A stretch of DNA of 64,000 nt, taken from Eledone cirrhosa (taxonomy: Eukaryota). The DNA lies in assembly GCA_964016885.1 (NCBI GenBank), contig OZ024743.1, forward strand, positions 70,246,001-70,310,000, written 5' to 3'. Each line of letters starts with the position of its first letter. The first letter of the stretch is position 1. The position numbers and the translations under genes were made by a program. The notes under the pieces were generated by a model that worked only from the letters and a program-made list of their open reading frames with translations, did not search any database and had not been told where the DNA came from. This document shows positions 1 through 64,000 of this stretch, in pieces.

Positions 1-86
1 CATACATACATATATATACATACATATATACATACATATACATACATATATACATATATATACATACATATATACAGATACATATA

Positions 87-204
<118 letters not shown>

Positions 205-272
205 CATACATACATATATATAATATCTACATACATACATATACATACATATATATATTCATACATATATAT

Positions 273-680
273 ATGGTGGCTGCCAACTCGTTTTCGAGTA
301 CGGCCATACTTTATATCCATGTAGGAGAACCCCCACCGATGCGCTGAACGAGTGTGACTTTTTAGTCCAGCCAGCGACTTGAAAACTCTGGTACAAACAC
401 TACACTTATGACAATTATTGACACAGTGCTGGGCCCATGGTACCATGTGACGACAAGTGCAGAGAGATCTCCAGTTATAAGCAATGCCTGTGCCTTGAAG
501 CTTTTATAGTGAGCAAAGGCACTGCACAAAGCCAGTCCCACTCTCTTAACCAAGATGATATTTACCAAAAAGAAGAACAAGTCAACATCATTGGATATCA
601 TCAGGGTTGCAGGTGTTATATCAGAGTTTTCCTTCTCCTAAAATTCTGCTTTGACAAAGGCTAAGGGGTCATCACTCCCG
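273..680. repeat. Old dispersed repeat (second copy at 2952-3455, split by a SINE)
   Basis: Shared blocks atg.tggctgcc, gcaatgcctgtgc.tgaag, agcca.tcccactctct and tttccttctcct..tgacaaaggcta.gggtc. Confidence 0.6.
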
Positions 681-868
681 ATATATATATATACACCCAA
701 ATATATATATACATATATACACACACACACACAGACACACATACATACACCTACATATACACATATACACACATACACACATACATATATATATACACAC
801 ACATGCATATATGCACACATACATATATACATAAACATATATATATATATATATATACACACACATAT

Positions 869-899
<31 letters not shown>

Positions 900-928
900 C
901 ACATATATATACATATATACACACACAC

Positions 929-961
<33 letters not shown>

Positions 962-1133
962 CATACATACACACACACACATACATATATGTGCACACGC
1001 GCGCGCATGCCCATGTGTATATATGTACATGTATGCACCTGCAGATACACATGTGTATACCTGTGTGCACGTGTGTGCACATGCACATGCACACATGTAC
1101 ACACGTACACATACACACACACGCATATATATA

Positions 1134-1179
<46 letters not shown>

Positions 1180-1429
1180 CACACACATACATATACATAT
1201 GTACATATATATATATATATATATACACATACACACAAATACATATATACACATACAAATAAATAAGTACTCAATAAATATACGCATATACACAGGCACA
1301 TAAAAACACCTCTACTGGCAGAAAATTCAGATAGGTAAGAGGTACTCACATAACCATAGTAGCCGTATTTCAGGTTGAGAAGGGTTGGGGGTAAGGTGGG
1401 AAGGAGGTATAAGGGCTAAAAGGAGGAGG

Positions 1430-2390
1430 TCGTTTTTAACCATCGGGCTTTAACACTGGCTTAAAGTATTTGAAAGTTGCAAAGTTCTTGTGCATGCTGT
1501 TCGGGCAGTGTTCAGAGAGTTTGTTCAGTAGCCGGCCCTTAGCGAATAAAATTTCGTAGCTCTCTGAGATACAAAGGTCGCAGCCCTAGTATCCTCCGTT
1601 GTAAGAGCCCGCTTACTGGAGTATTTTCCATTTAAGCGTGAAGGGGGCGGAGTTTCTTTTGAGGTCCCAAACATAGGAGGCGAGTGTTGTCTGGTTTGAT
1701 TTGTCCGGTCTTCGGAAGGAGTGTGTATGGGCATACCAACGGGTTTTAAAATTATTGCAAGTCATGCCGATGAAAGTTTTTTTGGTATTGCAATCATTGT
1801 TGCCTGAGATGACATCGCATTTGTATACGATATCATTTGTGAGGCATTTGTTTTCAAGTGGGCATGCTTCCTTATTTAGGCAATTACACAAAGCCCCAGT
1901 CTGGGGATTGGGTTCGGAGGTGGTTGGCTTATTTAACTTTTTTAGAATTGTGGTTGGCTATATTCATAGCTAGGTTAGGTGTGGTGGAGTAGGAGAGTCT
2001 TATTGTGTTCTTATTAAAGATGGTGTGGTATCTATGTTGTATGGGGAAGTGTATTTTCAGCAAAGTGAAGAAAATCCTAGCTATCGGTGTGGAGACCTCT
2101 CTATTGAATGGAGGGTTGTACCAGCTAATCTTCCTATGCCTATTCCTCCTCTGCAAACTTGCGGTGGTTTCTAGGTAGGTTATCTTTTCTTTAAATCCGC
2201 TGCGGGCGAGGGTTTCATTGTAGTAGAAGGCAGAGGCGTTAAAAATATCTTTGTTGGCGGAGAGGCCAGATATTCTAATAGAGACGCTTTTTACTAGGTT
2301 ATCAGTGATGTTTTGGGGGTGGTTTGAATTCACATTAATATATCTAAGGGACTCCTTAGGTTTGTAGTACGGGTAATAGAGGGAAGTATC
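1430..2390 (-). mobile_element. 5'-truncated, decayed Penelope-like retroelement (RT C-terminus, linker and GIY-YIG endonuclease)
   Basis: Minus-strand frames give PYYKPKESLRYINVNSNHP..KISWYNPPFN..TIRLSYSTTPN, CNC..CPL..CL..IVYKC..TFIGMT..FKTRW..H..SF..LKWKIL, and after stops CDLCISE..LLNKLSE..FKP. These are PLE GIY-YIG motifs, broken by stops. Confidence 0.9.
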
Positions 2391-2426
2391 TATATATATA
2401 TATATATATATGTGCGTGTGTGTCTG

Positions 2427-2622
2427 TAAGAATAAGTCAAGTCTCCGAGGGTTGAGTTCTTGCCGTTTCAACAACTAGTTCCATGTCTGGTACTTGCTAT
2501 TGAAACGGCAAGAGCTCAGCCGTCGGGGTGCTCACTTATTCTTATAGCCATACTATACTACCTCAAGTATTGAGTAATCTGGTGAGTAATGGTCTAACCA
2601 GTTTCTTACTGAATCCATCCCG

Positions 2623-2625
<3 letters not shown>
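2427..2625. mobile_element. PLE-type terminus family A, inverted duplication
   Basis: Imperfect inverted repeat 2427-2544 containing GAAACGGC..GAGCTC..GCCGTC. The tail is homologous to 2795-2875 and it is flanked by (TA)n. Confidence 0.6.
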
Positions 2626-2688
<63 letters not shown>

Positions 2689-2691
<3 letters not shown>

Positions 2692-2875
2692 AACAAGTAA
2701 GACCCCGACGGCTGAGCTCAAGCCGTTTCGACGGCTAATTCTGAATTAGCCGTCGAAACGGCTTGAGCTCAGCCGTCGGGCTCTTTCTTGTTCCTACTAC
2801 CCACTCTACTACCCTAAGTATTGAGTACTTTGGTGCGTTATGGTCCACCTGGTTCCTTACCACGTTTCCTTCGTT
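2689..2875. mobile_element. PLE-type terminus family A, near-perfect ~107-bp palindrome plus tail
   Basis: Palindrome 2689-2795 centred on ctg 2741-2743 (GTTTC-gacggctaatt-ctg-aattagccgtc-GAAAC), between (TA)n tracts. Confidence 0.7.
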
Positions 2876-2895
2876 ATATATATATATATATATTT

Positions 2896-2945
<50 letters not shown>

Positions 2946-3021
2946 CATACATGATGGCTGCCTCCTCCTTATCGAATATGGCCATTCGATGATATAACAT
3001 TTTTAATAATTATCAATTAAT

Positions 3022-3207
3022 TGTTTCTACTTTAGGCACAAGGCCAGCAATTACCCAGTGCATTACTGGTACTTCATTTTATCGACCCCGTAAGGATGAA
3101 AGGCAAAGTTAACCTCGGCATGATTTGAACTCAGACCATAAAGGGCGGTGACTCTATGCTGCAAAGCATGGCGTCCGACCCTCTACCGATACTGCCAATA
3201 CACAGTC
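3022..3207 (-). mobile_element. tRNA-derived SINE family S1
   Basis: A box tggcagtatcgg, B box gttcaaatc, core gcctttcatccttacggggtcgataaaatgaagtacc (Meta-domain-like). 18-bp TSD taataattatcaattaat at 3004-3021 and 3208-3225. Confidence 0.88.
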
Positions 3208-3541
3208 TAATAATTATCAATTAATGCCATCGTGCAATGCCTGTGCATGAAGATTTTTTTTTAAAGTGAGGAATGACTGTGCACTGAGCCAATCCCACTC
3301 TCTGAGTGACAGTAGCTATAACTCGAAAAGAAGAAAAGACCAACATCATCGGTAAATACTGAGCGGCAGGTTTTATTTCGGAGTAATCCCAGTTTCCTGC
3401 GTTTCCTTCTCCTCGAAGAATGCCCTGACAAAGGCTAGGGGTCCTTCACCCAGTGGTTTAAACGTACGATTGTATATCCAGCCTGATTATTATTATATGT
3501 CCCGCGAATATATACACATATGTATACATGTGTATAGATAT

Positions 3542-3591
<50 letters not shown>

Positions 3592-3693
3592 TATTTATTT
3601 TGGTTTTTGTATTCATTATTACTATATAGATATATAGTATATATATATATATAGTATACTTTGTTATTTCCCTTTGCCTTTTGCACTTTTGCA

Positions 3694-3748
<55 letters not shown>

Positions 3749-4189
3749 TATAAAGCTGACTGCCGTATGTAAGTAACAAACTTTCCGCCAAGCGGCTGGA
3801 CTAAACGGCACCAAATTTGCACCATAGATGTAACTTTTTCCACGTAAGAAAGTGAGGGTATTTTTGTCTACTGAATTTTGTTAAAAGATTAAAGACATTA
3901 TTTAAATATTCACTTCTTTAAAATTGTCAAATGTCAGCACTTCCGGTTATACGACATTCCTAACGTCTTCACGAACTAAAATATCATTTCCTATTTTATT
4001 TCGGTTGCAACGTTTTTCGAAATATTTACTTCTGCGTTCACAGATTGTTTTTTTTAGTTTAAGAAGATCCCGTTAAGGGTGAAAGCAGCGATTCTTTGCT
4101 TAAACTTTAATCTGTTATTATAATATATATATATATATATAATTATATATTCGTGTACAGATATTTTTGCATACACAAAAACAAAATAT

Positions 4190-4430
4190 AAACAAACGTA
4201 TTTATTACAAAGCACAGACGGCTTATCGTCATTGTTACTGCCGATATGCCACCCAAAAAGTCCTAGCCTGGCCGCAAGATCAGATTTTCCAGAAGAAAAA
4301 ATGTTATAACAAACGTATTTATTTCACGAAAGCACAGACGGCTTATCGTCATTGTTACTGCCGATATGCTACGCAAAAAGTCCTAGCCTGGCCGCAAGAT
4401 CAGATTTTTCAGAAGAAAAAAATGTTACTA
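4190..4430 (+). repeat. Tandem duplication of a ~120-bp unit
   Basis: aacaaacgtatttatt..aagcacagacggcttatcg..cagaagaaaaaatgtta occurs twice, near-identical. Confidence 0.9.
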
Positions 4431-4439
4431 GAACAACAG

Positions 4440-4552
4440 AGAGACTAAGCTTCGTGATTACCATCAACAAAGCTCAGGCTCAAACCCTAAAAGTGGCTGG
4501 CTTTCATTTGGGAAAACCATGGTCAATTGTAGGTAGGATGCTCTAGAGTGAG
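4440..4552 (+). pseudogene. Helitron Pif1-like helicase C-terminal fragment
   Basis: RLSFVITINKAQAQTLKVAGFHL followed in another frame by GQL*VGCSRV, i.e. helicase motifs V and VI. Confidence 0.75.
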
Positions 4553-5639
4553 CTCGAAACATTAGTGTCTGCAGTTCTGTTTACATGCCAACACGAGAAC
4601 AATCATTCTACTGACATGACTTTTAAAAAGAGGCTGTTTGCATTTTTGCAAACGAATCGAATATTATTATTAATGCCGAGGTTGACTTTGTCTTTCATCC
4701 TTACGGGGTCGATAAAATAAAGTACCAGTAATGCACTGGGTAATTGCTGGCCTTGTGCCTAAAGTAGAAACAATTATTAATATTCGAAAAACTCAGATTA
4801 CATTTATATACATATATATATGCATATAAATAACAGATATATATTTATCTTTGTAACTGTTCCTATGTTGTCTCAGCCGTATGACCGTTTTCCTGTTTTC
4901 TTTTTAATATTTAGTTTACTTTGTTACCAGTCGAAAGACATTTCATTCGAACACCCTCGTTCTATTCTGTTACTCAGTTTATTTTCCTTATGTTTGTAAT
5001 TTTGCTCCCTATTTTGTTAAAGAGGATAAAGAATTATTTCCCTCTAACTTCTGATATCTTTATATGGACCGTTGTTACCTCCAGTAACTGGGTCAAAGTC
5101 ACATTCCAGTAACTGGGTCAAAGTCACATTCCAGTTTGACTGCTTACAAAGATCAAGATTTAATTGTTGCCAGTCGTATTTTTTCGCGCCCTTTTCACGT
5201 GACACAGAAAGAACTACTACATTAGTGGATATAGCAAAAGGCTGACTGTCGACAAAGCTTCCAGCTGACTCACCTTCTTAACAGTGGTACTAGGGCAGCT
5301 GAAACAATTTACAAATGTGTAGCATCTTGGAAGAATATCCTCATTGAAGCTACATATCTATGGTTCGATTCTAAAACTATGACGACAGCCTGTATTTTAA
5401 CACACGGTCACTACTCGACAGTCGCCACTATTTCCTCTGGTCGCATTTCAATAAAAAAAAAGTTGTTACGTCCATACGTCCTATGCATGCAGGATAAGAA
5501 TGACAGTTAAATTATTCCCAAGAATTCAAACAATATAAAAATATTTATCTGTGATTCTGTTCCACTTGGAATTAAAATTACTTGCCTATCTGTAGTGCTT
5601 GCTTGCTGTGGCCCCACTCGCCTGGGCAGTTTGTTTTTG

Positions 5640-5888
5640 TGGAAGACCAGCAGTCGCCCATGCATACCAGTCTACCCTCCCCAAGCCACCGATGTTGTCC
5701 AAGAGAAAGGCAATGACCAATGCAGCTCGGCACCAGTGACGTCGCAACTCATTTCTACAGCTGAGTAAACTGGAGCAACGTGAAATAAAGTGCCTTGCTC
5801 AAGGACACAACGCATCGCCCGGTCCGAGAATCGAACTCACAACCTCTCATTTTCAAGCCCAATGCTCTAGCCACTAAGCCATGCGCCT
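5640..5888 (-). mobile_element. tRNA-derived CORE-type SINE family S2
   Basis: Minus strand aggcgcatggcttagtgg (A box)..gttcgattc (B box)..ttgtgtccttgagcaaggcactttatttc (CORE-like). Confidence 0.8.
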
Positions 5889-6117
5889 TCACAGCCTGCA
5901 TATCTATATAGCAACACTATATCTATGCAGGAGTTATTTATATGCATCTGTGAACAGTTCACTGCTTTAATTCATAGTAAAGATTCCTTACATTGGTAAA
6001 CTGGCAATGGTATGCTTCATATGGAATTCACTGACGCTAGATCTGAAATGATGCATCATTTAATATCTCTGAGTACCAACATTATCAGGACAGACGCTAC
6101 ACTGGGGGAGAAGGGAG

Positions 6118-6214
<97 letters not shown>

Positions 6215-6255
6215 GTGACAAGTGGTTTTGCTCTCTCTCTCGCTCTCCCCCTCCC

Positions 6256-6311
<56 letters not shown>

Positions 6312-6763
6312 CACCATATAGAGAGAAGTACAGAGAGATGTGTGTTCATCCACTTTTTACTTTGATATATATATATATAATTATATATATATATATATAT
6401 AATTATATATATATATATATATACACACACACTCTGATAACACACACACACACTGGGAGAGGAGAAAGTTTTGGGTATGTATGTATGTCATAGTGGAAAG
6501 TCTCATCTGATAAGGGAATAGTTTTGAGAGAAGTCTTTAGTTAATGATAGTCTGTGAAGTTAAAGACCGAGTATGAAGGCCCCATAAAACACCAGATGCT
6601 AATTTAGGTCAGTCAAACATTTTTTATACTATTTTACCTGAAACTCTATTTGAATTTGTTATAGAAAAATGGAGGTTTCTATTTTTTTAAAATAAATTCT
6701 CATGAAAATAAAATGAAAATCTTCGATAATAATTGGAGTTTTTTTGTTTTTTTTTGTAATAGA

Positions 6764-6809
<46 letters not shown>

Positions 6810-6995
6810 CGATGATGATGATGATGATGATGATGTTGATGATGGTGATGGTAGCGGTGTTGGTGGTGGTGACGACGACGACGATGATGATGACGATGAT
6901 GGTGATGATGATCAGGAGGAGAAGGAGGAAGATGATGAAGAAGAAGACGATGGCGGCGATGCTGAAAACGACGACGATAACGACGGCAATGATCA
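6764..6995. repeat. (GAT)n-derived microsatellite
   Basis: Read directly from the sequence. Confidence 0.93.
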
Positions 6996-7606
6996 TTATG
7001 CTAATGAAATTTTTATATGATAACAATAGCCTGCTTTCGTTGAATTTTTTTCAATAACAGTAACTACTCTTCTTGTTTTGTCTGATATTGCTAAATTAGA
7101 AAAAAAATTGGTTTAAATATAATTACACAGCCTATCGGCCATGACTGTAGTGGAGGTAAGCGGCCAAACAGGATAACCCTTTCTCGGTCATGCGAGGTAA
7201 TTCACTCAACTGGGTTGACACATATTGCAACACATTCTCTGGTGTAAATATCATCTCTTCCGGCACAAACCCAGACACCACAGCTCTCAATAAATAGAAA
7301 TGAAATATGACTAAATATCTAACCTTCACCTGTTTGTTTGTTGTTTTTTGCGTGTGTCATTTTTGATGTTATTCTTTTTGTGAGATTTCCGTTGTTCTTG
7401 GTCAGGTGATTGCCATTTTCCTCTGCCAAATCGGAATGAGGGAATCTCTCATGAGGAAGAGACCACGGGGCATAGCTGAGATGTATCGTTTTGCTAAGTG
7501 GGTAGAGTTTGTTCCCTTCCTATTTCACTCCTGCATTTTTCTTTCTTTCTTTCTCTCCTTTATTTCTCTCACCTCTCTCTGTTTTTGTCATTATGATATT
7601 CAAATC

Positions 7607-7788
7607 TGGATTGGCAGTATCGGTAGAGAGTCGGACACCATGCTTAGCAGCAAAGAGTTACGGCCCTTTATGATCTGCGTTCAAATCCCGCCGAGGTTAA
7701 CTTTGCCTTTCATCCTTACGGGGTCGATAAAATAAAGTACCAGTAATGTACTTGGATAATTGCTGACCTTGTGCCAAAAGTAGAAACA
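7607..7788 (+). mobile_element. SINE family S1
   Basis: Full consensus with TSD attatgatatt(c/t)aaatct. Confidence 0.88.
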
Positions 7789-7984
7789 ATTATGATATTT
7801 AAATCTAATTTTATACGAGGTTCTCTAAAAAACATATGTTTATGTTTATATATGTGTTGATGAAGAAACTATGTATTATATTGACTCTCATATAACGACT
7901 ATCTCGTGTAATGACAGCTCAGACGACTGTTATCGTAGGTAGGTCAGCTAACACTGCGCTTTGATAAAACCGTTGGGTATCACC

Positions 7985-8168
7985 CGGCATTAGCAGTATC
8001 GGTAGAGGGTCTGACGCCATGCTTTATAGGAAAGAGTTATTGTTTATGGTCTGAGTTAAAATCCAGCCGAGGTTAACTTTACCTTTCATCCTTACGGGTC
8101 GATAAAATAAAGTACCAGTAGTGCACTGAGATAATTGCTGGCCTTGTGCCAAAAGTAGAAACAATTAT
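7985..8168 (+). mobile_element. SINE family S1
   Basis: Matches the family consensus. Confidence 0.85.
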
Positions 8169-9529
8169 GATAACCTGTACGCTGATGTTAAAGCAGTTTA
8201 CAGACCCAAAATCATCACTGATATCCTACCTACAGCCTCTATACTATGATCATTTACCTGCATTCTCTGCCTATTATTTAGAAACAGCCATTGCCAAAGC
8301 AACATCTACGACAGAGAATTCACTTTACGATTAAATAGGTGAGACGGGATGTTTTCGTTAAGTGAAGATTACTGCATATGTTATTTTAATGGTATGTTAT
8401 TATCAACATTTATTAATGAATGTAACATCTTCACATAAGGACGTTAATCATGTTCTCCTCGATTACAGACGCAATAGTTCAATCATTTATTGTTTATAGA
8501 ATAAAATATGCGCTGAGAAATGTAATACGGATGTGTTTGCTTTATATATAATTCAGCCACGAGTCATCACTTTTATACATTGAATCCATATTTTATCAAA
8601 GTATCTTTCTGGCTCGTGTGATTGATTATATATGTCATAGTAACAGCTTTAGTTAATGCTGATTTTTATTGGTTCGTAGAGACTAAAAGGTAGAACAGTG
8701 TCTGTAAATATGGTCTGGAAAATATTTGCTTTCAGGATTTTTAAAGAAACTAATATCAAAACAGGCGTTGAATTAGCAGAGTCGTTAGAATATCAAATAG
8801 AGTGATTTGTTGTATCCATTGCTTCTCTTTTACACTCTGTTTTCAAATCCCGCCCTCGTTAACTTCGCCTTACATTTTTTCGAGGTTGATAAATAAAGTA
8901 CGAATCTAGTAGGGCGGTCGTATCTTCTCCTATTTCGCTTGTTCACTTTATTTCTCCCTCCTTCTCTGGAAAACATTGGTAGTATTCAACCATACAGAGG
9001 GGATGAATCGTTAGAACGTCGAATAGAGTAATTTGCAATATTCGGTCCGACACTCTTGCACTTGGCGTTCAAATCCGCGTTGGTTAACTATACTTTGCTT
9101 TTCATTGTTTTGTTTTTTAGATTGATAAATAAAATAGAAATATATTAGTGCGATTGTATCTTCTCTCTCATTTTTATTTTTACTTTCTTTCTCTCTCCTT
9201 TTCTGGAAAAAGATAGTTGTGTTCAAGCACAGAGGGATGAGTCGGCCAGGTTTAAAATACCCAAGACACGCCGTATATCACAACGGTGCCCCTACAATTT
9301 CATTAGGAGGTAAGGATCCAAGAAATATTTAAATCATATTTGATTTACTTCACTTAAGGTAACATTATTTAAATTTCCTCTCCATATATCAATATTTGAA
9401 CCTTTTTCTCTTAAAACTTTTCCTTATTAATTATCTGGCGTGTATCATCGTTATAGAGGACCAAAGACTATTACAAAGTCCAGATTTAAAAGATAAGAAG
9501 TACAATCTTCAGTATCACTGTATCATAGG

Positions 9530-9745
9530 TTCGACAGGTTTGCAGTCGAGCCCATAGCAGTTGAGACTTCTTGTGCCATTGGTCCTAGGACCACCTCCCT
9601 ACACACCACCATCGGCATGGAGTTGGCTACTTACAGGTGTGAGACCCGCGAGTTAGAATGGCTTTTTCAGCGCGACTCCCTCACCATCCTCTGGAGAAAC
9701 ACTTTCTCTCTTCTGTCCGTCGGGGCTTCGGGGCGGCGAATGTGT
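9530..9745 (+). mobile_element. CRE-type element 3' fragment
   Basis: Homologous to 26705-26900 (ELATYRCETRELEWLFQR). Confidence 0.75.
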
Positions 9746-9826
9746 TGGTCCCCGTTGGCTTATAACAGAAAGATGGCGAGAGCAAGAGAGATGGAGTCAG
9801 TGAGTGAAAGTGAGAGACATGAGATG

Positions 9827-9827
<1 letters not shown>

Positions 9828-9871
<44 letters not shown>

Positions 9872-9977
9872 CACTACTACTACCACTACTGCTACTACCA
9901 CTACCACCACTACTACTACTACTACTGCTACCACCACCACTACTGCTACTGCTACTACTACTACTACTACCACCACC

Positions 9978-10039
<62 letters not shown>

Positions 10040-10241
10040 TACCACCACTACCACTACCACTACCACTACTACTACTACTACCACTACTACTACCACTACT
10101 ACCACCACCACCACCACCACTACTACTACTACCACTACTACTACCTCTACTACTACTACCATTACTACTACCTCTACTACTACTACTACTACTACTACTA
10201 CCACTACTACTACTACTACTACCTCTACCACTACTACTACC

Positions 10242-10302
<61 letters not shown>

Positions 10303-10305
10303 TCA

Positions 10306-10339
<34 letters not shown>

Positions 10340-10374
10340 CACTACTACTACTACTACTACCACTACCACTACTA

Positions 10375-10460
<86 letters not shown>

Positions 10461-10461
10461 G

Positions 10462-10500
<39 letters not shown>

Positions 10501-10503
10501 ACT
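9828..10503. repeat. (CTA/CCA)n trinucleotide array
   Basis: Read directly from the sequence. Confidence 0.97.
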
Positions 10504-11199
10504 ATATAGCAACACAGCTGATAAGAAAACCTGATAGAAAATAGGTAACTATTGTATTTAGTGATCTGGTATAAGACGAGTTAAAGACACATGGCTGATC
10601 AGCAATGCTAATATATTCTTATTCCAGTCTCACCTATCTTGTCGATTATACTGTTTATTTTACATAACATTTTACTGGATACGAAGAACCTAAATAATCG
10701 GTATGTTGATCAAAGCCTTATAATAGATCAAAGATATCCTGTTTAAAATAAACATCTCACATTTTCTAACTTTCGAAATATCCATTTCATGAAAAACAAA
10801 ATTGAGATTTATCTCAGTTTAACGAGATAAATTCATAAAACTCACATTAACGGTTTATACATCTTTAATATATATTATTATAGTTTAGATAGCAAAACTG
10901 TAGATTATAAACAAACATTTTAAAGTAAACAACATGTTTTCTATTTTAGAATCTAGAGTATATGTACCTGATAAATTAGATTTATGAGCTCTCAGATATC
11001 AATAAATACTGCAGAATTTTGTTTTTCTCTTGTCGAAGTGTTAGTGAAGGGGGACAATATTTGGTGAAGAGAATTGAATCTGTGGCATTCGTTTTATCGA
11101 AATCTTGCTAGATGTGAACACATATCATAGAGAGTGTGCAAGAAGCCAAAATCTTCAAACACTTTACAATTTATTTAGCCTCATTATTATTGGTGTCGA

Positions 11200-12560
11200 T
11201 ATAATAAAGTATCAGTAACGTAATGAGGTCGATTTAATCGATTTTCCGCTCCCCAAAATTGTTGGCCTTGTGCCTAAATCAGTAACCCTTATTATTATTT
11301 ATTTATTAATGGCGGTGGATTGGCAGTATCGGTAGAGGGTCGGACGCCATGCTTTGACGCATAGAGATACGGCCCTTTCCATTCTGATTTCAAATCCCGC
11401 CGAGGTTAACTTTGCCCTTCATCCTTACGTGGTCGATAAAATAAAGTACCAGTAATGCACTGTGATAATTGCTGGCCTTGTCCCAAAAGTAGAAACAATT
11501 ATTATTGGCGTCGATAAAATTAAGTACCAGTAACGCAATGGGGTCAGTTTAATCGGCTTTCGGCTCCCCCAAAATTGTTGGTCTTTTGTTGCCTAAATTA
11601 TTTATTGATATTATCGTTAGAGCCTCTGACAACATGCTTTGTGGCATATAGCTACGTCCCTTTACGTTCGAAGTTCAAATCTTGCCTAAGGTTAGCTTTG
11701 CCTTTTACCCATACGAGGTCGATAAATAAAGTAGAAGTAACACACTGGGGGTGATTTAATCAACTTTACCCTCCTCAATATTTACCTTGTGCCTAATAAT
11801 CAGAAACCAAAATTATTATTGTGACGGCGATTACAGCAATATGGCCCTCCCCAAGTATAACAATAATTATTATTAATTGGTACCATCAGTAGAGTGTCGG
11901 ACACATGCTTTGTGGCATATAGCTACGTCCCTTTACGTATGAGTTCTGTGTTCAAATCCCGACAAAGTCAACTTTTACTTTCAGCCTTCCGTGGTCGCTA
12001 AAATAATGGTTTCTTATATAGGCACAAGGCCAGCAATTTTGGGGGAGGGGAAAGTCGATTAAATCGAGCACATTGCGTGACTGGTACTTTATTTTATCGA
12101 CCCCGTAAGGATGAAAGGCAAAGTTAACCTCGGCCGAATTTGAACTCAGATCATAAAGGGGCGTAACTTTATGCTGCAAAGCATGGTGTCCGACCCTCTA
12201 CCGCTACTGCCAATCCAGCGCCCTCGTGGTCACTAACATAATGAAGCAATCAAGTACTGAGAATGATTTAGTCGAATATCTTTTCAGGCACAATGTACTG
12301 TCCTTGTGGATTAATTGACTTCCAATTTAGCACTAAGGCCATCAAATCTACTTGAAGGGGAAAATTGATTAAATCAACTCCAGTACGAGACTGGTACTTT
12401 AAATTATCAACCCATGATGGATGAGAAATAAGTTGAGTCTGGGGGAATTTGAACTCAAGGCGTAGCCAGGACAAATATTGTGTTTTATCCGACATTCTTC
12501 CAATTCTGCCAATCCACCACCTTGGCCTTGTGCCTAATTTGGAAAGGATAATTATAATTA
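11200..12560. mobile_element. Cluster of S1 SINEs (intact 11311-11505 +, 12005-12222 -, plus older fragments)
   Basis: Repeated family core and 3' tail gctggccttgtgcc on both strands. Confidence 0.8.
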
Positions 12561-13149
12561 TAAAAAATATATTATATTGCTAATTACATGGACAAATATA
12601 TGATCATTTCATATATAATCTCAATTATTCCTCCTCCTCATTGCCACTCTCTGGTTATTAACAGTAATTAAGCCGTTTTAATTCCTAATCATTCCACAAC
12701 TCTGCCACTCTTAATGAGCCAGAGAATAAAAGTGTGTCCTCGAATAACTTCCACCATCTCTAAAATATGTGACCTTACTGACTTTTCAAACGAATATCAA
12801 TTTCGAGAAAGTATTTTTCTTTGCACTAGAAGTTTTTTTCAACACGCTGACATGTATGTGTATATGAGTGTGCGTGTGTGTATGTGCATATGCATACATT
12901 TATATGTATGAGTATATAAATATAAACGCGCAAACACAGACAAATTTACAAAAATACACACTCAGAGACATACATTCACACAAACACAGCGTAGCAAATG
13001 GAACGCCAGCCACTGTTTTGCTATAGTATTTTACCCATCTCCTTCCTTTTGCAAACACATACATTCACACAAGCACACAAACAAACACACACATTGTGTG
13101 ATGGTGGGAAGTTACTCAAATTTATTTATAGGTTATTTGATATGAAAAT

Positions 13150-13800
13150 GGCGGTGGGTTAGCAGTGTCAGTAGGATGTCAGAGAAAATACTTTGCGTCA
13201 TTAGATCCTATTATTTACATTCTTAGTTCAAATCCACCAAGCTCAACTTTATCTTTCATCCTTCCGGGATCGATAAAATAAATACCACTGAAGTACCTAT
13301 CAAATCGATTTGGGTCGATTTAATCGACTTTACTCCTCCAACCCACACCCACCCCAAAAAATTGTTGCCTTTGTGATATTGTTAGAAATAATTATTTAAC
13401 ATCGGGAGAGCACCGGAGAAAATGTTGACAGCATTTGTTCCTGATCTTGCTATTCTGAGTTCAAATCCCGCCCTGCTCAACTATGCCTTTCATCCTACCA
13501 GGGTCGATAAATAAAGTACCAGTCAAGTTCTGGTGTCGATATAATTATTTCTACATTTGGCACAAGGCCAGCAATTATCCTAGTGTATTACTGGTGCGTT
13601 ATTTTATCGAGCCCGTAAGGATGAAAGGCAAAGTTAACCTCGGCGGGATTTGAATTCAGACCATAAAGGGCCGTAATTCTTTGCTGCAAAACATGGCGTC
13701 AGACCCTCTACCGATAGTGCAAATCCACCGCCTGGGATCGATATAATTGACATTCGTTTCCTTCAAATAGCTGGCCTCTGTCAATGTTAGAAACCATTAA
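13150..13800. mobile_element. S1 SINE cluster (young copy 13543-13732 - nested in older + copies)
   Basis: Family consensus. tcgatataatt flanks both sides of the young copy. Confidence 0.8.
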
Positions 13801-14282
13801 ACTATTTTAGAATTGATTTCGACAGTGTGGTTATGGCTCAATCCAGTCTAGGTTGTTTCAAATATATGTTGCTTTTCGTGTTAGTTCCATTGGTATTTGA
13901 TAGTTCTTTGTATTTGATAGCACTTTTTAAAGTTAAATTGGAAATATTGAAGCGGAATCGTCTGGGTTGTATCGATTACTGTTCATTTAAAATTGGTTAT
14001 AAACAATGATATGCTCTTAACCTGGAATGTTACCTGGAATCTAATCTGAAAAAGAACGTAACATCCATATAAACAGTTGCTAAAAAATATAATTTTGTAG
14101 GTCACCATTGAGAGGAAAATATACTAATCATGTCCAAATGATCATAGGTCATTTGAAATTGGTTATAACCAATTAGCTGATCGGAAATCGATGTTACAAT
14201 ACAAAGATTACCTTAAATCTGATCTAAAAAAAATTAATTTTTATATGTAAAGTCAGTAATATGATAAATGTCAATTATAGGT

Positions 14283-14760
14283 CTTCTTCTTCTTCTTCTT
14301 CTTCTTCTTCTTCTTCTTCTTCTTCTTCTTCTTCTTCTTCTTCTTCTTCTTCTTCTTCGTCTTCTTCTTCTTCTTCTTCTTCGCCCACTTATTCATGAGT
14401 GGGTGGTGGGGGACGAGATCTCAAACACTACTTCCAGCGGATCCTGTCAGAAGCCACCGTTTCCAACTGATCCGACTGGATCCCCAAGCATGACCAGCCA
14501 ATCTCATGGCTGTTATCCAACCATCTTCCTCATGATCTACCCCTGGGTCTCCTATCAGTTGGTTTTGCCCGTAAAATCTGTCCAGTGATTCTTTCCTGAG
14601 ACATTCTAATCCCATGCCCATAAGACGGGAGCTGTAATCCCTCAATTCGGAGAAGTAGCGATTCTACTTGTTACGACTTTCTGATCTCCGAGCTATGCTC
14701 TCTATAGAGTAAGGTTACACCAGAGATCCTTCGGAGGAACCCAAATTATAGGTCATCGGG
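14283..14760 (-). mobile_element. RTE-like LINE 3' relic with (GAA)n tail
   Basis: Minus strand gives FLRRISGVT and MRLAGHAW (RLRWxGH-like) followed by (AAG)n at 14283-14381. Confidence 0.55.
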
Positions 14761-15920
14761 GAAAAAATATATTAAAGTTTTCCAAAGATTTTAATGAGGA
14801 TCGAATTAAACACGTAAAATTGGAATTAGATACAAAAAGAACAACTTATTAATAACAGCAGTAATAGCAACAATATTATTGTGAGTTAGAAGTGTCCTAA
14901 CAGATTAAATAGAATAAATACTAAAAATACTGAAAACAATTATGTAAAGATCCCTCTAACAAACGAAAGTATATGCAATAATTATACTCATGTTCTCATT
15001 TCTAACTGCAAGATTTCTAATGAAATATTAAGGAAGTTAGACACTAAGCTGCAGTTACGATCCAATATCCTTCGGCCAATAGTAAAAAAAAACGAAAGAT
15101 TGAGGGTTAAGCATGGGAAGAAATTTAGGTACCAATAACAAGCCCGTGTTTGTATAAAACCTCCGTCAGTTACGACAAAGCGTGTTTCGAGTGTTCGAAT
15201 AACGTAACTAGTTATTCGCGAGATTAATATTCAAATGGTTGAGTATTCCGCAGACAGATGCAACTTTAACGTAATTCTCAAGGATACTCAATGTGACACC
15301 GTGTGTGCAAAGACTTGCTTTTATATTACTGGTACAAACGATTTTTGCCAGCTGGATGGTTTGGAGTAACAACGTAACACCTTGAATCAAATTCAGGTGT
15401 GTGAGTTGAACATTCTAACTCCTAATCCAAACGCCTTGACACTAATAATATATTCTAATATAGAAACTTGGCCAGACATTTTGGAAGAGAGGATAAACGA
15501 TTGTATCGGCCCTAGTACTTGACTGATTTTATCGGCCCCCGAAAGAATGAAAAGTAATGTTGATCTCAGCGGAATTTGAGCTCTGAATGTAAAGGACCTA
15601 ATCTGAGTACTGCAAAATATGATGTTCAATGTTCTAACGATTGTGCCAATCCACTGTCCTCATTCTCACTAATCACAGTAGTAGAAACAAGAACATTGCG
15701 AGTGAGAGGTGTCAATTATCTTAAAGTAATCGAAGTAGATATGGTTGTTTAACAAATTCAGAGATATGAAATCAGAAACTCGGTTTTTCTGGTATGTTCT
15801 GTCAGCTGGGAAACCCATCTGCTGAGTGGTTTTTGTCATAAAAATCTTATGTACCTTGGACTTGTTATGTGTTAGTGGGAGGATGTTGATTGAATGACCG
15901 ACAGTAAACTATAACATCCC

Positions 15921-16135
15921 CATGACCACCACCACCGCCATCATCATGACTGCCGCCATTACAAACATATCACCACCACCACCACCGCCATCATCATGAC
16001 TACCACCACTACCAACATATCACCACCGCCACCATCGCCATCATCATGACTACCAGCACTACAAACATATCACCATCACCACTATGACCATCATCACGAC
16101 TACCACCGCTACCAACATATCACCACCATCACCAT
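15921..16135. repeat. 50-bp minisatellite (~4 units)
   Basis: Units begin at 15971, 16021, 16071 and 16121 (cacc..gccatcatcatgactacc..caaacatat). Confidence 0.8.
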
Positions 16136-16960
16136 ATCAACAACAATGTTATCATCACTCATCTATACCAGCCCCAACATCACCAACACCAGCTTCACCA
16201 TACCACCACTACCACCACCACCACCACAACAACAACAACACCAGGTTCTCATCTGTTACCACAACTATAACTACTTTCAAATTCACCCTAACATCATCAC
16301 CATCAACATCACTACCACTACCTCTGCCACTAATACTACTTCTACTATGATACCAACATTTCTTCCTCACTAACACCACCATTAACTCAACTAGCAGAAA
16401 AACCACCCTTCGGGTGGATTTCAGCTGGCATGTGTAGTGTGTATATTGATATTATACGCAAGTATATATACATGTAGATATGATACATCAAATAAAATCG
16501 TAATTGACAGAATACACAGAAATTGAACGAAGACTGCGTTACAATGTCTTATGTAATCATTAACATAATCCATGATACATTAAAAAAAGACGATATTATA
16601 TATAAACTTGCATTAGGAGAAAATTAGTGACGGAAATATATGAATGTTTATTTAAGCGATCGCTAACCGGAAATGTTGACATTTGAAATTTTAAAGATGT
16701 GAATCTTTAAATAAGTAATAAAATATATTTAATGAACAGCCACGAAATTTAGTACATAAATTATGTAATATTCATTCATTATTTATTCAAAGTTATCCAT
16801 CTTATTTTACTAAGGGCATAACAAATTATAAACCGTACGCAGTCCCAGGCTTCTTACTTTATTATAGTTTAGATTATCATCACCAACACCACTAGCATCA
16901 CTATAACAACAACCACACCATTCCCATCAACACCACCAGTCATACCACTACCATCTCCAA

Positions 16961-17014
<54 letters not shown>

Positions 17015-17915
17015 CATCAGCAACATCACCGCTACTACTACTACTACTACTACTACTACAATTTCACCACCATTATCACTACAACAACACCACTACCACC
17101 AAAAACACTACTATCACTACAACACCACTACCACCAATACCACCACTATCACTACAACAACTAACATTACTGCTATCACTCCCTTCAGTAACAATATAAC
17201 CAATCCAAACACAAACAAATAAAAACACAAAAAACTACATACACGCACACAAAAACACACATATAAACATACACAAAACGCACAAACACATACACACACA
17301 CACTATAAAATCACGGAGCCAAGGTAGAGCAAATTTTGTCTGTATGACACGATATTTAATTCATTATAGAGCTGACCTTACGACACGCTGGTATAATTGT
17401 GTTACATATAGTATAGACATTGAATTTGAAAGACAGGAAATGTTGCCTAACACCGAAATATTTGCCATTTGCTGAATTATATATTGACTTCTCTATATTA
17501 ACCTAACATATTTAAACTAAATATATTGGAAAACAGTTTTTTTTCTTTTAATATATTTAATAATTTTATAGTTTACGTTTGGGTATTTACTGCTAGCCTT
17601 GTCTATCCGGTCGACACTTCCTTGGGACTAAGAAATAATCTATATTATAATAAGAGCGTTGTCTGTCCGTCCGTTCCTCACGCTCACTTTATATAGGAAG
17701 GTGGAGAGCTAAGCGAGAAATATGTACATTGAGAGAGAAAGGGAACCGCCGTGTGTTTTCGAGGTGAAAGAAAGAGTAAGATAGACAGAAAGTTATGACC
17801 TCTCCCTCATCTATATAGCGAGAAGGGGAGCGTCAAGCGGGAGAAATGTACATAAATAGAGAGAGAAAAGGAACGTCATTTGTTTAGAGAGAGAAAGAGA
17901 GAGTTAGAGTATGTT

Positions 17916-17948
<33 letters not shown>

Positions 17949-18463
17949 GTGTGTTTGTGTATATATATATATGTGTGTGTGTGTGACAGAAAGAGGGAGA
18001 AGACGACGTCATCCTCATCTAGTTTTAATAATTGTTTCTACATTTGGCACAAGGCCAGCAATTTGAAGGGAAGTAGAAAGTTGATTACATCGACCCCAGT
18101 GCGTTACTGGTACTTCATTTTATCGACCCCGAAAGAAACTAGTTTTAATAATAAAATACAACGATCTATCATCCACACAGTTAGAGGTTTTTTGATATGC
18201 TAGAAATAGCACGCCAATATCTTTTAAATAATATCCAAAATTCTTATCAAAGAAAACATTGAATAACTTCTGAAAAAAGATGTGATAGTCACGGCTGAAA
18301 CGTCGTTGATCTTCACTGGTCTAGAGTTAAATACAAAACCAAAACAACCACTCCAAAATAACAATGGTGTAGACTTTATAAGTTTCTCTTTGTATATATG
18401 TGTATGTGTGTGCGCGCAGATTTATGTTTATATATGTATATATATATATGTGTGTGTGTGTGA

Positions 18464-18582
18464 AGGCGCGTGACTAAGTGGTAAGAGAATTGGATTTGCA
18501 ATCGTGGGGCTGTGAGTTCAATTCCTGGACCGGGCTATGCGTTATGTCCTTGAGCAAGACACTTTATTTCACGTTGCTCCTT
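18464..18582 (+). mobile_element. SINE family S2, truncated
   Basis: Same head and CORE-like segment. Confidence 0.75.
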
Positions 18583-18677
18583 CTACCCAGAGTTCCGACC
18601 GATAGATAGTATTAGCAATTGGAAAGACCAACGGAAACATTGTTTCCTCAGTTCGATTTGACGAAAGTCGATCGACT

Positions 18678-18711
<34 letters not shown>

Positions 18712-18715
<4 letters not shown>

Positions 18716-19206
18716 AACAAATAGTAGAAAGGAAAATTGTTTCACTAGAAAATGTTGAAGAGATTTTTTTCAGTGAGATGTCAAAACATTAATTTATTTA
18801 CAATACCGGTTTCAGCATTATATGCATTGTCAATTGCGGATATGCAGAAGATTGTTAAGTTGCATATTTATACAAATAGTGATAATAATGAAGAAATGAA
18901 GATAAAACAACCAAGTTATAAGCAGAGTAGGATGGACAGAGAAATGAACTCTCTTCTCTGAATGAACATGTATGTGAAAATTAATTTTTCTTCCCCTTTT
19001 TATTTTCATTTTCTTCATTTCTTCATTATTATCACTATTTGTATAAATATGCAACTTAACAATCTTCTGCATATCCGCAATTGACAATGCATATAATGCT
19101 GAAACCGCTATTGTAAATAAATGAATGTTTTTACATCTCACTGAAAAAAATCTCTTCAACATTTTCTACTGAACGAATCTTTTTCCTTTCTACTATTTGT
19201 TTATAT
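18712..19206. repeat. Long inverted repeat (~195-bp arms, ~95-bp spacer), probably PLE-derived
   Basis: 18712-18908 is near-identical to the reverse complement of ~19000-19206 (the same peptide appears on both strands in the ORF track). It is flanked by (TA)n. Confidence 0.8.
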
Positions 19207-19698
19207 ATATATATAAACTCATGTGTTACTTTTCTACATTCGATATATATATATATATATATATGCCTATAAACGTGAGCCTGTATATGTATATATATTT
19301 CTCGTTTTACATGAATATATTGGCTTTATAGGATTGTGTATTTATGATTTCGTTAGGGCTTTTGACGTTTACCTAAATATTTTTTTGATTTACGCACGCA
19401 CACTAACGTGTGTGTATATGTTAGTGCCTGTTTGTGTGTGTGTGTCTGTTTATTTATGAGATTACCTATGGCTGTATGTGTGAATGGATATTGTCCCTGA
19501 TATATTCACAAATACAAAAAGCAAACCTTTTAATATGGCAGCCACGTTGGCGCCGCCATATTTCATGACAACATGACTCCGTGTCCCAAACAGAAAGTCG
19601 TGCCCAAAAAGGTAGCGTACAGGTATTTCACATTTTCTCGCTTTTCACGTTGCTGTGTTTATTCAAATATATAACTGCGTTCATATATAATATCTCCA

Positions 19699-19791
<93 letters not shown>

Positions 19792-19903
19792 CTCTCTCAC
19801 TCTCTCTCCCTCTCTGTGTCTCTCTCACTCTCTCTCCCTCTCTCTCTCTCCATATATATTTATACATAGACACATGAATGTAAATGTGCGAATATATATA
19901 TAT

Positions 19904-20005
<102 letters not shown>

Positions 20006-20239
20006 ACACACTCACACACATAAATATATATATATATTATTTTTAACCTGATTAGTTCTTTCGTTACTTTGGTATTGTATGGTTGGGTTTTGCCTACCGC
20101 AATTTTCTATGTCAAGCTATTTAAACGTATGTTATTACTCTAAGGATCTGCCCTTATCGAGTGCTTTGCTACTCATTCCTTATTGTAGATCGACTTTGCT
20201 TGGCCACAACCAAAGCTTCGATTTTACTAAGCTTCCACT

Positions 20240-20280
<41 letters not shown>

Positions 20281-20309
20281 AGAGAGAAAGAGAGATTAAT
20301 GATTATTAC

Positions 20310-20440
20310 CAGTTAGACTTGCAAAACCAAATCCAGCTATGTACTCGATACTTGGGAAAGTAGAGTGTATTTATAGCTGAAAGGTAGAGCCCGACGGCTG
20401 AGCTCACTCCGTTGAAACGGCGTAAGCTCAGACGTCGGGC
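20310..20440. mobile_element. PLE-type terminus family A, diverged
   Basis: Inverted repeat gcccgacggctgagct..gaaacgg..agctcagacgtcgggc at 20389-20440, with the family tail on the minus strand. Confidence 0.55.
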
Positions 20441-20646
20441 ATTAAATTTATGTGTGCTAGGCTGCTCGGCTCACGAATGAAAGTTCGTGAGATATATTCC
20501 TGGATAGAGCAGCGTGAAATGTTCTTCAGCAAGACTCTATATTTTACGTTGTTTCAGCTGGATAAATAGTTGCACCTGTAATACAAGGGGCGTTGTCAAA
20601 CATTGTATCACCCCGCGTCTCTTGGAGGAATAAATAAAAGATATGA

Positions 20647-21010
20647 AGGCGCATGGCTTAGTGGTTAGATCATTGGGCTTGCAATCGAAAGGTTGTGAAT
20701 TCAATTCTTGGACCGGGTGATGTGTTGTTTCCTTGAGCAAAACACTTTATTTCACGTTGCTCCAGTTTACTCAGCTGTAGAAATGAGATGATAGGACTGG
20801 GGTCCCTATCATTAAATCACCCAAGACACCTCCAATGAGATATAACTTGGAGGAAGCCAGCTAAACCTGCATAAGTGTGAGCTGTCACACACACATGAAA
20901 GATACGCGTGACTATGGAGTGCTCAGACACTTACACAATAAATTAACCAAGAGATATTTCTGTTGATTGAATCAACTAGAACACACCACGTTGAAAACGG
21001 GGGAGGCCAA
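20647..21010 (+). mobile_element. SINE family S2
   Basis: Same head and CORE-like segment. The 3' part is related to 27125-27270 and 15155-15320 (minus strand). Confidence 0.75.
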
Positions 21011-21148
21011 ACTGTAGCCATAAATGTGTGACCTCTCTTCAGGGACTTATGCCAGTTTATAATATACAGTTAAAAGTAAATATGTTTATATATAGTTATA
21101 TATATAACATATTTATATACTATATATATTCATACACATACACACACA

Positions 21149-21262
<114 letters not shown>

Positions 21263-21461
21263 TATATCCAAGAGATGTCCTGTTATTTTTATCTAAAGAC
21301 ATTTTTTGCAATTCCAGCCCACCCGTCCATTCAATCTATCTTATTTCTCATTCTTTCTTCTGATGAAGAACTAGCAACCGAAACGCTATTTCAAGCGTTA
21401 ATCTAATATATTCCTTCCATATATTGTACCGATTGTGTTGTTATTTCTGTTTACCTTTTAC

Positions 21462-21513
<52 letters not shown>

Positions 21514-21595
21514 ATAATAATAAAATTGAAGACTAAAATCCAAAGAGGGCTCGATAAGGAAAATATATATCAAATATATAAAAACCGTAGAGCAA

Positions 21596-21900
21596 ATATT
21601 TATTAAAATAACAGATTAAAGTTTAAGCAAAGAATCGCTGCTTTCACCCTTAACGGGATCTTCTGAAACTAACAAAGTCAATCTGTAAACGCAGAACTGG
21701 ACATTTCAAAAAACGTTGCAACCGGAGGAAGACAGGAAGACGATACTTTCAGGAGTTTTAGGTATGTTTTCCTGCTTGGTACGGGTATGTTCTTTGTAGA
21801 AATATTCAGATGTTGTTTCTGCATGATGAATATAAATCAGTAGAGTGCTCAACTGCAGCGATTCTTTGCTTAAACTTTAATCTGTTATTTTAATAAATAT
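21596..21900. mobile_element. PLE-type terminus family B with short inverted arm
   Basis: 21855-21900 is the reverse complement of 21596-21641. It carries the hammerhead-like motif and is homologous to 3990-4125, 31378-31452 and 32145-32250. Confidence 0.6.
21611..21686 (-). ncRNA. Hammerhead-like motif, PLE terminus family B (CAGAAGA core variant)
   Basis: Minus strand reads acagatt..agttt-CAGAAGA-t-ccc-gttaa-ggg-t-GAAA-gca-gcgattctt-tgc-TT-aaact..aatctgt. All three stems pair. Other copies lie at 4040-4115 (+), 31391-31450 (-) and 32160-32235 (-). Confidence 0.62.
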
Positions 21901-22012
21901 ATATATATATATATATATAAGAAGATCTTAACTGTTCAAGTTTTTCCAGGAAAAACTTGAACCGTTAAGATCTTCTTCCGGGTTATGTCAATATTTATAA
22001 AACAAACTTTGT

Positions 22013-22070
22013 ATTATATCTGATGAGAGCGTACCAAAGTTTTGGTACCATGGAAATATATATGATAGAA
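22013..22070 (+). ncRNA. Degenerate hammerhead-like motif
   Basis: CTGATGA..gtaccaaa-gt-tttggtac..GAAA-tata. There is an 8-bp stem II, but the stem I/III register is imperfect. Confidence 0.35.
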
Positions 22071-22133
22071 TAAATATGGTTTTATAAATATAGGTTCCAT
22101 TTATTTAATATCATTGAATATATATATATATAT

Positions 22134-22310
22134 GAAAATGTCCAAGACCCCGCGACGGCAGGGCTCAAGCGGTTTCGACGGCTATTTCAGAAATAACCGT
22201 CAAAACGACCTGAGCTCTGCCGTCGGGGTCTTGAACATTTTCCTATTACCCACTCTACTACCCAAAGTATTGAGTACACTGGTGCGTTAAGGTCCACCTG
22301 GTTCCGCCAG
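22134..22310. mobile_element. PLE-type terminus family A, inverted duplication
   Basis: Palindrome ~22134-22241 centred on gacggctattt-cag-aaataaccgtc, followed by the tail cccactctactaccc..agtattgagtac..ggtccacctggttcc as in 2795-2875. Confidence 0.65.
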
Positions 22311-22387
22311 GCGCCCGGCTAGGTATACCTGCCCCGCACCACTCCACTGCAAAGATACCACACACCCTTCCGTGTCACATTGTCCTT

Positions 22388-22457
<70 letters not shown>

Positions 22458-22788
22458 CTCTCTCTCTCTCTCTCTTTCTCTCTCCCCCTCTCTCTCTCTC
22501 TATATATATATGTATATATTGTTGGGAGATACGGAAACTAAAACAGTGTTGTCATATAGAGAGTGAAGAGCGACAGAGAAAGTAAAGCAGTTAAATTATA
22601 GAGAGGGGGAATGATCTTACATACATACATACATACATATAAAGTATAGATATATGTGTGTGTTTGTGTATGTGTATGTGTGTTTGTGCATGTGTGTATG
22701 TGCATGTGTGTGTCTGTGTGTTTTGTTTTGATGTTATCCGGCAATTGGTGAAATCAGGTGTGAAAGTATGTGTATTTGTGTGTGTGTG

Positions 22789-22823
<35 letters not shown>

Positions 22824-22883
22824 GTGTTACTTATGCGAGCGACGACAGAAAAAGTGTGTGGGATACATACATTATTATATTTG

Positions 22884-23060
22884 GATTGGCAGTATCGGTA
22901 GAGGGTTGGACGCCATGCTTTCCAACATAGTTAAGTCCCTTTACGATCTGAGTTCAAATCCCGCCGAGGTTGACTTTGCCTTTCATCCTTACGGGGTCGA
23001 TAAAATAAAGTACCAGTAATGCACTGTGTAATTGCTGGCCTTGTGCCTAAAGTAGAAACA
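22884..23060 (+). mobile_element. SINE family S1
   Basis: Full consensus with 13-bp TSD attattatatttg. Confidence 0.88.
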
Positions 23061-23124
23061 ATTATTATATTTGTCAGGGTTGCCTTTTGATGTATGTATT
23101 ACCTGCTGTGATATAGGTAGTGAA

Positions 23125-23570
23125 GACAAAACAGAGAGTAAAGCAGTTAAATTATAGAGAGAGTGAAAGAGGGAGAGAGAGAGACGACGCTCAGCTTCAT
23201 AATATTAGAGAGTGAAGAGCGACAGAGAGAGTAAAGCAGTTAAATTATAGAGAGGGGGAATGATCTATTATAGAGAGAGGGAAGAGCGACGGAGAGAGTA
23301 AAGCTAAGAAACTATAGGGAGGTGTGTAGGATACATACGTGTTGACCAAATTTACATACGACGCTCATCTCTACAGAAAGTAAAAGAGTGTTGTCATATA
23401 GAGAGTATAGAGAAACAGAGAGTAAAGCAGTTAAATTATAGAGAGGGGGAATGATGTATTATAGAGAGAGGGAAGAGAGACGGAGAGAGTAAAGCTAAGA
23501 AACTATAGGGGGGTGTGTAGGATACATACGTGTTGACCAAATTTACATACGACGCTCATCTCTACACTCA
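23125..23570. repeat. Purine-rich compound tandem repeat
   Basis: gagagtaaagcagttaaattatagagag repeats several times (also at 22545-22616), and a ~190-bp block is duplicated. Confidence 0.8.
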
Positions 23571-23895
23571 GCTTTATAATATTATAAATTTATATTTATA
23601 TACAGATAAATAGATCTTACAGATACAGATATTCACATGTATGTTTGTACTGGCGAATATGCATATATGGTGTGTGTGTGTGTGGTGTTCTGTGTGTGTG
23701 TGGAAGTGGAGATTTGTCTATATAGACATAAAAATAACGATGTTACCAAGTATGGTAATGGATTTATCTTATTATGCTATTCCAATGACGTCTATATCAA
23801 TTTCATTTACGCATTAAGCAACACAACTAATTGTATTATACGCACACTTAAATGTGCACACACATGCATAAATATATATTTATATATATACATAC

Positions 23896-24024
<129 letters not shown>

Positions 24025-24052
24025 ATATATTGTTATACAAATTTCAGAAACG

Positions 24053-24087
<35 letters not shown>

Positions 24088-24390
24088 TTAAAACAGAAAA
24101 CGAAGAGTGCAATACGTGCGTGCGCGCGTGTGTGTGTGTGTGTAACCAACTAATGAAATTAATTATCATAATGTATATTTTAAAAGTTTCATACATTTTT
24201 CTGAGCACATCACCTTGTCAGAACGACACCGAAAATCCTGGAATCTTGACGAAATAATTATATATTTAGCCAAAATGCTGAAGGTTGGTCTTAAAGGAAT
24301 ATGTTTCAGCAAAGGAATTGTGCTGAAAAACAAGAACTATATATATAGAATCATTGGAACATCTGACTGATAAAATGACAAGTCAGTCAA

Positions 24391-24745
24391 TCATATTGGT
24401 GGCCTCCCCACAGCCACGGCGGACAGAATGGAGAAGGGGTTTCCGCGGAAGACGCCAAGGGAGACGTGCTGGACAAGCCATTCCAGCTCGCGAGACTCAC
24501 ACCTGCGGCTGGCTAGCTCAGCGCCTATGGTGGTGAGTAGGGAGTTAGCCCTAGGGTAGAGGACATCAGAAGTCTCCACTGCTACCGGTAGCCAGCTCTG
24601 CACCTATGGTGGTGAGTAGCGAGGTAGCCTTAGGGCCAAGTCTCCATTGCCAAGGGTACAACCGCAAACCTGTTGGAGAGCGGCCGGTATTTGAAGAGTT
24701 TGGCCCTGTCAGTCCAACATGCAGCAGAACCTGGGTTAGTCGCAG
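24391..24745 (-). mobile_element. CRE-type element 3' fragment with internal duplication
   Basis: PVAVETS..LLTTIGAEL..RELEWLVQHVSLGVFRGN. The LLTTIGAEL segment is present twice. Confidence 0.8.
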
Positions 24746-25020
24746 ATTGCACCAGATTGCATATCTAACTAGATTGGTCAACTCCTCATTTGAGAGCTAA
24801 CGTAGACACGCCTTCTCTTTTAATCAGATTCTATAGATACATTGGTGTAGTTGGTGGAGTGCCAGAACAATTAATATGTCGGATAGAATGCTTTGCAGCA
24901 TTTATTCCGGTTCACTGGGCATTGAGTTCAAATCCTGCCGAGGCCAAATTTACGCTTCACAGTTTCGAGATCGATAAAAAAATTAACACTTCTGTATAGT
25001 ATTGAGTTGATATTTCCACT

Positions 25021-25289
<269 letters not shown>

Positions 25290-26930
25290 CGATAGTATTA
25301 CTTTCCCGGCCATTACTTGTGACACCTTGGCTACTAGGGTCCAAGAGTGCCACCCTTTGGTACCCCTCCTGTTCGCCCTTGGTATTGACCACATCGCCCG
25401 GAGTATCACGGCCCCTCTCAACGTTTGGTATCTGGATGATGCTACATGGGCGGACCCGTACGGACGGTCTGCCAAGACCTTCAATCGGTGATTCCTGCCC
25501 TGGCGGGAATCGGCCTCCAGGTCAACTCGGCCAAGTCGGAGGTGGTGAACGTCAGCCCCGATGCTGCGAGCTTTGCAGCCTCCGTCTTGGACGTGCGGTC
25601 CATTCTCCGCCAGGTTCAGGTGACCCCCAAAGAGGATGTCCTCATCCTCGGTTCACAGATCCACCCGCTTGCGATCCGCTCCACCATCAGGTCCAAACTT
25701 CATCATGTTCCAGACTCTCCCGAGCCGACTGGGCTTGATTGACGGCCACCCAGCTCTCTTTCTGCTGAGGAACTACTTCGCCATGCCGAAGCTCCTCTAT
25801 ACACTCCGCAGCGCTCCATGCTACACCCAGACATCTCTCCTCGCTAACCTCGATACTTGTATCCGAGCAGCTGTCGAGGGGATATGCAACGTCAAGTTTG
25901 ACGACATAGGGTGGCAACAGGCCACTTTACCGGTCAGGTATGGCGGCCTAGGCCTCCAGTCCCCGATCTCACTAGCTTTGCCGGCGTATCTTTCGTCGGT
26001 AACCTCGTGCCGCGACCTCGTCAGCAGGGTTCTTCAAAACACATCAGGACCCTCTGTGTTCAGAGAACGTGAGGCCGCCTGTGAGACGTGGGACCGGCTG
26101 GGACTTAGCCCAGTAGACGTCCTCCTCCCCCCCCCCCCCCCTGTTGACGTCAAGTCCCCCCAACGCACTTGAAATGTCATCCAGTACAGCCTGGCCTCAG
26201 ACAGGCTCACGCGCCAGCTCGACCACAACCGCCTTGCTTATTTTCGTGCGGCCTCCAAACCTCACAGTGATGCCTGGCTCTATGCGCTGCCCTCCTTCTC
26301 CACTAGCACGCAGTTAGACAACCATAGCCTGGCGAATCGGCGTTTCCCTGAGGCTCGGCCTCCGGATCTGCCAGCCACACCAATGTCACTGCGGTTCCAC
26401 CGTGGACTCTGTCGGCCTCCACCCGCTTTCCTGTCGCCACAATGCCTGCCGCATTCCACGCCATACTGCCCTCAACGAGGTCATTAAGCATGGCTTGGAA
26501 GCTGCAGGCTTCCCTTCTCAGCTCGAGCCGATGGGGCTGGATCGAGATGACGGCAAAAGGCCAGATGGCATGACCATCTTGCCGTTCTGCGATGGCAAAC
26601 CCCTCGTCTGGGATGCCACTTGCACCGACACTTTCTGTAGCCGCAATCTGGTGCAGTCTGCGACTGACCCAAGTTCTGCTGCACGGTCAAATACAGGTCG
26701 CTCTCCGACAGGTTTCGTTCCCCTGGCAGTGGAAACTTCTGGTGTCCTCAACCCCAGGGCTACCTCCTTACTCACTACCATAGGCGCTGAGCTGGCCAGC
26801 CATAGGTGTGAGCCCCGCGAGTTGGAGTTTGTTTTCCAGCGCGTGACCCTTGCCGTCCTCCGGGGAAACGCCTTCTCCATTCTGTCCGCCGAGGCTGTGG
26901 GTGGGCCCCATCGCGTACCAATACATTAGT
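25290..26930 (+). mobile_element. 5'-truncated, frameshifted CRE-type non-LTR retrotransposon (RT + restriction-like endonuclease)
   Basis: RVQECHPLVPLLFALGID..PLNVWYLDD (RT 4-5), IGLQVNSAKSE, ILG, QATLPVRYGGLGL, zinc knuckle CHCG..HPLSC, RH..LN, RPDG..WDATCTDT..FVPLAVET. The sequence is GC-rich relative to its flanks. Confidence 0.88.
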
Positions 26931-27124
26931 TAAATACCATTCTTTCATCTGATACAACACAATAAAGTCTATAACATATGAAACAAAAAACAAAAATAAA
27001 CAATAGTAGTTAAGTGAGTGAATAGCTGCTGTCAGTTACCTACATAGAGGGGGGAGGAGTGATAAAACACATTTACAAAAGAAGTTTTGTATATTTATAT
27101 ATAACCGGAGGGTCAATATATAAC

Positions 27125-27420
27125 TGGAACTCTGTCGGTTACGACGATGTGTGTTCCAGTTGATACGATCAACGGAACAGCCTACTCATGAAATTAAGGT
27201 GCAAGTGACTGAGCGTACCTTTAATGTAGCTCTCAGGGAGATTTAGCGTGCCACAGCATTTGACAAGGCTAGCTCTTTGAATTACATGTAGAACCTATTT
27301 TTCCCAGCTGAGTGGACTGGAGCAACGTGAAATAAGGTGTCTTGCTCAAGGGCCCTGCACTGCCGGGAATCAAACTTACGACCTTACGAGAATGAAACGA
27401 ATACCCTAACCACTGCGCTT
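27125..27420 (-). mobile_element. SINE family S2-related
   Basis: cagctgagtggactggagcaacgtgaaataaggtgtcttgctcaagg CORE-like segment plus tRNA-like head. Confidence 0.72.
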
Positions 27421-28228
27421 TCACTATTGAATATATATGAAATGTAAAATTATATAAGATATAACATAAATTAGGCGGCGAATTGGCCGAGTCGGATAAA
27501 ATACGTTGAGGTATTTGTTCCAGCTCTCTCCTCACTGAGTTCAAATACTGCCGTGATCAACTTTGCCTTTCATCTGTTCGGGGTCGATAAAAATATTACA
27601 AGTCTAGTACTGGAATCAATTCTTCCAATATATCCCCTTTTCACTTCCTCTCTATCACCTTCTATTTTTCTCTGGAAAAAATCTATTGCTTTCAGACCTG
27701 GAAAGTATTGGTCTCCGCCATGTTTAAAAAGGCCTTATATCAATACAGTGCCCCAATGACTTCATCAGGAATTACAGGACCATGCCATAAATTAGATGGG
27801 GAACCCAGCCCTTTTTTTCAGTTATGTCACATTAATTTACTTGTACGCTGCGATTTCTATTTATATTGAGAAAGCTGGTCGATGTGAGCAGTCCAAGAGA
27901 ATAATATTTAGATTCCCTAATGAGATGATACATATAGGATATCACTAACATGTTTCTCACATCCTTTTCTTATGTTAACTGAGTTTATTTTCCTTATAAG
28001 AAGCCAGATATTTTAATCTATATATGCATGTCTCTGTATTAACTTTTTCAAATTATTTTGCTGTTGGAATACTCTTGTCAATTAATTTGTAAGTTTTATC
28101 TTTCCTATCGTTGTGATGATTTATTGTCTGTTTGCATGAATTTCCCGGTTTCTGCTAACTGGGAAGCCCCGCAGTATTGTTACATTATCTGCTTCCATTA
28201 CTCTGGTGTTCATCCTACTTGATGACTG

Positions 28229-28324
<96 letters not shown>

Positions 28325-29531
28325 TGCGCGTGTGTGTGTTACGTCATTGTATTTCTACCAGCACAGTTATTAGCCTCATCTGTCATGGCGTTTCTTTTAC
28401 TTATTTGGTGTCAATCAATACCGGACAGCTTGAAATAAGATCTATTTTTTCATCATATTGGTGTCAAAACCTCAATTTTTGGATCTGTATCATTTTTGAT
28501 AGGTTCTTGGGTTCTTGGCAATTTCTGGTAAACATTTGTCTCGTGCTGCCCATTTTAATCCTTCTGTTTTTTAATTTGTTCCTGAACTCATCAGTCACTG
28601 ATAGGTTGCTTTAGGGTCTGTCTAAAAATTGTTGCTTCAGACTATACATATTGTCTATGCAGACGTTTTTGGCCATATCAATCTTCTAATTTTTCTTGCA
28701 TTTCCGCTCACTGCTTGATGATTTAAATCTTCACGACGGCAGTTGTTCGCTGTGTGATTGAACTTTGTGGAGAGAGATATCACATGTTAATGCGCAGTCT
28801 GCAACTGGTGGAGTTTAGCGTCACAAGAGTTGTTTGCTGTTGCTCACTTAGTTCAAAGTTTATATTGAATTCAATTGTCTATTTTCCACATTCCTTTGCA
28901 ACTGAGTGGAGCTTGGTAAAACTGAAACAAAATGTTTGCAGCATTTCTTTAAGGAGCTTTATGTTCAAATGTCAAATTCCATAGTGGCCAAACTTTCCTT
29001 TTCACCCTTCCGAGAGCGATGAATGTCAAGTACTGTGATCGATACAATCGACTTTTCCTTCCTTTCAAATTCCTGGCCTTGTGCCAAAAGTAGAGACAAT
29101 TATTATTACTACTATTAATATTACTGAGGGTGGTGGATAGCTAGGATCAGTAGAGCGTCGGAAACATGGTTTGCGGCTTACAGTTACGACACTTTACGAT
29201 CTGATCAATAAAATGAATTACCACTAACGCACTGGGGTCAATTTTAATCGACTTTCTACTTCTTTCAAATTGCAGGCCTTGTGTCAAATATATAAACACA
29301 TTATTATCAGCATCATCGTCATCATATGTGTAAGTATATAAGTAGTTCTGTAGTAATTTATATGAGTACTATGTATGAATTCATATATAGTATATATCTT
29401 TTCTTTTTATTCGTAATTATTAATGCATATATTACAAAGCTCCTTTCAAAATCATGAAAAGGCAAAAATACATTGTTACATTATATAAATAATCACTGGA
29501 ATTAGATTAGGGAATACATGGAAGTTACACA

Positions 29532-31590
<2,059 letters not shown>

Positions 31591-31931
31591 AACATGTGTG
31601 TTTGTCAAATAACGAATATGTAACTCGACATACTTCTAACACATGGCTGCATTTATCACATTTATATTTTTGAAGAATAATATAAATATCCCACACCACC
31701 ACCACCCGGTTGACTGAATACATACGCAGTTCACTTTACGTCTTTATACTTCATCTTTTATTTCTCATTCTCTCTTCCCATGAAGGACTAGAATCCAAAA
31801 CGTTAAGATACTTTTCGTATTATATCAACCTTTAAACATATATATTTCTTCAAAGTACTCTTACGTTTGTTTTGTTTACTTTTTGCATATATATATATAT
31901 ATACACACACACACATTCATATATATATATA

Positions 31932-32083
31932 TAACAAAGGAATTGTGGTAAGGAACCAGATGGACCATAACGCACCAGAGTACTCAATACTTAGGGTAGT
32001 AGGGTGTGAAATAGGAAAAAGTATGACCCCGATTGCAGAGCTCAAGCTTGAGCTCTGCCGTCGAGGTCATACTTTTTCCTATA
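31932..32083. mobile_element. PLE-type terminus family A, inverted duplication
   Basis: Palindrome 32011-32082 centred on gagctc-aagctt-gagctc, tail on the minus strand, flanked by (TA)n. Confidence 0.65.
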
Positions 32084-32276
32084 TATATATATATATATAT
32101 TTACATATATATATATATATTTACATATATATATATATATATATTTATTTATTAAAATAACAGATTAAAGTTTAAGCAAAGAATCGCTGCTTTCACCCTT
32201 AACGGGATCTTCTGAGACTAACAAAATCAATCTGTAAACGCAGAACTGGGGATATTTACATATATATATATATATT

Positions 32277-32362
<86 letters not shown>

Positions 32363-32379
32363 TATATATATATATTTAC

Positions 32380-32419
<40 letters not shown>

Positions 32420-32760
32420 TGTTAGACTTTAGGAGGTCCATGCTGCGAATAAAATACGGCGCACCTGTTGGGTTAGGTGTAACAAAAGTATGATGATGTA
32501 AAACAGAACAAAGATGAGACACAAAGTTAGATTGGATATAGCCACTGAGGAGGTCACAGAATATGTGATGAAAGAACTTTGACAACTACCTCACCCAGTT
32601 ATATAGAACTAACCGACTGAGAAATTATAATAATAAATTGAAGCGGAACAGAACAGGGCTGTCTTTTTATTGGCAGCATGACCCTCCCAAAGTATAACAA
32701 TATCTGTTTCAACACACTTTTTCAGATAAAAAATCTTGCAAAGCAAGGTCAAAATATATA

Positions 32761-32837
32761 CAGGGTGTCCCAAAAAATGTATACACACTTTGATTAGAAT
32801 TGTGTTGAATTGTGTATACATTATTTTGGACAACCTG
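32761..32837. mobile_element. 77-bp Tc1/mariner-type MITE
   Basis: TA|cagggtgtcccaaaaaatgtatacaca ... tgtgtatacattattttggacaacctg|TA. Confidence 0.75.
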
Positions 32838-33169
32838 TATATATATATTTATATATGTGTGTATGTGTTTTTTTTTTTGGGGGGGGGGGGTACACATGGC
32901 CTATGTGGCCCTTTCTTTAAAGGAGCCGAGACTTGATTTCCTCGAAATTTTCTACAGAATAACTCGCAAATCCCAAACTGAAATAAAATGTCTTTTTATC
33001 AATCCGCGATACATAGCACAAATCACTCACTATACAACTTAAAATAAATATCGTGTACTACTTTAACCTTTGATCTACCTCTCTACCCGTATTCTATGTT
33101 GTGTAATGCTCTGATCTCTACAGGCTTAGATTTAGAGTTAACTTTTGATGTTGATTCAGATTGCACGCA

Positions 33170-33730
33170 GAATTAGGCCATGCGCTAATGATCAGATGGA
33201 CCACATGCTAAATTGAACATGGCCATGTAGATCGTGTGCTAATGTTGAAGTCACCAGGGGAAACACGCGATGAATTCTAAATGACAAGATGGACTAGTCG
33301 CTAAAGTGCAGGTAGATCACGCTCTGAAGAGTAAACGACCAGATAAACAACGTACCGAAAATTAAATGTCCAAGGGAACCCGTCGCTAAAGTGTAGATGA
33401 TCAGGTATATCGTGTGCTCAAGTTAAAATGAACAGGTACACCATGTGCGAAAGTTTAAATCACTAGATGGAAGTGTGATAAAATGTACATGACCAGGTAG
33501 ACCATGGGATACAATTTAAAGGACCAAGTAGACAGCGCGCTAAAGAGTAAAGGACTAGAAATTCCACACAGTAAAGTGTAAAAGACCAGTTAGAATATAT
33601 GCTAGAGTGGAATTGGCCAGGTAGATTACGCGTTAAAATATAAATAACCAGGTAGACCACACACTAAAGTGTAATTGAAGAGTTAGCCCAAACACTAAAG
33701 TGTAAATGATCAGGTATACACGCTCTAACA
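33170..33730. repeat. Diverged 31-bp tandem array (~18 units)
   Basis: Consensus ~ccaggtagaccacgcgctaaagtgtaaatga. Unit starts at 33308, 33339, 33370, 33401, 33432, 33463, 33493, 33524, 33555, 33586, 33617, 33648, 33679, 33710. Confidence 0.85.
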
Positions 33731-33810
33731 TGGCAGCAAATATTGTTTTCTATCATTCTTGGCTGCAAAGATAACAATTTTTATTATTATTATTATTCTC
33801 CTATTTACTA

Positions 33811-34214
33811 GGGTGGTGGATTGGCAGTATCGGTAGAGGATCGGACGCCATTCTTTGCAGCATAGAGTTCTGGCCCTTTATGATCTGAGTTAAAATCCCG
33901 CCAAGGTTAACTTTGCCTTTCATCCTTACGGGGTCGATAAAATGAAGTACCAGTCACGCACTTTCTCCAAAATTGCTGGCCTTGTGACTATATCAGAAAC
34001 CATTATTATCATATTTACTAGGGTGGTGGATTCGCAGTATCGGTAGACGGTCGCACGCCATGCTTTGCAGCAAAGAGTTACGGCCATTTATGGTCTGAGT
34101 TCAAATGCCGCCGAGATTAACTTTGCCTTTTATCCTTACGGGGTCGATAAAATAAAGTACCAGTAACACACTGGGATAATTGCTGGCCTTGTGCCAAAAG
34201 TAGAAACAATTATT
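33811..34214 (+). mobile_element. Tandem pair of S1 SINEs
   Basis: Copies start at 33811 and 34021. tatttacta occurs before, between and after them. Confidence 0.88.
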
Positions 34215-34279
34215 ATCTTATTTACTAACAAACCTATTCGCAAATATTAGCTCAATATTTAGTATTGTTCGTAAACTGT

Positions 34280-34500
34280 TTAGAAAGACTGACACATTGA
34301 ACTCCTTAGATATGTCTTCATTATATTAAGGCACCTGAAGTTAAGCTCTGTAGAACAAGATGTAGCAGAAAAGGTTGCCAAGATACTAGTGAATTTGTTG
34401 AAGACTATTTGTATGCAATGATGATCGTTCTTGTAAACAGTTTTTACAATATTAAATGTAGAAGCAAGGATAGTCCACAAAGCAACCTTTCTCTTTTCTA
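34280..34500 (-). pseudogene. hAT transposase C-terminal dimerisation-domain relic
   Basis: ILATFSATSCSTELNFRCLNIMKTYLRSSMCQ resembles the hAT consensus xPxTSCSxERSFSxLxxIKTYLRSTMxQ. Confidence 0.7.
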
Positions 34501-35670
34501 TAATATAAAATGACAGGAAAGAATTAACTTCTAAAAAACACACCAAAAAAATCTCAAGAATTTTTATTTTATTTTTTTTGCAATTTATCATGGCTTGCTT
34601 ACACTTCATGTCCCACATACTTACACACACACATACGCTCATACAGACAGACAGACACACCCACTCACACACTCAAACTCACACATACACACTCATACAT
34701 ACACACACACAAACATGCACACAAATATACACTTATACACACACACATACGCTCATATTCACAGACAGACATACCCACTCACACTCTCAAACTCACACAC
34801 ACACACGCAAATACACTCACACACACACACACTTACAAACATACACACAAATATACACTTATACACACACACATACGCTCATATTCACAGACAGACACAC
34901 CCACTCACTCACTCAAACTCACACACACACACACTCATACATACACACGCACACACACTCACACAAACATACACATAAAACATACGCTTACACACAGAAG
35001 GATATTTTTTAAATACGACAGATAATAGAGGCATACGCATTTCGTACTAAATGTCCACAGATAGAATTAATGTTATTAAACCTAATACAAGACGTAGTGC
35101 AAACATTCGTCTTATGTTGTAAGATACCATTATTGCATTGATATATTTTTGTTAAGAAATTGAATTAGTATATTTCTGTTGCTAATGAAAAAAAAACTGA
35201 AGTGTTACATAAAGTATGAAACATTAAGATATAGTGCTACAGAATGAAAAACAAAACAAAAAAGTACTAAGATGACTGACTGAATAAGCACGTGTGTTTT
35301 CCCCCTTTCTCAATTTTTTTCCCTTCCTTCTTCTCACTGTTTATCTTTCTAGTTTATCTTTTATTTTAAAATCTAGGATGAAATACCTGTGTCCAAAATG
35401 TTAAGGTACTTTTCCTGCTATTCTAAGTGTTAAACTAATATATTTTTTAAATGTACTCTGTCGTTTGCTTTGTTATTTCTGTTTACATTTTACATATATA
35501 TGTGGACAGGGGTGGGTCTCTGAGTGTGTGTGTGTGTCTGAGAGTATGTGAGTGTCTGAATGTGTAACTGTGTGTGTATGTGTATTATTTTTAAAAGTTA
35601 ATTCGTATTGAAGAAATTCCATAAAAGTTTGTGCCGACTAAGTTTCTTCCTGTGATTTCTATTTACTTTT

Positions 35671-35738
<68 letters not shown>

Positions 35739-36699
35739 CGGAGTGAGTCTCTGGGTGTGTTTGCGTGTCTTCGTGTGTGTTTGAGTGTGTGTGTATGTGT
35801 ATGTGTGTGAGAGAGAGAGAGAGAGTGTGTGTGTCTGTGTGTGAATTACTTATAAAAGTTAATTCGTATTGAAGAAATTCCATAAATTTGTGTGGTGACT
35901 AAGGTTCTTCCTGTGACATTAGATTGGAGATTGGTTGTTTTACATTTCGGAAGCGAGCACCTTGATGACATTTCCTCTTACAACTGTTTGTGTCTTTCGC
36001 ACTTCCGTTATGCCTGGGTATCTTCACTGTGTGGTAACATTTCGTTAGGATTTGTTTAGTGGTGGCATTTCGAGGTTATTATTACAATAAACAAAGGAAA
36101 TTATTCTGCCTTGTGGTCCTGATGGACAAAATAGTGAACGTTTTATGTTGAAGAATGGTTAGGTAGAAGCGTTGAAAGAACCAATTCTTCTAGTGGGCTA
36201 GTTCTTACGGCTAACCCTTTCACTCACAATGTCACTATAAACAACAATATATCCTGATATCCTAAGCAGAGAAACAACCAGGAACATGAAGGTTACTGCA
36301 AGAATATAATCTCAAATTGTATCCTTGGGAGAAAACCGTCAACAGGAGCTGTTGAATAAGGCTGGATTTAAATTCATACGGCCGGTACCACTTGAAGCAA
36401 CATTAGCAGGATATACTTGAAAGTATAAAATAACACTGAGAATGCGTCCCATTAAGAAGTAACGTCTTTACTTTAAGACTACAAAGTTTCGCTGCAATTT
36501 CTGCATTAGTAAAGATACTAGAAACATTTGAATTATCAAACTGCAAAAAAAAGAAACACTAATTTGCAAAAACATTTTGAAAAATCTGAAACAATTCTAT
36601 GGTAGCCTCCAGTTAAATCGTAAATCTTTCTTCAAATGCTACAAAATTTAACAACAATCTATTTACATTTAAAGACACTAAATATTTGAATTAACAATT

Positions 36700-37020
36700 G
36701 AAATGTCCGTCCGGATGACTGGGTGCGAATCTATAAACCTCGAAAAGTACCTAACCGATTTTCTCCAAATGGAAGAAAAATCATACTCTAAGATTTAGTA
36801 CGCTTAAAGATATCCAGCTGATTTTTTTCAGATGTTGCACATGCATGCAGATGTTTCACGATTCGGACCTGCTGGTGTTCTACGTTTCCAGTAGATGAAC
36901 AATCATTTCCTGAGAATAAGGGAATTCAAAAAGTACATAGCTACATTCTTCAATCTTTGTATGTGCGTGTTGCTATTTCACGTTTCCTACCCCGTGCAAC
37001 GCCGGGTCCTGCTGCTATTA
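36700..37020 (+). mobile_element. Degenerate non-autonomous Helitron
   Basis: 3' end cccgtgcaacgccgggtcctgctgcta resembles the 41.9-kb Helitron end. The segment ctcgaaaagtacctaaccgatttt is shared. Confidence 0.55.
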
Positions 37021-37917
37021 TATAATGTTTTTTTAATGGGCAATAAAATTATTATTATTAGATTCGCCAGCTGCTGTGTCAATATGAATCACTTACAATA
37101 AAATTTCGCTGAAGATAGATTAGCAAAATTTAATAAGCGTGTGGGGGAGGGAGGGGGGGGTGCAATACAATCTGAAACGGAATAAGCGTGGGAAGGGGAC
37201 AATTATTGGAGACCTGAGAGAATTTAAGCAATTCGTTTTTTTTGTTCTATCTTAGAACGTGCAGGCTGTTCTCTTGTTAAAAAAAATAAAACAGTCATTG
37301 TCGAGACTGACGAAGGTCCACTACACACATCAGTGATATCAAGACTGTCTGATCAGGTGGAGGTACACAGCATTGGATCTTTTAAGGATAATATCAACAC
37401 ATTACGATATTTAACAAAGATTTCTGGGCTTTTGTTGCTGTTATTTTATTTTGTTTTACTTTGTTCTGTGAAATTTCATCTGAAGAGCGATTAGTAATAG
37501 CTACACGTAAAACGTCTCGATTTCAACTTCAAAAGATTAGGTATGGACCTATATGTGTGCTGTGCCTGTGTAGTTGTGTATGAGTATGTGTGTATGTGTA
37601 TGTGTGTCTATGTGTATTTGTGTGTCTATGAATATATACATATATATATGGAAAAGAATGAAACGAAATTTCATTTCTCACTCTTAGTACGGCTGATACT
37701 TAAATGTAAGTATGTATGTATAGGTACATACATATATGTATACAGACGTACGGTAGTATGTATATATATACATACATGCACACATATATATATGTACGTA
37801 TGGGTTTACCGAATATTTATTATAATGTTCGGTTTGTTTGTAAACAAACAGCCCGAATTACGTTTATGTTTAGCAATATATATATATATATATATATAGC
37901 AATATATATATACATAT

Positions 37918-37952
<35 letters not shown>

Positions 37953-38235
37953 CACACACATATATATATATATATATATAACTACTTGTGAGTGTGTTTG
38001 TGTGTGTTTGTGTGTGTGTATGTGTTTGTGTGTGTTTGTGTGTGTTTGTGTGTGTTTGTATGTGTGTGTTTGTGTATGCATGTTTGTGTGTGTGCGTGTG
38101 TGTATTGTAGAATATATCACGAGATTTTTAGTCAAAATTGGGTATATATAGTTAGATATAAACACCTTGTCTGTTTATAAAAACCAAACTTAATGCATCA
38201 ATAATTCATACACATATATATACACACATACACAT

Positions 38236-38340
<105 letters not shown>

Positions 38341-38348
38341 ACATATGT

Positions 38349-38410
<62 letters not shown>

Positions 38411-38511
38411 ATATATATGTATATATAAATATGTATGCTTGTATATATATATATATATATATACACACACATATATATACATGTATATATGTATATATAA
38501 ATATGTATGCT

Positions 38512-38551
<40 letters not shown>

Positions 38552-38575
38552 AGAGAGTATTGAAGTTTGCTTGAA

Positions 38576-38992
38576 ACATTGTGGAATAATAAGGTATATT
38601 TTCTTTTGGTCGTTTTGGAAGCCTCAACAATGCAGATGGCTAATTCTCCGAGTAAAAAGATCTGGTGGTGGAGAGAGAGATGTAAGGGAGTGTAGAATGA
38701 GATGTATAGTGTGTAGAGGAACGTAGGAAAGAGCGTAAAAAATAAAAACAATAACACGAGATAGAGTTACCTTGGGAGAGATTTAATTGTACCTATATTT
38801 TGGATTCACATCCATCAACTGGGGGGTGGGGGCTTTCCGGGGGGGGGGGGGGGGGGGGGGGGTTATGTCGGAGAAGAGCGATACGTGTCCTCTGCTGTTC
38901 GCTGTTTTGAATATCAGATATTCGAAACAACGAACAGCAGAGGACACGTATTAGCCATCTGCATTGTTGAGGCATCCAAAACGACCAAAAGA

Positions 38993-38995
<3 letters not shown>
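38576..38995. repeat. Nested inverted repeats, probably PLE termini
   Basis: Outer arms ~38601-38644 and 38950-38993. Inner palindrome 38882-38950 centred on gaatatc-a-gatattc-GAAAC. Confidence 0.65.
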
Positions 38996-39034
<39 letters not shown>

Positions 39035-39400
39035 AAGTTAAATAAATCTATATATGTATATATATATATATCAGTGGCGAAGGGTAACCTGGAAAGCAGG
39101 GCATGCAGTCCAATCGCCATGGCCCATGGCGGAAAGTGGGGCTGTGCAGCCTTGCCCCCCCCCCCCCAAAAAAAGTTCCCTCTAAATGACCATCCCGGTC
39201 AAAGCTGCATGTAGTGTTATCTAGTGTGTGTGTGTTTGTGTGTGTGTGTCTGTTATCTTTTATGTGTCTACGATTTAGTAAGCAGCCAAAATTCTGTTTG
39301 CTTCAACCGACATAATTGATCAACTCAAGATTTTATAACGTATGCACTGCATGCACGCACCCTTCGCCCCCTGATATATGTGTATATATATGTATATACA

Positions 39401-39467
<67 letters not shown>

Positions 39468-39563
39468 ATATTTAAATATGCTCACATATATATATATATA
39501 CATATATATTTATATATATACATATATATTTATATATATACATATATATATATGTATATATAT

Positions 39564-39615
<52 letters not shown>

Positions 39616-39743
39616 CATATATATATCCATATATATATATATGTATATATGTATGTATATACATATATATACATATATATATATACACATATATATATAT
39701 ATAAATGGAAAAAATGAAATTTCATTTCTCACTGATTTATATA

Positions 39744-39776
<33 letters not shown>

Positions 39777-39891
39777 TAATAAAAGGAATTCCAACTTTGT
39801 CTGATTTACTCGTTTTATTTACAATCCTTTAAAATTTATAATGGTATTAGAATGAAATAGTATGGTAGAATATTAAACGTTAAGTGTTAAT

Positions 39892-39930
39892 TGAACAAGT
39901 ACTTTCATGCTTTCGCAATCTTCAGGTTCA
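39892..39930 (-). ncRNA. Minimal type I hammerhead ribozyme (PLE-type)
   Basis: Minus strand reads tgaac-CTGAAGA-t-tgc-gaaa-gca-t-GAAA-gtac-TT-gttca. Stem I is 5 bp, stem II has a GAAA loop, and stem III is 1 bp with a palindromic GTAC loop. The core is intact. Confidence 0.8.
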
Positions 39931-39992
39931 TAATGTGTGGTGACAGTCAAGTTTGCAATTTTCAACTGTAATGAGATGGATAAATTTGGTGC

Positions 39993-40090
39993 CTTATATA
40001 CAGTGAAAAGTGGCTCCAGAATACTAAATCTTGCAAACTGTATTTCGACCAATCGGTGTGTAGTTTCACTGGAGTACTAAAGCTGATTGG
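39993..40090 (-). promoter_or_regulatory. Candidate Pol II promoter (CCAAT boxes and TATA) upstream of the hammerhead
   Basis: Minus-strand TATATAAG at 39993-40000, with CCAAT motifs at 40049-40053 (+) and 40086-40090 (-). Motif evidence only. Confidence 0.35.
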
Positions 40091-41046
40091 TTTAGGCGTC
40101 ACGGTTGGTTGAGCATGTCTAACGACTACTAATTGACCCTATTGAAAGCATGAAAGTACTTGTTCAATTAACACTTAACATTTAATATTCTACCATACTA
40201 TTTCATTCTAATACCATTATACATTTTAAAGGGTTGTAAATAAAACGAGAAAATCAGACAAAGTTGGAATTCCTTTTATTAATATAATCTTCTATACCCA
40301 ATCATACACACTCATGTATTTTTATCTATCTATCTATCTATCTAAAATAAAGTTAAATAAAAGTCAAAATGATTAAAATTTAGCTTCGTTTATTACTGCT
40401 ATATATATATTTGAGTGACAGCCATCCTTGGCTGTGACCTCTTCAGGCAGTTTGAATTAGTATAGTATAGACAAGTACATATGTTGTTTAGGTGTATAAT
40501 ATTGTCAATACTCTGATATGCCCAGTTCCTTGTTTGGTTGTTAATTCACTGACGAACTGGAGTCATATGAATTCAAACGAACGAATTTCAGTGTCAAAGG
40601 TCCCCTTCTCCTCTCATTGGTCAGTTATTAGAACATTCCTCATTCTAAGTGTTGTTATTGTTGGAGTTAGCTTAAAAATTGATAAAATGGTAGAGGGGAC
40701 AAGGTGTTAAAGGAACAAAATAACAAGAAAAGTGTCAAACTTCCCATTGGTCAGTTCTGCGAGCATTCCTCAGTCAGAAGTCTATAGAATCCTTTCTGGG
40801 GTGAGGCTCCCTGTAGTGTTTTTGCCTGCTATTGTTCAGTACATTTGACCTCCACCATTATTTTGGTACTGTTGTTGGTGTAGTGGTCAGCTTATATCTT
40901 GCTGCTGCTAACAATTTAGAAGCATCATTTGACTTTTATTTAACTTTATTTTACAATACTCCGGAGTAGCCAAACCAACCTGCGGACTTCGTCGAGTGCT
41001 CCAGCCTGCATATTGAGGTGTTGGTATACAACCAACATAAACTCAA

Positions 41047-41126
<80 letters not shown>

Positions 41127-41872
41127 GTATTTGGTGTATATGTGTACGGTGTATGTGTATGTGTATATGTTTATGGATATATGTGTGTATGGTGTGTAGT
41201 GCTGGTGTATGCAATATTAATAGTGCCATTACCTCGATATTTTGTCATCATATACCGTTGTTTTAGTGTTTACTTATGTTGACGTCTATAAGAAATCTAG
41301 GTAACATATTTATCACGTCTTCTGATATATATGAGGTCTATACACAGCCGCCATTAACATCTCCACCGCTGCTACTACAAATACTACTACCACTGTCATC
41401 TACAACTACGACCACCACCACCACAACAACAACAACCACAACTACGTCCACCACCCTCGCCACCTTCACCACAACAACCACCACCACCTCAGTCACTACC
41501 ACCATCACCACCACCACCATGACCACCTGTCTGTGTATGTTATAAGTTATTTTGTCACACAAATTAGTCTATGTATCTGTGCTAGAGTCTATAAAGGCCA
41601 TTACACCAATTGAACCCAGAATTCCTTTTTAAATACGTATAGTAATTTTGATTTAAGCACAACGCCACCAATTAGGGAGTGGCGGAAAGTCCATTAGATG
41701 GAAACCAATGCTAAGCATATACTTTAATTTACAAACCCCTCATCGATAAAATTCTAAATTGACTCCGGTGGGATTTGAACTCACAACTTAAAGGGGTGTA
41801 ACTAAATGCTCAAATAATTGTGTCTGACGCTCTAACGATTCTGTCAATCCACCGGCGCTTTATAAATACTTA

Positions 41873-42459
41873 CTAGCAGTGGTACCCGGCGTTCCACGGG
41901 ATAAGTCATTTTGGAACGCGGGCCGCCAACAGACCTAATCGTGGAATAACTGCATGCCTGGACAATATGCAAAGAAAATAAACCGAATACTCTGATCTTT
42001 AAGATTTTCCTCGATGAAGCAGGAAAAATGTAGGTTTTCACCTAATGCGGGCCCTAGGGTATCAAGAAAATGAATTTTTTTATGTGCATAATATGCCTTG
42101 AAATTTAGGGAAAATTGGCTAGACGTAACGCCTCAAAAAACCCTAAAAAACTGAAAAATGAAGTTTTTCACCTAATGCGGGCCCTAGGCCATAAAAAAAG
42201 TTGGATTTTCTTTGCTCACGGTATGAAGAAGAGACTGACTAATACATATTTACAATTTCAAGAAAATCGGTCTGACGTAACGCCTCAAAAAAACCCAAAA
42301 TGCTGAAAAATACGCAGTTTTTCACCTAATGCGGATCCTAGGGGATCAAAAAGTTGAATTGTATATGTGCATAACACTCCCTGAAACATAAGTAATACAC
42401 ATAAAGTTTGAAAAAAGTCGGTTGGGTACTTCTCGAGTTATAGGGATTCAAACTCACAG

Positions 42460-42492
<33 letters not shown>

Positions 42493-42815
42493 CATACACA
42501 CATACAGACATCCTCAGGGAAGTGACGTAATGCAGACAGCCAGACATACAGACAGATATTATAAGGGCGCGACGTTATATGTATGTATCTATCTAAAAAG
42601 AGAAAGACTAAGAATTATAGAGAGAGATCTCTAAATCGCCTACTGCGGTCCCTAGAGCATTGAAAATTTGAAATTTGTTTTACTCAGAACACTCCCTGAA
42701 ACATAAGTATTACATGTGTAAAGTTTGAAAATAGTCGGTTGGGTACTTCTCGAATTTTAGGGATTCAAACTCACACACACACACAGACAGACATCCTCAG
42801 TTTTACATATATAGA
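41873..42815 (-). mobile_element. Non-autonomous Helitron
   Basis: Minus strand A|TCTATATATG..GTCTGTCTGT.. ends CCCGTGGAACGCCGGG (hairpin)-TACCACTG-CTAG|T. It has 5'-TC, 3'-CTAG, an AT target and no TSD. Internal repeats cacctaatgcgggccctagg are present. Confidence 0.8.
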
Positions 42816-43180
42816 TAATTGTTTCTACTTTTGGCACAAAGCCAGCAATTATTCCCGTGTATTACCGGTACTTTATTTTATCGACCCCGTAACGATGAAA
42901 GGCAAAGTTAACCTCGGCGGGATTTGAACTCAGAATGACAAGAACCGTAACTCCATGCGTCAAAGCATAGTGTCCGACCCTCTACCGATACTGCCAATAA
43001 TTGTGTTTACTTTTGGCACAAGGCCAGCAATTATACCAGTGTATTACTGGTACTTTATTTTATCGACTCCGTAAGGATGAAAGGCAAAGTTAACCTCGGC
43101 GGGATTTGAACTCAAACCGTAAAGGGACGTAACTCTATGCTACAAAGCATGGCGTTCGATCCTCTACTAATACTGCCAAT
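42816..43180 (-). mobile_element. Tandem pair of S1 SINEs
   Basis: Two head-to-tail consensus copies. Confidence 0.85.
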
Positions 43181-43334
43181 AATGCTACGAAGAAAGCGGT
43201 GAGTTGACTGAGTCTTTAACACATTGGATAAAATGAGCTTATAGTATTATTTCCATGTCTCTGTATCACGAATTCAAATCCCATAGTGGTCAACTTTGCA
43301 TTTCATCATTTCAACCTTGACGTCACTCCATATT

Positions 43335-43338
<4 letters not shown>

Positions 43339-43412
<74 letters not shown>

Positions 43413-43466
43413 CTATATGTCTCTCTCTCTCTATCTATCTCCACCTGTCTCTCACACACACACATT

Positions 43467-43497
<31 letters not shown>

Positions 43498-43515
43498 CTC
43501 GCTCTCTCTCTCTCT

Positions 43516-43558
<43 letters not shown>

Positions 43559-44020
43559 ACTTTCACACACGCACATTCTCTCTCCCCCTCTCTCTCGGCC
43601 ACACACACAAACACACACACATTCTCTCTCTCCCCCCTCTCTCTCTCTCTGCCACACACACACACACACGCTCATTCTCTCTCTCCCTCTCTCTCTGCCA
43701 CACACACACACACACACACACACACATTCTCTCTCTCCCCCCTCTCTCTATCTCCGCCTATCTCTCACACACACATTCTCTCTCCCTCTCTTCCCTCTCT
43801 CTCTATCTCCGCCTGTCTCTCACACACACATTCTCTCTCTCTCCCCCCTCTCTATCCCAGCCTGTCTCTCACAACACATTCTCTCTCTCTCTCTCACAGA
43901 CACACACATTTTCTCTCTCTCTCTCACACACACACACACATTCTCTCTCTCCCACTCTCTCTCTCTCTCTCACAGACACATATGCTCCGCCCTCTATATC
44001 TCTCTCTCTCTCACTCACTT
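43339..44020. repeat. (CT)n/(CA)n compound microsatellite
   Basis: Read directly from the sequence. Confidence 0.95.
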
Positions 44021-44571
44021 TCCCGCACGCATACATAAACATACAATTTCGATCCTCTGGAAGTAATCGACTGTCTTCAGACCCGGAGACTAATAGGTTC
44101 CAACACCTTTAAAATGCCCAAGTCACCATATATCAGGACGGTACATCTATTATTGGTCCGTCCATCAAATTCACCATCTACAATAGGTGTTGTAAATATT
44201 GTCTAAGATTTCTTCCTACAAGATGATATCCTGCAAGGAATCCAGAAAATTGGTGATTAATATTAGACAAAAATAAAGGGTTGTGGATTTGAAGAATTGG
44301 TAGAGTGTCAGACAGGATTACACTGAGCTATTTTTTCTGACTCTTAACATTCTGCGTTCAAATCCTGCTGAGATCAACTTTGCTTTTTATCCTTCGGTGG
44401 GTCAATAAAATAAAGTAACACACGGGTACAGGGGTTGATTTAATCCAACTTCGCACTTCACCCAAAAATTTGGCTGGTCTTGTGCACGAAGTAAATTTTT
44501 CCCCAACGTTCTAATGGTTCTACTAATCCGCCATTATCATTTCAACTAGTTAAAATTACTTTACTTAGTAA

Positions 44572-44690
44572 TGAGGCTACCCGCAGGTGTGAGCCTCGTG
44601 AGCTGGAATAGCTCATCCAACGTGTCTCCCTCACCATGCTCCGGAGAAATGCCGTCTCTATTCTGTCCCACCGATGCAACGGATTGCCAG
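44572..44690 (+). mobile_element. CRE-type element short 3' fragment
   Basis: gcaggtgtgagcctcgtgagctggaatagctcatccaacgtgtctccctc is homologous to 26800-26880. Confidence 0.65.
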
Positions 44691-44715
44691 AGTGTGGGAC
44701 CCCATTTCCTCATAA

Positions 44716-44894
44716 TAGTTGTTTCCACTTTTGGCACAAGGCCAGCAATTACCCAGTACATTACTGGTACTTTATTTTATCGACCCCGTAAGGATGAAAG
44801 GCAAAGTTAACCTCGGCGGGATTTGAACTCAGACCATAAAGGGACGTAACTATGCTGGAAAGCTTGGCGTCCGACCCTCTACCGATACTGCCAA
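44716..44894 (-). mobile_element. SINE family S1
   Basis: Matches the family consensus. Confidence 0.85.
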
Positions 44895-45022
44895 AGGGAG
44901 AACAGGGGAGATGGAAACAGTGACAGTGGGAGTTTGGTTCCATTGTGTTCGGACCTGATGTATATGTCTATATTTATTTACTACACTACATTAACTCATT
45001 ATGTATTACTATACTACTTTTA

Positions 45023-45160
45023 AACGGATGTATATAGTAAAGACTGAGTATAGTGAGATATGGGAATAGCGGGAGAGACGGGGGCGGTGACAGGGGGAGT
45101 TTGGTTCGGTTATGTTCGGATCTGGTGTAAATGTATATATTTATTTACCACACCATATTC
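45023..45160 (+). repeat. Local dispersed repeat (copies ~44900-44990 and 46193-46290)
   Basis: aaacggatgtatatagtaaagactgag..gagtttggttcggttatgttcgg is near-identical at 46193. Confidence 0.8.
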
Positions 45161-45925
45161 ATTTTCAGTACCAGTAATAAAGTACCAGTAATGTACTGGG
45201 ATAATTGCTGGCCTTGTGCCAAAAAGTAGAAACAATTAATTTTCAGTTGACTATTTACCTCACAGTAAGGAATATAAAGTGAAATCTAGAGATTTAAACC
45301 AAATGAGTAATTCTGTATTTTTTAAAGAAATTATCTGGAAATATTGGGGTAACTAGGCAAAGAACGTATTCTGTAAATGTATCTGTAAGTGGAACCGTGA
45401 AAATCTGCAAACATTTTCTGGAATGTAAGATGCAACAATTTACTGGTGTTGCTATCTACATTCCTGTGATAGAGTTTTCTTTCTTTGTTAGGAAAGAAAT
45501 CATTCTTTTATGGGGAAGAATTCAAAGCATTAAAGATTAATAAAACATTAAAAAAACGCATGTATAGATATATATTTGTTTGTGTGTTGTGTGTACGTGA
45601 GGCTGGAGACGGTGGGGGGACTGCGCGTGTATGCAAGTAGTTGTACATATATATATACATGCAAGTATACCGCGGGTTCCTCTCTCTCCATCTCTCTCTC
45701 TTCTCCCATTCCTCTCCTCTCTCTCATTCTCGCTTGTCTCGCTCTCTTTATATATATATATATATAAATGGAAAAAAATGAAACGAAATTTCATTTCTCA
45801 CTCTTAGTACGGCGGTTACTTAAATATGAGTATGTATACGTACATACATATATGTATACAGACGTACAGTAGTATGTATATATATACTGTACGTCTGTAT
45901 ACATATATGAATGTACGTATATATA

Positions 45926-45962
<37 letters not shown>

Positions 45963-46083
45963 ACATACATATATATTATATATGCATATACGCAAAAGTA
46001 CATGCATAAATGTTTACATATATAAATATTAATATATATTTACATACACGCATACACAAACACATATTATACATTATATATAT

Positions 46084-46183
<100 letters not shown>

Positions 46184-46722
46184 TATATATATAAACGGAT
46201 GTATATAGTAAAGACTGAGTATAGTGAGATATGGGAATAGCGGGAGAGACGGGGGCGGTGACAGTGGGAGTTTGGTTCGGTTATGTTCGGTCTGTTGACA
46301 CTGGTCTGTTGGAGACGCAGGACATGGCAGCGATAATGAGGGACAGAGACCGCTGGAGAGAACTCGTCCATGGATCTCGGGAATTTTACCCGCCTTAGAT
46401 AGATAGATATATATATACATATCTATATATATATAAATATGTGTGTATATATATCCACAAGTACGTACATACATTGTTATAGAGTGAAATATATGAGAGT
46501 CTGACTTGAGTTTGACGAGGTGGAATATGGTGAATGAATTGTATAGGAAGATTTGGCATAATTGTGCACCTCGCGGCTCCTAGGAAATGTGGAAACACAT
46601 ACACACTAATACACACACATACACACACATTCACACACATACACACACACATACACACATTCACACATATACACAAACACACACACATATATATACATAC
46701 ATCTCTCTCTCTCTCTTTCTCG

Positions 46723-46772
<50 letters not shown>

Positions 46773-46805
46773 GCATATAAGTGTGTGTATGTACGCATAT
46801 ATATA

Positions 46806-46854
<49 letters not shown>

Positions 46855-47272
46855 ACACATATATGCATACATACGTATAAACATATATGCCTCTCATACA
46901 TACATACATTCATACATACAAACATTCATTCATACATACATACATATATGTAGGGTGGCAGGGAGGTTGTGAATTGGCAGATAGCGGACTTTATGGAACG
47001 AATGCAGCAAGGTTGAGGGAGAATATCTGATGGGAATATACTCTATACTGTACATATGCTACGGTCTCACATATGTCATATTGTGAGAAGAACAACTTGA
47101 ATTAGCTGAAATTATCCGTGTGGTTAGGAAACAAAAGATCTCTCAGGTTATATAGAGATATAATAGGAGTGGGGTTGTTTCAAATAGGTAATATTGAGAG
47201 ATGAAAACCTTGAAATAACTGAGATTATCCATGTGCTTAGGGCAGAAAAACTCCCTCGGAATTTACAGAAAT

Positions 47273-47667
47273 ATAATTGTTTCTACTTTTGGCACAAGGC
47301 CAGCTATTATCCCAGTGCATTACTGGTACTTTATTTTATCGACCCCGTAAGGATGAAAGGCAAAGTTAACCTCGGCGGGATTTGAACTCAGAATGGCAAG
47401 GGCCGTAACTCTATGCCTCAAAGCATGGCGTGCGACCCTCTATCGATACTGCCAATCCACCACCCTAGAGAAATATAATTGTTTCTACTTTTGGCACAAG
47501 GCCAGCAAATACCCAGTTCATTACTGGTACTTTACTTTATCAACCCCGTAAGGATGAAAGGCAAAGTTAACCTCGGCGGGATTTGAACTCAGAATGGCAA
47601 GGGCCGTAACTCTATGCGTCAAAGCATGGCGTCCGACCCTCTACCGATACTGCCAATCCACCGCCCT
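47273..47667 (-). mobile_element. Tandem pair of S1 SINEs
   Basis: Two full copies. agaaatataat occurs before, between and after them. Confidence 0.88.
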
Positions 47668-47892
47668 AGAGAAATATAATGAATATATGCAAGGTATTTA
47701 TTCCGATAGGGAAGGGTACCACATTTAATATAGAGAGCTTAAAATTTTGAATAATCGTTGTGATTATGAGACCCTAAGAATATATATAGAGAGAAGCAAA
47801 ATATCACCCAAGGGTATTTAAAATCAAACGGAAACAAAATCAGCCAATCAAAATGTTTTGAAAATATAGACAATGCAGATTGAACTGGATCC

Positions 47893-48020
47893 GGTCTGTA
47901 GCGGTGGCGACTTTCGGCGTTCTGGGTCCCTAGATCACCGCCTTGCTCACTGCCTTCGGGTCGGAATTGGTCAACTACAATAGTAACTCCCGCATGTTGG
48001 AATGGCTATTTCAGTGATTC
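47893..48020 (+). mobile_element. CRE-type element diverged 3' fragment
   Basis: gcggtggcgactttcggcgttctgggtccc..gttggaatggctatttcag resembles 26725-26840. Confidence 0.5.
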
Positions 48021-48232
48021 TTAACGTGGGCCTGAGAATGTTTTTAAATGGGTCTGGAGTTGACACAATGAAAATAGGTGGGCTTTGAAGTTCTCTTTTT
48101 TTTCCACCTGTGTAAAAATATGAAAACATAAACTGCTTTACTTTATTTTTAAAGACAAATATATTTCCTGCACTATTTTACTTAAGTATGTAAAATGAAT
48201 CTCACCGTTGTCGAGGTTCGGAGTTTAACAAT

Positions 48233-48423
48233 ATAATTGTTTCTACTTTTGGCACAAGGCCAGCAATTATCCCAGTACATTACTGGTAGTTTATTTTATC
48301 GACCCCGTAAGGATGGAAGGCAAAGTTAACCTTGGCGGGATTTGAACTCAGAAAGGCAAGGGCCGTAACTCTATGCGTCAAAGCATGGCGTCCGACCCTC
48401 TACCGATACTGCCAATCCACCAT
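48233..48423 (-). mobile_element. SINE family S1
   Basis: Matches the family consensus. Confidence 0.85.
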
Positions 48424-48842
48424 TGTTTCATCAGATTTGCCTGGTTACCTGAGTAACCAGTATAATGTATATCTATCATTGATAAGATTTAATCATAGCA
48501 GGTCTTGTCGTTTGCCTTCAACAGGCGGCACGAATACCAAATTCCAATCATAACTTCATTGTTTTTATCCACCTGAATGTTTTATTCGCTGATACGGGGT
48601 CGATAAAATAAAGTACCAGTAATACACTGGATTAACTGCTGGCCTTGTGCCAAAAGTAGAAACAATTATTGAAGTTATCTCCCTTCTTTGCTGAGTGAGT
48701 TGTAGACTACTTGATAATATCAGTTAATCAAATCTTTCCACACATGCGAAGGCATTTGTTATTTTATATAATTCATGTTCAATTTACATTGCTGTAAACA
48801 TTTGAAATGGTGTTATATGAATGCGTGTGTATGTGTGTGTAA

Positions 48843-49028
48843 ATGTGTGTAGGTGTGTAGGTATGTGTGTATAAGTGCTTGTTTTGTGAATTTGAATAAT
48901 AAACATTCTTAACCTAGATGGGATGAAGGATCTATGAATGATATATAGTGTCAATATAATATGTGATAGTTTACATCGGCGAAACTTCGAGATAAAGAGT
49001 TGCTATTAATAACAAATAGTATACAGAC

Positions 49029-49083
<55 letters not shown>

Positions 49084-49222
49084 TAAGTTTCGCCGATGTA
49101 AACTGTCACATATTATATTGACACTACATAGCATTCATAGATCCAATCTAGGTTCAGAATATTTGTTATTCAAATTCACAAAACAAGCACTTATACACAC
49201 ATACCTACACACCTACACACAC
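48843..49222. repeat. Inverted repeat (~145-bp arms) around a (TA)n-containing spacer
   Basis: 48843-48987 is inverted at 49086-49222. Confidence 0.75.
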
Positions 49223-49351
49223 CTACACTCACCTACACACACCTACCCACACTGTGTTTGTGTATGTATATGTAAATATATGTATATATATTTATGCATG
49301 TTTATATAAGTATATATATATATATATATACATATATATATGTATATATAA

Positions 49352-49388
<37 letters not shown>

Positions 49389-49592
49389 TTCTTTAAATTG
49401 TTTTATTTTTAATTTAGTTAGTCAACAACGATATACAAATTGTATCTTTGTAAACCTAGTTAAAGTGAACTTTAATGGATTCCTACTCCACTGTAAATTC
49501 GCAATGTATTTCGAAAACTATGTATGTATGTGTATGTATATATGTATATATATATACCTATACACACACAAATATATATGCATGTGTATATA

Positions 49593-49651
<59 letters not shown>

Positions 49652-49666
49652 ATATCCATACAGGCA

Positions 49667-49701
<35 letters not shown>

Positions 49702-49776
49702 TTATATATATACAAACATACATATATATATACACTCACACTTTTTATATATATATTTATCTATATATATATATAA

Positions 49777-49908
<132 letters not shown>

Positions 49909-51835
49909 TTAGATTGTTTGTATGTGTGTTAACTAAAAGCCAATTCTAGAAAACAGGAGATGTAGAGAAAATTGTAAGAATGAATAGAAGGAATAATCAT
50001 AGAAATTATGTGGAAGTAGGAATATTTAATCGAAAGAGGAATTATGCATTAGTTTTGTCATGAATGGTAGTACCATTAATGGTATTACCATTTAACTTAA
50101 TACTTTCTTTTCAACTTTCCTTCTATTATGACATACTGAGAAATGTTGGATGCTATGAACGACTGACGGCTGCATTCAAATTCATAGACAAAGCTAAGCG
50201 AACTATTTTGTTATAGTATCACTATTATATTATGGTATCAGGAAAGCAGGGATCCTCTTTTGGTCATTACAGGCCAAATGTTTTTCACTTCTGACTCACT
50301 GACCAGTTGTTTGGTTCCATGAATTACAATCTAGGCAAGGTGCAAAGTGATTTCTTCTTGATACTAATAATATCCAAAGAAATTCATAAGCCCATGCAAC
50401 TTTGCACATCTTATAAGAAAAGCAGGAAAATACGTAATTCGATCTTGCCCCTTTGATTTATTGCACATTTGATATATTTTCCCGAGGCACAAACAAGGGC
50501 AGGAAGTTTTCTGGAAGAGCAGATCAGCTGTATACACGTCTCCCTCCTCTATGACACCAATAAAGCCCAACATAAAGACACAATACGATATAGCTTGCCA
50601 CCAATGTCTACGAAAAATGAAATTAATGGAAAGGCATGTCTTCGTTGATGACTTTCTAACCATGGTTTAAGCTTTCCGTAGCTCAAATATGGGCAAAGTA
50701 AATATGTAGTGTTTATATATGTACATGGGTGGGGTTTAGATAAATAGAATACTTAGTGTTTAGATACGGCACGTTGTGTAGCTTATATTTTATAATGTGT
50801 TGATGTAACGTGGGAGTTTTTGAAATGAAATATATGTTGCTGAATGACAAATGCATCACCGTCTGGAAAATGCAGCTTGCAATATATAAGTTGAGCTTAT
50901 CTTGATCTGAAGTCTCGAGTTTATTATATAAGAAGCGCATATTTTGATAGTTGAAGAATATATCATCCTATGTATGTTAAGTTTGTTTAATTATGCACGT
51001 GCGTCGGTGTGTCTTTTCATGTGTGTGAGTGTATGTGTTATGTTTATTGTGCCTGTGTAAATGTCTGTTCATGTGTGTGAGTGTGTGCGTTCGGTAGAGG
51101 GTCGGACGCCATGCTTAGCAGCAAAACGTTACGGCCCTTTATGGTCTGAGTTCAAATATTCTGAGCAAAATTGCATATGCTGTATGGAAATCAGAAAAAA
51201 AAACTGGTAGTTACATTTACGGTATGAACTTCATTCATTATCTACATTAAGGGTCTGAAGACCTTTGAAAGTCGCACGTGGAGCATGAGAGACGAGTGTG
51301 TAGTGTTTGTGTTGAGAATCTTCATCTTCTTTTCGTCGGCGAGAAAGCTTAACACGGACGCAGAAGGGCATATGTCGGATGCCTTTAGACCATTGCTTCT
51401 CAACGGGGGGGGGGTCGGAGCTCCAGGGGCACGTTTTGGAGCAAGGGGGCGTGGGGGGGGGGGGGGGGGGGCGTTTGAATCTGGGGGTGGGGCTATGGAA
51501 GCCCCTTTAGTTTGGTAAGTTTTATAAGTCATATTTGTACGTCTCTTAGGCAGCCAGTGTGAATCCATTTGAATGAACAAAACGAAGAAAATAAATAAAA
51601 GAAGCTTGTCAACGAAGCAAGATAAAAGAAAAACAAAAGAACTCAAAGAAAATGAACATAAGGATGTCAACTTTGCCAACAGTTACAAGAACAATTCAAC
51701 AGAAATGACAACAAAAAGAAATGGTGATGAAAGGTACACACATGCATACGTACATACATACATACACACACACACAAACACATACATACACACAAACACA
51801 CACCCACACACACCCACACACCCACACACCCACAC

Positions 51836-51874
<39 letters not shown>

Positions 51875-51984
51875 TATATATACACACACATGCCTGCGCT
51901 AGAGTTTGTTGAGATTGAGAACATGGTCAGGTTTCAGCCAGAGCTGTGGTATTTAATCTCCCTAGGTAAAATCTGGAGACAGAA

Positions 51985-53090
51985 TTTTCTCTGTACCAAA
52001 AAAAAAAAAAACATAAATGATTATGTCAACATCCTTACACACTTAAATATAAATGCATGTATATATACAAATTGCTGGATTGGCAGCTTAAGGACAGCAA
52101 CCTAGAATATAAGATTAGCTGGTCAAAATTATCGGTAGCCAAAGCCTATAGCAACGATATGTCCCACTGCGTGCTTTGTAATTTAAAACTACTACATATT
52201 TTAAGGTACGATGGGATGCTGCTTAACAGCAAAATAGAAAGATCTATTTTCTGTAGGCATAACATAGCTACTAGATTCACAAACTTTAAACCACCATGAA
52301 TTGAACCAACAATCCCAAAATTAGTACTGAACCACCTAGATGTTAACATATAGAATATACACCATCGCACTGCTATTAGCTATCAAACGGCCAACTGGTC
52401 ACTGGATCATAAATCTCTGAACATTTCTTTCACCCTCTCTCCCTGAAACAACATCAACCCCATTAAGATAGAACAATCAGCAAAATATTTACAACAAGCG
52501 TTTATCAAATGTCCCGTCATCCCTAGCCCATAAATATCATACATACATCCAGCAATTAATTTCTAATTTATTGTCTCTTTTATAGGACCCTCTACACGTA
52601 TCTATGTACATCTCGAATCTAGCTTCCTACCAACGAATCCTTATAAAAACACTTACTCAAAAACTACTACTATGTACTTACACGATCTCACTTATTTATT
52701 TATTTATCTCTTTATATTTTCCATTCTCTCATTTTCTTACTTTTTAATGTACCCTATCTTATATTTTACTTCTTTTTACATCTGTAACTTCTCTACCTAT
52801 TTACCATACATGTATTATTATTGATGTTATTGTTTAGATTATACGGTATTTTATTATTGATGTTATTGTTTTAATTATACGTTATTTCTCTATATAAGTC
52901 TTGCCTCGAGTGAATGACTTTCATATCTACATACTCTGAGGTGCGGACCAGAAGTGAATAATGTATTGGAGATCGAATAACGCAACATCAAGCGATAGCG
53001 AACTCTAGACCCACGTGATCAACGAAACAATTGTCAGTACTTTAAATAAAGCCCTTATTGTACAGCCAACCATGTTAATCTTCATTCTTT

Positions 53091-53095
<5 letters not shown>
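51985..53095 (+). mobile_element. Penelope-like element 3' remnant (GIY-YIG C-terminus, 3' UTR, degenerate hammerhead)
   Basis: ORF 52057-52299 YKISW..AKAY..CVLCNL..LLNSKIE..FCRH..FKPP matches the C-terminus of the other two PLEs. It ends at GAAACAATTGTC and then (TA)n. Confidence 0.8.
52932..53039 (+). ncRNA. Degenerate hammerhead-like motif with long stem II region
   Basis: tact-CTGAGGT...GAAAC-aatt-GTC-agta, with the same stem III/loop as the 61.4-kb HHR, downstream of a PLE GIY-YIG remnant. The core is imperfect. Confidence 0.45.
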
Positions 53096-53134
<39 letters not shown>

Positions 53135-53230
53135 CTACATACACATATACATACATACATTTACGTATGTATATAGCTATGCATTTATACATTTGAATAT
53201 ATACATGAATTTATATTTAAGTATGTAAGG

Positions 53231-53280
<50 letters not shown>

Positions 53281-53440
53281 ATAATATATATATATATATA
53301 TTATACACACACACGCACATATATATATTTTCTTTTTTCAGTCTGGTCTACCATGTTTGAGCCTCCTGTTGGAGATAGATATATAGATAGATGTATACCA
53401 AACACGCACACACACACACAAGTTTGTGTGTGTGTATGTA

Positions 53441-53475
<35 letters not shown>

Positions 53476-55036
53476 CTATATATGTATATATATATAAGGG
53501 CTTTCTCACTATCATCAAGCTTCTCAATTCATTCCTTGCTACTTAGATTTTATTGCTACTTATTTTATTTTGCTACGAGGTATTTTATTTTTCCCCTAAG
53601 TTTGTGATTTCAGAGAAAGGTAAGAAACAAGAAATTTTTCATAATTTGCATCTTTTGTATTTTGACTTTACAGTTTGAATTGTAGAATTGTCTATCCACT
53701 CAAAATATTACAACAGCTAACAGTGAAATGTAGAATTTAAAAAAAAAAAGCTTTTTCGACTGAGATCAAATTTTTTTTTTTTTTTCAACAATATATAATT
53801 TGAAATAGCTTGCTTTTGTTTGGGACTGAAACTTTTTTGTATTTAATTCGTACGAGTATTTTTTAAAGATTCTAACATAACTTGATTTGGCCCAGTAATC
53901 TACTGATTTGAAAATCAGTAGTATATTGAAAAATGGAAAAATAGGGTGGGGGGGGGGGGCGTTTCGTGATTTCGGGGGGCATTTGGCCGAAATGGGTTGA
54001 GAACCTTTAATTTAGACCAGATGTGTTTGTTCAGTTTATTATCCATACGAACGTACTTTGATCGCATCATCTTTTCAACGAACAACTTAAACTTTTTAAT
54101 AGCATTTGGGAATTCTTTTCTGTAAAATAGGATCAGAGGATAACAGATTTCAATTAAATTCTATATTGTTTGTAATAAAAAGAATTAAATAACGAAAGCA
54201 AACAGAAAGGTAGGGGAAGGGCATACTCTATATCCTTGTTTAGGCAGGGCATTTTAGTTACGCCAAGCGGACACGATGACGAAAGCATTGCCGCAAAGAA
54301 GAATCAACGACACCCAATGCATTCTCCACTCCTAGAAAATCCTTTCACAGGCTGAATGCATTTCTCTCAATTTTGCGTAGGAAAACAATAGTTTCTTGAC
54401 TGTGGACACCAGACATCTCGGCGGTGACCGACATGGAAATTCTGAAATGTTGTCACCAGAACACAAACCTTTATACAAACAAAAACATATTCACACGCGA
54501 ACATATAAATGCTATAAGTCGTAGAGTAGAGATTTGAGGTTGATCAAAAAACTGGATCACTCATCGACGAAACGACGAAGGATCTTTATATTTTACTAGA
54601 AACCTATGTGCGAGGAGATTGATGGATATGTGCCTGATTTTCGAATCACGCACAATTTATGTAGAAGTCATAAGAGCTTCGAGGCATTGCTTATATAATG
54701 GCCCCTCTAAGTTTAAGAAGAAACCCAAGCCCCATCTTCATAACATCAAAGAAAGCTGAGATCTTTTAATCACAAAAAAGGGGAGGGAGAGCAAAAAAAG
54801 AAACATAAAAAGAAGGAATGGTAAATCACAGAACAGTTCTAGACCTATGTCGAACACGAAAATAATGTTCCAGGGTGCCTTTTCTATCAGACCACCCATT
54901 AGCTACGTACTCGAGGCGTAACCGGTCTTCCAATTGTCTAAAGATATCTTATCAACTCTACCCTCTTCTCTTTACCACACTCACTCACGAGCTATCTATT
55001 CATTTATCTACCTATCTATCTATCTATCTATCTCTA

Positions 55037-55113
<77 letters not shown>

Positions 55114-55221
55114 TCTGTGTGTGTGTGTGCGTGTGTGTCTGTGTGTCTGTATCGTTTCATCTATCTATCTATTTATCTACCTATCTATCTCACTCTATTT
55201 GTCTCTGTACTTATCTAACTA

Positions 55222-55273
<52 letters not shown>

Positions 55274-55330
55274 ATATATATTTTCCTTATCGAGCCCTCT
55301 CTGGATTTTAGTCTTCAATTTTATTATTAT

Positions 55331-55378
<48 letters not shown>

Positions 55379-55737
55379 TCCTATCTATCTACCTATCTAT
55401 CTATCTGTATATCTATCTAGCTATCTCCATATATCTCTCTCATTCTCTGTCTTCAGAGACGATCTTTCTTACACTCAGATACATCCACATTTAAACTCAT
55501 ACAACTCTTCATACACATATATACACAAACACAGGCATACGCAAGCACGTAAAAATAGGCACGAATATACGCAAGCACGCACATACACACGCATACTAAT
55601 ATAAATATGTGTATATATATACGTATATATATAAATATGTATGTACATATATATATGTTTAATATTTATATTTGTATATATAAATATTTATATCATATTA
55701 TATATTGCATATTCTCTATATGCTTATGTGCATATAA

Positions 55738-55846
<109 letters not shown>

Positions 55847-55850
55847 CGTG

Positions 55851-55913
<63 letters not shown>

Positions 55914-56019
55914 GCGTGTGTGTGTGCGTGTGTGTGTGTGTGTGTGTGTAGTGAGTTAGAAACTCAGGGTAGTCTCTTACAATTAAATAGCTCTAAGAAA
56001 AAAGCTTTTCCGAGCCGTG

Positions 56020-56522
<503 letters not shown>

Positions 56523-56937
56523 ATATATATATATATTGTTATACTTGGGGAGGGTCATATTGTTGTAATAATATTCCCAGAAATAATAACGGAACACACT
56601 CACTGTTTGGTTGGTCTTCGCTTCTGTATCTTTTATATCTCCATAGTTAATTCATTTAGCCATCAATGTTTATCACAGGCTGACCAACGGTCAAAAATCC
56701 TGATATAAATATATATATATAGTCTAAGAAAGTTCTTTCGTTGCACATCTGCAATGTCATCAGTGGTACTATTATCATGTTTGCCCTGCTGTATTGAATG
56801 TATTGTAATGTCTACGTTTTTATTTTATCTATCTATTTAGTTATATGCATGTTTTCTGATATATATATATATATATATATAGTTGGAGTGAAATTTAAGT
56901 AAGTAAGCTAATTGCTATAATTTTCTTATTTTACGTT

Positions 56938-56983
<46 letters not shown>

Positions 56984-56985
56984 TG

Positions 56986-57180
56986 TATAAAAGTTTTAAT
57001 ATAGAAGAGGTTCTACGGGACTAGAACTGTTTCATTCGTGAGAAAAACCTGATGATTTCTCACGAATGAAGCAGTTCTAGTCCTGTAGAAGCTCTTCTAT
57101 ATTAAAACTGTTATACTCTGCTATGTAATGAGTACCTTACTTACTGTGGTTACCTCCGATTCAACCCGGAATAACTTATA
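56986..57180. mobile_element. PLE-type terminus with inverted duplication at a hammerhead core
   Basis: Arms 56986-57045 and ~57056-57115 flank aacCTGATGA. The arm consensus is ttctcacgaat-GAAAC-agttcta-GTC. Confidence 0.6.
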
Positions 57181-57186
57181 TATATA

Positions 57187-57390
57187 TAATTGCCTCTACG
57201 TTAGGCACAAGGCCACCAATTACCCAGTGCATTACTGATACTTTATTTTATCGACCCCGTAAGGATGAAAGGAAATGTAAACCTTGGCCAGATTTGAACT
57301 CAGAATGGCAAGAGCCGTAACTCTATACGTCAAAGTATGGCGTCCGACCCTCTACCAATACTGCCAATCCACCAATACTGCCAATCCAAC
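57187..57390 (-). mobile_element. SINE family S1
   Basis: Matches the consensus, with a duplicated 5' segment ccaatactgccaatcca. Confidence 0.82.
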
Positions 57391-57863
57391 TTATATATAT
57401 ATAATACATATATATATATATATACATAAATGTAAGTATGTATGAATATATATGAGTATATATGTATGTATGCATACATATATGTCAGTGTGTGTGTGTG
57501 TATATATATATTAGTGTATTGTTATCGGCTGTATATATTGAGTGTACTACGTGAGCGTTACACGCCTACCAAACTAATATGTTATATTCATCACAAATAT
57601 TGAGTTCAGTGAATAATATATAAGCATGGTTTATAATGGGAAACTAATTATTTTCTCCCCTGTTATGAAATGTTGTACTGTGCCCTGAGATAGCACTGTA
57701 TACCCTACAGCTAGTTCTACCTCATGTACTGGATGGATGGTAGGATGGTGAGGGAGGAAAATAAGGGCCAAAGATGAAGGGTAGGCAACATTCCACCAGT
57801 GCACATCCTGTCTTCCTGATGTTTTATATATATATATATATATATATTTAAATTTATATTTAA

Positions 57864-57900
<37 letters not shown>

Positions 57901-57904
57901 CATA

Positions 57905-57941
<37 letters not shown>

Positions 57942-57982
57942 AATACTGTTGGCTTCTTGCTACAATACTTTCTATACCTTTC

Positions 57983-58047
<65 letters not shown>

Positions 58048-58150
58048 TGTATTTAAATCTAACTGTATATGTATATACATATGTCTGTCTGTGTGTACAT
58101 ACATCCATATATGTATACATATATATATACACATATATATACATAGGTAA

Positions 58151-58185
<35 letters not shown>

Positions 58186-58190
58186 TACAC

Positions 58191-58235
<45 letters not shown>

Positions 58236-58489
58236 GTTAACATTTCATTAACTGGGAGTGCTCTTCATTGTAATAACAATCTTCTCGCCATATTTTGATG
58301 CAATCTGGGTGTAATTTATTTTCAAATCTAATAATGAGTTGGACCTCCGTCGGTTCCGACGATGGGTGTTTCAGTTTCTCAAACATCAGAAAAATCTACA
58401 TGGTAAAATTAGAGTGTAAGTGGCCGAGCATTCAACAGGCACGTGTAACCTTAGTGAAATTCTCGGGGAGATTAAGCTTTGTAGAGTAT

Positions 58490-58570
58490 GCAATAAGGAT
58501 GTCCCTTTCAATTCCACCAAAAACAGACTGGCCAACGGGAAGTTAGATTTTTTTCCTCGAGGTCTATACA
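58490..58570 (-). pseudogene. Possible Merlin/IS1016-type transposase relic
   Basis: YRPRGKK then GQSVFGGIERD resembles the KYxRGR..QWVFGGIER motif. The match is very short. Confidence 0.4.
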
Positions 58571-58587
58571 CACCTTAATATAATTTC

Positions 58588-58960
58588 AGATGGCATGACC
58601 ATCTTCCCGTTCCGCGGTGGCAGAACCCTCGTCTGGCATGCCACTAGCACCGACACTTTCTGCAGCCGCAACCTGGTGCAGTCTGCCACTAACCGACGTT
58701 CTGCTGCACGCCGGGCTGAGGAGGCCAATCTCTTCAAATACCGGTCACTCTCAGACAGGTTTGCGGTTGTTCCCTTGGCAGTGGAGACTTCTAGTGTCCT
58801 CTGCCCTAGGGCTACCTCCATACCCGCCACCTTAGGCGCTGAGTTGGCCAGCCGAAGGTGTGAGCCTCGCGAGTTGGAATGACTCTTCCAGCGCGTCTCC
58901 CTTGCCATCCCCCGGAGAAACACCTTTCTCTCCGCCGGGGCTGTGGAGAGGCCACCATTA
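58588..58960 (+). mobile_element. CRE-type element 3' fragment (endonuclease region)
   Basis: DGMTIFPFRGGRTLVWHATSTDTF..VVPLAVET..GAELASRRCEPRELE. Confidence 0.85.
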
Positions 58961-59706
58961 TGATTGATTATTATGGTAATGTATTGATTTCATTGATATA
59001 ATCTCACATTTATTGATATACACCCTGAAAACAACAGTAACCCTATATAGTATTTATCCAGTGTGTTCATCGTTAGTATGTATGTATATCTGTTTGAGTA
59101 TATAAGCTATGCGTTGATGGTGTATAATAATGGCTAAGAGAGAAAATGTTTTCATGGGTGTGTATACATGTGTGTATTTCTGTATATATGTATGAGGCTG
59201 GGTGTATGTGTATTTCTGTGTATATATATGTGGCTGGGTGTATGTGTATTTCTGTGTATGTATATATGTGGCTGAGTGTGTGTGTATTAGTGTGTATATA
59301 TGTATGTGGCTGGGTGTGTATATATTTGTGTGTATGTATATATGTGGGTGATGTAGGAAGGTGTATGTGTGTTTGTGTATATATGTATGTGGGTGGGTAT
59401 ATGTGTATTTGTGTGTATATATGTATGTGGATGGATGGATGTGCATTTGCGCGTATATATGGATGTGGGTGGGTGTATGTGTATTTATGAGTATGTATGT
59501 GGCTGCATGTGTGTGTGTATAAGTGAATCGATTGTCGTAGAAGGAAGAGAAACAAGGGGATTGGTCGCACACAATTCTATAAAATACATACATACACACA
59601 TACATATGTAGATACACACATTCACACTCGTACCTACACACACAAACACAAACATACACACACACATTATATATACACATATATATATAAATATATATAT
59701 ATGTGC

Positions 59707-59738
<32 letters not shown>

Positions 59739-59857
59739 GTGAGTGTGTGTGTATATATATATATGTACTCACAAACGCAAACACACACATGCACACACAT
59801 ATTATATATATACATATGTACTCACAAATGCAAACACACACGTGCACACACATATTA

Positions 59858-59889
<32 letters not shown>

Positions 59890-59970
59890 AATATATATAT
59901 ATAAATATATATATATGTGTGTGTGTGTGTATGTATATATATGTATGTATGCATGTATATATATATGACG

Positions 59971-60015
<45 letters not shown>

Positions 60016-60467
60016 AGAGAGAAAGGGAGAGAGTGGGAAAGGGAGAGAGAGAGAGATTGAGAGAGAGGGGGAGAGAAAGAGAGAGCGAGATAGAGAGAGA
60101 GAGAATGAGGAAAATGCTAAGTTGTAGATGTAAGTCTCCTTTATCAATTGAGTCGTTATAGATATTTGTTGGTTGTCTGTCAATACAGATTTTGACCCCT
60201 TAATGCACATAAGGATCATTTCCAACATGGTGTCTTATGTGACTTTTTAAACCAGGTAACGAAGCAAATACTCACCCACACACATTACAGGTAAGTTTTA
60301 GCAAATACTGTAGTAACTGAATTTGATGTACTTTCACATGTCTCTTTAGACCTTGTTAATTAAAAAGGTGTCAGATCTGGCATTGAGCAGGGTCTGCTCG
60401 CAAGTAGCTGTTATAGTCAATGTGAGGTTTATTGTGTATAGGTATATATATTTATTTATTAGCTTTA

Positions 60468-60522
<55 letters not shown>

Positions 60523-60528
<6 letters not shown>

Positions 60529-61130
60529 ACTTGGGGAGGTTCATATTGTTGTAATAATATTGCCAGAATTAATAACAGAACACAGTCACTGTTTGGTTGG
60601 ATTTCGGTTCTGTATCTTTTATATCAGTTAATTCATTCGGTCCTCAGTGTTTATCATTGACTGACCAACGGTCAAAAATACAGATATAATATAGATAATA
60701 CACATATATATAGTCTAACAAAGTTCTTTCGTTGCACATCTGCAACATCGTCAGTGGTGCTATTATATTCCTCCTGCGTATTTATGCCATCTTTATTTAA
60801 TCTGTTGCAATCTTTATTTAATTTAATCTGTACACCATCTTTATTTAAACGATGCTGCAGATGTACAACGAAAGAACTTTGTTAGACTATATATATGTGT
60901 TTATATCTATATTATATCTGTATTTTTGACCGTTGGTCAGTCAATGGTAAACATTGAGGACCGAATGAATTAACTGATATAAAAGATACAGAAGCGAAAA
61001 CCAATCAAACAGAGAGTGTGTTCTGTAATTAATTCTGGCAATATTATTACAACAATATGACCCTCCCCAAGTATAACAATATTTGTTTCGACACACGATT
61101 TCATATCAAAAACCTCGCAAAACAAATATA
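60523..61130. mobile_element. Inverted pair of a dispersed (TA)n-associated repeat (family E, probably PLE)
   Basis: 60523-60752 is inverted at 60848-61078. Further copies lie at 56535-56790, 32675-32755 and 11840-11868. Confidence 0.65.
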
Positions 61131-61145
61131 TATATATATATATAC

Positions 61146-61210
<65 letters not shown>

Positions 61211-61391
61211 ATAAAGAAATACACAGATACATGCGGACACATACATATACATGAATATATCCACATATATCCCTGAATTTGTGGTGCCAACCTCAACCGT
61301 TGTTGCTCTATGAATAACTGGGACAAAATAATGTGTTTTACAGAGCAGGAATATAAAATACACAAGTATTAAAGTTATGTTCAAATCATTT

Positions 61392-61444
61392 AATCGCTGA
61401 CAATTGTTTCTTCCAAACTTTAGTTTGGAATCATCGGAGCATTA
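61392..61444 (-). ncRNA. Type I hammerhead ribozyme at the PLE 3' end
   Basis: Minus strand reads aatgct-CCGATGA-ttccaaac-taaa-gtttggaa-GAAAC-aatt-GTC-agcgatt. Stem II is 8 bp, loop III is palindromic AATT, the cleavage triplet is GUC, and the core has a U4C change. Confidence 0.72.
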
Positions 61445-62690
61445 TCAATGTGTGTATATATAATTAACCGCCTATTCATCTGAAGAATCATATAGATACA
61501 TACATATTGATGTTGTGAACAACAGTTTAGTATATACACGGTGTAATGGATGCGACATATATTATACGAGAATTGTTCAATAATTCAAATTAAGATTAAA
61601 ATTAAAATTAAGATTAAAAGCACAGAGTGGTATACATGCGACAGATAATACAAAAGAATAGTCTAATAATTAAAGAGGCGTTGAGGAACCGTGTAGAGAT
61701 TGTACATGCGTTAGTCATATATATGGGAAGGAAACAGGCAAATGTATTAGGCATATATGAGTACTGTATGGCAAGGTATTACATAAAATACAAGCACTTT
61801 AAGCGAATATGTTAGTGTATTATGGAGGATGTAATGCGAGGATAGTTTCTGTATAGTTCAAATATGTATGTTTGTAGAATATGAAAGTTACAGATTTCCC
61901 ATCCATTACATTTGTTAAGTTATATTTTAGTTAATGTTTGTATTGAATATTTTTAGTTAGTTATAGTAATGAATTGTAACTTGGTCTTATTGAATTCCTA
62001 TTCGTGGATTAGAGTTGTTCTACAGCGAGATTTTTCAACGGTTTAATATCCGGAAGTGGATATGGAATTAAGGGGAGCTAATGCGTAAGGGGAGGTAACT
62101 AGCTCATTAAAATATTAAAATTATTTGCTCTAATAGACATTATATAGTGCCACAATTGAATCCCTTATACAAAATGTTAAATATTTATATTTAATTTTAA
62201 ATACAGTCTACTCTCTCATAATATATTAAATGTTTCATTAGATTGTTATCTACCCATTATTAGGCAAGATATTGAATAATGTATAGCTGTTTACATGTTA
62301 AATTAGATAAATCCCTTCTGTTAATGAATTAATCCTTTATATACAATGTTATTAATTTATACATTTAATTATAAATGTATATATAATTCATTGTCAGATA
62401 TTACATTTAATGTCTATACATATTATATTATATTTCAATTACTGTATATATTATAAGTAATCTAAAGTATTTATATTATAAGGTGGTGACTAGATGTTTA
62501 TTTCTAGAGTATAATGTTAGAGATAAATAGGATTTGTGTAGAGGAAAGAGCAGATCAAAGAGTGTGATGCTGTGGGGGAAGAAAAGTCTTAGAGGTGAAG
62601 TGCTAATGGTGGTGATGAATTCAAATCTGACATTGTTATATACTAGCGGCTAGGTTTAAAGCTATCGAATGAGTGTCGGTAGTGGTGTTG

Positions 62691-63803
62691 TCACGAGGAA
62701 AACATCTCTGACTTTTTATTTAGGAGGTTTAGTTTCGAAAAGATTATAGTATGGGTCTCTAGAAGACAGAGGTTACAAAATGTATTCGGTGGTTTATACG
62801 ATGCAGTCCTAGCTACTACTTCCCATTGAAGTGTATATGTTCTATTCATAGTTTTCAGACAGTGTATGTAGCTAGATAGTGAAGTGGAGTTAGCTAGATT
62901 TTGTTTTTTTTTGAAAGATTGGAGGTGTGAGTTGTATCTTGTCTTGAAGTAGTTCGAAGTAGAGCCAATATATGTTTTAGAAGTGTTGTCTTTGTTGACC
63001 GTGCAGGAGTAAATGATTTCTTTGATTAAGCAATTATTACTTAATGGGCAAGTTCTATTTGATCTACAGTTACATTTATTTTGGATGTTATCTTGCCGGT
63101 TATTATGTTGTGTAGAAGTCTGGTTGTTATTGATTTCATTAGTGTTATTACTATTATTACTATTGCTACTAGGGTTTGTAGTTATTATGTTGTTCTGTAA
63201 GTTTACCTCCTGCTGTGTTTTAATTAGTTGGAAATAATTATTAATCTTCCTTTTATTACTACTAGCTATATGGTATGCTATGTTAGGTGTGGTAGAGTAA
63301 GAGATTTTAATGGTGTTTTTATTTATAAGATTATGGTATTTGTGGCCAGATGGGAAGTTTTTTTCTAGGATTGGGAAGAAAGTCTTGGGTAAGTTGGTAG
63401 AGACGTTTAGATTGAAAGGAGGATTGAAGAATGTTTTAGTTCTTCTTCTATTTTTATTTTTTGTAATATCTATTGAGGTATTTCTGTTTATAATATTATT
63501 GTGGTGTTTACTTTGGTGCGAGTTAAGTTTGATATTACCGTTCGTATTAGAGTAAGAGTGGCTAGTACTCTTATTATTTTTCCTCATGGCCATATTGTGA
63601 GAAATAATGCTGTAACTATGTGATTTTATAGGTAGGAATTCAATCCCATTTTTATGGCCTGATTTAGCTAATGCCTGATTATAGTATTGGAAATTATTGT
63701 TATATATGGTTTCGTTATATGATAGATTAGAGATTCTATTAGATATTCCTTTAGTGATTGAGTTTAATATGGATTTAGGGTGGTTAGACTTGGTATCCCA
63801 CAT
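62691..63803 (-). pseudogene. PLE polyprotein C-terminal part with GIY-YIG endonuclease
   Basis: Motifs SNHP, FFNPPFN, KISYSTTPN, CNCR..CPL..CL..IIYSC..TYIGST..FKTRY..H..SF, CNLCLLE, LLNKKSE. The frame is disrupted upstream and the ORF-track start is not a real start. Confidence 0.88.
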
Positions 63804-64000
63804 AAATTAGTTTTTCGTTAGGTTTATGAAAGGGTGTATATATTTTAGAGTCTAGGTAAAGGGTAGCATCAAGGAAGTTAACATTTTTAGTGTTTTTGTC
63901 TAAGGTGATACTTAAGTAGGAGTTTTTGAAAATGTTATGTAATAGTTTCCTAGTTCTTTCTATATTAAATTGTTTATAGTCTATAAGGAGTAGTGCATCA

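What the first reader, a model, noticed from the sequence alone, without database searches (positions are those of the whole stretch)
2689..2875. Palindromic PLE-type insertions fold back inside a hammerhead ribozyme (recurrent across unrelated families)
Seen: many short (TA)n-embedded elements are inverted duplications with the architecture arm-GTTTC-[hairpin]-GAAAC-arm. Here GAAAC-GGCT-tgagctc-AGCC-GTC forms a hammerhead stem III plus GUC site, and the symmetry axis is the would-be stem II loop, so the CUGANGA strand is missing. The turning point falls in or next to a hammerhead at 22134-22241, 2427-2544, 20389-20440, 32011-32082 (loop III palindrome), 21918-21978, 38882-38950, 56986-57115, 40144 (loop II) and 21855 (start of stem III). 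Established: PLEs carry hammerheads in pseudo-LTRs and often have inverted termini. Inference: the ribozyme hairpins are preferred sites of RT stalling and cDNA self-priming or template switching, which generate these MITE-like palindromes. I am not aware of this breakpoint bias being described.
Basis: partly seen in the sequence, partly recalled or inferred. Interest (0 to 1): 0.75.

Follow-up and report, generated by a model that had tools for sequence, protein, structure and literature searches.

The report
Penelope stubs mark RNA start site
This palindrome is one of more than 11,000 tiny head-to-head insertions of a Penelope-type jumping gene, and their joints pile up at one base inside the element's ribozyme most likely because the element's RNA begins there and two copying reactions run off its end, not because the ribozyme hairpin stalls the enzyme.

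Summary
The palindrome is real: a 185-bp stub (two head-to-head arms plus a one-sided 80-bp tail) in (TA)n, from a 3.5-kb Hydra-clade Penelope-like element. At least 11,299 such stubs exist. Their junctions differ from copy to copy (53 kinds in 66) but hit a sharp wall: 19,728 arms reach the A of AGTCCAG and only 4,858 pass six bases further. The wall lies in loop II of a true hammerhead whose core is the U3-A8 variant, so 'inside a hammerhead' is right for this family. The cause proposed is not: arms that pass the wall read through stem II (22 of 25), either arm may carry the tail, and other families have their wall 5 to 80 bases upstream of an intact hammerhead. A TATA-like box at -29 to -33, a conserved initiator-like AGT, and untemplated G and T-runs at the wall point to run-off of two target-primed cDNAs at the RNA start. 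No RNA data could test this. Other agents of this scan reached the same reading on other DNA of this genome; I found no paper that states it.

The parts
2627..2689 (.). (TA)n target, left
   Evidence: sequence; 30 of 30 top copies lie in (TA)n
2690..2743 (-). Tailless inverted arm, positions +5 to +58 of the element (+1 = A of the wall); inferred cDNA primed at the first initiation site
   Evidence: parent map
2742..2743 (.). Head-to-head junction (+5 joined to +7, one shared base)
   Evidence: this junction type occurs 248 + 232 times, about 5% of 9,443
2743..2794 (+). Sense arm, positions +7 to +58
2743..2782 (+). 3' half of a type I hammerhead: 3' strand of stem II (to 2754), GAAA (2755-2758), stem III (to 2776), predicted cut after 2777, 3' strand of stem I; cannot form the ribozyme alone
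   Evidence: alignment and pair counts on long copies
2795..2874 (+). 80-bp tail on one side only (+59 to +138), the stretch between the two inferred RT start sites; in the parent both sites are followed by TAT
   Evidence: 0 of 72 copies have two tails; parent continuation
2875..2892 (.). (TA)n target, right
   Evidence: sequence
2427..2625 (+). Older relative of the same superfamily, arms 77% complementary, sense arm starts at about +2
20341..20440 (.). Diverged relative, arms trimmed to about +14
22134..22305 (+). Sister subfamily stub, junction at 22189 (about +5/+7), centre CAG on the tail strand
31934..32082 (-). Sister subfamily stub trimmed to +25 on both arms, joined at a short self-complementary word
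21919..22110 (+). Another PLE family (D): junction at 21948, intact hammerhead from 22020, 72 bases downstream; counter-example to the hairpin model
56985..57177 (+). Another PLE family (B): junction at the core, sense arm keeps CTGATGA at 57049; family wall 6 bases upstream of the core
39773..40285 (.). Another PLE family (F): long arm with intact hammerhead (minus strand, 39925), short arm from 40144; family wall 43 bases upstream of the core
38601..38995 (.). Family C: junction at 38916 where long copies read CTC|AGAT; no hammerhead found
21501..21900 (.). Family E: long arm with a degenerate core, short arm from 21855; family wall about 5 bases upstream of the core

Best explanation
The feature is a 185-bp head-to-head stub of a 3.5-kb Hydra-clade Penelope-like retrotransposon, likely made when both cut ends of a (TA)n target each primed a cDNA near the front of the element's RNA and both cDNAs ran off the RNA's 5' end, which is predicted to be a transcription start inside loop II of the hammerhead. 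Steps. Shown: the parent, its ORF and its hammerhead; two fixed outer ends 80 bases apart; one tail per insertion; a sharp inner wall at -4..+1; junctions that differ from copy to copy. From the literature: PLE protein cuts and extends both strands and starts RT at two internal sites (PMC11167929, in vitro); pLTRs hold the promoter (PMC2377424). Inferred: the two start sites, which normally act in the 3' pLTR and give long 5'-truncated arms, also exist 58 and 138 bases from the start of the transcript; when they are used there, RT runs out of template, often adds a C opposite the cap or a run of A, and the two cDNA ends are trimmed and joined by end-joining repair. The joint falls in the ribozyme only because this family's promoter lies there; a transcript that starts at +1 lacks the catalytic core and would not self-cleave.
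For: Wall: 19,728 arms reach +1 and 4,858 reach -6; in a full census of the first 100 rows, 72 arms stop at the wall and 28 go on (script 74/26, two rows re-filed by eye); 1 of 132 parsed arm ends in stubs lies beyond -4. Read-through: 22 of 25 arms that pass -6 also pass stem II and the core. Promoter marks: AGT at +1..+3 is invariant in 14 of 14 long copies inside an otherwise variable loop, preceded by two pyrimidines in 52 of 54; TATWWAW at -29 in 29 of 41 long copies with one other hit in 120 bases, and at -29..-33 in family B (4 of 4) and F (3 of 3), whose walls were fixed before that search. Run-off marks: G directly before +1 in 15 of 72 short arms, 8 not explained by the partner arm (by eye), against 1 of 54 long copies; runs of about 16 and 17 A or T right at +1 in two loci where parents have at most three T; L314 shows C then five A on one cDNA. 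Two primers: 0 of 72 copies with two tails; centre independent of tail side; the subfamily marker is the same in both arms in 69 of 72. Coupling: among 18 census loci with a long arm mapped, 11 have a long partner, 2 have a partner cut inside the tail, 5 have none in the region, and none has a partner that stops at the wall. Template is the ORF-bearing RNA: L278 runs from +1 into the ORF to +257. Other families have walls at their own distance from the core: B -6 (16 of 16 arms at or inside it), E about -5, F -43 (5 of 11), H1 -61..-72 (7 of 17), G -69..-72 (5 of 11), D1 -72..-80 (5 of 17).
Against: No RNA end was observed; the start site is inferred from DNA. The initiator consensus is weak evidence alone: TYAKTY matches 11 times in the last 500 bases of the unit. 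No TATA-like box at -30 in sister family A2 (0 of 26), G (0 of 4), D1 (0 of 3) or E (1 of 16). Many A-runs of 2-3 bases can be templated by the TTT before +1, so the start may be -4, +1 or both. Most walls also read as YAG, a splice acceptor, and the Drosophila Penelope intron ends at helix I (PMC4209133). No full-length copy that begins at +1 was seen; the five full-length units seen (L208, L264-L266, L279) continue upstream into a tandem copy, but they were picked by an upstream motif. Samples for the other families are small (9-28 arms) and their 5' ends come from BLAST limits. L278's two inner joints are identical, so its T-runs may be inherited from a template.
Confidence: 0.72

Rival explanations
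1. Same two-primer mechanism, but the RNA end at the wall is made by processing (a splicing intermediate at a 3' splice site, or a nuclease cut in loop II), not by transcription start.
For: Walls of A, B, C, D1, E and F read pyrimidine-rich YAG; the D. virilis intron ends at the 5' end of helix I (PMC4209133), where walls B and E lie.
Against: Arms keep the AG (30 and 16 of 144 ends at +1 and +2) where a spliced end would start at +3; no common upstream exon or leader appears in 72 short arms; TATA-like boxes sit at -29..-33; family G has no AG at its wall.
Confidence: 0.12
2. One reading: RT stalls at hammerhead hairpins and the cDNA self-primes or switches template there.
For: For this family and for B and E the joints do fall in or beside the ribozyme; short internal repeats bias some deeper joints; self-priming was proposed for PLE inverted junctions (PMC3846280).
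Against: 22 of 25 arms that pass the wall cross stem II and the core; families D, F, G and H1 copy the whole hammerhead and stop 43-80 bases beyond it; snap-back would keep a fixed loop and give one polarity, whereas junctions vary and tail side is independent of the centre; arms joined to foreign DNA or another family stop at the same base (L131, L294).
Confidence: 0.07
3. Self-priming on an antisense transcript makes the head-to-head palindromes (Arkhipova et al. 2013).
For: Explains head-to-head polarity with one RNA and is the published reading (PMC3846280, discussion read).
Against: Does not predict two fixed outer ends 80 bases apart with one tail per insertion, a wall at a sense-strand promoter, or untemplated bases on both arms at the wall (L310, L312, L314). 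In vitro the protein extends both target strands on a sense RNA (PMC11167929).
Confidence: 0.04
4. A fixed palindromic non-autonomous element (MITE-like) is copied as a unit, or perfect palindromes are inserted and later lose their centres by cruciform breakage.
For: The best DNA hits share one centre; long perfect palindromes are known to be unstable at the centre (recalled).
Against: That centre is about 5% of copies; 53 junction kinds in 66; the major subfamily variants occur in both long and short copies, which are equally young (1.3% and 1.2% private differences); non-palindromic joins stop at the same base.
Confidence: 0.04

Closest known systems
Hydra clade of C-terminal-endonuclease Penelope-like elements (Craig et al. 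2021, PMC8557442; passages and section 11 read)
   Same: DKT motif, RWR for RWK, CxCX5C linker, C-terminal GIY-YIG-type domain, single ORF, (TA)n targets, hammerhead in the pLTR.
   Different: Unit is 3.5 kb (paper: generally under 3 kb); hammerhead core is U3-A8; the paper does not describe a dominant stub class or a fixed 5' wall in the passages read.
PLE insertion unit with inverted 5'-truncated pLTR and one-sided tail (PMC3846280, passages and discussion read; PMC8557442 Fig. 2 legend)
   Same: Head-to-head arms, optional tail, microhomology at 5' joints; TATA and Inr-like words noted in a rotifer pLTR.
   Different: Tail is 80 bases, not 30-40; here both arms are under 140 bases and end at one base; the paper explains junction palindromes by self-priming on an antisense RNA.
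Poseidon PAc in vitro system (Frangieh et al. 2024, PMC11167929; parts 1-2 of 4 read)
   Same: Both strands cut and extended, two internal RT start sites that define the tail, uncleaved RNA as main template, 5'-shortened templates give shorter products.
   Different: Different clade; no genomic stub class or transcription start mapped in the parts read.
Penelope of Drosophila virilis promoter (Schostak et al. 2008, PMC2377424; parts 2-3 of 4 read)
   Same: Promoter and RNA start lie in the pLTR, upstream of the tail.
   Different: There the start (371) lies about 120 bases before the hammerhead and is TATA-less; here the inferred start is inside the ribozyme with a TATA-like box.
U3-A8 hammerhead variant of Schistosoma Cercyon PLEs (Cervera and de la Pena 2014, PMC4209133; parts 1-2 of 4 read)
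   Same: Type I, U3-A8 core pair, long helix II, short helix I, G10.1-C11.1.
   Different: Here helix III is 5-6 bp with a 7-base loop, so it could fold as a monomer.
L1 twin priming and retroviral strong-stop DNA (recalled, no call)
   Same: Two target-primed cDNAs give an inversion; a short cDNA runs off the RNA 5' end.
   Different: L1 has one fixed 3' start and a random internal one; strong-stop DNA is transferred, not integrated.

Membership tests
Penelope-like element, Hydra clade | Single ORF with RT then C-terminal GIY-YIG endonuclease | tested here: met
   YRDDG catalytic motif then YIG...R motif in parent copies. Pfam gave no RT or GIY-YIG hit for 5 parent pieces and a weak GIY-YIG hit (E 0.04) for a related window fragment, so this rests on motifs.
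Penelope-like element, Hydra clade | DKT, RWK-type motif, CxCX5C linker | tested here: met
   DKT in L266, RLRWR near the N-terminus, CNCPDRSSC in L275, against PMC8557442 section 11.
Penelope-like element, Hydra clade | Placement in an RT tree with named Hydra elements; absence of the CCHH motif | not tested
   No reference sequences were fetched.
Penelope-like element, Hydra clade | Partial tandems (pLTR), inverted 5'-truncated copy, one-sided tail, (TA)n target | tested here: met
Type I hammerhead ribozyme (long copies) | Core boxes with a 3-8 pair, GAAA, UH site | tested here: met
   U3-A8 in 48 of 54 copies; 5 have C3 with A8 (mismatch), 1 other. Canonical CTGANGA: 13 genome hits, none a parent.
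Type I hammerhead ribozyme (long copies) | Three helices supported by covariation | tested here: met
   3 compensatory pairs in stem II; none in stems I and III; related sequences, so few independent events.
Type I hammerhead ribozyme (long copies) | Self-cleavage | not testable with these tools
   Indirect only: arms starting at +41/+42 in 5 of 28 short-class loci against 6.6% expected (p 0.03).
Type I hammerhead ribozyme (the stub itself) | Complete core on one strand | tested here: not met
   Core 5' box, 5' strands of stems I and II are absent.
MITE (non-autonomous DNA transposon) | Uniform length and terminal inverted repeats at both ends | tested here: not met
   Centres vary, and the tail makes the ends asymmetric.
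Non-LTR retrozyme | Tandem non-coding units, each with a whole hammerhead | tested here: not met
   Stubs are head-to-head and lack the core; definition from 10.64898/2026.07.22.740005 (part 1 of 5 read).
RNA polymerase II start site | Capped RNA 5' ends at the base | not testable with these tools
   No RNA holder listed.
RNA polymerase II start site | TATA at about -30 and initiator at +1 | tested here: inconclusive
   Present in A1, B, F; TATA absent in A2, G, D1, E; initiator words are common nearby.

The most novel reading that the evidence does not exclude
The stubs are a genomic 5'-end map of PLE RNAs. They would show that Hydra-clade elements copy a capped sense RNA twice from two linked start sites, and that this family has moved its promoter inside its own ribozyme, so that transcripts made from its own promoter cannot self-cleave while read-through transcripts can. 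A second, smaller pile-up of arms at the predicted cut (+42) would then be a record of hammerhead cleavage in living germ cells.
Probability: 0.35. Interest if true: 0.75.

Novelty: new variant of a known kind. Interest (0 to 1): 0.5.

Why it matters
How PLEs make their inverted and tandem insertions, which RNA strand they copy, and what the hammerhead does are stated as open in PMC3846280, PMC8557442 and PMC11167929. Tens of thousands of independent junctions with a one-base wall give a direct, cheap test: each family's wall predicts its RNA start, and the +42 class predicts where the ribozyme cuts in vivo. It also warns that such palindromes are not MITEs and that their centres say nothing about ribozyme hairpins. 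The insertion form itself (inverted pLTR with tail) is long known, and this scan has noted the same pattern several times in this genome.

Tried and rejected
1. Fixed palindromic master with a flipping centre (my first idea, note 1): the 248:232 split fitted it, but one search showed that centres differ in nearly every copy. 2. Searching for the parent with CTGANGA: 13 hits, all stubs or inter-family chimeras; the parent was found only through sister family A2. 3. Reading L092's flank copy as a join to foreign DNA: it is a long parent copy. 4. Reading all A-runs as untemplated: most parents have TTT before +1, so only runs of four or more and the G class count. 5. One search placed 13 ends at -4; 8 of these were artefacts of a mismatch-tolerant walk and the rest are ambiguous microhomologies; re-parsed them (6 of 72 loci could not be parsed and were left out). 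6. Rfam: nothing useful. Pfam: no RT hit. 7. The window's own PLE ORF fragment (62691-63806) belongs to another family. 8. RNA: no RNA holder listed. Contigs of four coded runs show a 20- to 30-fold step in summed depth at the wall in two runs, but the tool states that such depth cannot rank parts of a stretch, so it is not used. 9. In one search the references for B2, D2 and G were faulty (microsatellite or palindromic flank); B2 and D2 rows were dropped, and one false row in G is not counted among its 5. 10. Paper searches found no report of a stub class ending at the RNA start; subscription journals, Repbase reports and the supplements of the papers read were not seen and may describe it.

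Full report
What is there. Window 2690-2874 is a 105-bp near-perfect palindrome followed by an 80-bp tail, between (TA)n arrays. A DNA search of the own genome returned 40 scored copies at 96-100% identity with the same ends. A pattern anchored only on the outer ends found 9,443 copies with a palindrome of 90-120 bp and 1,856 with 60-89 bp; these exact-match counts are lower bounds. Positions below are counted from the A of AGTCCAG (+1).

The junctions are independent events. The 100 rows shown have nearly all different centres. Of 72 fetched copies, 66 could be parsed and gave 53 junction kinds: 30 with microhomology, 21 with inserted bases, 15 blunt. The window's centre type makes up 480 copies, split 248 to 232 by which strand carries the tail (p = 0.49). 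None of the 72 has two tails. A subfamily marker is the same in both arms in 69 of 72.

The parent. A search for CTGANGA upstream of the motif gave 13 hits, none a parent. A sister family showed a different core, and a pattern built on it found 394 long copies. Tandem copies give a 3,500-bp unit whose ORF starts about 228 bases after +1 and carries DKT, RWR, YRDDG, CxCX5C and a C-terminal YIG motif, the marks of the Hydra clade in PMC8557442 (section 11). Pfam did not recognise the pieces. In the parent, both outer ends of the stub are followed by TAT, which fits priming by a (TA)n end. Short and long copies share the main subfamily variants and are equally young.

The hammerhead is real but non-canonical. 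In 54 long copies the core reads TTGATAA (36), TTGAGAA (12), CTGA(G/T)AA (5) or other (1). U3-A8 is a described PLE variant (PMC4209133). On 14 diverse copies the three-helix structure has 89.8% of cells paired and three compensatory pairs in stem II; partners slid by 1-3 columns give 24-48%. The stub holds only the 3' half.

The wall. Genome-wide, 19,728 arms contain +1..+19 exactly and 4,858 also contain -6..-1. I fetched every one of the first 100 rows: 72 arms stop at the wall and 28 go on (two rows re-filed by eye). Of 132 parsed arm ends in stubs, 54 lie at -4..+2, one lies beyond -4, and the rest tail off downstream; that set was chosen by length, so the unselected sample matters more: in 834 kb of fixed blocks, 34 of 43 distinct arms start at -5..+10 and two go further up (9 duplicate rows removed).

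Why not the hairpin. RT moving along the RNA meets stem II at its base near +18; the wall is 18 bases further, in the loop. Of 25 arms that pass -6, 22 also pass the 5' strand of stem II and the core. Arms joined to foreign DNA or to another family stop at the same base (L131, L294). Other families have walls at other places relative to the first base of the core: B -6, E about -5, F -43, H1 -61..-72, G -69..-72, D1 -72..-80 (11-17 arms each). Their arms keep the whole ribozyme.

Why an RNA start. AGT at +1..+3 is invariant in a variable loop and follows two pyrimidines in 52 of 54 copies. A TATA-like word lies at -29 in 29 of 41 long copies, and at -29..-33 in families B and F, but not in A2, G, D1 or most of E. 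G stands directly before +1 in 15 of 72 short arms, 8 of them not explained by the partner arm, against 1 of 54 long copies (by eye); a C added opposite a cap would give this (recalled for L1 and retroviral RTs). In 2,854 loci both arms reach +1 within 1-14 bases of each other, and the 100 rows shown are dominated by A-runs facing T-runs. Runs of two or three can be templated, which allows a second start at -4; runs of four to about 17 cannot. Untemplated addition at template ends and template jumping are known for R2 RT (PMC8857657, passages). Against this: initiator-like words are common nearby, most walls also read as splice acceptors, and no RNA could be examined.

Two linked primers. PAc protein extends both target strands from two internal RNA sites (PMC11167929). 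Here long arms pair with long arms: 11 of 18 census loci mapped, with no partner that stops at the wall. So both cDNAs of one insertion likely start in the same pLTR copy: in the 3' pLTR or a read-through RNA they give long arms, and at the front of a transcript they give stubs. L278 runs from +1 to +257, into the ORF, so the template is not a 138-base RNA.

A minor class at the ribozyme cut. Among short palindromes, arms starting at +41/+42 occur in 5 of 28 loci against 6.6% in a flat null with microhomology (p 0.03). By eye about 19 of 97 loci are of this kind; a cautious 15 gives p 0.002. This suggests that some templates are cleaved, but G-runs make the parse ambiguous.

What is known. The inverted pLTR with a one-sided tail is standard for PLEs (PMC3846280, PMC8557442, PMC8969392 passages). 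The published reading of junction palindromes is self-priming on an antisense RNA (PMC3846280, discussion). Nine paper searches found no report of stubs that end at the RNA start; supplements and closed journals were not seen. Earlier AI notes of this scan report twin priming and run-off at a start site on other DNA of this genome. I had written both ideas in notes before those calls; the notes are not independent support.

Verdict. The hairpin-stalling explanation does not. Best reading: twin target-primed run-off at the RNA 5' end, most likely a transcription start inside the ribozyme (0.72). New variant of a known kind; interest 0.5.

Noticed in passing
L278:251-969 (G000:C1, 27.009 Mb): Three 257-base units (+1 to +257) in tandem behind a stub junction, the two inner joints identical with five T: a template jump, a small circle or a nascent non-autonomous repeat.
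   Followed up: partly
L280, L285, L291, L294: One abundant subfamily has C3 with A8, a mismatch predicted to silence the ribozyme, yet it spread widely.
   Followed up: no
L032, L034, L036, L037, L102, L213, L294: Insertions whose two arms, or successive parts, come from different PLE families, often joined near the wall; suggests different RNAs on the two target ends or template jumps.
   Followed up: partly
tails of families A, B, D, G: Unrelated families share an ACTC...GAGT(A/G)CT word pair in the tail, just after the first outer end.
   Followed up: no
L125:1193-1563 and L126:1197-1563: Two loci 274 kb apart share the same inverted junction; a duplicated or re-transposed palindrome.
   Followed up: no
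window 3004-3226, 7589-7803, 33792-34227, 42802-43183, 47264-47685 and others: A very common repeat of about 190 bases at 85-95% identity, partly in tandem pairs; looks SINE-like.
   Followed up: no
window 24926-26929: GC-rich broken non-LTR retrotransposon fragment with a KRPDG...WDATC motif of the restriction-like endonuclease type (label recalled; no Pfam hit); related pieces at 9532, 24387, 44575, 58587.
   Followed up: no
window 1613-2390 (-) and 62691-63806 (-): Broken PLE ORF fragments of other families; 87,800 first-look candidates in the genome for the second.
   Followed up: partly
window 38601-38995; L080, L373, L060: Family C, about 400 bases, has the PLE-type tail and a wall at CTC|AGAT but no hammerhead found.
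   Followed up: partly
window 18716-19201, 45839-45917, 56020-56175, 60524-61077: Further long inverted repeats, not examined.
   Followed up: no
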